A stretch of 64,000 nucleotides of DNA from Scenedesmus sp. PABB004. Taxonomy: Eukaryota. Both the position numbers and the translations under genes were made by a program. This document shows positions 1 to 64,000 of the stretch, in pieces (position 1 is the stretch's first letter; each line of letters starts with the position of its first letter). The stretch covers positions 62,001 through 126,000 of the forward strand of contig JABVCE010000043.1 in assembly GCA_014905635.1 (NCBI GenBank), written 5' to 3'. The notes beneath the pieces were generated by a model that saw nothing but the letters and a program-made list of their open reading frames with translations, was not told where the DNA came from and made no database searches.

Positions 1-55
1 GTCCACCCACACACGCGCCAGCCCTCGCGCGCGCCAGCAGCGGCGCTCGGCCGGA

Positions 56-1842
56 ATGGCGAGCCTGGCCAACGCGGCCCTGCCGTCGTCCGACGAGGAG
101 GACGACGACTACGACCCCGGCAAGGACCCCACCGGCGAGCGCGAGCCGGGCGGCACCCGGCGCGGCGGCGGCGACGGCGCGGCGGCAGCAGCGGGCGGCG
201 CCGACGGCGCAGGCGCCGGCGCGCCGCCGCGCGCCGCGTCGCCGGGGCCTGCCGGTGAGGCGGAGCTGACGCCGGCGGCGGCGGCCAGGAAGGCGCGCGC
301 GGCGGCGCTGTTTGACGCGCTGCACGCGCGCGCGACGGGCTCGGCCAACAAGCTCAGCCGCTCCACCATCAGCCTCGCCAGCCTCTGCACCAACGCCGAC
401 CCCAAGCGCAAGCGCGACACCGACGTGGTGCGCCGGCGCCGGGGGCGCCGCGGGGCGCGGGCGGGGCGCGGGCGGGGCGATGGTGGGGCGCGGGGGCGCT
501 CGGCCGCGACAGCCGCCGGCGCTGCAACGCTGCCGACGGCCCGCGCCCGGCCGCCCGTCCCCGCCTGCCCACCCTGTTCGCGCGCGGCAGCTGTGGATGC
601 GCAACCTGGGCATCACGCCCGGCGGCGCGCGGGCGAAGCAGCAGCGGCGCGGCGACGCGCCGCCGGCGGTGGCTGCGGGCGGCGACGCGGGGCAGCAGCA
701 GGCGCAGCAGGCGCAGCAGGGGCAGCGGGACGAGCAGGCGCAGGAGCAGGGCCAGCAGCAGGACCAGCAGGACCAGCAGGACCAGCAGGAGCAGCAGCAG
801 GAGCAGCAGCAGGGCCAGCCGGGCGCGGCGCGCGCGCCCGCGCCTGGCGGGCTGCGCGCCGCGGCGGCCGCCGCGCTCGCTGCGGCCAAGGAGGCCGCGG
901 CGGGGGGCGTGGGGTCGAGCTACAGGCAGGTGACCATCAAGGAGACGCGGCGCTTCGCGGGACAGGACATAGAGGTGCGTGCCGCCGCGGCCACCCGCCC
1001 GGGGGTGCAGGCGGAGAAGGGGCACAGCGCCGCGCGCGCCGCCGCCCGCCGGCCGGGGCGCCGACCGGTGGCCGCGCCGCCGCCGCCGCCGCCGCCGCCG
1101 CGGCAGGTGGAGGTGAAGGTCGACCGCGACTCGCGCGAGGCGCAGCGCGCGGCGGCGCGGCGCGCGGCGTCGTCGCGCGGGCTGGACGCGTTCCTGCAAG
1201 GCATTGAGGCCAAGAAGAAGGCGCGTGTGGCACGCAGGGGGCGGGGCAGGGGCGGGGGCAGGGGCGGGGGCAGGGGCGGGGGCAGGGGCGGGGGCAGGGG
1301 CGGGGGCCCGCGCGGCCACGGGGGTGGCGAGCGAGAGGGGGGAGGGGGTGGCTTGGCCGCGCCCGCGGCCGCGCGCCGCGCCCAGCGCGCGCACGGCCGC
1401 CGCCGCCGCCCTGCCCCCCCCCCCCCCCCCCCGCACCCCATCAACCGCAGGTGACGGTGCTGGACAAGTCCAAGATGGACTGGGCGGGCTTCAAGGCGTC
1501 CGACAAGGGCGTGCAGGAGGAGCTCGAGGCGCACCGCCGCAGCGACAAGCAGTACCTCGACAAGCAGGCGCGGAGCACGCACGCACAGCACGCACAGCAC
1601 AGCACGGGGGCAGCGCGCGGCGGGGCAGCGCGGGGCAGCGCGGGCACACGCGTGCTGTGCCGCGCGGCGGGGCGTGCGGGGCAAAGACGCCGGCGCGGCG
1701 GGTGCCTCGGCCGCGGCCAACGTGCGCGCCCCCGCGTGCGCGCCGCGCGCAGGACTTTCTCAAGCGCGCCGAGCTGGCCGAGTACGAGGCGGAGCGCGAC
1801 AAGCGCCTCGCCTCGGACGTCCGCCTGCGCGGCCGGCTGTGA
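56..1842 (+). CDS. SWC5: BCNT/CFDP1 (SWR1 complex subunit Swc5-like) protein, multi-exon
   Basis: Acidic N-terminus (SSDEEDDDYDP). Spliced C-terminus KKK|VTVLDKSKMDWAGFK..EELEAHRRSDKQYLDKQ|DFLKRAELAEYEAERDKRL matches the BCNT C-terminal domain. ATG 56, TGA 1840-1842. Confidence 0.88.
1236..1306 (+). repeat. Intronic 12-bp G-rich tandem repeat (GGGGCAGGGGCG)n
   Basis: About 5-6 copies directly visible inside the SWC5 intron 1221-1450. Confidence 0.85.
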
Positions 1843-2410
1843 GCGGCGCGCCCGGCGGCGGCGGCGGGAGGGCGACGGCGCCGGCTCGAGCTGCTGCTGC
1901 GCGGGCCGGGCTGCGGGCGAGGGCGGCGGCGGCGAGCGGCGGCGGCAGGGTCGGTCGGCAGCGCGGCGCGGCGAACCAAGTGTGACGCCGAGTGTGCCCC
2001 CTGGCGTCACGGCGGCAGCTCGGGATGCCGCGATCGCTTTCCCAAGATCGCCTGGGGACTGGGGGCCCGCGGGCGGCGCGGCGGCGAGCCGTGGCAGGTC
2101 GCGGCAGCTGGCGCTGGCTGCCGGCGCCGTGCGCGCCGCGGCTCCCTCTCTACCCCCAGCCGCGCGCGCACCACGGAGCTCTCTCGCACCACGTCGGGAC
2201 TGCACGCGCACGCAGCAAGCCACACGCGCACAGCAAGTCACGCGAAGTGAACAAGGCGCGCGGCTGCGCGGGAGCCGGGCTCGCCGCGCCCGCGAGGCCG
2301 CATCGCTCGAGCTGGCGAGTCGAGGAGCAGCTAAAGCTGGCTATCAATGTAAAAATCGGCGCGCCGCGTCCGTTCCCGCCCGCACGCCCGCAGGCGAGCT
2401 GGGCGCGACC

Positions 2411-3071
2411 ATGAAGAGCTCCCGCCTCCTCGCCCTCGCCCTCCTGGCCCTCGCTGCAGTCGCAGGTGCGTGCCTGAGCGGCAGCCAGGGGCACGGCAGG
2501 CGCGCGGCGCTCGCCGGCTGACCCCCCGCGCCCGCCCGCCGCCGCAGCGAGCGCCGCCGCTGGCGTGCCGCGGCGCCTGCTCGGTGTGCGCCCGCGCAGC
2601 CAACGCGCTGCCGCCGCTGCTCCTGCTGCGCCTGCTGCGCCTGCCCACCAACAGCGCTGGCCCGCCCCGCCGCCGCCCGTCCGCGCCCAGACGAGGCGGC
2701 GCCGGCGGTCGCGGCGGCCGCGGCCACGGCGGCCGAGCCGACGGCGGCGACGCCCGCCAGCTCCGGCCCCGACTCCTGGCAGCACTGGGGCGGCGGCAGC
2801 AGCTGGCGCGACTGGGCGTCGGACGGCTGGAACCGCGGCGGCTGGCGCGGCGGCGGCTGGGCCGGCGGCAGGTGAGGCAGTGCGCACGGCGCGGAGGGCG
2901 CGCGCTCGCCCTGCTGGCCCACAGCGGGCGCCGCGGGCGGCCGGCGCTCAGGCGCCCCGCGCCGGCGGCGCTCGGCGCAGGTGGGAGGACTGGGGCTGGC
3001 AGCAGGCGGCCGCGCAGACCGCGTCCGTCGCGCCGGCAGCCGCCCCGGAGGCGGCGGCGGGGGCTCCCTAG
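2411..3071 (+). CDS. Small secreted Trp/Gly-rich hypothetical protein
   Basis: Signal peptide MKSSRLLALALLALAAVA, donor at 2466. Exon 2690-2871 (..DSWQHWGGGSSWRDWASDGWNRGGWRGGGWAGGR) and exon 2981-3071 (WEDWGWQQ..AGAP*). TGTAA at 3274. Confidence 0.7.
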
Positions 3072-3868
3072 TGATTTGTGGTGTGTACTATGCCTGCGGC
3101 CGCTGTTTTTTGTGTTGCCAGTCAGCAGGTCGGTATTAGCTCAGCGCGCCGCCGCCGAGGAACGGACGTGAATTCAGTGAGTTCAGCGAGTGATCAGCCC
3201 GGCCCGACGCCGGGGCGTGGTGGTGCATTGGCCTCGTCGAGCAGTGTGCATTGATCAGGACGCAGCGCATTGTTGTAATAGTGTTCGCGTTACACGGCCT
3301 GCCAGCGGCCGGACAAACGCTAGCGCTGATCCCTTGCAAGCAAGGGGCGCCACCAACGGTGGGTTCCCCTCAGGGGCACCGTGTGTTCAAGGTTTGTGCA
3401 GCGCAGCGGTCAGCGCAGCGGTCCTGCACGTACTGGCTCCCCACGACGGCGGCAGCAGCGCTCGTCGGGGCCTGCGCGGCGGCGCGGGGCGCGGGGCAGG
3501 GCGGTGGGGATGGCGCCGCGCGGCGTCGTCGCGGCGCGGGCGCTTGGCGGGCTGCGCGCTCCCGCTCCCCGTGCCGCACCCAGCCTCGACCATGCCCCGG
3601 GCGCGGCTGCGGCGCGGCGCGTTGCCGGCCGCCCCCGCGCGGGCGTGGCGCCAAGTCCTGCAGTCAACCCTCAGTGCGTGGAGGCGCTGGTCTGCCCCGC
3701 TGCGGTCGACAAGTGCGTCGAGGTGGTGGTGGCGCAGCGCAGCATCGCGGAGCTCTTTGACGCTGTGCGCCCGTGAGCTCAAGCCCGCGGCTCGCGGCGC
3801 GTGAGGCCGGTGATGGGGCGGGGCGGTCAGCGGCAACGACCGAGCGCGGGGGGGACGAGGGCTGTGTG

Positions 3869-3963
3869 CGCAAATGTTACGCAAAGCGTGCGAGCGAGGG
3901 GCGCCCGTAACGGCAGCAGTGGTGTTACGCAAATGTTACGCAAAGCGTGCGAGCGAGGGGCGC
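3869..3963 (+). repeat. 36-bp direct repeat with three TGTTACGCAAA motifs upstream of importin-11
   Basis: CGCAAATGTTACGCAAAGCGTGCGAGCGAGGGGCGC at 3869-3904 and 3928-3963. TGTTACGCAAA at 3875, 3923 and 3934. Confidence 0.85.
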
Positions 3964-4166
3964 GCTCCGCCTTGAGCCCCGACGCCACACCGCCGCCGGC
4001 CCGCCCCGCTGCGCGCCGATCCCTCTGCGCCCCGCCCGGAGGTCTCGGCAGACCGCATCCACGCGCACTCGGCACGCCTGCGCGGCTCCACGGGCGCGCC
4101 GGGCCCAGCCGCGCGCCCGAGCAGCACGCGAACGCGCGCCGCGCCGGCGCGGGCCCGCGGGCGGCC

Positions 4167-7100
4167 ATGGCGAGCGCGGAGCTGCCGCCCCTGAGCGAGG
4201 CGGACCTGCCGCAGCTGCTGCAGCTCCTGCGCGGCGCGCTCTCGCCCGACGCGCCGACGCAGAAGCAGGCGGAGGCGCTGCTGGCGTCGCTGGAGACGCG
4301 GATCGGCTACTGCTCCTGCCTGGCGGTGCGGCGGGGGCGGCAGCGCGCCCGCCGCGGGCGCGCCGGCGCCGGCGGGCCGCCGAGCAGCAGCGCCGCGCCC
4401 GCTGCTGCGCAGGCGGTCGTGGCGAGCGCGCAGGCCGACCACAGCGCGCGCTGGCTGGCGGCGGTGCAGCTGAAGAACAACGTCAACAAGTTCTGGCGGC
4501 CGCGCTACAACAGCGGGTGCGCCGGCCGGCGCGGCGGGCGGGCGCGGCGGCCGCGCTGCATGCGGCGGCGCCGCGCGCCCGATGGCCGCCACCGCCGTGC
4601 CGCCGCGTGCCGCGCCGCGCAGGGGGCTGTCTGCCGAGGAGAAGGCCTACCTGCGGGGCGCGCTGCTGCAGCTCATCCCGCAGGAGGACAACCAGGTGCA
4701 GGGCCGCAGGGAGGCGGGGCGACGCGCGGCGCGGCGCGTGCGCCCGCGACGGCGCCCCGCCGCGCCGCCGCGAGCGCGCACACGCCCGCGGCCGGTGTCG
4801 CGCCGCCGCCGCGCAGATCGCGCTGCAGGTCGCGCTGCTGGTGGCCAAGGCTGCGCGCTTTGACTTCCCGCAGCACTGGCCCTCCCTCTTCAGCGACCTG
4901 CTCTCCGGCATCGCCGGCGACGCGCAGCAGCAGGCGGCTGGCGGTGCCGCCGGCGCCGGCGGCGCGCCGCCGCCGCTGCTCGTGCGGCGCACGTACGCGG
5001 TGCTGCACCACGTGCTCAAGGAGCTCGCCAGCAAGCGCCTAGCGGCCGACCAGGCTGCGTTTGCGCAGGTCGCGGCGCTGCTGTTTGACCACGTCTGGGG
5101 CAGCTGGGGCGCGCTGCTGCGTGACATCCTGTCGGCGCTGCCGGCCGCGCTCGCGGCGCCGGGCGGCGCGCCGCCGGCGCTGCTGCTCGCGTTTGAGCGC
5201 TGGATGCTGCTGCTCAAGGTGCTGCGCCGCCTGCTGCTGCACGGGTTCCCCTCGGACGCCAAGACCCTGACGCCGGTGCCGGCGGTGGGCCTGGTCGCGC
5301 CGCAGCTGCTCGCGGCGGCGGCGGCGCTGCAGGACGCGCAGCGCGGCGGCAGCGGCGGCGGCGGCAGCGGCGGGCCGGGCGTGGGGCGCAGCCAGCTGGG
5401 CGCCATGGTTGAGCGGGGGCGGTTAAAGCTGATCAAGACGCTCAGCCAGGTGCAGCAGGAGCACCCGTGGTGAGGCCGGCGCGCCGGCGCGCGCCGCGCC
5501 GCGGACGCCGCCCCTGCGCGTCCCCCGCCCACGCGCGCGCGCGCGCGGGCCGCAGGTCGTTCGTGCACGCGGGCGTGCTGCTGCCCACGCTGGACGCGTG
5601 CTTTGCGCAGCTCGCGGCGGACGCCGGCGGCGCGCCGTTTGCGCCCGCGCGCGAGGCGCTGCTGCGCGCGTGCGCGGCGTGCATCCAGGCGGTGATGCAG
5701 TGCGACGCGTACGGGGGCCGTGCCGGCGGCGGCGGCGCGGAGCGGGTGCGCTGCGCGGCGGCCGCGCCGGCCTGCGCACGGGGGAGGCGGGGGCATGGTT
5801 GGGGGCAGCGCGGGGGCGCGTCCGTCGCCGGCGCGCCGGCCCACACCGGCGCCGCGGCGCGCGCCCCGCAGGCCGCCGCGGTCAAACAGCTGTCGGGCGA
5901 GGTGGTGTCGCAGCTGTCGGCCTGGTGGGACGCGCCGGCGGCGCTGCCCGAGCTGCCCGCGGTCGCGCCGCTGCTCGCGGCGGCGGGCGGCGCCGCGCCG
6001 GGGCGGCGGTGCGGCGTGCTGCTGCTGGTCCTTGTGGGCGGCTACTTCCTGCTGACGTCCCGCGACCTGGAGGACTGGGCGGACGACGGCGAGGCGTGGG
6101 CGCACGGGCACGCCGACACCGCGGCCGGCGGCGAGTGCCTTGCGTCCGTCGCGCAGGGCCTCGCGCTCAGCCTGCTGCTCGCACACAAGGCGTCGCTGCT
6201 GCCGGTCCTCGTGAGCCTGCTCGACGGCGGGAGCCGCGTCGTGCCGCCCGGGTGGGGCGTCGGGCCGCCGCCCGGCCCGGGCGGCTGGCCCGCGCTGCCG
6301 GGCCCCGCGCTGCCCGGCCCGGGGGGGCTGACCTACCCCGCCGTGCTGCTGGCCAAGGCCGCGGTGTGGGAGGCGGCCGGCCTCGCCGCCTACGACCTGC
6401 ACGGCTCCCTCGACTACGCCGCCTGGCTGCGCGGCGCGCTGCTGCCAGAGATGGCTGCCGCCGCGGGCGGCGGCGGCGGCGGCGGCGCCGGGCCCGCGCC
6501 GGCGGCCGGCAGCGGCGGCGGCCGCGCGGCGCCGCGCCCGCTGCCCGTGCTTGCGCGCGGCGCGGCGCAGCTGGTGTCGCGCTGGGTGGCCGACCTGCGG
6601 CCGGGCGACCGGCCGGACACGTACGCGGCGCTCACGGGGCTGCTGGTGCAGCCCGGCGCGGCCGCGGCGGGGCGGCCGCCCGACGTCGTGCTGCAGCTCG
6701 CCGCCGTGGGCGCGCTGCGCACGCTGGTGGACGACTTTGGCTTTGAGGGCCCCGCGTTTGCGCCCGCGCTGCCGGGCGTGGTCGCGGGCTGCGCGGCGAT
6801 GCTGCGCGCGAGCGCCGAGCTCGACACCCAGAACCAGGCGCGGCGCCGCGCCGCCGGGGGGCCGGGGGCCAGGGGCGGCCGCGCGCCTGCCTGCCGCCGC
6901 GGTGCCGCCGAGCGCGCCCCGCGCCGCGCCCGCGCCTGCGTGTCGCGTGGCTGCAGGTGTTTGGCCTCCTGAACCTGGTCATCGAGCGGCTGGGCCCCGC
7001 CGACATCACGCCCCACGCCGGGACGATCATGGAGCTGCTGCCGCCCACGTGGCAGGCGGGCGAGGGGCAGAGCCTGCTGCGCATCCAGGCGCGCCCGCGG

Positions 7101-8905
7101 CGGCGCGGCGGCGCGGCGGCGCGGCAGCGCCCCAGCGCCCCGGCGCGCGCTGCGCGCGGCACGCGCGTGGCGCACGCCCTGCGCACACGGGGCCCCGGCC
7201 CGCGCGCCTGCGCGCGCGTGCGCGCGCGCGCAGGTGCTGTGCTGCCTGTCGCTGCTGGTCAACGTGCTCGGCGCCGACAGCCCCGCCACGTACCCGCTGC
7301 TGCTCCCGCTCCTGCGCGGCGCGCTCGACCCGGGCAGCGGCCAGCCGGAGCTGCTGGAGGACGCGCTGGTGCTGTGGCTGGTCGCGCTGCGCAACGCGCC
7401 GGGGCGCCTCGGCGGCGACGCCGGCGGCAGCGGCGCGGTCGCGCCGCTGCTGGAGCTCGCGCCCGCGCTCACCGCCTGCCTCACCAGCTCCACGGGTGCG
7501 GCGGCGCGCGGCGCGGCGCGGCTTGGCGCGGCGCCGCCGCGGCCGCGCCGGCGCTCATGGGCCGCGCCGGCCCTCACGCCGCGCCCGCGCCGCGCCGCAT
7601 GCCGGCAGAGCACATCGGGGTTGGCATGCAGCTGCTGTCCGGCCTGCTGCTCGCGGGCGGCGGCGCCTTCCTGTCGGCGCACGGGCCGGCCCTGCTGGCC
7701 GCGGTCGGCAGCTACGTCGGGGAGGTCGTCGAGCGCGGCCTGCTGCTGCTGCTGCCGCCGCTCGACCTCCTGCTCGTCGCGGCGCCGCGCGAGGCGGCGC
7801 AGCTGCTGCAGCCGCTGCTCGTGGTGCGCGCGCAGCGCCGGGCAGCACCCGCACCGGCAGCGCCGCGCCCGCACACACCGCCCTCTTCGCACGCGCGCGG
7901 CCCCCTGAGCGCGCAGCCCGCCGCCCGCCCGCCGCGCCGCGCCCGCCCGCCCGCCCGCCGCCGCGCGCCGCAGCGCCTGCTCGGCCTGCTGCTGTCGGGG
8001 CGCGAGTCGGGGCTGCTGGTGGCCAATGCTGTCGCGCTGTACGGCCGGCTGCTGCTGCAGCACCAGCCAGGCTTTGAGGAGCTGCTGGGCGCCGCGGCGG
8101 CGGCGGGCGTGGCGCCGCGGGGCTGCGACGCGGGCGGCGGGCCCGAGGCGCTGCTGCTGGCGCTGGTGGGGGTGTGGACGGATGCGTTTGACTCCATCGC
8201 CCAGCCCCTCGCGCGCAAGCTGGCGGGCTGCGCCTTTGCGGCGCTGCTGGGCCTGCCGGTCAAGGTGCGGCAGGGTTTTTTTTGGGAGGGGGGGGGGGGC
8301 AGCTCCCCACAGCTCCCCGCGCCCGCCCCCCGCCCACCCCCACCCCTCCGCCGCCGCGCCCGCCGGCCGCGCGCGCAGGCGCTGCTGGGGCAGCTGCCGG
8401 TGCTGCTGAGCCACGTGGCCAGCGCGTGGCTGGAGCTCGAGGCGAGCGGCGCGGACGACCCCGGCAGCGAGCGCGGGGCGCTGCTGTACGGCGGCAGCCT
8501 CTGGAGCGGCGGCGCCAGCGCCTGGGAGGAGGGCCTGGACGAGGCGGGGCTGCTCGTGGGCCAGAGCCTCGCGGCCAGCGAGGAGGCGGCGGGCGAGGCG
8601 GGGCGGCGCGCCGCGGTGCGCGCAGCACGGCGCGCACGCTGCGTCGGCGCCGCACGGGGCCGCAGCACGGTGCCCTCCCCCCCCATCTGGCTTCTGACCC
8701 CCGCCGCCCGCGCCCGCGCGCCCCGCAGCTGCGCGAGGCGGAGCCGCTGCGGCGCACGCGGCTGAGCGCGCTGCTCGCCGACAAGCTCGCCGCAGCGGAG
8801 CGCGTGCACGGCGCAGAGCTGCACGCGGCCATGGCGGCGCTGGACCCCGCCATCGCGCAGCAGGTGCAGGCGGTGCTCGCGGCGGCGGGCGCGGGGCGTT
8901 CCTGA
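4167..8905 (+). CDS. IPO11: Importin-beta family protein, importin-11 (KA120/IPO11)-like, multi-exon
   Basis: IBN_N-like start (QKQAEALLASLE..ARWLAAVQLKNNVNKFWR), plus IALQVALLVAKAARFDFPQHWPSLF, VLHHVLKELASKRLAADQ, YFLLTSRDLEDW, QSLLRIQ and ELLEDALVLW, all typical of importin-11. TGA 8903-8905. Confidence 0.87.
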
Positions 8906-9324
8906 CGGCTGCGCTTCTGGCTGGCGCCGCGACGGCGCCAGCTGCCGCCAGCTGCGGCGGCGGGCGCCCTCGTCACGAGACACCGCACCGTCGGCAACGA
9001 CGACGGCGCCCGCTGCGGAGCTTCCCTGCTTCTCGGGCCCGCCAGCCGCGCTCGCCCAGCTCCCGGCTTGTTCAGCTCCGCGGCAGCCCCGCGTCCCGCG
9101 GGTCGATCTCTGGCGCCACATTGAGCGCCGTCAGAGCTGTGTGCGCCGGAAGCGACACCTCACGCGCACGCACGCACTCGAGCGCAGCTGCCGCAGCTCG
9201 CCGCCCCGCGCGCGGGCCCCACCAGCTCCGCGAGCTCGACAGGAGAGGTCACAAGCGGTCTGCGGAGCTCCCAGTCGTTCGTGCGGCAGCTGCCAGCCCC
9301 CGGGCGCGCGAGCGCGCAGCCAGG

Positions 9325-10975
9325 ATGGCCGCGAGGCGGTGGCAGCTCCTGGCGTGCCTGCTGCTCGCCGCGGCGGCCTCCGCGCGGGCCCAAGGTGAGA
9401 CCGGAGGAGCTGCACCCGATGCGCCGCGGCACAGCAGCTGCGCCTGACGGCCTGACCCGCCGCCGCCGCGCGACGCCGCCGCCGCTCCGCGCGCCGCGCC
9501 CGCAGGCGACTGCCTGTGCACGCGCATCTGGAACCCCGTCTGCGGCGAGGACGGCGTGACCTACACCAACGAGTGCCAAGCGACGTGCGCGGGGTCGCTG
9601 GTCGCCGCGGACGGGGAGTGCACGCGGCCGCCCAAGGTCGGCGGCGTCGACACCGAGCCCGCGGCCGAGCCCAGCGCCGCGGCGCTGCCCGGCGCGCTGC
9701 CCGGCGGCGCTGGCGCTGGCGGCGACTGCGCGTGCGCGGCGGTGTGGGACCCCGTGTGCGGCGCCAACGGGCGGACCTTCCCCAGCGCCTGCGAGGCCCG
9801 CTGCGCGGGCGTGTCTGTGGCGAGCAAGGCGCCGTGCGCCAGCATCGGCATCGCAGCCCTGCCCGCCGCGCCGGCGGTGGTGCAGGAGGCCGCGCCACCC
9901 AACAAGCAGGCGGCGGCCGCGCCGGCCGCAGCGGAGGCGGAGCCCGCGCCGGCGGCGCCCGCAGCGCCAGCAGAGGTGGTGCCCGCGCCGGCCGACGAGC
10001 TGCCGGCGCCGGCGCTGGCGGCAGCAGAGGCAGAGGCGGAGCCTGCGCCGGCGGAGGAGCTGCCCGCGCCGGCGGCACCGGCGGCGGAGGAGCTGCCCGC
10101 GCCTGCGCCGGCGGTGGCCGAGCCGGCCACCAAGCTGCCCGGTTCGCCTCCGGCGGCCGGCGGCTGCGTGTGCCCCATGGTCTGGGCGCCAGTGTGCACG
10201 GAGCGCGGCGTCACGCGCAGCAACGCGTGCGTCGCAAAGTGTCAGGACGAGGCGGTGGCGTACTCGGGCGAGTGCGAGCCGGCCAGCAAGGCCGCGCCCG
10301 CGGTGGCCGACGAGTCGGCGGCCAAGCCCGCAGCCGCCGCGCCCACGCCCGCGCCCACGCCCGCGCCCACGCCTGCGCCGGCGCCCGCCGCCGCGGCCAC
10401 GCCCGCCGCCGCCACCGCGGCGGCGCCGGCCGCCGCCGCGACTGCGGCCGCGCCCGCGCCGGCTGCCGTGGAGGACGCGCCGCCGGCGGCGCCTGCCAAG
10501 GCAGCTGCCAGCAGCGCCACCGCCGCCAAGCCTGCAGCGGCCGCGGCGGCGCCCAAGCCCGAGGCACCGAGCGTGCTGGCGCCGCTGGGTGAGTGCTGGC
10601 GCCAGCAGCTGAGCCCCGCGCCCGCCACTGGCTGGCAGCCGCGCCGCGCCGCGCCGCGCCGCACAGCAAAGCGCTGCGACGCGACGCCGCCCGCGCCGCC
10701 TGCCGCCGCCCGCCCGCCCTCGCCCCGCAGGCGCATGCGCGGCGGAGTGCAAGGGCGCGGCCGCGCAGCCGGTGTGCGGCGCCGACGGCGTGACCTACGC
10801 CAACGCCTGCACCGCGCTGTGCAACCGGACCACGGTCGCCTTCAGCGGCCTCTGCAGCAGCAGCACCGCGGCCGCGCCCCCGGCCGGTGCCCGGAGCGGC
10901 GCCGGCGGCGCGCTGCGCAGCGGCGGCGGCGCGCTCGCCGCCGCCCTGCTGCTGGTGGCCGCGCTCGCGCTGTGA
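9325..10975 (+). CDS. Secreted/GPI-anchored protein with four Kazal-type protease-inhibitor domains
   Basis: Signal peptide MAARRWQLLACLLLAAAASARAQ. Four C-x-C..PVC(G)..G.T..(N/S).C...C motifs separated by Pro/Ala/Glu linkers. C-terminal hydrophobic tail ALAAALLLVAALAL*. Confidence 0.88.
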
Positions 10976-11325
10976 CGGCGCGCTGCAGGAGCGGTGCGGC
11001 GGGCAGGGAGCAGCATGGGCGAGCGGGTCATTGATCCGGGGCGGGTGTGCAGCTGCTGCCGCCGCCACCCGGGTGGCGCAGCCGCCACGCCGGCGGCGCC
11101 CGCGCTGCGGAGCGCGGCTGCGGGGTCGTGTGGATCGCAGTCGTCAGCCCTGGCGGCCCTGCGTCAAGGGCCGGGCGCCCTGAGCAAGGGCTGCCAACTT
11201 GGTGTCAAACAGTCATAAGTCAGCTGAGGGGCCCAGGGAGGCGTGGGGCCGGCATGGGTGTCAGGGCTAGTGCGAGGCGGCGGGGGGGCCAAGCTGCACG
11301 GGCGCCACCGAGCTGGGGCTGCGTG

Positions 11326-11330
11326 TTACA
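11326..11330 (-). terminator. TGTAA polyadenylation signal for SDHAF4
   Basis: TTACA on + strand about 80 nt past the SDHAF4 stop. UGUAA is the known chlorophyte near-upstream element. Confidence 0.6.
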
Positions 11331-11410
11331 GCAGCAGCAGTCCGTGCGCGCGCGCGCTCGCACGCACACAGAGGGCGGAGCGGAGCGCGGAGCGAGATTG
11401 GCAAGGCGCC

Positions 11411-11836
11411 TCACGCAAAGTCGGTCGCGCGGCCCTTGACCTCCCAGTCGCCGTAGCGCGTGGGCTCCTTGCCGCGCGGCCCCGCCACCTCGCCCGTGTC
11501 GGGGTTCACCAGGTCGACCAGCTCGTCGTCCTCGCCGCCCGCGCCGTCCTGCGGCGCCGCCGCCGCGTCGGGCTGCGCCGCCGCCGCCGCCGCCAAGGCC
11601 TGCGCCGCCGCGCGCGCCGTCTGCAGCAGCTCCACGACCTCGGCCTCCGTCTTGGCCTGCAGGGACGCCGTGAAGGCGTCCGGCGCGCCCGGCTGCTGCT
11701 GCTGCGGCGGCGGGCTGCTGCTGCTGGCGCCGCTGCTGCTGCTCTGCCGCTGCTGCTGCTGCCACGCCGCCGGCTGCGCTCGAGCGACCGCCGCCGCCCG
11801 CGCCAGGGCGCAGCGCGCCGCGGCGGCGGGGAGCAT
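11411..11836 (-). CDS. SDHAF4: Succinate dehydrogenase assembly factor 4 (DUF1674/Sdh8), intronless
   Basis: C-terminal signature NPDTGEVAGPRGKEPTRYGDWEVKGRATDF. Arg/Ala-rich N-terminus resembles a mitochondrial presequence. Confidence 0.93.
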   Translation of the reverse strand: MLPAAAARCALARAAAVARAQPAAWQQQQRQSSSSGASSSSPPPQQQQPGAPDAFTASLQAKTEAEVVELLQTARAAAQALAAAAAAQPDAAAAPQDGAGGEDDELVDLVNPDTGEVAGPRGKEPTRYGDWEVKGRATDFA

Positions 11837-12232
11837 GGCGAGCGCTCGCCGCGTGTGGTGGGGCGCGCCGCGCGGGGGGTTGGCTCGCAACGCGCACGCG
11901 TGGGTGCTCAGGCCAGTGTGGGGCGCGGGTGGGGCGTGCTCGCTCAGCAGCGTCGCGCGGCGCAGCCTAACAAATGACGCCCGCCCGCTCGACGGCGCGC
12001 GACAGCTGCGGCGGCGCTGTCCCAAACGATCCAGATGCGATCCGGAGCCTGCCCCACTGACTCCTGTCGTCACCAGCACGCCGCAACCGCCCTAGTGGCG
12101 CGCCCGGCGCACCAACCGCCCTCCCAGGGCGGCGAAGCTTCGGCCAACAGCCACTGAGCTCTCAGCGGCGGCAGCAGCTCGGCCAACAGCTCAGTGGCGG
12201 CAGCAGCTCCGGCCCCCGCACCGCCGGCGCCG

Positions 12233-13460
12233 ATGGACGCCGGCCACCGCACGCCCGTGCGGCGGCGCACGGCGGGCGCGCTCGCACCGTTGCTGGGCGC
12301 GGAGCCCGACCGCGCCGCGCCGGACGCGCCGCCCGCGGAAGCGGGCGGCGGCGGGCTCTTGTCGGCGCTGTACGCGCTCGGGGGCTGGCTGGTCGAGGAG
12401 GCTGACGACAGGACTGACGAGGCGCCGGGGCCGCTGGCGGCGCTGGAGACGATGGGCACGTGGGCGCTGCGCGCCGCGATGCTCAACACGAGCCACTGCC
12501 TGCCGCTGCCGCCCGCGGCGCCGTGCAGTCCCGCGGGCGGCGGCGCGCCGCAGTGCAGCGGCGCGGGCGACGCGGCGGCGGCGCCGGGGACCAGCCCCAT
12601 GCGCCCCCGCGCGAGCTCCGGCTCGGGCGCGGACGTGGCGGCGCGGCGTGGCGCGGACGCGGCGGCCAAGCAGCAGCACGCGGCGGGCAGCAAGCCGCTG
12701 GCCGCGAGCGCCGGCACGCAGACCGACGACCAAGGCGGCCCGGCGGCGCCGGGCGCGCACGTGAGCGACGTTGGCGGCGGCGAGGCGGCGATGGCGGCGG
12801 AGCTCGTGCGGTTGCGCTGCGAGGCGCGCTGCCTGCGGGCGTGCGCCGGCTCCCTGTTTGCCGCATGCCAGAGCCTGCAGCAGGTGGGCGCGGGGGCGGC
12901 GGGGCGGCGCGCCCGCGCTGCCGGGCTGGGTCCGTCTCAGCGCTGCGCGCGCCGCCGCCTCCCAACAGGAGAACGAGCGCCTGCGCGCGAGCGACGGCGA
13001 GGAGCTGCTCGGCGGCGCGCTGCAGTGCCTGCTGGCTGAAAAGAGCAGCCTCACGCAGCGCGCGGAGCGCCTCCAGCGCCACAACACGCAGCTGGTGAGG
13101 CCGCGCGCGGCCGCCCCGCGGGCACCGGCGGCGCGGCCGAGCCGCCGCCGCCCGCCCCGCCCCTCCGCGCCGTGCTGCCCGCAGCTCGAGCGCGTGGCGC
13201 TGCTGGAGCTCACCGCGGCGTCGGGGCGCGGCTCCCCGGGCGGCAGCACCGCGGACAGCGCTGAGTGGCGGGGGTCGCCGCTGCCGCGCGCGCCCACGGC
13301 GGCCGGGCCCGCGTGCGACCAGGCGGCCGGCGCGGCAGTGGCGGAGGCGCTGGAGCAGCTGCCGGCAGGCGGAAGCGAGGGGGCCTGGGGCGGCACAGCG
13401 GTGCGGGCGGGGATGCCGGCGCTGGAGGGCGGGCTGTCAGTGCGGGCGGGCGGCAGCTGA
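12233..13460 (+). CDS. Hypothetical protein with C-terminal coiled coil
   Basis: Three exons joined at GT-AG sites: ..ELVRLRCEARCL..SLQQ|ENERLR..LLAEKSSLTQRAERLQRHNTQL|LERVALLE... Codon usage matches neighbouring genes. Confidence 0.6.
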
Positions 13461-13572
13461 GGAAGAGCAGGGCGGCTTGGCGGCGCGGCGTTGCCAACTC
13501 GGTTCAACTTCCCACGCCACGCGCTGCCCCCGCACCAGGCTCGTGCGGCAGCGTCGCGGCAGGCGCGTGCAC

Positions 13573-14203
13573 TCAGCGGCCGCGGCCCCGAGCGCGTCCG
13601 CCGCGCGCCCCGCCGCGGCCCGAGGCGCCTGCCCCGACGGCGCCGCCGCGGCCCGCGACCCGCGGGGGCTCCATGGAGCCGGCGGCCGGGGGGATGCGGT
13701 TGCCCATCTGGACGAAGCCGCCGCCCCTGGACGGCCTGGGCCCCAGCCGCTTGTGCAACGCCGCGCCGAGGCGGCCGTCCGCCCACGGCGGCCGCTCTCG
13801 CTCCTCGCTGCTGCGCGCGACGGCGGCCGTCGACTCCTCGGCCGCCGGCGCGGGGGTGCGCCGGCGCGCCCGCGGCTTGGGCTCGGCCTCGTCCAGGCGC
13901 CCCAGCAGCGCGCCGCCGCCGCCGCAGCTGTCGTCGGGAGCTGACCGCGAGCTGCCGCTCGGCTCGCGGCGCTTGCCCCCGACCTGAGCGGCCTTGCTGC
14001 CGCCGGCCGCCGCCTGCGGTGCGCCCCCCGCCGCCGCCTGCACGCCGCCGGTGCGCGCGCGGCCCCCGGCGCCGGCGGCCACGCCTGCCGCGCGAGCAGC
14101 ACCGCTGCAGCGGCCGCGGCGGCGGGCGCATCCGCCAGCTGCAGCAGCACGTCCGCGGGCGGCACGCAGACGCCCGGGCTCATCCACACCCGCACCTCGC
14201 GCC

Positions 14204-14243
<40 letters not shown>

Positions 14244-16840
14244 GGTTCCTAAACCCCAGTTCTGCGCCAGCCACTGGTGCAGCTGGTGGCCGAGCTGGTC
14301 CCAGAGCAGCTGCAGCGCCGCCGCCGCGCCCGCCGGCACGGGCACGGGCAGCCCGCCGCTCGCCGCCTCGGCAAACGCCGCGCCGTAGTCCGCCGCGGCG
14401 GCAGTGAAGATGCCCAGTACGCGGCCCGCGACGCTGGCAAAGTCCGCCGCGCGCTGCTGCTGCTGCTGCTGCGGCTCGCCCGGCTCGCCGGTCGGGGGCG
14501 CGCACGAGAGCGTGCTGCGCACCAGTTCCGCGGCGTGCTGCACCGCCACAAGCGTGGCGGCCAGCCGCGCCAGCCGGCCGTCGGCCGCGCCGGCGTCCGC
14601 TGCAGCGGCTGCAGCGGGGCCGGCATCGCCGGCGTCCGGCTGCGCCAGCGCCGCTGCCGCGTGCGAGAGGTGCTCGGCGCTCCTGGGGCCGAGGCGCGCA
14701 GCGGCGCGCACGGGCGAGCGGTGAGCGCCGGCGCTTGCGGTGCAGCGGGCAGCCGCCCACCCTCTCCCGCGCCCGGCCGCGCTCACCACAGGTGCTCCAG
14801 CAGGTCCTGCTCAGCCAGCGAGCCGTCGGCGCAGGCGCAGCGCCCCTCCTCCTCCAGCGGCCGCCGCCACCAGCCCGCCGCGGCAGGCGGTGGCAGCCCC
14901 AGCAGGCCCTGGCCGCCGGGCGCCGCCTGCTGGCGCCGCACCAGCACCTGGAGCACGTGGTGCGGCGCGACGCAGTGCGCCCACCACGCCAGCGCCGACG
15001 GCAGCGCCTCGCCGCACACGGCGCAGACGTGGCGGTGCCGCGACTGGCGCCGCTGCGTCGTCGGCGCCGCCACCGCCAGCGCCGCCGCCGCCGCCGCCGC
15101 CGCCTCCGGGGTCATCAGTCTGCCCGCGGCGTCCAGCCAGTCCTCCGGCGTGTGCTGCGGCTGCGTCTGGCTGTGCCGGGAGACCTGTCGCGGCTTTGGC
15201 GAGGGCACCGCCGCGGGCTGCTGCGCCGCCGGCGGCTGCGGCGGCTCCTGCCCCTGCCGCAGCCGCAGCTGCGCTGCCGCCGGCGCCTGCTCCGGCTGCG
15301 GCGAGGGCGCGCCGCGCGCGGCCGCGCCCGCCCCCTGCTCGCCGCCGGCGCCGCCGGCGCCGCCGCCCGGAGCCGGCACCGCCGCTCCGGGGTGCGTGCC
15401 CGCCCCCTGCTCGCCGGCGCCGCCGCCGCCCGGAGCCGGCGCGGCCGCTCCGAGTCCAGGGCGCGCGCCCGCCGCGAGCAGCCCCGCCACGTCGAGGCGC
15501 ACCAGATACTGGGTGCTGCACGTCGTGCTGCGCTCCCAGCGCAGGTGCGCGCTGTCGGTGACGAGCTTGACGACGCGCGACACGCGACTCACCTCCCGTC
15601 CGGGCTGCTGGCCCGCGCCGGGCTTGTGGCCCGCCCAGCGGGTGTAAGCCTGGATGGCCGCGTTGCCTGCCGGGGCGGCGGCGCGCGAGGCGGGCGGGCG
15701 CGCATGCGGGCGGTGGCGCGGGCGGGCGGGCGCGCCGCGCGTGCCGGCCGCCACGCGGCCCGCGCCCGCGCAGCGGGCCAGCGCAGCGCGCGCGGGCCGC
15801 GGGGCGCCGCACCTGCGCAGCCGCCGTCGAGGGCGTATGCGGCCGCGTGCGGGACGGCCGGCGCGTCGGGCGGCGCGCCCGGCGCGAACGCCGCCGGGTT
15901 GGCGTGCTCCACCAGCTTCTCGGCCAGGCCGCGCATCAGCACGTGCTTCTGCTCGTCCTCGTGCCATCGGCGGGCAGACACAATGCCCAGCAGCTGCCGC
16001 GCGGACACCCCTGCCAACAGCCGCGCCAGCGGCTGCTGCGCCTGCTGCGCCTGCTGCGCCTGCTGCGCCTGCTGCGCCTGCTGCGCCTGCTGCGCCTGCT
16101 GCGCCTGCTGCGCCTGCTGCGCCTGCTGCGCCTGCTGCGCCTGCTGCGCCTGCTGCGCCTGCTGCGCCTGCTGCGCCTGCTGCGCCTGCTGCGCCTGCTG
16201 CGCCTGCTGCGCCTGCTGCGCCTGCTGCGCCGGCTGCTGCTGCGCCGGCTGCTGCACGGGCAGCTGCTTCTGCTGCGGCTCCTGCTGTGCCGGCTGCTGA
16301 TTCCGCTGCTCGCGCCGCTGCTTCTTGTTGGGCGGCCCCTCGGCGCTCGCCGGCGTCTCCTCTGCATCGCCAAGCAGCACGCGCAGCGTGCGCTGCAGAT
16401 TGCGCACCTGCGGCCGCGTCGTAGCAGCGGTGAGGCGTGCCGCGGTGCGGCGCGCGCCGAGCCCCCCGCGTCGGCAGAGCCCGCACCTGATCCAGCGCGC
16501 GCTGCCGGACCGCACCGACGGCGGCCGCCTGGCGCCCCTGCTGCAGCGCGAGCGCGAGCCGCTCCAGTGCCGCCGCTGCCGCGCGCGGCTCGTCTGCGCC
16601 GTCCGCCGCCGGCGGTTGGCGCTGCTCCTGCTGCTGCTCCTCCTGCTGCTGCTGCTGCTCCTGCTGCTGCTGCTGCCCCTGCTGCTGCTGCTGCGAGGCG
16701 GCGGCCGCGCGCAGCAGCTCCAGCTCCACGCCCAGCGACAGCCGGCTGCGCAGCGCGTCGGCCGCCTCTGCCGCGAGCGCCGCGTGCAGCACGGCCGACG
16801 CCAGCGCGCCCGCGCCGCCCTCTGCGGCGGCTGCCGCCAT
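13573..16840 (-). CDS. Hypothetical low-complexity protein with (QQA)n tract and a putative C2H2-like zinc finger
   Basis: ATG 16840. Spliceable exons containing poly-Q, a PNKKQRR NLS-like motif, a QQA repeat, HVCAVCGEALPSALAWWAHCVAPHH and poly-P. Stop inferred from ORF ending 13573; 3' exon structure uncertain. Confidence 0.55.
16033..16230 (-). repeat. Coding 9-bp tandem repeat encoding (QQA) x about 22
   Basis: Perfect CTGCTGCGC array on the + strand, about 198 bp. Confidence 0.95.
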
Positions 16841-17121
16841 CGCGTGCGCGGCCGGCGCTGCGATCGGGCCGCGGGAGTGCTGCGCGGCGCGCGCGGCGGC
16901 TGGGGCGGCTGGAGCGGCGCGCCGTCGCGTCGTGTCAGTAGCAAGCCCGCCCTTTGTAGAGCTGCGCCCGCGTCGCGCCGCCCACCACACCACCAGGCCC
17001 GCACGTTGCGCGCCCACGCTCGCGCCAGCCGCTCCTGCTCGCGCGAGAGGCCATCGCCGCGCCGCATCCGTGCGCCCCCGCGCGACCCCGCCACGCCCGG
17101 GCCCAGGGCCCAGCGCAGGCG
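16565..17121 (+). repeat. Long direct repeat A, copy 1 (about 555 bp)
   Basis: Near-identical to 19211-19792, including the unique non-GC segment GTGTCAGTAGCAAGCCCGCCCTTTGTAGAGCTG. Confidence 0.93.
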
Positions 17122-17243
17122 GAGGACCGGATTCACAGGACCGGTTCCGCGCGCCAGCGCAGGCCGGCAGTGACGCGCAGCCGCGGCGCGGCCGCGGAGC
17201 AGCGGCGGCCCGCGCGCGCAGCCGCCGGCGGCCGATGCCCGCC

Positions 17244-17823
17244 ATGGCCGCCCCCGGCGCCGACCTGGCGGCGCACTGCCGCTTCTTCGACCACCTGGCG
17301 GACCTGGTGGACCCGCGGTTTTACGCGCCGGAGGAGCGGGAGCACGTCAACCCCAAGTACATGAAGCGGGCCGAGGCCGCCGCGACCAAGCGCGCGTTCA
17401 AGGCGGCGTACAAGACCAACAAGCGCGCGCGCCTCGACCCCGACGCCGCCAAGACCACCACGCAGCTGCAGGCGCAGCAGGCGGCCGAGGCGACGGCGAC
17501 GCGCGGCGGCGGCGGCGGCGAGCTCGGGCGGCTGCACCTCGCGGCGGGCGCGCAGCCCAGCCGGGAGGAGCTGCTGGCGCGCCTGCACGCCAAGATGGAG
17601 GTGCGCCGCGCCGCGCGCACGCGGCGCAGCCGGGCCCGCGGCCGGGGGAAGCCGCCCACGCCGCTGCATGCCGGCCCGCGCGCAGGCGGCGCGGCAGGCG
17701 CGGCACGCCAAGGAGGGCGGCGAGGCCGGCGCGGCGCAGCCCAAGAGCCCCGCCGACAGCGCCAAGCAGTGGCGCAAGGAGCAGCTGGGCAAGAAGCTCA
17801 AGGACAAGCAGCAGCAGGCGGCG

Positions 17824-17864
<41 letters not shown>

Positions 17865-19174
17865 CGCGGCGCAGAAGCGGTGCGGCAGGGCGCGGGCGTG
17901 CGCGGGGCGACGGCGTGCGCGGGGCTCCGGCGTGTGCGGGTCGCCGGCGCGCGCGGGCCCGCTCACTGCTCGCGTGTGCGTGCGTGCACCGCCGTGCGAG
18001 CCGCAGGAAGCCGGGCACGGCGGAGCAGCCCGCGGCCAAGAAGGCCAAGGCCGGGCCCGCGCCGGCGCCGCCGCCGCCGGCGGCGGGCGGCGGCCTGGCG
18101 TTCAGCAAGATTGTGCTCGGCACAGGTGGGTGGGGCGCGCGGGGGGGGGGGGGGGCAGGGGGCGGTGCCTGCCGTGCGTGTCGCCGTCGCTGGCGGCGCT
18201 CCGCGTGTGCGTTCGTGTGTGTCCGTGCGCGTGTGCGTGTGCGTGCGCCGCGGCCGCCCCGGGATGCACACGTTATGCGAACTGACGCTCACACCGTGGA
18301 GCCAACTTTTCCGCTTATTGTCTGAGGGCTGCTGCGCCGCGTGTGTGGTCGTTGCGCGTGCGCGTGCGGCGCGTGCCGCGCGCGGGCCCGGGGGATGCAC
18401 AAACACATTTTGCCGAACTGACGCGTCTGGAGACACCACGTGCCTGACGAGCCCGCACCAGCTGCGCTTGCGCGCGCGCGCGTGCCTGCGTGCCTGCGTG
18501 CGCGTCCGTGATGCGTCCTCTCGGAGGCGGCGGGCGCCGCCGGGCCTGTCGCCGAGTGCTGCCCACTGCCGCGCCCGCCGCCCAGCAGGCCGGCCCGGCG
18601 CCAAGCCCGGCGCCAAGAAGAAGCCCACCAAGGAGGCGCTGCTGCGGGCGGCCGAGGACAAGGCGGCGCGCCTGGCCGACGCGGCGGCGCGGCAGGACGA
18701 GGCGGCGATCGCGGCCGAGGCGTGGCGCGCCGCGCTGAGCCGCGCGGCGGGCGAGCGCGTGCTGGACGACCCCAAGCTGCTGCGGCGCAGCATGAAGCGC
18801 GAGGAGGGCGAGCGCGCGCGCAAGACCAAGCGCTGGCAGGAGCGCACAGCGGCGCAGGCGGAGCAGCAGCGCGCGCGCCAGGACAAGTGCGTGGCGGGGC
18901 GCGCAGCGCGGGGCGCGCCGCGGGGCGCCGCCGCGAGTGCTTGCGCCGCGCGCGCTCGCGCCGCGCGCTGGCGCAGCGCGCTCACGCCGACCCGCCTCCT
19001 TCCCTCCCCGCCCGCACGCGCAGGCGCAAGGACAACCTGGCAGCGCGCGCGCAGACCAAGCTGGACAACAAGAAGGCGAAGCGCGACAAGAAGCTGCTGC
19101 GCGCGGGCTTCGAGGGCCGCAAGGCCGCGCCGATCAACGTCAAGCCCGGCGGTGCCAAGGGCGGCGGCAAGTGA
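17244..19174 (+). CDS. SURF6: Surfeit locus protein 6 / RRP14 nucleolar protein, multi-exon
   Basis: RRP14 N-terminal motif HCRFFDHLADLVDPRFY and KRARLDPD. SURF6 motif W..ALSRAAGERVLDDPKLLRRSMKRE..KTKRWQER and RAGFEG. TGA 19172-19174. Alternative ATG at 17235. Confidence 0.92.
18249..18336 (+). ncRNA. Intronic C/D-box snoRNA A (predicted guide for LSU rRNA 2'-O-methylation at the site equivalent to plant 25S U48)
   Basis: Terminal stem CGCGGCCGCCC/GGGCTGCTGCG, C-like GGGATGC 18261, D' CTGA 18282, C'-like GTGGAG, D CTGA 18322. The guide TTTTCCGCTTATTG can pair over 14 bp (two G-U) with conserved LSU CAAUAAGCGGAGGA. Confidence 0.8.
18382..18456 (+). ncRNA. Intronic C/D-box snoRNA B (predicted LSU rRNA guide)
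   Basis: Terminal stem GCGGGCCCG/CGAGCCCGC, C-like GGGATGC 18392, D' CTGA 18418, C'-like TGGAGA, D CTGA 18444. The guide CATTTTGCCGA is complementary to conserved LSU UCGGCAAAAU(G). Confidence 0.75.
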
Positions 19175-19210
19175 GGCGGCGCACGCGCCCTGGCGCGCCT
19201 GCAACAACGG

Positions 19211-19792
19211 CAGCGCCGCCGCCGCCGCGCGCGGCTCGTCTGCGCCGTCCGCCGCCGGCGGTTGGCGCTGCTCCTGCTGCTGCTCCTCCTGCTGCTGCTG
19301 CTCCTCCTGCTGCTGCTGCTGCTGCTGCTCCTGCTGCTGCTGCTGCCCCTGCTGCTGCTGCTGCGAGGCGGCGGCCGCGCGCAGCAGCTCCAGCTCCACG
19401 CCCAGCGACAGCTGGCTGCGCAGCGCGTCGGCCGCCTCTGCCGCGAGCGCCGCGTGCAGCACGGCCGACGCCAGCGCGCCCGCGCCGCCCTCTGCGGCGG
19501 CTGCCGCCATCGCGTGCGCGGCCGGCGCTGCGATCGGGCCGCGGGAGTGCTGCGCGGCGCGCGCGGCGGCTGGGGCGGCTGGAGCGGCGCGCCGTCGCGT
19601 CGTGTCAGTAGCAAGCCCGCCCTTTGTAGAGCTGCGCCCGCGTCGCGCCGCCCACCACACCACCAGGCCCGCACGCCGTCCGCCCACGCTCGCGCCAGCC
19701 GCTCCTGCTCGCGCGAGAGGCCATCGCGCCGCACCCGTGCGCCCCTGCGGGACCCCGCCGCGCCCGAGCCCCGGGCCGGCCCACCGCAGGCG
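19211..19792 (+). repeat. Long direct repeat A, copy 2 (duplicated 5' exon fragment plus upstream region of the QQA gene)
   Basis: Near-identical to 16565-17121 with a longer CAG tract. Retains the minus-strand ATG at 19510. Confidence 0.93.
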
Positions 19793-20024
19793 CTAAGACG
19801 CGTGAGATTGGACCTGCGGCTGCTGCCGACCAGCCGTCGCCGCCGCCGGCTGACTCGTCGCCGGAGCAGCGGCGCCGGGCGCCACGCGGCGCGACGCGGC
19901 GCTGCCAGCTCTGGCGCCGGGCTGCTGCAGCCGGGGCGGCGCGGCGCGGGAGCAGCAGCCGCCGGCCCTGGACGCGCCGCCCGACCCGGCCGCGGCGGCG
20001 GCCGGGCCTGCAGCGGCGGCGGGC

Positions 20025-21226
20025 ATGACGGGCCGCGACGCGGCGGCGTACTGGTACGTCCGCGCGCTGCGCGCGCTCAAGCAGCGGCTGTCGGACCCGC
20101 TGCAGATGGCGGCTGAGTACCAGCACGTCGTCGCGCTCGACGACGCCATCCCCCACGCCTGCGACGCCGCCAAGGCCCGCGGCGCGGCAGGGCGCAACCG
20201 CTACTGCAACGTCCTGCCCTACGACTTCAACCGGTGACGCCGCCCGCGCGGGCGGTGGCGCGGGCGCTGCCGCATGGGCGCGTGCGCGGGCGCGTGCGCG
20301 TGCGCTGAACGCCGCCCTGTGCCCGCGCCCGGCCGCAGCGTGGTGCTGGAGGGCGAGCAGCCGTACATCAACGCCAGCCTCGTGCGCGTGCAGCTGCCGA
20401 TGCTGCCCGCGCCGTGCGCGTACGTCGCGACGCAGGGCCCGCTGCCGCACACGGCGGGCGACTTTTGGGCCATGGTCGCGCAGCTGCGCGCGCCGGCGGT
20501 GGTCATGCTGACCAATACGGCCGAGGGCGGCGCGTGCAAGTGCAGCCAGTACTTCCCGCTCGGCGGCGCCGCCAAGGCGCGGCTGCCGGGCTTCCGGCTC
20601 ACCGTGGAGAGCGAGGCCGCGTTCAGCGACGACTGCACGCTGCGCGTGATGCGCCTCGCGCCGGCGGGCGGCGGGCCGGCCCAGGTGGTGCGGCACTACC
20701 ACATGCACGCCTGGCCCGACCACGGCGTGCCCGCCAGCGCCGCGGGCCTGCGCGCGCTCTGCCGCGCGCTCGCGCCCGCGCGCGAGGCGGGCGGGCCCGT
20801 GGTGGTGCACTGCAGCGCGGTGCGGCGGCGGCCGCGGCCGCCGCGGCGGCGCGCGCGCGCGCCTGCGCGGGCGCCAGGGCGCAGGCCCTGGCCCCGCCGG
20901 CGGCGTGAGGCGACGACGCCGCCCCCCGCCCGCGCCGCGCCGTGCCGTGCCGCGCCGCGCAGGGCATCGGGCGCACCGGCACGTTCTGCGCGATCGACGT
21001 GCTGCTGCGCCGCCTCGACGCGTGGCCCGGCGTGCGCGGCGGGCGGGGGCCCGACCGCGACGAGGTCGAGGCGGCGCTCAACGTGCCGCACCTGGTGCAC
21101 GAGCTGCGGCGCCAGCGCGGCGGCATGATCCAGACGCGGGAGCAGTATGCCTTTGTCTACGCCGCGGTCGTGGAGGACCTCGCCGAGCGCAGCGCGGCCG
21201 GCAGCGCGCCGGCGCCGCCGCCCTGA
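20025..21226 (+). CDS. PTP1: Classical tyrosine-specific protein phosphatase (PTP1-like)
   Basis: Motifs NRYCNVLPYD, YINAS, YVATQGPL, DFWAMV, WPDHGVP, VHCSA|GIGRTG (split by an intron) and MIQTREQY. Confidence 0.93.
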
Positions 21227-21589
21227 CGGGGGCGCGCGGCTGGGAGCTGCGCGGCGTGGCGGTGGCGGGCTGGGAGCTGCGCTGAGCTCGGACGAACGGA
21301 GCTCGGACCAAACGGACCTCGGAACTCGCCATCCGGTGGCCGGCCGAACGGACGCGTTTTTGCTTGAGCCGCCACCGTTCAAAGTCTCGCGGCGCCGCTG
21401 CTCCCGCCAGCGCGCCCGCCGGCCCCGGCCCGCATCCGCCGCCGTCGCTCGGCGCCGTCGCGCGGGAGATCGGCAGCTGCAGGCGGGCTGCTGCTGCTCG
21501 GGCCAGCTGCCCGCGCCAGGCGCCGCCCGTGCCGCGCGGGCGCGCCCGCCACACACCGTCTTCGTTCGGGTGGATACGCCGGCGGCGCC

Positions 21590-24500
21590 ATGGTGTTCGG
21601 CAAGGGCCGGCGCGAGGAGGTTGGTGTCCGGGGGCCCTGTCCGCCCGCTTGGCGCGCCCGCGCAGCCCCGCGACCGCCTGGATCGCGCCCCGACCGGGTC
21701 ACACGCGCTCCTGACGGCAGCGGGCGGCCGGCGACGGCCGTGCAGGGGCGGCGGCGGGCCAACCGACGCGGCCGTCGCGCGCCGCAGGCGGCGGAGCGCG
21801 CGCGGCGCGAGGTGGCGTTCTGGAAGGACCAGCTCGACCACGCGGTGAACGAGAAGAACGCCCTGCTGGAGCGCTACACGGAGCTCTACCGCCACTGCTA
21901 CGCGCTCGAGTCGGCGGTCGGCACGCTCGACGGCGAGAACCAGCAGCTGCGCCACGTGCTCGACCGCACCCTGCTCGACGAGCGCCGCGCCGAGCGCTCC
22001 GCGCCCGCGACGCCGACGTCCGGCGGCTCCGGCGCGTCCACGCCGGTGCGGCGCCGGCGGCGCGGCCAAGGGCGGCCGCAAACGGCGGCCAGCGCGGCGC
22101 CGCGCGGCCCGACCGCTCGCCGACCGCACGCCACGCGCGCACGCCGCGCGCAGGACGGGCGCTCGCTGTCGGCGAGCCTGGCGTGCACGCGCGCGGCGCT
22201 GAAGCAGGCGGACGTGCGCATAGCGATCCTGGAGGACCGCTGCGTCACGCTCTCGGGCGAGGCCGACCTGCTGCGCAAGCAGAACGAGCTGCTGCGCTCC
22301 TCCGAGGCGGCCTTCCAGAAGGAGGCGCAGCTGGTGCGCGCGCGCGGCAAGCCCCGCGACGCGCACGCGCACACGCATGCGCGCGCACAAGCGCACGCGC
22401 ACCCACGTCGTGCCGCCGCCGTGCCGTCGTGGCGCCGCAGCTGCGCGAGGAGCTGAGCAACGCGCGCGGCATCAACGACCTCACGGCCGACGAGACGACC
22501 AAGCTGCTGCTCGACAACAGCCGCCTGCAGCAGGCGGTCGTGGCGGGGCACAGCGAGGTGCTGCACAAGGACGAGATGCTGCGCCTGCTCAGCGCCGAGA
22601 TCAAGTGCGCCGCGCTGCACACGCGGCGGCGGCCCGGGCCGCCCCACGCCGGCGGCCGCGCGGGCTGACGTCCCCCGCGCGCCCGTGCGCGTGCGCGCAT
22701 GCAGTGAGCTCAATGCCAAGCTCGAGGCGTACGCGACCGCGGCGGCAGCGCTGGGCCTGGAGGCGAGCTGGGAGGGCGGCGCGCCCGGCGGCGAGGCGGG
22801 CTCCGCAGCGGCGCACGGCAGCGCCGCGCCGTCTGGCGGCGGTGCGGCGCCGGCCGACGGCGAGCCCGGCCAGTCGGAGGCCGGCGCCGTGGCGGAGGCG
22901 CTCGAGCGCGGCGGAGGCGCACTGCAGCGCAAGAGCGCCGGCGGCGCGCTGCGCTCCAGCGCGGGCGGCGGCGCGGGCGGCGGTGCGCTCTGCGCGGAGG
23001 GCAGCGCGGAGGCCGCGGTGGAGGCGCTGGCGGCGGCGATGCCGCTGCGGCTGAGCGGCGTCGGCATGCTGCGCACGAGCTGCGTGGAGCGCAAGGGTGA
23101 GCGGGGCGCACGCGCTCTGCGGCAGCTGCGCCGCGCAGGCGGGGCGTGCCGCCGACGCCGGCCGCCGCCGGCCGCCACCGGCCGCCGCGCAGGCGCGTTC
23201 AGTGGCCAGGCCATCACGCCGCGCGACATGGCCGAGCTGAAGCAGAAGCTCGAGGCCGAGGGCGGCGGCTGCCCCAGCGGCGCAAGCGCCGCGCCCGCGC
23301 CGCCCAAGCCCCCGCGCCAGCGCAGCAGGCCGCAGGCAGCCAAGCGCCAGCCCTCGGCCGAGGCGCCCGAGCCCCCGGCGCCGGTGGAGGCCGCCGACAC
23401 CAGCGCGCCCGCGCCGGCACGCGCGCCTGCGCCCGCCCCGGTCCCTGCGCCCGCGGCAGCGCCCGGCGCCAGCGCCGGGGGCAAGCAGGCGGCCCTGCAC
23501 GTGGACGCTCCGGGCTCGGCGCCGCCGGCGGCTGCTGCTGGCGCGGGCGGCGGGGACGAGGAGGCGGAGGACATGCTGCAGGCGCGTGCAGGGGCAGCGT
23601 GTGCAGGGCGCGGCGGCCCGCAGAGGCCCGCGGCCGCGGCTCCGGCACCGGTCGACGCCGTGCCGCCCCCGCCGCACCGCCACGCCCCCGCAGGGCAGCC
23701 CCAACCTCGCCGACTCGCTGAGCCGCTCGCTGGCGAGCGGCGACGCGCTGACGCTCAGCCTGGCGCCGCCCAAGGTCAGCGTGACGCCGCAGCTGTCCAG
23801 CGCCAGCACGCCCGCGGGGCCGCCGCCGCAGGCTGCCAGCGGCGCGGGCGGGGGCCCCAGCGCACCGCCGTCGCCCAGGGGCGCTGTGCCGCCGCGCGGC
23901 GGCAGTGCCGGCGGCGGGCCGTCGGGCGGGGGTGCCCCGGCGGTGAACGAGTTCAAGCTCGCCGCGCTCGTGGCGCCGCCGCCGCTCGAGCCGGCCGCCG
24001 ACGGCGCGCCGACGGACGACGCGCCGCCGGGCGAGCCCGTGGAGCTGTCGGAGCTGCAGCCTGGCATCCCGCAGCGCCAGCAGGCGCTCGCGCGGCTCGC
24101 GGCGGAGCAGCAGACGCAGCGCCGCAACCCGAACGCCGCGGCCATGGCCGCCGCGTCCGCGGCCGCCTCGGGCGGCGGCGGGCCGCGCCTGGACGCGCCC
24201 TCGCCGCGCAGCAACCTGGCGGCGGCCATGCTGGACCCGGCCGCCGTGGCGGCGGCGGCCGCGGCGGCCGGCGTGCTGGACGCGCCGAGCGAGGCGCTCA
24301 CGCCCGCGCCCGACGCGGCGCCCGCGCCCGACGCGGCGCCGGTGTGCCAGCGGCACGCGGCGCTCGCACGGCTGGCGGTGGAGCAGGAGGCGCGCATTGA
24401 GCAGGAGGCGCGCGTTCAGCCCGACCGCCAGCCGGGCGGCTCGCGCAGGTGCAGCAACAGCTCCGCCGACGCCGATCGGGAGGGCAGGCAGCGGCGCGCC

Positions 24501-25591
24501 GCGCCAGCGGCGCTCGGCGCTGCCGAGCCGGGCGCCGGCGACGGGGCCGGTGAGCCCGCGCCCGCGCAGGGCAGCGGCGCCGACGGCAAGCCCGCCGGAG
24601 GCACGCCGCCCGCGGGCGACGCCGAGCTGCAGGGCGCGGAGGCTGCTGCCGATGGCAGCCCCTCTGAGCCGGCGGCGGCGGCAGTGGCCCAGGCGGCCGC
24701 GTCGAGCGAGGCCGGCGCCGCCGCCAGCGGCAGCGAGGCCCGCGCCGACGAGGCGCCGGTGCCCAGCGCGGCACCGGCGGGGGGCAGCGAGCAGCCCGCC
24801 GCCCCGCGGCGCCGGCCGGCGCCGCCCCGGGCGGCGAGGCGCTGCCGCGCAGCGCGTCGCTCAAGGCCCGCATCGCCGCGATGAACGCGGCCGACCAGGC
24901 GGCACGGTCGCCGGGCGGCAGCCCCAAGGCGGCGCCGCCCCGCGCCGCGCCGGGCCGCGGCGGCGTGGTGTCCCGCTTCCTCGCGGCGGCCAGCGAGCAG
25001 GGCACGGGCAGCGACGGCGGGGCGGCGCCCAGCAGGATCCCGGCGCCCGCCGCCGATCGGCGCGGCAGCGCACCCGGCGGCGCCAGCGCGCCCGCCGGCA
25101 GCCAGCAGAGCAAGATCCCTGGCGCGCCGCAGCCGCCGCCCGCCCAGGCCAGCGCCGCCGCCGAGGCGGCCGGCGGTGGCGCGGGCGACGCGCAGGTGGA
25201 GGTGCGGCGGTGCGAGCAGGCCCCGCCGGATGCGCCGCCGGCCGGCGGCAAGGACACCGCAGCCGCCGACGGCGGCGCGTCCGGCGACAGCTCGCGCGCG
25301 CAGGCCGGCAAGGCCCTCGCAGCGCTGGCTGCCAAGGCCGCCGCCAGCGGCGCCGGCAAGCAGGGCGCGGACGGCGGCGACGCGGCGCCCGGCGGCGGCG
25401 CTGGCGGAGCCCGGACCGCCGCGAAGCGGGCCGGCGGCGCTGTGCCGGACGACGCCCAGGCGCGCGACGGCAGCGGCGGCGCGGCAGCGGCGGCCGGCGC
25501 GGCCGCCGGCAAGGCGGCGGCCGCTGCCGCGCAGCGGCGCCAGATGTCTGACCGCATGGCCGCCATGCGCGCGGCGTTTGAGGGCAAGTGA
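21590..25591 (+). CDS. Hypothetical protein with N-terminal coiled coil and long Ala/Pro/Gly-rich tail
   Basis: Spliced heptad-rich exons (EVAFWKDQLDHAVNEKNALLERYTELY..LDGENQQLR; LEDRCVTLSGEADLLRKQNELL; LLLDNSRLQQ). Ends MSDRMAAMRAAFEGK*. Confidence 0.65.
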
Positions 25592-25730
25592 GGGGCGGGC
25601 CGTCTGTTGAGTTGAGCAGCTGTCCATAGCATGCGCTGCGCACCCTCTGCAGCGCATGTGCAGGCCGACTCGAACGCGCGCCGTCGGGGTGGACGGCGCG
25701 GTTGCGTTTGACGGCGACGGTGATGACGGC

Positions 25731-25947
25731 GGTGATGACCGCGGGCGCCCGCAGCAACATGGAAAGGGCGCAGCAGCCTGCACAGCATGTCACTGCGGGC
25801 GGCTGAGGTGAGCGCGCGCGCGGGCGCGACGCGTGGTGCCCGCTTGCTCGTCGGCGGGCTCGGAGCAGCCGTGCCGCGGGTGGCGGCGGCGGTGGCGGCG
25901 GAGGTTGTACGTGAGGCCTGACGCGCTGGGGCCTGGCAATGTGAGCC
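25731..25947 (+). repeat. Direct repeat B, copy 1 (about 210 bp)
   Basis: Aligns with 28950-29160 (shared ACAGCATGTCACTGCGGGCGGCTGAGGTGAG and GGAGGTTGTACGTG..AGGCCTGACGCGCTGGG). Confidence 0.9.
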
Positions 25948-26048
25948 GATTACTAGGCGGCAATCGCTGCTGGCATCTTGGTCACGCAACCGCGGTGCGG
26001 TGACAGTTCCCAGTCATGTCAGTTCCCAACCATGTCAGTCCAGACCGC

Positions 26049-28678
26049 TCAGATCGACTGCACACCCCCCGCCTCTCGCAGGCGCATGGCGGGCGCAGAC
26101 GAGCCGTCGTCAGGTGCGGCCGCGTCGGGCGTGAGCGACAGCGTCACCACCGTGCAGTCCTGGTCGCGGCCGCTGCCGGCAATGTCAGGGGCTGCCTTGG
26201 CGGCGCCCCCCAGCTTCAGCCGTTCGCTGCCCAGCGCCTCAAGCGTGGCCGACTCGTCCACCAGCCTGCAGCAGCACCGCCGGTGCGTTGCGGCAACGCG
26301 CGCGAGTGAGCCAGGCAGGGCGAGCGGCAAGCGGCCCTGCTCGTGCCGCCTGCGTGCCCAGGGGTGGCCGCACCGCTCAATGTCACGCCACGTGGTGACC
26401 GCAATGTCAAAGAGGGGCATGTACCTGGGGGTGGGGTGGACGGCAGGGCGGCAGGCGGGACGGCGGGACGGCGGGACAGCATGCGGGCGGCAGGCGGGGC
26501 GGACGGCAGGCAGGGCGGCAGGCAGGGCGGCAGGCAGGGCGGCAGGCAGGGCGGCAGGCAGGGCGGCAGGCAGGGCGGCAGGCAGAGGCCGCGGGCGTTG
26601 TGAGGCGCTGCGGCGCTGCCTTGTGCGACGCGCGCGGAGGTCCCGCGGCAGCTGCGAAAGCTCACGGGAAGGGCTCCTCCAGCTGGCTGGCAATCTCGTC
26701 CACCCCCAGCATCAGGATGGTCATGAGCAGGTACAGCAGAATTTCAAACACCGGCACCATGAGCGCTTGCTGGGCCGGGCCCACGGCGGGCCGTGCGGTG
26801 CTGCGGTCAGGGATGATCGCAAACGCCGCAAAGATGAGCCACACCTGCGCGCAGCGGGCGCGCGCTCTGTGTGGCGAGCACGCAGCGGCAGGCTGGCGGC
26901 CGCGACCGCGCGCAGCCGCCGCGCCCCACACCAGCAGCGAGGCGTGTGCGCGCGCGCGGCCGAAGCCGGAGCTGCACGGCGGCACACGCACCTCCAGGAA
27001 GCCGGAGCAAAAGAGCGTGAGCGCGTACGGCATGGCCTGGAACTTGATGCGCGCGCACGTGCCCTGGTCGTTGATGCCCCTGGTCAAGGCCCCGTCCAAC
27101 TGCAGAAACTGCAGACCACCGGCCCCACGTGCCGGACACAGACACAGATGGTGCGGGCGGTGGCGGCCGTTGAGGTCCCGCCGCCGCCCGAGGGGCCTGC
27201 TGCGCGTGCCGTTGCTCGCGTGCACGGCCCTGCCCCCCCCCCTTCCTTCTCCCCCCCCCCCCCCCCCCCCACACACCTTTGGCAGGTCAAGGTTGGCCTT
27301 GTCGACGGAGCTGCCGCAGGCGCGTCGTCACCAGGTTGCGGCCCTTGCGCGACTTTGAGTAGTAAGCCAGCTCCTCGGCGCTCAGCAGCGCCGCTGCCAT
27401 GTCGTGCAGCGGCTGGCGCGTGAGCAGCTGATAGATGCTGAAATGCCAAATCTTGGCCCAGCGCACAATCTCAGCCTGCCGGGGCATGGCGCCAGCGGTG
27501 GCGGCGAGGCGTGGGGCGCGGGCCTGACGCCGCTGCGCTGGGCGCCCGGTGGTGGCGTCAGCGCGCTTGCTGCCTGCGCACCCACCCGCAGCTGTGGGTC
27601 CGGGACCCAGAGCGTGGCCATGGTGGCGACCGACAGCGCGGCGTTGCCCACGCCCGCAAAGGACTGGCGGCCCATCCACCACCTGCAGCGGCGGCACCGG
27701 CGCAGGCACGGTGTGTCACTGGCGCAGCTGCTTGCAAGCAGCCCGGGCTGAGTTGCGGGCGGCCAAAGCCCCTAACCCCTTCTCACCGCTCGTAGCTGCG
27801 GTTGACTTTGAAAGAGATCAGGAGCGCCAACATGAAGCCTGACAGGCGCCACACCAGCACGACCGACGTGTCGCCTGCCGACGCGGTCGCACGCGAGCAC
27901 GGCCGGCGCGCTGATCAGGGCGGGGGCCGCGCTGCGCGGGGGCCGCGCTGCGCGGGCGCGCGCTCGCGGCCGCCGCTCGCCCTGCCCGGCTGCCGCCGCG
28001 ACGCCTAGGCTGGCTGCGCTGCACACTGCCCGTAGCCCCAACCCCCGCGCCGCACGGCGCCGCGCACCGTCTATGACGTTCACTTTGGGGATGTTGGCGT
28101 CAATAACGGCCAGGCCCACAGCGGCCAGGTTGACCACCACCGGGTACTGCGCGCGCGCGCGCGCGCGTTGGTCGGCGGCGTGGATGGTGGATGACCAGGG
28201 CAGCTGCAGGCTCAGACCGGGCCGCCCGAAGGCTTTACAGGCCGGCCACGGCGCCTGCCCTAGGTTTCAGCGCAGCGGCAGGCCGCGCGCTGCCGCCACA
28301 CGCAGCCCGCACCTTGATGTGCCACACACAGCACGTGCGAGGGCGGCCCGACGTACGCTATGACCGCCTGCACCCAGCGCCACTGCGACCGCAGCATGGC
28401 CCACTACTTGTCGCGAGTCTTGGAGGCGACGAGGTCGGGCCTGTGCGCATGCGTGTGTGTGTGTGTGGGGACCGGGGAGGGGGCAGCACCAGCAGCGCCG
28501 CGGGCGCAACCAGACGCGCCGCAAGCCGCCCCCACGCGCACCGACAGGCGTACACCAGGTACACGTAGAGTCGTAGCGGCGCCATGAGGGCGTGCAGCAG
28601 CCGGGAGGTGCTGCTGAAGCGTGCCTTGGCGACCTCCGCGTCCGTGAGCCGGCCGTGGCCGATTGTTTTCTGCGGCAT
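26049..28678 (-). CDS. Bestrophin-like (RFP-TM/UPF0187) anion channel with an apparent +1 frameshift; possible pseudogene or assembly error
   Basis: Exons give GFMLALLISFKVNRSYER|WWMGR, GTCARIKFQAMPY and LGVDEIASQLEEPF, hallmarks of YneE/VCCN-type bestrophins. An extra base at 27307-27308 breaks the frame. 5' exon structure uncertain. Confidence 0.8.
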
Positions 28679-28949
28679 GGCTGGATGCTGTCGTCTGGGG
28701 TGCGGGGCGCCACGGAACGCGCGGCGTGGGGCGGCGAGGGTCGGGTATGAGCTCGGGAACACACAGAAGCTCACTCATCAAGACCCAACAGCCCTGGGCC
28801 CGCCGCGCCCCGCAGCTTCCCGCGGCCTCATCCGATAACGTCAGAGGCACTACCCAGCTGGGCACACACTGGTGCAGGCAACCTGAGCAGGCTGCAGCTG
28901 ACCAGGTCAGTCGCCGCTGAGGTGGGCTGGGCCTCACCACTCTCCCAAA

Positions 28950-29160
28950 GGTGATGACCGCGGCGCCAACATGGACAGGGCGCAGCAGACTGGACAGCAT
29001 GTCACTGCGGGCGGCTGAGGTGAGCGCGCGTGGGCGCCCGCTTGCCGCCCGCTTGCTCGCCGCGGGCTCGGAGCAGCCGCGCCGCGGGTGGCGGCGGCGG
29101 TGGCGGCGGAGGTTGTACGTGTGAGGCCTGACGCGCTGGGCCTGCTGGCAACATGGGGCC
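28950..29160 (+). repeat. Direct repeat B, copy 2 (about 210 bp)
   Basis: Diverged copy of 25731-25947 with small indels. Confidence 0.9.
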
Positions 29161-29820
29161 TAGAGCCGCGCACAGTCGCAGCCGCGGTGTTCGTGGCGGC
29201 GCACCCGGCAGCTCCGTGAGGCGGCGCCGGCAGCCCGCCGCCGGCATCACGCGATCGGCCACGCTTTTGCGCTGCGAACTGGGCCAGCAGCGCCTCAGGC
29301 AGTGGCCGCTGGGCGCCTCAGCCTGGGAGAGCAGCGGGCGCCGTTGACGCCGCGCCGGTGACGCCGGGCAATGTGACGCACTGCGGCTCCCGGCGCCGTC
29401 GCTCCGCACTCCATTCGCTGCGAGAGTGGACGACGGTTGTCCGGAGCGTTCTCGGAGGCGTTCGGAGCGAGTCTCACCGGCAGCGCTGCTGCTGCAGCCC
29501 GCGGCTGCGCCCGGGCTACCAGCAAGGCGTCGTGGCACCAGGTGAGCGGCGCGAGTATCGGCAATCGGTGCGCCTGCCGCGGCAGTGCGCCCGCGCGCGA
29601 GCGCCCGCCAGGCTGGCATCGAGCTCTGCCGCCCCCGCCCCGCGCAGGGTCGAGGCGTCTGCGCTCGCTCGTGGCCGCGGAAGCACCGCCCGCGTATCCT
29701 GACGCGAGATAGAGGTGTCGCATGCCGTCTGGACGGCTGCCTCACCCGCCGCCTCACGCCCAGCCTGGTGACGCCGCGAGAACTGACTCTCCTGAGCGCC
29801 GCGAGACCGTACCGACACCC

Positions 29821-30670
29821 ATGGACGTCACACCAGGACCCTCGCTCTCGACCGCGGTCGCGCGCTGCGGCTGGGCCGCGGCTGCGCCGGCGGGCGCGCC
29901 GGGCGGGCAGGCCACCGCCGACGCGCGGTGCGCCGACCTGGAGCTGGAGCTCATCCTGGACGGCATGCTCACCGCCGGCGCCTTCCCGGGCTGCCCCGAG
30001 CTGGCCATCCCGCCGCCCTGGGCGCACGGCGGCGCGTGCTCGGGGGACGAGGGCAGCTGGATGAGCGCCTGCTCGGCGGAGCTCGAGCTCGAGCTGGCTC
30101 CGAGCAGCTCGGGACACAGCTGCGCGGCGCCGGCGCCGGCGGCGCTGGCGTCGCCCACCGGCAGCCAGGTGGCGGCGCCCGAGGTGCAGCCGGCGGCGGC
30201 GGCGGCGGCCGCCGCCGCGCCGACGGCGGCGCCGGCGTGCGGGGGCGGCGCGCCGCGCGTGGCGGCCGCGCCGCGGCGCAGGAAGCGCGGCGCGGACGCG
30301 GTGGACCTGGCAGCCGAGGTGCGGCGCGGGCGGCGCGCCGGCGCTGGCGCTGCGGGGGGGGGGGGCGCGAGGCCCGCGCCACTCCCTGTGTTGGGGCGCG
30401 CCCCCCTGACCCGCCCTGACCCGCGCCGCCGCCGCGCGCCAGAACGCCGTGCTGCGGCACGAGGCCGCCTGCCAGCAGGCCAAGCTCGACGACATGCGCG
30501 CCGCGCACGCGTCGCTGCTGGCGCGCCTGAGCGACGTGACCGCCAAGTGGCAGGCGACCGTGGTCGACAACGCGCGCCTGCACCGCGACAGCGGCGAGCT
30601 CGCCGCGCAGCTCGCGGCGGCGACGCAGCGGGTGCAGCAGCTGCAGCGCATGCTGGGCGTGTGCGCGTGA
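29821..30670 (+). CDS. bZIP-like leucine-zipper protein with degenerate basic region
   Basis: Two exons (intron 30319-30442): PRRRKRGADAVDLAAE|NAVLRHE..LLARLSDVTAKWQATVVDNARLHRDSGELAAQL, resembling the extended zipper of plant group-C bZIPs. Start codon uncertain. Confidence 0.6.
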
Positions 30671-32121
30671 GCCGGGCGGGGCATCGGTCACCCAGCGCGC
30701 TGGCAAACGTCAGTCGTGAGGAGGAGGAGCGTGGACCTGCCGCTGCGCAGCTGCTCTGCTCCGCGCAATCCCAGCGGCGCTGGGCGCGGCGCGGCTAGCT
30801 TATTTGTGTGCTGGGCGAAACGGTGCGCCAACACCAAACACCAAAGTCAGGGCGCACGACTGCGGCGGGTGATTCATATGTGTCACAACGGCGTCGGCGC
30901 TGCCGTCAAAGCGTCTGCAGGGCGGCAGGCGCCGCGCTTTTGGTGTCGGGTGTGCCGGCGGAAAACGGTGCGCCAGGCGGCGCGCGCGCAGGCTCCTTCT
31001 TTTGTCCCGCACGTGCGCGGGACTTAATCTCCACGGCATGGTGTTGGTTGGTTTGTTGTTTGGAGGCAGGGGGGACGGGGCGGGGGGGGGGGGGGCAAAC
31101 GACTGACCCCGACGAACCGCACTGCTGCGCCGCCGCTCCGTTGCGACTACGCGCATGGGGCCGCACCACCACCATTGCATTGTTCCCTGAGCCCCACGAC
31201 CTGGGGCAGCCAACGCCGCAGCAGCTGCTGCGTGGCACCCCCACGCTCCCCCGTGCAGCCGGGGAGCCCGGGCTGCGCCTGCACTGCACTCGCAACGCAC
31301 TGCAACTGGCACTCGGAGCCTCGGCCGCAACCGTCATCACCCGTGGGGTGAGTGAGCGGCCCGTGTGTGCTGGAGCACGTGGGTGCCAGCGTTCAGACAA
31401 CTGTGTGTGAGGTTCGGACCGAGGTTTGGACCCAGTGCACAGAGTTGGTCTCGTGCCGCATTCAACGCGCGGCTGATCATTCATGAACGTCGCCGCAGCC
31501 TTGTTCAAACGCACGCGCCACGGGCGCGTGCCCCCGGCCGGCGCCGCCAAGCAGAGCCCGGGTGCCTGCTGCGCTTACCAAGGGCAGCGTCACGCGAGCC
31601 GGGCCCTGTGGAGGCTCCCCTCTACAGCCTGCTCTCCCCTGAACTTGCACACAACACCTGCTCTGTCGCACTCGTACTAATACGCAACACTGAACAGAGC
31701 TCAAGAGTGTGGTGTGCACCGCTGTGGCGGTCGGTCTCGTGCCGAGGCAGTCGTTAATGGCCTTTCTCTGTTGCTGCTCTGTTGCCGGGGTGAACGGCCG
31801 GTGCACAGCCGGCTGCGCCGGCGCAGCTGCAGCCGGGTGAACGCGGGCTGGTGAACGTGGCCGGGTGAGCGCGGCTGCCTCCAACGCATGCAAACAGTGC
31901 GGCGTCGCCGGGTGGGCGGGGCGCTCCGTGAGCTTGCTGCTGGTGCTGCTGCGGCCCGGGCCGGCGTCGGGCCGCCCAGGAGCTGCCGGCGGCACTGCCG
32001 GCGGCACTGCCGGCGGCACTGCCGGCGCTGCCACGCGTGGCTGTTACCATGTTCGAGGTCCAGCCCCCCCCCCCCCCCCACTCCCCCCCCCCGCACACAC
32101 TGTCCGGATCTGAGCCCGCGG

Positions 32122-33241
32122 TCAGTGCAGGGCAAGGCGCCAGAGGTCGCCGCGCCGCGCGTTGTCGGCGCCGAGGCCGCCGTGCACCACCAGGTCGCCG
32201 CGCAGCGCGGCGCAGCCAAACCAGCCGCGCGGGCCCGGGCCGCTTCCGCCGGCTGCCTCGACCGCGTGCCACGCGGGCGCGTCGCTCGTGGCGTCTAGAC
32301 AGGCCAGCATCGAGCAGAAGTCGCCCGCGCCCGCGTGGCCCTTGTCGGAGGGCGCGCATTCCCCCGCGAAGGTGATCACGTGACCCGCGTGCCCGCAGGC
32401 CGCCGCGCAGCCGCCCGCGCAGCCGCCCGCGCCGCCGTGCGCGGCCGCGCCAAACACGCTGCGCGGCAGCGGCATCGCCGGCGCGGCGCGGGCGCCGCCT
32501 GGCGCGGCGCAGCAGCTCCACGACTCGCTGTCGAGGTCCAACACGTGAACGTCGCCCAGCTCGGCGCCGTTGAACCCCCCATCAGCAGCAGCCGTGTGTC
32601 GCCCGCGGCCGCGAGCACGGCGCCGCCGCGCGGGCCCGCGGCTGGGCAGGCCGGGAGCTGCCGCCACGCGTCGGCGGCGGGGTCGTACGCCCACAGGTCG
32701 GCCAGCCGGCCGTCCGCGCCGCAGCCGCCAAAGACGTACAGCTGCCCGCGGGCAACCGCGGACGCGTGGAAGCTGCGCGGCGCCGGGGACGGGCCCGCGG
32801 GGCGCCGCGACGACCATGTCAGGCTGCCGAGGTCCAGCACGTGCAGGTCGCCGCGCGCGCCCTCGCCCAGCTCCACCCCTGGGGCGCGCGCGCGCGCGCG
32901 GGCGAGTGGGCGGGGTGGGTGGCGGCGCGGCTGCCGCGCGCGTCGGCGCAGAGCTGCGCCGCCGCCTCACCGGTGCGGCCGCCGAAGAGGACCAGCTGGT
33001 CGCCGATGACCGCCGCCGTCGCGGCGATGCGGCCGCCGGGCGCCTCGCCGCGCGTGCGCAGCCTGGACCAGTCACCGCGCTCGACGCTGTAGGCATACAC
33101 ATCGTCGGTCAACGGGATGCGCGGCTCCAGCTCGCCACAGAGCACGTAGAGGGTGTCGCCACCCGCCGACGCAGCGAGGCAGTGGCTCGACCGCGGCCCG
33201 GGGCTCTCGCCGGCCTGCGGCAGCTCCTGCCAGGTCGCCAT
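32122..33241 (-). CDS. Kelch-repeat beta-propeller protein (nitrile-specifier protein-like)
   Basis: PGPRSSH, GELEPRIP, LVLFGGRTG, PAPRSFH, LYVFGGCG, GGFNGAELGDVH, PRSVFG and PGPRGWF Kelch motifs. One intron. Confidence 0.88.
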
Positions 33242-33676
33242 TGATGGTTCTGGTGCAGCTCCTGGCGCCTGAGTGGAGGCGCAGCTGCGCGGTGTGTGCG
33301 TTTTGCAGCCGCTGCACGATGTCGCAGCCGCCGCTGTCCGCTGCCGGCCGGCGCCCCGACAGCACTGGCGCCTGCGGAGCTGCTCGAGCGGCGCGCGTGT
33401 GCGCCGCGGCGATGAATGCGAGCGGCAGCATCGCTAGTTCGCCGCCGCGGTGCAGCGTGGCGCGGCTGAAGCGCGGCGGCGCTCCAGCCGTCGTGCGCCG
33501 GCGGCGCATGCCTCTGCGCGGCCGCAGCGGGTCAAACCGCGTTACCGAGCAGCCCAGCGCCAGCTGGCGATCTCGGCCAGCGCTGCTCCGCCGCCCCGCC
33601 GCCGTGCAGCGCTCCCGCTCGCAGCGCTCCCGCCCGCGTCGCCGTTCCCCGCGCCCGCCCCCTGCACGCCCCTCTC

Positions 33677-35235
33677 CTAGCTCGGCACCTGGCCCGCCAT
33701 GTAAGTGCTGAACGCGGCTTGCTGCTTCTCCTTCAGCCCCGCAAACGCGCCCTCCACCACCCCCGGCGGCAGGCGCGGGCCCATGCTGTGCAGCAGCCCC
33801 GCCATGCGCAGGCCCACGCCGCCGTCGACGAGGTCGGTCCCCCGCCCCAGCACGCGCACAAACGCGGACACCAGCGCCGGCAGGTGCGCGCTGTTGGGGC
33901 CCAGCACCCGCGCGTCCTGGGCCTGCGCGCGCGGCGGCCGCGGCGGGCGCCGCAGGTGGGCGGGCGGCCGCGGCGCGGCGCGGCGCGGCGCCGCGCTGCT
34001 GCTGCTGCTGCCGCGGGTACCACCCGCGTGCCGCCGCCCGTGGGGCCCCGCCCGCGCGCCCCCGCGCCCTCTGTGCCCCGCCGCCGCACCTCGAGGCGGC
34101 GCACGAGGAACTCGTGCACCTTTGCCGCCTCCACCGCGTCCGACGTGAGCGGCAGCCCGCCGACGAGCAGCTCCGCCATGGCGGCGCCGTCGAGCACGTC
34201 CCCGTGGTGCTCCAGCAGCGCGGCGAGCGCGGCGAGCGCGTTGTCGGTCGCCATCTCGTGCTCGTCGCTCTTGGCGTCCTGGCGCGGCGGGCGGGGAGGG
34301 CGCGGGGAGGGAGGGCGCGCGGCGGGCGCGGCGGGTGAGCGCGGCGCGGCGGGTGCGCACGCGGCTGCGGCACGCACACAGGCACGCAGGCACGCGCAGC
34401 TGGTGCGGGCTCGTCAGGCACGTGGTGTCTCCAGACGCGTCAGTTCGGCAAAATGTGTTTGTGCATCCCCCGGGCCCGCGCGCGGCACGCGCCGCACGCG
34501 CACGCGCAACGACCACACGCGCGGCGCAGCAGCCCTCAGACAATAAGCGGAAAAGTTGGCTCCACGGTGTGAGCGTCAGTTCGCATAACGTGTGCATCCC
34601 GGGGCGGCCGCGGCGCACGCGCACGCGCACGCACACTCGCAGAGACACACACACGGATCCACGCGCGCGCGCGCGAGGGGCCTCACCGGGCGCGTGATGG
34701 CGGCGCGGACGGCCGCGAGCGCGGCGGGGGCGCTCGGCTTGAACAGCTCCGGCGCCGCCGCCGCGCAGACGCCGACGCCGTAGAGCGCGCACTGCCGCAG
34801 GTCGGCGTGGTCCGACCCCGCCGCGTCCAGCAGCACCGGCATCAGCTGCGCGGCGCGCAGTCGGCGCGGGCGGGCGCGGGCGGGCGCGGGCGGGCGCGGT
34901 CGCCGCGGTCAGCGCGCACGAGCCTGCACGCGCCCGCTCTCTCCCTCCCTCCCTGCCTCCCCCCCCCAATGCTCCCCCATGCTCCCCCCGCTCCCCCATG
35001 CTGCCCCCCCCCCCCTGCGCGCCGCGCCTGGGCGAGGTACTTGGCCCGCCCCGCGGCGCTGTGCTCGAGCATGTCGTCGATGACGCACAGCGCGATGCGC
35101 CGCTCCTCGTCGGGGCGCGCCTTGTCCAGCAGCGGCGCGATCGCGGGCATGAGCCCCTCCACGTACGGCAGCGCCGCGTCGCCAAAGGCCTTCAGGAACG
35201 ACCCCAGCGCGGTGCCGACCTGGGGCGCGTGTGCG

Positions 35236-35273
<38 letters not shown>

Positions 35274-35863
35274 GGGTGGGGGGGTGCGCTGCCGCGTGCG
35301 CGCGCAGGCTTGGGGCCACCTCAAGGGCCTGCGCCCCGTTGCCTCAACCCCGCCCCTAAACCCCTAAACCCCTACACCCCTGCACCCCCCCCCTCTACCT
35401 GGTCGTACAGCTCCTCCTCCGCCTCGTTCTCCGCCGCGAGCGCCTCCTCCTCCTCGTCGTCAAAGTCCTCCGCAGCCTTGCGCTGCGCGGGGGTGCGGGT
35501 GTGTGTGTGTGGGGGGGGGGGCACCGCGTGCGGGGCAGGTCGGCGGCGTGCAGGCGGCCGCGAGGCCGACACAGCGGGGCGCGCGCGCGGCCCACGCGCG
35601 CCGCCGCGGCGCACCTTGCTGCGCTGGCTGCGGCGCGCCTCTGCGGCGGAGAGGATCGACCCAAACGCGCCAAACGCGGCCTCCACCTGGGGCGCCGCGA
35701 GCGCGCCGGGGTCGGCGAGGCCCACGACCTCGCCGAGGCTGTCCAGCATCGCGGCGGTGATGTCGGGCTCGGGCTCCTTCTTGAGCGCCGCGATGAGGGG
35801 GTCCCACATGAACCCCACCAGGCGCGACGTAAACTCCTGCGCAGCGGGCGCGCGTGTGTGAGT

Positions 35864-35894
<31 letters not shown>

Positions 35895-38800
35895 GGCTGC
35901 GCCTGCGCCTGCGCCCGCGCCCGCGCCCGCGCCGCGTCGCGCCGCCCGCGCCCGCGCCCGCGCCCGCGCGTGCGCCTCCGCCAGCGCCGCGCCGCGCCGC
36001 GCACCTTGCCCGCGCCCGGGACGCCCTTGTCGGCCGCGTCCGCCGCCGCGCGCACGAGGTGGGGCAGCGCCGCCGCGGCGGCGCGGCGCACGTCCTCATG
36101 GAAGTAGAAGCGCAGCAGCGGGACCATGAGCTCGCCCACGGGCTGCACGTACGGGAAGAAGCCGTCGCGGAGCTCGTCGACGTAGCAGACGATCATGTTG
36201 CACGCCGTCGCCTTCTCCTCGAGGCTGCTCGTGCGGATCGCGAGCACCTGGCGGCGGACCGGTGGTGGCGGCGGCGGGCGGCGGGGGGCGGGCGTGGGTG
36301 AGGGCGCGTGGGTGAGCGTGGGCGTGTGGGTTTGTGGGCGAGCGCGTGTGGAGCAGGGGCGAGGGCGGCGGCGGGCGGGCCGCAGCCGCCGCCGGCGGAG
36401 CCCTAAGCCCTCAAACCCCTAAGCCCTAACCCCCCCCCCCCCCGCGCGCGCGCCGCGCCGCGCCTTGTCGCCGAGCTGGATGTGCTCCACGTCGTCGTCG
36501 TCGTCGAGGTCGTCGCCCCCCGGGTCGGCCACCTTCATCTCGGGCTCGAGCGCCGCGGCCGCGAGCAGCGGCGGCATCACGACCGGCAGGTAGGGCAGGA
36601 ACTCGGGGCCCAGCGCCTTGCACAGCCGCGCGCCCGCCTGCGCGTGCGGGGCGCGGCGGCGCGCGGCGCGGGGCGCGGCGCTGGGCGCACGCGGGAGGAG
36701 GGCGGCGTGCGGGAGGGCGGCGCCGACGCGCGCGGGCGGCGCCGAGGCGCGCGGGCGGCGCTGCGGCGCTGCGGGGGCGTGCGCTGCGCGCGCCTGGAGC
36801 ATGTAGGAGTGGGTCGGGTCGTCCGGCTCGAGCGGCCCCGCTGCCAGGCCGGCCATGAGCTGCATGACGCCCGCCGCGTCGTGCCGGAAGCGCTCCCGCC
36901 CGACCGCCATGCCCACGAGCGACACGCACTCCAGCGCCTTGGCGCGCAGAAGCCTGCGCCGCGGCGGCGGGCCGCGCACGGCGGACGCTCGCGCGCCGCG
37001 CGCGCCGCCGCCCGTGGCCTGCGCCGCGCCCGTTTGCCCCCGCGCGCCGCGCGTCCGCGCCCGCGCCTGTGCTCCTTGGTCGAGGCGTTGGTGAGTATGG
37101 TGCTCAGCAGGGGCATGACGGCGTCGTAGTAGCGCACAAACTGCTCCTGGCTGCAGTCCGCGACGCTCGCGAGCGCGGTGAGCGCGCCCTCCTGCACGAT
37201 CTTCTTGCCCTGCTGCAGCAGGGCCAGCAGCTTGGCGATGAGCGCGTCGAGGTGGGGGCCCATCGTCTCCGCCTCGCAGCCCTCGCTGAAGTTGACCACC
37301 GCCGCCGCCGCGTGCGCCTGCGCGCGCGGGGGCGGGCGCGCGCGCGAGAGAGAGGGGGAGCGAGGGAGGGGGAGTGAGTGAGAGGGGCGAGTTTGGAGGG
37401 AGGGCACGCGAGGAGGCGGCGCGGCTGTGCTGCGCGTGCTGCGCGTGCTGCGCGCGCCTGCACGCGGGGGTTGGCAAAGTCGTCCATCGCCGCCAGCAGC
37501 GCCGGCAGCACCGCGGCACCGCAGCGCGTCTGCAGCTCGGGGCCCAGGTCGGTGCACATCTGCCCCAGCGCCTGGCACGCCGCCCAGCGGACCTGCGCGC
37601 GCGGGCGTCGGGCGGTGAGCGCGCAGCGGCGGCGGCGGCGGCTGCGGCGCGCGGCTGCGGGTGCGGCGGGGCCGCGCCTTGGCGTGGCTGTCGCGCAGGC
37701 CGGTGAGGCACATGGCCACCAGGGCCTCGACCTGCTCCTCCATCAGCTTCTGGCACCCCTCCGCGATCTGGGCCAGGCAGATGAGCGCGGCGTGGCGCTT
37801 GCGCCAGTCGGCGTCGCCCAGCCACACCGGCAGCAGCGCGCCTGCGCGGCGGCGGCGGCGGCGGCGGCGGCGGCTGAGCACGCGGCGCGGGCGGCGCAGC
37901 GCGGCGGCGGCGGCGGCCGCGTGCGTGCGGCGCGGCGCGGCGCGCGCACCCGCCGCGGGGACGAGGGCCTTGCCGCCGAGCGCGATGGCCATGCGGTCCA
38001 GGAACTCCTGCCCGCCGTCAAACAGCTCCCCCGCGCCGTCCTCCTCGTGCGCGTCGGTGTCGCCCTGCGGCGGCGCGGCGAGGGGAGGGGAGGCGCCGCG
38101 GCTCGACACCCGCCGCCGCCGCCGCCGCCACGCCCCTGCCGCCGCCGCGCCCCTGCCGCTGCCGCCGTGCCCCGCCGCGCGCCTCCCCTGCGCGCGTCCC
38201 CTGCGCGCGTCCCCGGCGCGCGTCCCCGGCGCGCTGCCCTGCGCGCGCGCGGCCGCACCCTGTGCCAGTCTGGCTCGTCCTCTACGTCGAGCAGGAAGTG
38301 CATGAGCGCGTCAAACAGCGCGCCCACAAAGTTGGGCAGGCGGCGCACCATGCCGGGCGCCTTGTCGCGCGCCTCCGCGAGCGTGACGAGGCACTCGGCC
38401 GCGAGGCTGCGCGTCGGCGGCTCGAGCGGCGCCGCGGTCGCGATCTGCAGCAGCGCGCCGACCGCCTCGGAGAGGTGCTTGCGCAGGAACTTGGGGTGGC
38501 TCTCCGCGACCTCGATCAGCAGCTCCAGCACGTCCTGCGCCGCCGCCTCGTCGCCGCCGGAGAGGCAGCGCCCCAGCGCGGCGAGCATGGGCACGAGCTG
38601 CGGCTGGAAGCCCTCGCGCTCGCGCGGCTCGTCGAGCGCGTTGATGAAGTTGCAGCACGCGTGCAGCGCCGCGACCTGCGCCCCGGCAGCGGAGACGCGC
38701 GGGAGAAGGAGGGGCGCGGCGCGGGTCGGGCGCGCGGTCAACGCGCGGCTGGGCGGCCGGGCGCCGCCGCAGCGCGCGCGCGCGGCGCGCCGCCGCGGGG

Positions 38801-39697
38801 CGGCGCCGCCGCGGGGGTGTCGCGCCTGCACGTCGATGGAGGCGTGGTTGAGGCAGCTCGCGAGCAGCGGGTGCAGGCCCGCGAGGTGGGGGCGGAGGTG
38901 GTTGGTGCTGTAGCTGGCGAGGCTGGCGATGATGAGCAGCCCCGCCTCCATGGCCGCCGGGTTGCCGCTGTTGACCAGCTCCGTCAGCTGCGGCAGCACC
39001 TCGGGCCAGCTGCCCTTGTCGAGGCAGTCCGCCGCGAGCTCCGACACCGTGTCGCACACCTTGTGCACCACGCCCCGGTTGCTCTCCTCCACCAGCGCGC
39101 GCAGCAGCTCCGCCTTGATCGCCGCCTGCGCGCGCGCGCCGGGCGGCGGTTGCCGCGGTTGGGGCGGTTGCCCCCGCGCCGCGCGCGGCGCGGACGCGGC
39201 CGGCGGGCGCGTGTGGCACCGCGCGGGCGGCGCAGCAGCCCGCCCTCGCGCGGCCGCTGCTGCTGCGCGCCCGCCGGGCGCCGCCGCTGCCGCGGCCGCC
39301 GGCCGCCTGCGCGCGGCGGCGGCAGCGCGGCCGCCGCGCGCCCACCTGCATCTGCGGGCTGCTCGTCGCCCACATGTCGGGCTCTGCCTGCGTCAGCGCC
39401 TGCGGGAGGGGGCGCGGGTGTTCGGGCGCCGGCCGGCGGCGGGCGCCGGGCGCCGGCGGCGGCGGCGCGGCGCACCTTGCGCAGCATGATGGCGCAGAAC
39501 GACCGCGCCTCGACCTTGTCCGACTGGCGCATGCAGCGCAGCAGCTGCTGCAGGCAGGCGTCGGGCTGGGCCTTGAGGCCCTCATACACCGCCTCCGCCT
39601 GCTTGCGCGCCGCGTTGTCGGCCGAGAGCAGCTGCTGCACGAGCAGCTCAAAGTTGGCGGGGCTCCCAACCACCGCCTGCACGTCCGCCGCGGACAT
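33677..39697 (-). CDS. IPO5: Importin-5 / karyopherin beta-3 (Pse1/Kap121-like), multi-exon
   Basis: WRKRHAALICLAQIAEGC, PRVQAHAAAAVVNFSE, VQEGALTALASVAD, LLRAKALECVSLVGMAVG, IRTSSLEEKATACNM, VPLLRFYFHEDVR and ATDNA motifs. ATG 39697, TAG 33679-33677. Confidence 0.95.
34405..34479 (-). ncRNA. Intronic C/D-box snoRNA B, second copy (importin-5 intron)
   Basis: Exact reverse complement of 18382-18456. Sense to the host, inside intron 34686-34279. Confidence 0.75.
34525..34612 (-). ncRNA. Intronic C/D-box snoRNA A, second copy (importin-5 intron)
   Basis: Exact reverse complement of 18249-18336. Sense to the host. Confidence 0.8.
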
Positions 39698-40552
39698 GGC
39701 GGCGTCCCACCGGCAGATCGGGGCCTCCCGGGCGCGCAGGGCGCGGCGCGGGCCGGCGCGGGGCGGGGGCGGGCGGCGTGGTGGGCGGGGTGGTGGGCGC
39801 GGTGCTGCTGCGGCGTGCGTGCCGCCCGACGCCGGCGGCTGGCAGCTCCGAGAGATGGGTGGGAGCGCGGGGGCGCGCGGGAGGAGGGCGCGCGGAGCAG
39901 GGGGCGCGGCTTTGGCACAAGAGTTTGGCACATTCATTGTGCCCACCACGAAGGACTGCGCAGGCCCGCTCGAGTGGCCCTCCAAGCGGGCCACGCCGGC
40001 GTGGACCGCGCTGATCGAGCCCCCCGGCGCTGCCGCCGCAGTCTGCGCTTTCGCCGCCGGCGCCCGCGGCGAAGCGCCCCCTGCAGGCTGGTGGCGGCGT
40101 CCTGGGTGACGTGCCGGTGTGCGCGGCGGCCGGCGCGCTGCTGCCGATCAGCGCCGCGCGCACCGCAGCGCCGCGCCGCGGTGCGCGCGGCCGCCGCCGG
40201 CGGCGCCCGGCCGCGCGCTGCCCGCTCTCTCGCTCGCGTTGCGCGCGCGCGCGGCGCGCCTGCAGCTGCGGCGTCAGCAGCGCAGGTCACGGTCCGCCAC
40301 CCCACCCGCCGCCGCCGGCGCCGCCGCCGCGGGGCGCTTTTGCCGGCGCGCGCCGCTCCGCAGCGCCGCTTGTGGCCGCGCCCCTCACGTCCACGCGCGC
40401 ACTCCCGTGCTCCCAGGCGCCGCTCCCACGCGCCTCACCGCGCCAGCGGGCCCGCACGCTCGCCGGCGGGCGCTTAGCAGAGCATCCATATTTCATCACT
40501 GCTGCTGCGCCCAGCCCGCGGCCCGCCCGAGTTTGCCTCCACGCGCGGCAGC

Positions 40553-43500
40553 ATGGAGGAGGATGCCGCTCTCGCGTACAAGCTGCGCTGCGAGCTGCAC
40601 GGCCACCAGGAGGACGTGCGTGCGGCGGTTGGCGGCGGCGCCGCGCTCGCGGCCGCCGCGCGGCGCCGAGCGGCGCCGGCCGCGCCCGCAGGTCCGAGCG
40701 GTGGCCGTGGGCGACCTGGGCGTGGTGACGTCCAGCCGCGACACCACGATCAAGATCTGGGCCGAGGAGGGCCCCGCCGCGTTCACGCTGCTGCACACGC
40801 TGGTGCGGCGCGCCGCTGCCGCGCCGCCTGCCCCGGCAGGCCCCGCCGCGCCTCACCGCGCGCGCCGCGCAGAGCGGGCACGCCAAGTACGTCGGCGCCG
40901 TGACGTACGCGCCGCCGGGGCTGCTGCCGGACATGCCAAACGGCGCGGTCGTGTCGGGTGCGGCGCGCCGCGCGCCGGCAGCGCGCGCGCACGCGGCGGA
41001 CGCGCACGGCTGCTCGTGCCGACGCCGCCGCGCGCGCGGCGGGCGCGCAGGCTCGTTTGACGGCGTGGTGATGGTCTGGGACGCAGCGAGCGGCGCGGCG
41101 GTGCACACGCTGCGCGGGCACCAGTACCAGGTCAGCGGCGTGGTGGTGCTGCCAAACGGCGACATCGCGTCCGCGTCAATCGACAAGTGCGGGCCCCGGG
41201 GGTGGGGGGGGGGGGGGGAGGGGCCGAGATGCGGGGCCGAGCTGCGGGGGAGAGGGCGCCTCGCTGCGGCGGCGGCGGCGGCGCGCGGCGGTGCACAACG
41301 GGGGCGGCAGCCGCGCTGCCGCCGCCTCACGCTGCCTCATGGCGCGCGGCGCGCGGCGCCCAGGTCCATCAAGCTGTGGCGCGAGGGCAAGCCCGCGGGC
41401 GAGCTGCTGGGGCACGAGGGCCCCGTGCTCTGCCTGGCGGTCAGCGAGGCGGGCGAGCTGCTCAGCGGCAGCGGCGACCACACGCTGCGCCGCTGGGTCG
41501 GCAAGTCGTGCGCGCAGGTCTACAAGGGCCACACCGACACCGTGCGCTCGGTGGCCGTGCTGCCGGGCGTGGGCTTTGTGTCGGCCTCGCACGACTGCAC
41601 GCTGCGCGTGTGGAGCAGCGCGGGCGAGACGCTGGCGGAGCTGGTCGGCCACACCGCCATCATCTACGCCGCTGCGGCGACGCCCGCCGGCCTCATCGCG
41701 TCAGGTGGGGCGCCCGCCCGCAGCCCAGGGGCCGCAGCGCCGCCGCCGCCGGCGGCGCCGCCGAGCTCACGCGCCTGCGCGGCGCGGTGTGTGCGCAGGC
41801 AGCGAGGACAACACGGTGCGGCTGTGGAACGCGGGCGGCGCGTGCCTGCAGACAATCGCCCACCCGGGCTGCGTCTGGGCGGTCGCCTTCACGCCCGGCG
41901 GCGACCTGGTCAGCGGCTGCAGCGACGCCGTCGCGCGGCTGTGGAGCGCGGCGCCGGAGCGCCAGGTGCGCGCCCGCGCCCGCGCGTCGGCGCGCTGGCG
42001 CCGGCGGCAGCGCTGCCAACCGCTGACCCGCCCACCGTCTCGCGCCGTCCGTGCCCCGTCCAGGCCGACGCAGAGACAGCGGCGGGCTACGAGCGCCTGC
42101 TGGAGCAGCGCGCCGCGGCGGCGGCGGCCAGCGCGGCAGACGGCGGCGGCGGCGGCGAGGCGATGGCGGTGGACGGCGCCGGCGGCGCGCCACCGGGGCT
42201 GCCGCCGGGCGTGAAGGTTGCGGAGGCGTTTGAGCTCGCGCAGCCGGGCGCCAAGGACGGCGAGACCAAGCTCGTGCGCGAGGCCGACGGCGCGATCGCC
42301 GCGTACGGCTGGGACGCGGGGCGGGGCGAGTGGGAGAAGATCGGGACCGTCGTCGACGCGCCAGAGCCGGGTGCGACCTTCACACGCCGCTCCCGCGCCG
42401 CGCCACGCGCTGCCGGCGCGGCGCGGCGCGCGGCGCGGCGCGGCGGCCCACGCGCGCGCGGTGACACGCCGCTGCCGCGCCGCGGCGCGGCGCGGCGGCC
42501 CACGCGCGCCGCGCGCGCGCGCGCGCCGCGCGGCGCAGGCTCCATCAGCAGCGGGCGGCGCTGGTACTGCGGGCGCGAGTGGGACCACGTGTTTGACGTG
42601 GAGATGGACAGCGGCGCAAAGCTCAAGCTCGCGCTGGACGCGGGCGAAAACCCCTACCTCGCGGCGGACCGCTTCCTCGCGCAGCACGACCTGCCGCCAG
42701 AGTTCAAGGAGCAGGCGCGCGCGCCGCGCGGGCGCGGCGGCGGCGGCGCGCGCACGCGCTGGACGGCTGCGGCCGCGCACCGCGGTGCGGGCGGCCTCGG
42801 CTGACGGCGCCCTCCCTCGGCTGACAGCGCCCTCCCTCGGCTGACAGCGCCCTCCCTCGGCTGACGGCGCTCTCCCTCGGCTGACTGCGCCCTCCCTCCC
42901 CCCCCCCCACTCCCCCCAGGTGGTCAAGTTCATCCTGGACAACACCGGCGGCGGCCGCGGCCCGGCCGTGGCCGACCTGCCCATCACCGGCGGCGGCTGC
43001 GACCCCTTCACGGGTGCGGGGCCCCGCCCCTCGCCCCACGCCGCGCCGCGGGGCGCGCCGCGCTGCCGTGGGGCCCCGCGCTCAGCGCAGCCCCCCCCCT
43101 CGCCGCGCGCGCGCGCAGGCGGCGGCGGCGGCGAGTCAGCGGCGCCGTACCGCGCGCCCGCGGCGCCGGCGGCGGCGCCGAGCAGCTACGACATCACCGG
43201 CGGCGGCGCCGACCCCTTCACGGGCGGCGGCGGCGGCGCCACGCGCGGCGCCGCGGCGCGGCAGGTGCCGGCGAGCGCGTACCTGCTGTTTGACGCGCCG
43301 CCGCCGCCCGAGGGGCTGCGCAAGAAGCTGCTCGAGTTCAACGCCGCGCTCGCGGGCGCCGACGACGTCCCGCCCGACGCGCGGCTCGACGACGCCGAGG
43401 CCGCCCCCGGCGGTGCGGCGGCGGCCGCGGCGGGGCGCGCGGCGCTGCTCGGCGTGCCGCCGCGAGGCAAGCCCTCACACGCCGGCCGCGGCGCGCGTCG

Positions 43501-44216
43501 CAGGCCTGCTGGACGAGCTGCTGGGCGGCCTGGCAAGCGCGGTGTCGGGCGGCGGCGCGCTGAGCGACGAGGCGCTGGGCCTCGCGGCGCGCCTGCTGCG
43601 CTGGCCCGCGGCCTGCCTCTTCCCGGGGCTGGACGTCGCGCGCTGCCTCGCGCTGCACCCGGGCGGCGCCGAGGCGCTCGCGGCCGGCGCGGGCAGCATG
43701 GCGGCGCCCGCGCTCGGCGGCGTGTCGGGCGCGCTCGCCGCGGCGGCGGTGAGCGGGCTCGCGCCGCCGCTGCAGACGGGGCTGCGCCTCGCGGTCAACT
43801 GCTTCAAGCACCCCCGCCTGCGCGCCTGGGCGCTGGCCAACCGCGAGCTGATGCTCGACGGCTTTGCGGGCGTCGCGGCCGGCGGCGGCAGCAAGGCGGT
43901 GCGGCTGGGCCTGGCCAGCCTGCTGCTCAACTACGCCATCGCGGCGGGCAGCGGCGGCGCGGGCGCGCTCGGCGGCGAGGGCGGCATGCAGGTGCTGTCG
44001 GGGCTGGAGGAGCTGCTGGGCGCGCTGCCGCGCGAGGAGGGCGAGGCCGCGCACCGCGCCGTGCTCGCGCTCGGCACGCTGCTCGCGGGCGGCGGCGCCG
44101 ACATGGCGGGCCTCGCGCGTGAGCTCGGCCTCGGCGACAGCCTCGCGCGCCTGCGCGGCAGCGGGCACGACAAGCTCGAGGCCGCGCTGGCCGAGGTCGC
44201 CGCGCTGATGCGGTGA
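40553..44216 (+). CDS. PLAA: Phospholipase A2-activating protein / Doa1 / Ufd3 (WD40 + PFU + PUL), multi-exon
   Basis: LHGHQEDVR and WD40 repeats. PFU domain (WEKIGTVV..GREWDHVFDVEMD..LKL..GENPYLAADRFL..VVKFILDNT), DPFTG, and a PUL-like C-terminus (KKLLEFN, WP..LFPGLD, LLLNYA). Confidence 0.93.
42795..42898 (+). repeat. Intronic 20-bp minisatellite x5, each unit containing CTGAC
   Basis: (CCTCCCTCGGCTGACRGCGC)n immediately before the acceptor at 42919. Confidence 0.9.
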
Positions 44217-44234
44217 CGCGCGCGCGGTGGCAGC

Positions 44235-44239
44235 TGTAA
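44235..44239 (+). terminator. TGTAA polyadenylation signal for PLAA
   Basis: TGTAA about 20 nt after the stop codon. Confidence 0.55.
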
Positions 44240-44356
44240 CGGCGAGCGTTGCCGGGGTGCGCCGCTCCTGGCAGAGTTGGGTTGCCGGCCCGCGCGCGCT
44301 CGAGCCCAGGCCAAAATTGTGCAGCAGCCAGATTGGGTTCGACCGCCTGCTGCGAG

Positions 44357-45248
44357 CTACGGCTCGGCGCCCGCCTGCGCGCCACCGCCGCCAGCTGCTG
44401 CGCCGCCGCCGGGCGGCGACGCGGCCGCCGCGTCGCCGGCGCCCGCCGCGTCGCCGCCGGCCGGCGCGTCGCCGCCGCCCGCCGCGTCGCTGCCGGCCGG
44501 CGCGGCCGCGGCTGCTGCGTCTGCGTCTGCAGCGCCCACGGGCGTGAGGGGCGTTTCGGGCAGGTAGTCGCGCTTCTTGTGCTTCTTGTCGAGGTACTCC
44601 TGCCACGGCGCTCGCTTGTTCAAGTAGTCAAAGCCCGGCGCCGACCAGTTGCCCGTCTCGTCCATATAAACCGGATCAAGGGGCACGCCGCACGCCTGGC
44701 CGCGGCGGCGGCGGCGGCACGGGGCGCGCGCGGCGCGCGCGGCGGGCGGGGCGGCGGCGCGGCGCGGCGTGGGCGCGTGGCGCCGGCTTGGTGGTGGCGG
44801 CGGTGTGCGGGTGGTCGCGGGGAGGGCGCCGCCGTCGGGGGAGGGCGGCGCCGCTGGCGTCACTGAACTACTCCTGCTTGTATATTGTCTGGTCGATGAA
44901 GCGCTGCCAGTCGGCGCGCTTTTCGTGGTAGTTGAGCCCCGGGGCCTCGTAGCGCCCCGTCGCGGGATCCATCCAAACCGGCTCAAACGGGAGGTCGATG
45001 TCCTTTGACCCCGCGCGCGAGCGGCGCCGCGGTGCGTGCGCCCGGGGCGCGCGGCGGCGCGGCCGCCCGCTCAGCGCGCCGGCGCCGGACGGCCGCCGCC
45101 GGGCTCCCGGCGCCCCGCCCCGGCCCGGCGCCCCGGCGCCCCGCCCCGGCGCCGCGCCGCCGCGCACCTGGGCGCGCAGGATGAGCTCCGGGTCGGCCTC
45201 GAGCACCTCCACGGGGTCGCGCTTGTTGAAATACCACCTGGGCACGGC

Positions 45249-45343
<95 letters not shown>

Positions 45344-46147
45344 CGGGTGGCAACGCGCGCCCTGGGCGGCGCGCCGCGCGCCCGCCCTTGCGGCCCTGGA
45401 GCTGCGCACTTGCGCACGGTCACGAGGACGCTGATGAGGGTGCGGGGTTCCATCAGGCTCGGCAGCGCGGTGAGCAGCGCGTCCGCGTCCTTGGCCGTCG
45501 ACAGCAGGGACTTGACCTGCGGCCGGGACACGGCGCGGCGGTGCCGCCGCGCGTCGCCGGCCCGCCTGCGCGGCGCGCGTCGCCCCGGCGCCCGGCCGCG
45601 GCGGCGCGCGCGCGCGCGCCTGCTTTGAGTTCTCCTCCAGCGTAGACGCGTCGAGCAGCAGCAGCCCCGGCTGGCGCTGGATGACGCGGGAGAGATCTGC
45701 GCCGGGATAGCAGGACTTGAGCAGCACCAGCTTTGTGGCGGCGCCGCCGACGTCGAGCGCGAGGCGCGCCCAGTCCGCGGCCTTGAGTGCCTCGACGTCG
45801 ACCTGCAGCCCCGGGAGCAGCGCCTCCAGCGTGGTCACGCCCTCCGCGATCGCCTCGCGCGTGAACGCCGGCCCGAGCCGCCGGCTGGCGTCAAACAGGT
45901 CGTCCACCACGCGCCGCCGCCGCCGCGCCTCCCAGTCAGTGATCGGCGCGCCGCTGCTGCTGCTGGCGTTCTTGTTGGCGGCGCTGTTTGCGGCCGCGTT
46001 GCTGGCGCTGCTGCTGGCGCTGCTGGCGGCGCCGCTGTTGCCGCTGCCGCTGCTTGCTGCTGTGCGTGCTCGCCGCCTGCTCCTGCACGGCGGCGCTGCT
46101 GCTGCGGCGCCCCGACAGCTGCGCGCCGGCAGCAGCAGGCCCCTCAT
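44357..46147 (-). CDS. Hypothetical, probably organelle-targeted helical protein with two paralogous alternative last exons
   Basis: Arg/Ser/Ala-rich N-terminus. Exons ..LKSCYPGADLSRVIQRQPGLLL..NSKQ|VKSLL..VTVRK|WYFNKRDPVEVLEADPELILRAQ| followed by exon 45002-44868 or exon 44695-44357. Confidence 0.72.
45248..45341 (+). repeat. Intronic (GCG/CCG)n trinucleotide tract, about 31 units
   Basis: Directly visible perfect repeat just upstream of an acceptor on the minus strand. Confidence 0.93.
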
Positions 46148-46373
46148 GCTGCCGCTGCTCGCTCGAGCGCTGCTGCCTGGCCGGGGCGCGTGCCGCTGCT
46201 GTCCCCCCACAGCGATAACGGCTCCGGGCGGGCGCGCCAGAGCTTCCGGCCCGTCCGCTCGGGCGGGGTGAGCTGCGGAGCGGCGCCCGGCGTCGGCCGT
46301 CTCCACGACTGCCGCCGCCGGTGCTGAGCCACTCGCCGCGGGGCCGCTGCAGCTTAGCGCACTCCCACACCAG

Positions 46374-46643
46374 GTGGTGCTGCACATGGCTGAGACCTAC
46401 TGGACGGGCACCTCCGGCCCCGCCCCCGGCAGCCGCCTCGTGCGCGTGCGCATCAACGGCGTGGTGCAGGCGCCCTCCACTGGCATTGACCCCTTCACCG
46501 CGGCGGGCCTGCCCGGCGCGCGCTTCACGCCCGCGCTCTTCTCTTACACCGTGACGGGCAGCGCGGGCGGCAGCGTGCAGGTCAGCCTTGACGCGCTGCT
46601 GGACCAGCCCAGCGTGGTTGCGATCGAGGTGTACCGCCTCTGA
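46374..46643 (+). pseudogene. Orphan terminal exon encoding the C-terminal half of a malectin-like carbohydrate-binding domain
   Basis: Acceptor CACACCAG| then VVLHMAETYW..GSRLVRVRINGVV..IDPFTAAG..QPSVVAIEVYRL*, matching the malectin pattern LHFAE..G.R.F.V.ING..P.ISAIEV. No upstream coding exons found. Confidence 0.6.
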
Positions 46644-47691
46644 GCACGTGCACGAGCCCCTGCCCGCGCGCCGGCTGATCAAGCACAATGTTTTCTGAGT
46701 CTCCCAGCCCTGGCTGCGCGCGGTTGCTTTCATGAATAAACGGCCCGCTGCGCGCGTGCGCCGAGTCGGGCGGCGATCAGGCGCCGCGGTTCCCCTGAGC
46801 TCATCGGCCCCCGTGCGCCCCGGCCTCACCCTCGCCCACGCCTGCATCCACCATACTCGTGTTCGTGAGTTTGACTGCACTGCCCGAACTGCGCTGACTT
46901 TGGATCCGCACTGCTCACGCGGCACGACGTGAGCCGCGCCGCCCGCCGCTGCGTGAGCCGCGGGGCCTGTTGCGTGCACCCACGCGCGCTGCGCCGCTCC
47001 GTTGCGCCGCGGCCGCGGCGCGGCCGCTGCTGCTGCCGCGCGCGCTGCCGCTGCCGCTGCCGCGCCCGCTGCAGCAGCTGGCCGCTATGCCGGCCACCCT
47101 GACATCGTCACAGATGTGCGGGCGACGCACGTCAGGCACAGCGTCGAAATGGTGGTGCGTGGGCGCCGGCTGGCAGCGCACGCGCCCTGGCGCGCGGGGT
47201 CGGCCCCTGGCGCAGCGCGGCAATCGCAAGCAGCCATCGCGGCGGGCCGCCGGCGGCGGTGCGCGGCGGGGCGGGCCGTATGTCTGGCCGCGCCCGTGCG
47301 CCAGCAGCACCGCCGCACGCATCAGCGATGCTCGCTCCGGGCGTTGACCGCCCCCGCCGCCGCGCCCCGCCGCAGCGGCGCACCGCCGCTGTGGCCGTCA
47401 GGCCTGGATGCCCCCCCCTGCTGCCCACCGCCGGACGCCCGCGCGCGCAGGCGTCACATCGCCCGGGCGCGGCGCGCGTTACGCCGGCTTCAACCGGCGC
47501 CGCCCGGCACGTCGGCGGCGCGCCGCCTCGAGTTTGGCCACTCCGGAGCGGCACCAGCGTGCCGCGGGCGATCTGGAGCGCCCAGGACGCGCGCCCACCA
47601 CAGCGGCGGCAGCCCGCCGGCGATGCGGCGGCGACCCGCCCGGCGCGCCGCTCCCGCTCTCGCGCGGTGATCGTGATCGAGGCCGGGTACC

Positions 47692-59686
<11,995 letters not shown>

Positions 59687-60117
59687 GCGCGGCGTGCGGC
59701 GGCAGCTGAACGGGGAGGCGGAGGGGGGCTGGTGGTTTGAGGGCGGGGCGCCGCGCCGCGGCAGAGCAAAGCCGGGCGCGGCCAGCTGGTGCGGGTTGGT
59801 GTTGGGTGTTGGCGTTGGATGGTTGTGCATTGATGGGTGTGCACCACCAAAGGAACGCCAATGGCGTTGGCGCGCGCAGGGGGGAGGCGGGGGCACGAGA
59901 CGTGGGCGGAACTCAAGGGGCGGCTGGGTGACGTAACCAAAGGTTGTGACCGCTGAGAGAGCTCTCGTGTGCGCCGTCCACAGCTGAGCGCGCCGCCCTC
60001 CTGCTCGCACCGCCCGCGCCGGCTCCGGCACCGACAGCACCGGCAGCAGCGAGAGCAGCAGCGGCAAGCGCCGGCAACAGCGCAGAAGCGGCAGCTCGAT
60101 CTTCCTGACGCTGCGCC

Positions 60118-61057
60118 ATGATCGCCTGGAGCAGCCAACGCGCGCGCCCGCAGCCCGCGCCGGCCGGCCGGCGAGCGGCGGCGGGCCGGGCGCGCGGCAT
60201 CTGCTGCTGCTGCAGCACGCAGCAGCCCGCGGCCGAGCGCGGCGATCGGAGCAGCAGACGGGCGCTGCTGGGCGGCGCGGCAGCGCTGGGGGCTGCGCTG
60301 GCAGCGCGGCGAGCGGCGGCGGGTGTGCAGGAGGACCTGGAGCGCGTGCTGCCTGCCGCGCCGACGGCGCCGGCGGCGCCGCTGCCCAAAGGTGGGAGCG
60401 GGCAGGGTGACGGTCGCAGCTGCTGCCGCACAGCCTGCTGCACCGGCTCCAGCAGCGCGCGGCGGGCGCGTGGGGCGAGCGGGCGCCGACGCAGCGCTGC
60501 CGCGCGCCGCTGCGCAGCCTACCAGCGCACGATGCGGCGGCTGGTCACGGCGCTGCGCACCAGCATCGAGGCCGAGGCGGGCGGCGCCAAGGAGTTTGAG
60601 GTGAGCGCCCGCGACCCGCCGGCGCCGCGAGCGAGCGCGGCCGTCGCGCAGCGCGGACTGGCGAGGGCGCCGCGCCGCGCGCCAGGTGCGGCGCAAGGCC
60701 GACGGCGCCAAGGACCTCGTGAAGGAGTTTGTGGGCAAGTGGCAGGACAACGGCGACGTCGCGTTTGACGCCAGCCACGACGAAATGAAGGGTGCGCGCC
60801 GCCGCGTTTTCTCGCGCGCCAGCCCCTGCGCGCGGCCCAGCGCAGCCGCCGCCCGCCCCGCGCCGTCGGCGCGCGCCGCCACTCTCTGCGCCGCGCCGCG
60901 CCGTGCGGCAGGCGCGCTGAGCGAGCTGGGCCGCTTCTACCAGCGCGCGGGGCCGCGCAGCCGGCTGGACGAGGCCACCAAGTCGAGCGTGCTGGCGCAC
61001 CTGGCCGCGGTCGAGGCGGCGCTGCCGGCGGAGGAGAAGAGCCTGCTGGGCCTGTGA
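60118..61057 (+). CDS. PSB27: Psb27 family thylakoid-lumen protein (Psb27-H2/LPA19-like)
   Basis: Transit peptide plus twin-arginine SRRALL and hydrophobic stretch. Spliced core Y.RTMRRLVTALRTSI..RRKADGAKDLVKEFVGKW..ALSELGRFYQRAGPRSRL..VLAHLAAVEAAL. Confidence 0.85.
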
Positions 61058-61157
61058 GCGGGCTGTGAGCAGGGCATGGCGCCGCGAGGCGAGGCGCGTG
61101 CAACCTGGCGCCGGCAGCAGCCGCCCCGCAACGGCCGGCGCGGGCGAGCGAGCGCCG

Positions 61158-61162
61158 TTACA
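61158..61162 (-). terminator. TGTAA polyadenylation signal for RRP46
   Basis: TTACA on + strand about 50 nt past the RRP46 stop. Confidence 0.55.
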
Positions 61163-61209
61163 CGTGGCGCAGCCGGACGGCGCACCAGCCGCAAGCACCG
61201 GCGGCCGCG

Positions 61210-62486
61210 TCATGCCGCGGGGTCTGTGCTCTTGACCATGGCGTCCTGCGGCGCGCGCGTGGGGGTCAGGCGGCGCCCGCGGACGCCAGGCTGCGCTGCC
61301 GCAGCAGCGCCGCGCACCTTGAACGTGGTGACCAGCCCCAGGCCCACAAACTTGGCCACGCCCTCGCACCCCCGCCGGCACACCTCCAGCGCCTGCGCCA
61401 GCTGCGCCACGCTCAGCCGCCCCCGGCTGTGCACCAGCAGCGACTGCTCCGGCACGCTCAGCTGGCGGCTGCCGCTCGCGTCCAGGGTGTGGCTGCAGGG
61501 GAAGGCGGCGCACACGACGGCGCACGCAGCCTGGCGGGCACGCGCGCGGCGTCAGCGGCGCCGGGGCGCAGGCGCGGCCGGGCGCCGCCGCGGCGGGCGG
61601 CCGCCGCCCCCTGGCGCACCTGCTCCTCCGCCGCGTCTGGGTCCAGCACCAGCGTGCCGTCGGCGCCAAACGCGCAGCTCACCGCGGCTGCACGGGCGCG
61701 GCGCGCGCGGCGCGGCGGGACGGGGTCGGCGCCGCCCGCGCCGCCGCCGCGGCGCGGACGGCGCGCCGGCGAGTCGCTCACCGGTCATGCAGCACAGCGG
61801 CAGTCCCGCGTCCACGAGCGCCGCGCAGACCGCGTTGGCCGCGACCGCAAGCAGCGCGCCGTCGGCCTGCAGCACCTGCACCACCACGAGCACGAGCGTG
61901 CGCGGGTGGTGCGCGAGCAGCACGACCTGCTCCACCAGCTGCCGCAGCACCTCCTCGTACTCACACTCCGCGGGGCCTGCGCGCCCGCGCGGCGGCGGCG
62001 GCGGCAGTGTCGACGCGCGCCCGGGGCGTGGAGCCGCGCGCGGCGCTGGCTGCTGGCGCAGCAGGTGGCGGCGCGGGGCGGCGCGGGCCGCGCGGGCGCG
62101 CACACCGCCACCGCCTCGTGCCCCGCCCCGCACCCGGCAGCCCGTGGCGCGGCTTGAACAGCACCTCCACCACGCCGCGCTCCGCGTCCTCCTTGCGCTG
62201 CCCCGCCGCGTGCGGGCCGTGCACTGCGGCCAGCACCGCGCTGCCCTCCTGCGCCCACTTGGCGGAGCCGTCCGCACGCTGCAGCACGCCGCGCTCGGAC
62301 AGCAGAGGCCTGCGGCGGCACGCACGGCGTGGACAGGCGGACGGGCGGGCGGCGGGCGGGCGCGCAGCGGCGGCCGGCGGCGCGGGCCCGGCGCAGCGCG
62401 CCGCACCGCATCTGGCTGGGCAGCCGGCCCCGCGACCGGTGGCCGTCGGGGCCCACCAGCGCCGTTGGCGGCGGTGGCGAGGTCAT
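61210..62486 (-). CDS. RRP46: Exosome complex RNase PH-like subunit RRP46 (EXOSC5), multi-exon
   Basis: GVLQRADGSAKWAQEGSAVLAAVHGP, VEVLFKP and HPRTLVLVVVQVLQADGALLAVAANAVCAALVDAGLPL. Confidence 0.9.
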
Positions 62487-62808
62487 GGAGCGCTCGCCGC
62501 GAGGCCGCGCTGCCGCTGCACGCCGCGCCGCCGCCGCCGCCGCCGCTGCTGCCGCTGACGCTGCTGCCTCCGCTTCGCCTGCTGGCCTGGCGGGGTGTCG
62601 ATGAGAGGGCTTCTGCGCGGCGACAGGCCGCGGCAGCTTGTGCAAAGACCGGGCGCGCCCGCCGCGCTCCCCGGGCGCCTCCGCGCCCGCCTGCGCGCCG
62701 CGCGCCCCCGCCCGGCCACTCCCCGCTCGCGTCCGGGCTCCCCGTCGTCGCAGCGCCCCCGAGCCGCCGCATCACGGCCCCGCAGCCGCCGGCGCGGCGC
62801 CCATCACG

Positions 62809-64000
62809 ATGCGGCCGCTGCTGCTCAAGGGGCACGAGCGGCCGCTCACGCAGGTCAAGTACAATGCTGAGGGCGACCTGCTGGTGACGTGCGCGAAGAA
62901 CCTGCAGCCATGCCTCTGGTTCGCGGAGGACGGCAAGCGCATCGGCACCTACGAGGGCCACAACGGCGCCGTCTGGAGCTGTGACTTCACGCTGGACAGC
63001 GACCGCCTCATCACCAGCTCGGCCGACCAGACCGTGCGCATCTGGGACCTCCCCACTGGCAAGGAGCTGCACCAAATCAAGATGAGCGAGCCGTGCAGGG
63101 CCTGCCACCTCGCTGTGGGCGAGCAGCTGCTGGCGTTCACCACGGACAGCTTCATGGGCAGCCCTCCGCAGATCCACCTGGTGGACATGGACCTGCGCGA
63201 CTTTGGCGACAAGCAGGGCAGCGCGCCAAAGGCGAGCATAAACTGCCCCAAGGGCCGCGTCACGCGCGTCTACTTCACCGACTGCAACCGCGTCATGGTC
63301 ACCAGCCACGACGGCGGCTGGGTGCGCGCCGCGCCGCGCGCGCGGCGGCGGCAGCGGCGCGGCCGCGGGCCGCGGCGCAACGGCGGCGGCGGCAGCAGCA
63401 GCGGCGGCGGCAGCAGCAGCGGCGGCGGCGGCAGCAGCAGCGGCGGGCGGGGCGCCAGCGGGGCAGCAGCCGGGGCTGCGGCAGCGGCAGCAGCGGCGGC
63501 GGCGGCGGCAGCGGCTGCTGCGGCGGCTGCGGCGGCAGCAGCAACTGCAGCAGCGGCGGCGGCGTCGGCGCGCGCCGTCTGACGCCGCCCCGGCGTGCCG
63601 CGCGGCTGGCCGCAGGTGCGGCGGTGGGACACGGAGACGGGCGAGATGCTGGCGGAGGTGCAGGTGCACGAGGACGCGATCCAGGACATGCAGCTCGCGC
63701 CGGACGGCTCGTACGTCGTCACCGCGTCGCTCGACAAGACGGCCAAGCTGGTCGACATCACGAGCCTGGAGACGCTGAAGACCTACAAGACGGGCCGCTT
63801 CGTGCAGAGCGCAGCCGTGTCGCCGCTGTTTGACCACGTGGTGCTCGGCGGCGGCCAGGACGCGTCGCAGGTGCGGGCGGCGCGGCCGCGAGCGCGGGGC
63901 CGCCGCGAGCGCGGCGGTCGCACGCGCGGCGGGAGCACGCGCGGCGGCAGCGGCAGCAGCGGCGGGCGCCGCGCCGCGCGCGCGACGCCGGCGTGCGCCG
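62809..64000 (+). CDS. eIF3i: Translation initiation factor 3 subunit I (WD40), 3'-truncated by the window
   Basis: MRPLLLKGHERPLTQVKYNAEGDLLVTCAK, GTYEGHNGAVW, TASLDKTAKL and HVVLGGGQDASQ. Confidence 0.96.

Follow-up and report, generated by a model that had tools for sequence, protein, structure and literature searches.

We found that an intron of a SURF6/Rrp14 gene and an intron of an importin-5/Kap121-like gene share a 227-nt block that reads as two box C/D snoRNAs joined by a spacer, and we consider it probable, at roughly three chances in four, that this block is a functional snoRNA pair that was recently copied at the DNA level. The window, by which we mean the whole 64,000-nt stretch of DNA that was analysed, holds the two copies of this cassette on opposite strands in the following introns.

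18241..18467, plus strand: copy A of the cassette, a core identical to that of copy B apart from one mismatch at 18342
34394..34620, minus strand: copy B of the cassette, the reverse complement of copy A (position x of copy A is position 52861-x of copy B)
18126..18588, plus strand: host intron A, in the SURF6/Rrp14 gene (gene at about 17280-19174, plus strand), GT..AG, phase 1 on both sides
34279..34686, minus strand: host intron B, near the 3' end of the importin-5/Kap121-like gene, GT..AG, phase 0 on both sides

Direct reading of both stretches, a MAFFT alignment and a global intron-to-intron alignment agreed in showing that 18241-18467 (+) equals the reverse complement of 34620-34394 (-) apart from a single position, which is T at 18342 in copy A and C at 34519 in copy B and which lies inside the inter-unit spacer. 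The first mismatching bases beyond the core are 18240 and 18468. The original prediction had described a segment of about 230 bp at 18241-18470 that recurs reverse-complemented at 34391-34620 with one substitution, in the spacer; its coordinates proved accurate to about 3 nt and the substitution was found where it had been placed. A repeat finder returned one long inverted pair with arms at 18207-18484 and 34377-34654 (278 nt, 94% complementary), and self-BLAST of the window located each unit at two places only within the 64 kb. The flanks of the core are composed of alternating G/Y low-complexity sequence and are 70-75% alike between the copies. Because self-BLAST matched these flanks to many sites across the window, this likeness is no evidence for longer homology. 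The core occupies 227 of the 463 bases of intron A and 227 of the 408 bases of intron B, and the ends of the two introns are unrelated.

The window has a G+C content of about 78% throughout, with GT-AG introns, and the two units of the cassette are its most AT-rich intronic islands. Other short low-GC islands were noted at 11176-11247, 31392-31801, 39906-39969 and elsewhere, none of which matched Rfam at gathering thresholds. Further repeats in the window include a direct repeat of about 180 nt with 91% identity (25755-25935 and 28967-29144, 3.2 kb apart) and a (CA)n microsatellite of about 350 nt (49123-49482) that coincides with the strongest GC-skew excursion of the window.

The identity of both host genes was examined by Pfam and PDB searches. 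Exons flanking intron A matched the Pfam domains RRP14 (PF15459, E 6.7e-11) and SURF6 (PF04935, E 1.3e-19). The importin-5/Kap121-like gene lies on the minus strand, starts or ends at about 33.7 kb and extends past 38.3 kb, and its exons upstream of intron B resemble solved structures of importin-5 and Kap121. Those at 36577-38310 (-) matched importin-5 residues 455-575 (E 1.8e-24) and those at 35372-36418 (-) matched residues 665-755 (E 3.7e-21) in the PDB search, the two matches being colinear, and Pfam matches to Importin_rep_6 and HEAT_EZ were obtained for the exons of this gene as well. The two exons directly adjoining intron B gave only sub-threshold HEAT and importin-4 matches in the Pfam and PDB searches, including a weak colinear match of the exon adjoining copy B to importin-4 residues 899-928 (E 0.49). 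The upstream exon stops at a codon boundary and the downstream exon opens in frame. Intron B thus appears to belong to the importin gene, an assignment that rests on strand, phase and colinearity with the upstream exons. The domain matches and strands bore out the expectation that the hosts are SURF6 and importin-5 and that both copies of the cassette are sense to them.

These gene structures also bear on whether one of the two copies might be an assembly artefact. The stretch may come from a metagenome-derived assembly, and the public runs that match it are freshwater metagenomes containing partial shares of it, which would be compatible with such an error. However, the exons on either side of each copy are in phase and belong to one gene (SURF6 around copy A, the importin around copy B), so that a mis-join at the repeat is unlikely. 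The copies differ, moreover, at one base and in both flanks, and cassette-bearing contigs occur in runs of two studies. We therefore regard an artefact as scarcely plausible and treat both copies as real.

The surroundings of the host genes showed features of their own. A 570-nt direct repeat with 93% identity (16565-17110 and 19211-19777, self-BLAST) brackets the SURF6 gene, which places the SURF6 locus in a recently rearranged stretch. Read on the minus strand, this repeat contains an apparent 5' exon of a neighbouring gene, with a Met-started open frame that encodes poly-Ala followed by poly-Gln, and its second copy extends in antisense orientation into the 3' end of SURF6. A Kelch-repeat gene (32122-33433, minus strand; Pfam) follows immediately downstream of the importin gene.

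Within the cassette, the predicted units, their terminal stems and their boxes are arranged as follows.

18251..18334, plus strand: unit 1, 84 nt, candidate snoR16-like box C/D snoRNA
18251-18259 and 18326-18334, plus strand: terminal stem of unit 1, 4+4 bp (MFE fold)
18261-18267, 18282-18285, 18296-18302 and 18322-18325, plus strand: boxes C (GGGAUGC), D' (CUGA), C' (GUGGAGC) and D (CUGA) of unit 1
18335..18381, plus strand: spacer between the units, 47 nt, G/C-rich and of low complexity, which holds the only difference between copies A and B
18382..18456, plus strand: unit 2, 75 nt, box C/D snoRNA-like, no Rfam family
18382-18387 and 18451-18456, plus strand: terminal stem of unit 2 (6 bp), with 2 further bp beside the kink-turn (MFE fold)
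18392-18398, 18418-18421, 18427-18433 and 18444-18447, plus strand: boxes C (GGGAUGC), D' (CUGA), C' (CUGGAGA) and D (CUGA) of unit 2
34527..34610, minus strand: unit 1 of copy B, identical to unit 1 of copy A
34405..34479, minus strand: unit 2 of copy B, identical to unit 2 of copy A

In both units a box D with the sequence CUGA adjoins the terminal stem near the 3' end and a second CUGA forms an internal box D'. The C' boxes are degenerate, as is often the case in C/D snoRNAs, yet common to the two units. Each unit had been predicted to carry a terminal stem and C, D', C' and D boxes, and this description stood for the stems and for boxes D, D' and C' but not for box C, which is the variant GGGAUGC instead of the canonical RUGAUGA. 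Five of its seven positions match the consensus; position 2 is G where the consensus has U, and position 7 is C where it has A. A U at the former position is usually conserved and is kept by almost all eukaryotes. The C/D kink-turn is defined by G.A, A.G, U.U and G-C contacts between GAUG and CUGA, and both units have the GAUG core placed for these contacts with CUGA across a 3-nt bulge (CGG or GGG). Folding of the two units was no better than that of shuffled sequence (z -0.13 and -0.75); a lack of excess fold stability is usual for C/D snoRNAs. The spacer ahead of box D is just 10 nt in unit 2. A scan of the window for the combination of GAUG, CUGA and a stem returned no further C/D candidate except a probable coding false positive at 52130-52231. 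The two predicted units are likely to function as snoRNAs.

A C/D antisense element comprises 10-21 nt ending next to box D or D', with the target nucleotide opposite position 5. We compared the four potential guides of the cassette with target rRNAs taken from foreign eukaryotic rDNA that contaminates prokaryote assemblies; these were fetched with the complement of the ITS4 primer and placed with Rfam, and the set was extended with the LSU 3' third from one fetched rDNA record. Significance was assessed by comparing the longest Watson-Crick run against these foreign rRNAs with that of 2000 shuffles. An antisense element of this kind was found against the foreign rRNAs in two of the four guides.

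18307..18320, plus strand: unit 1 D guide, positions 2-15 upstream of box D
18406..18416, plus strand: unit 2 D' guide, positions 2-12 upstream of box D'

The unit 1 D guide forms 14 bp (11 Watson-Crick, 2 G-U and 1 Watson-Crick) with LSU rRNA 44-57, and the predicted target is the U opposite guide position 5 (18317). The target segment occurs in all eukaryotic rDNAs retrieved. The Watson-Crick run of 11 was reached by 37 of 2000 shuffles; there is some circularity in this test, since the primer used to fetch the rDNA overlaps the target site. The unit 2 D' guide forms 11 contiguous Watson-Crick pairs with the conserved LSU segment TCGGCAAAATG (about LSU 1900-1910 in the rDNA record L036), with the second G as the predicted target at position 5; here the run of 11 was reached by 26 of 2000 shuffles. 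Shuffle support for these two guides is only moderately strong. Against the same foreign rRNAs, no convincing target was found for the unit 1 D' guide (best Watson-Crick run 6, reached by 1999 of 2000 shuffles) or for the unit 2 D guide (best run 8, reached by 907 of 2000). The latter showed an 11-bp duplex with a variable region of one rDNA, but 2 nt of this duplex are contributed by the C' box.

We also asked whether the units belong to known snoRNA families. The whole window gave no match to Rfam at gathering thresholds. When the units were searched under relaxed settings (E up to 10), unit 1 aligned with snoR16 (RF00296) over model positions 1-86 of 86 with 18.1 bits (E 3.9), below threshold since the gathering score is 45, and unit 2 searched alone gave no match. 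Unit 1 thus resembles plant snoR16 over the length of the model and shares with its consensus the D-guide core, UCCGCUUAUU followed by CUGA, as well as the predicted target U near the LSU 5' end. It differs from plant snoR16 in its score, in its C box (GGGAUGC, not UGAUGA), in an unrelated D' guide and in a much higher GC content. In Arabidopsis 25S rRNA, Um48 is a 2'-O-methylation (Nm) site mapped by RiboMeth-seq and assigned to SnoR16 (PMC8053127, Table 1). U47 of the fetched rDNAs would correspond to Arabidopsis U48, by position rather than by alignment. The 25S table of the same paper lists no site between U1892 and U2114, which suggests that the unit 2 site is not an Arabidopsis site if the numbering is similar, again by numbering rather than by alignment. 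Text searches found the guide cores neither among the Ostreococcus snoRNA sequences (supplement of PMC7671301) nor in the Arabidopsis RiboMeth-seq supplement (PMC8053127), and in the searched part of the plant snoRNA family archives (PMC5122169), snoR16 sequences excluded, they gave one unrelated match.

Three public DNA runs from two studies contain part of the stretch (shares 0.33, 0.20 and 0.04), and two of these runs are labelled freshwater metagenome; the run search listed no RNA run for the stretch. Comparison of their contigs with positions 17700-19000 of the window showed that the cassette exists outside the source assembly. A 286-nt contig of run X1 spans 18225-18468 with 6 differences, including G>C at 18368 in the spacer, and a 234-nt contig of run X2 spans 18225-18394 with 9 nt missing at 18360, also in the spacer. 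In run X3, which belongs to the other study, three short contigs align with unit 1; they show T>A at 18274, which is position 8 of the D' guide, and small indels at 18303/18304, where positions 18-19 of the unit 1 D guide lie outside the duplex. The region of unit 1 that forms the D-guide duplex was therefore invariant in the environmental contigs, whereas the spacer and non-pairing positions varied. Cassette-bearing contigs of runs X1-X3 reached a word depth of 2-7 over 18225-18468. No contig of these runs covered the SURF6 exons that adjoin the cassette and no record crossed the entire stretch, although such gaps carry no weight in this comparison; the depth over the cassette may hint at extra copies or at conservation in relatives. 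The poly-G run of intron A (18135-18165) and its GYGY tract (18200-18250) draw very deep, short matches from many unrelated metagenome contigs, which reflect low complexity and not homology. A scan of metagenome contigs with two motifs common to both units yielded 11 loci, none of them cassette-like or with a second box set, and on inspection these look like chance matches in bacterial-type sequence.

The variation in these contigs helps to weigh the possibility that the units are derived from snoRNAs but inert, in which case the G for U at position 2 of the C box would block a stable RNP and one or both copies would be pseudo-snoRNAs carried passively. The occurrence of GGGAUGC in both units would fit this, as would the snoR16 score below the Rfam threshold and the two guides that lack a target in the foreign rRNAs. 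On the other hand, all four kink-turn-critical nucleotides of the C box (GAUG), both D boxes and the terminal stems are intact, and each unit keeps a guide of 11-14 bp. Three variant contigs of another study keep the unit 1 D-guide duplex intact and vary at positions outside it. In addition, the same variant C box is found in two independent units and so looks like a lineage habit, not decay. We consider an inert pair unlikely and favour a pair of functional snoRNAs.

We next considered the origin of the second copy. The 47-nt spacer varies elsewhere, and its identity between the copies is more than selection on the RNAs can account for; the two copies therefore go back to a recent common ancestor, through either duplication or gene conversion. 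This supports the original prediction of a recent transfer or gene conversion of the whole cluster, which is the simplest reading of the spacer identity. As judged from the sequences, a recent transfer and a conversion between older paralogues would both fit, with either host as donor. The junctions of both copies lack poly(A) and terminal inverted repeats and show nothing like a target-site duplication other than low-complexity GYGY, and the shared block ends well short of the splice sites. These properties favour a DNA-level event over retroposition, a MITE or an introner. While speculative, the alternating purine-pyrimidine tracts in the flanks are possible recombination substrates.

Two specific routes were tried and rejected. 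Mammalian snoRNA retroposons (snoRTs) have reportedly been described, and an origin of this type was discarded since an A-rich 3' tail is lacking and the flanks consist only of GYGY low complexity. An introner or MITE was discarded since the splice sites are not reached, the intron ends are unrelated, terminal inverted repeats and target-site duplications are lacking and the window holds two copies.

More generally, the block could be a mobile or repeated element of another kind (a MITE, a SINE, an introner fragment or a retroposed copy) that merely resembles C/D snoRNAs. Such an element would account for a sharply bounded repeat in two introns and for short metagenome contigs that end at the cassette edge, as repeats often do in assemblies. 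It agrees poorly with the junctions described above, with a block that, unlike introners, falls short of the splice sites, and with the finding of just two copies in 64 kb and of nothing cassette-like among the 11 metagenome-scan matches. It would also leave the guide complementarity and the snoR16 alignment unexplained. We hold this explanation to be very unlikely.

We propose that the block comprises two clustered box C/D snoRNA genes encoded within an intron. If expressed, each unit would be freed from the host pre-mRNA or the spliced intron by exonucleases that trim as far as the C/D kink-turn RNP, composed of Snu13, Nop56, Nop58 and fibrillarin, and the released units would guide 2'-O-methylation of LSU rRNA. 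The site predicted for unit 1, as for plant snoR16, is the U in CAAU*AAGCGG close to the LSU 5' end, and that predicted for unit 2 is the second G of UCGG*CAAAAUG, in domain IV. In this model, the second copy would have arisen in a recent DNA-level event, either a duplicative transfer of about 230-300 bp or an ectopic gene conversion between inverted paralogues 16 kb apart, and it may have persisted because the intron that received it, in the sense orientation, belongs to a further broadly expressed gene with a link to ribosome production.

This arrangement has clear parallels. In plants and Chlamydomonas, most snoRNAs are described as members of multi-copy families, often in intronic or polycistronic clusters, made by extensive duplication (PMC7671301, citing Chen et al. 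2008). The cassette resembles the clusters so described in plants and Chlamydomonas reinhardtii, with several C/D snoRNAs in one intron, sense to the host and multi-copy by duplication. Plant snoR16 is described in a snoR16-U43 cluster (PMC5122169); in contrast, the partner in the cassette, unit 2, is an unrelated unit. Within genomes, snoRNAs have been described as still moving between introns of broadly expressed genes under a 'constrained drift' model, and a recent primate migration into introns of two other genes is reported (PMC3511168). The cassette is similar to the mobility described there in that a snoRNA appears in the intron of a new, broadly expressed host gene. It differs from this mobility and from snoRTs in that two snoRNAs and their spacer moved together, without poly(A) or a clear target-site duplication, which points to a DNA-level copy or conversion. 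Intronic snoRNA clusters and host switching are well documented, and the cassette is an ordinary, clean instance of this known process. It is set apart in small ways by its variant C box, by the joint transfer of two snoRNA genes and the spacer between them, and by the presence of a guide resembling snoR16 in a very GC-rich eukaryote. Current understanding is unchanged by it.

If expressed, the locus adds two box C/D guides: unit 1 is the likely counterpart of snoR16, and unit 2 predicts an LSU Gm site for which no match was found in a published map. The donor and the recipient of a host switch are rarely both readable, and this pair could help to separate DNA-level copying from retroposition. 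The GGGAUGC C box common to both units is of minor interest for the recognition of kink-turns in genomes of extreme GC content. A bolder reading, which we regard as rather doubtful, is that the cassette is a self-contained snoRNA module, bounded by alternating (GY)n tracts, that is copied or converted as DNA, with no retroposition, from one intron to another among genes of ribosome production, maybe with more than two copies per genome and with a lineage-specific GGGAUGC C box that tolerates G for U. Were this the case, the cassette would be a live example of a 'constrained drift' host switch with donor and recipient both intact; should the organism be a green alga, snoR16 would also, together with its Um site, be pushed back well beyond flowering plants.
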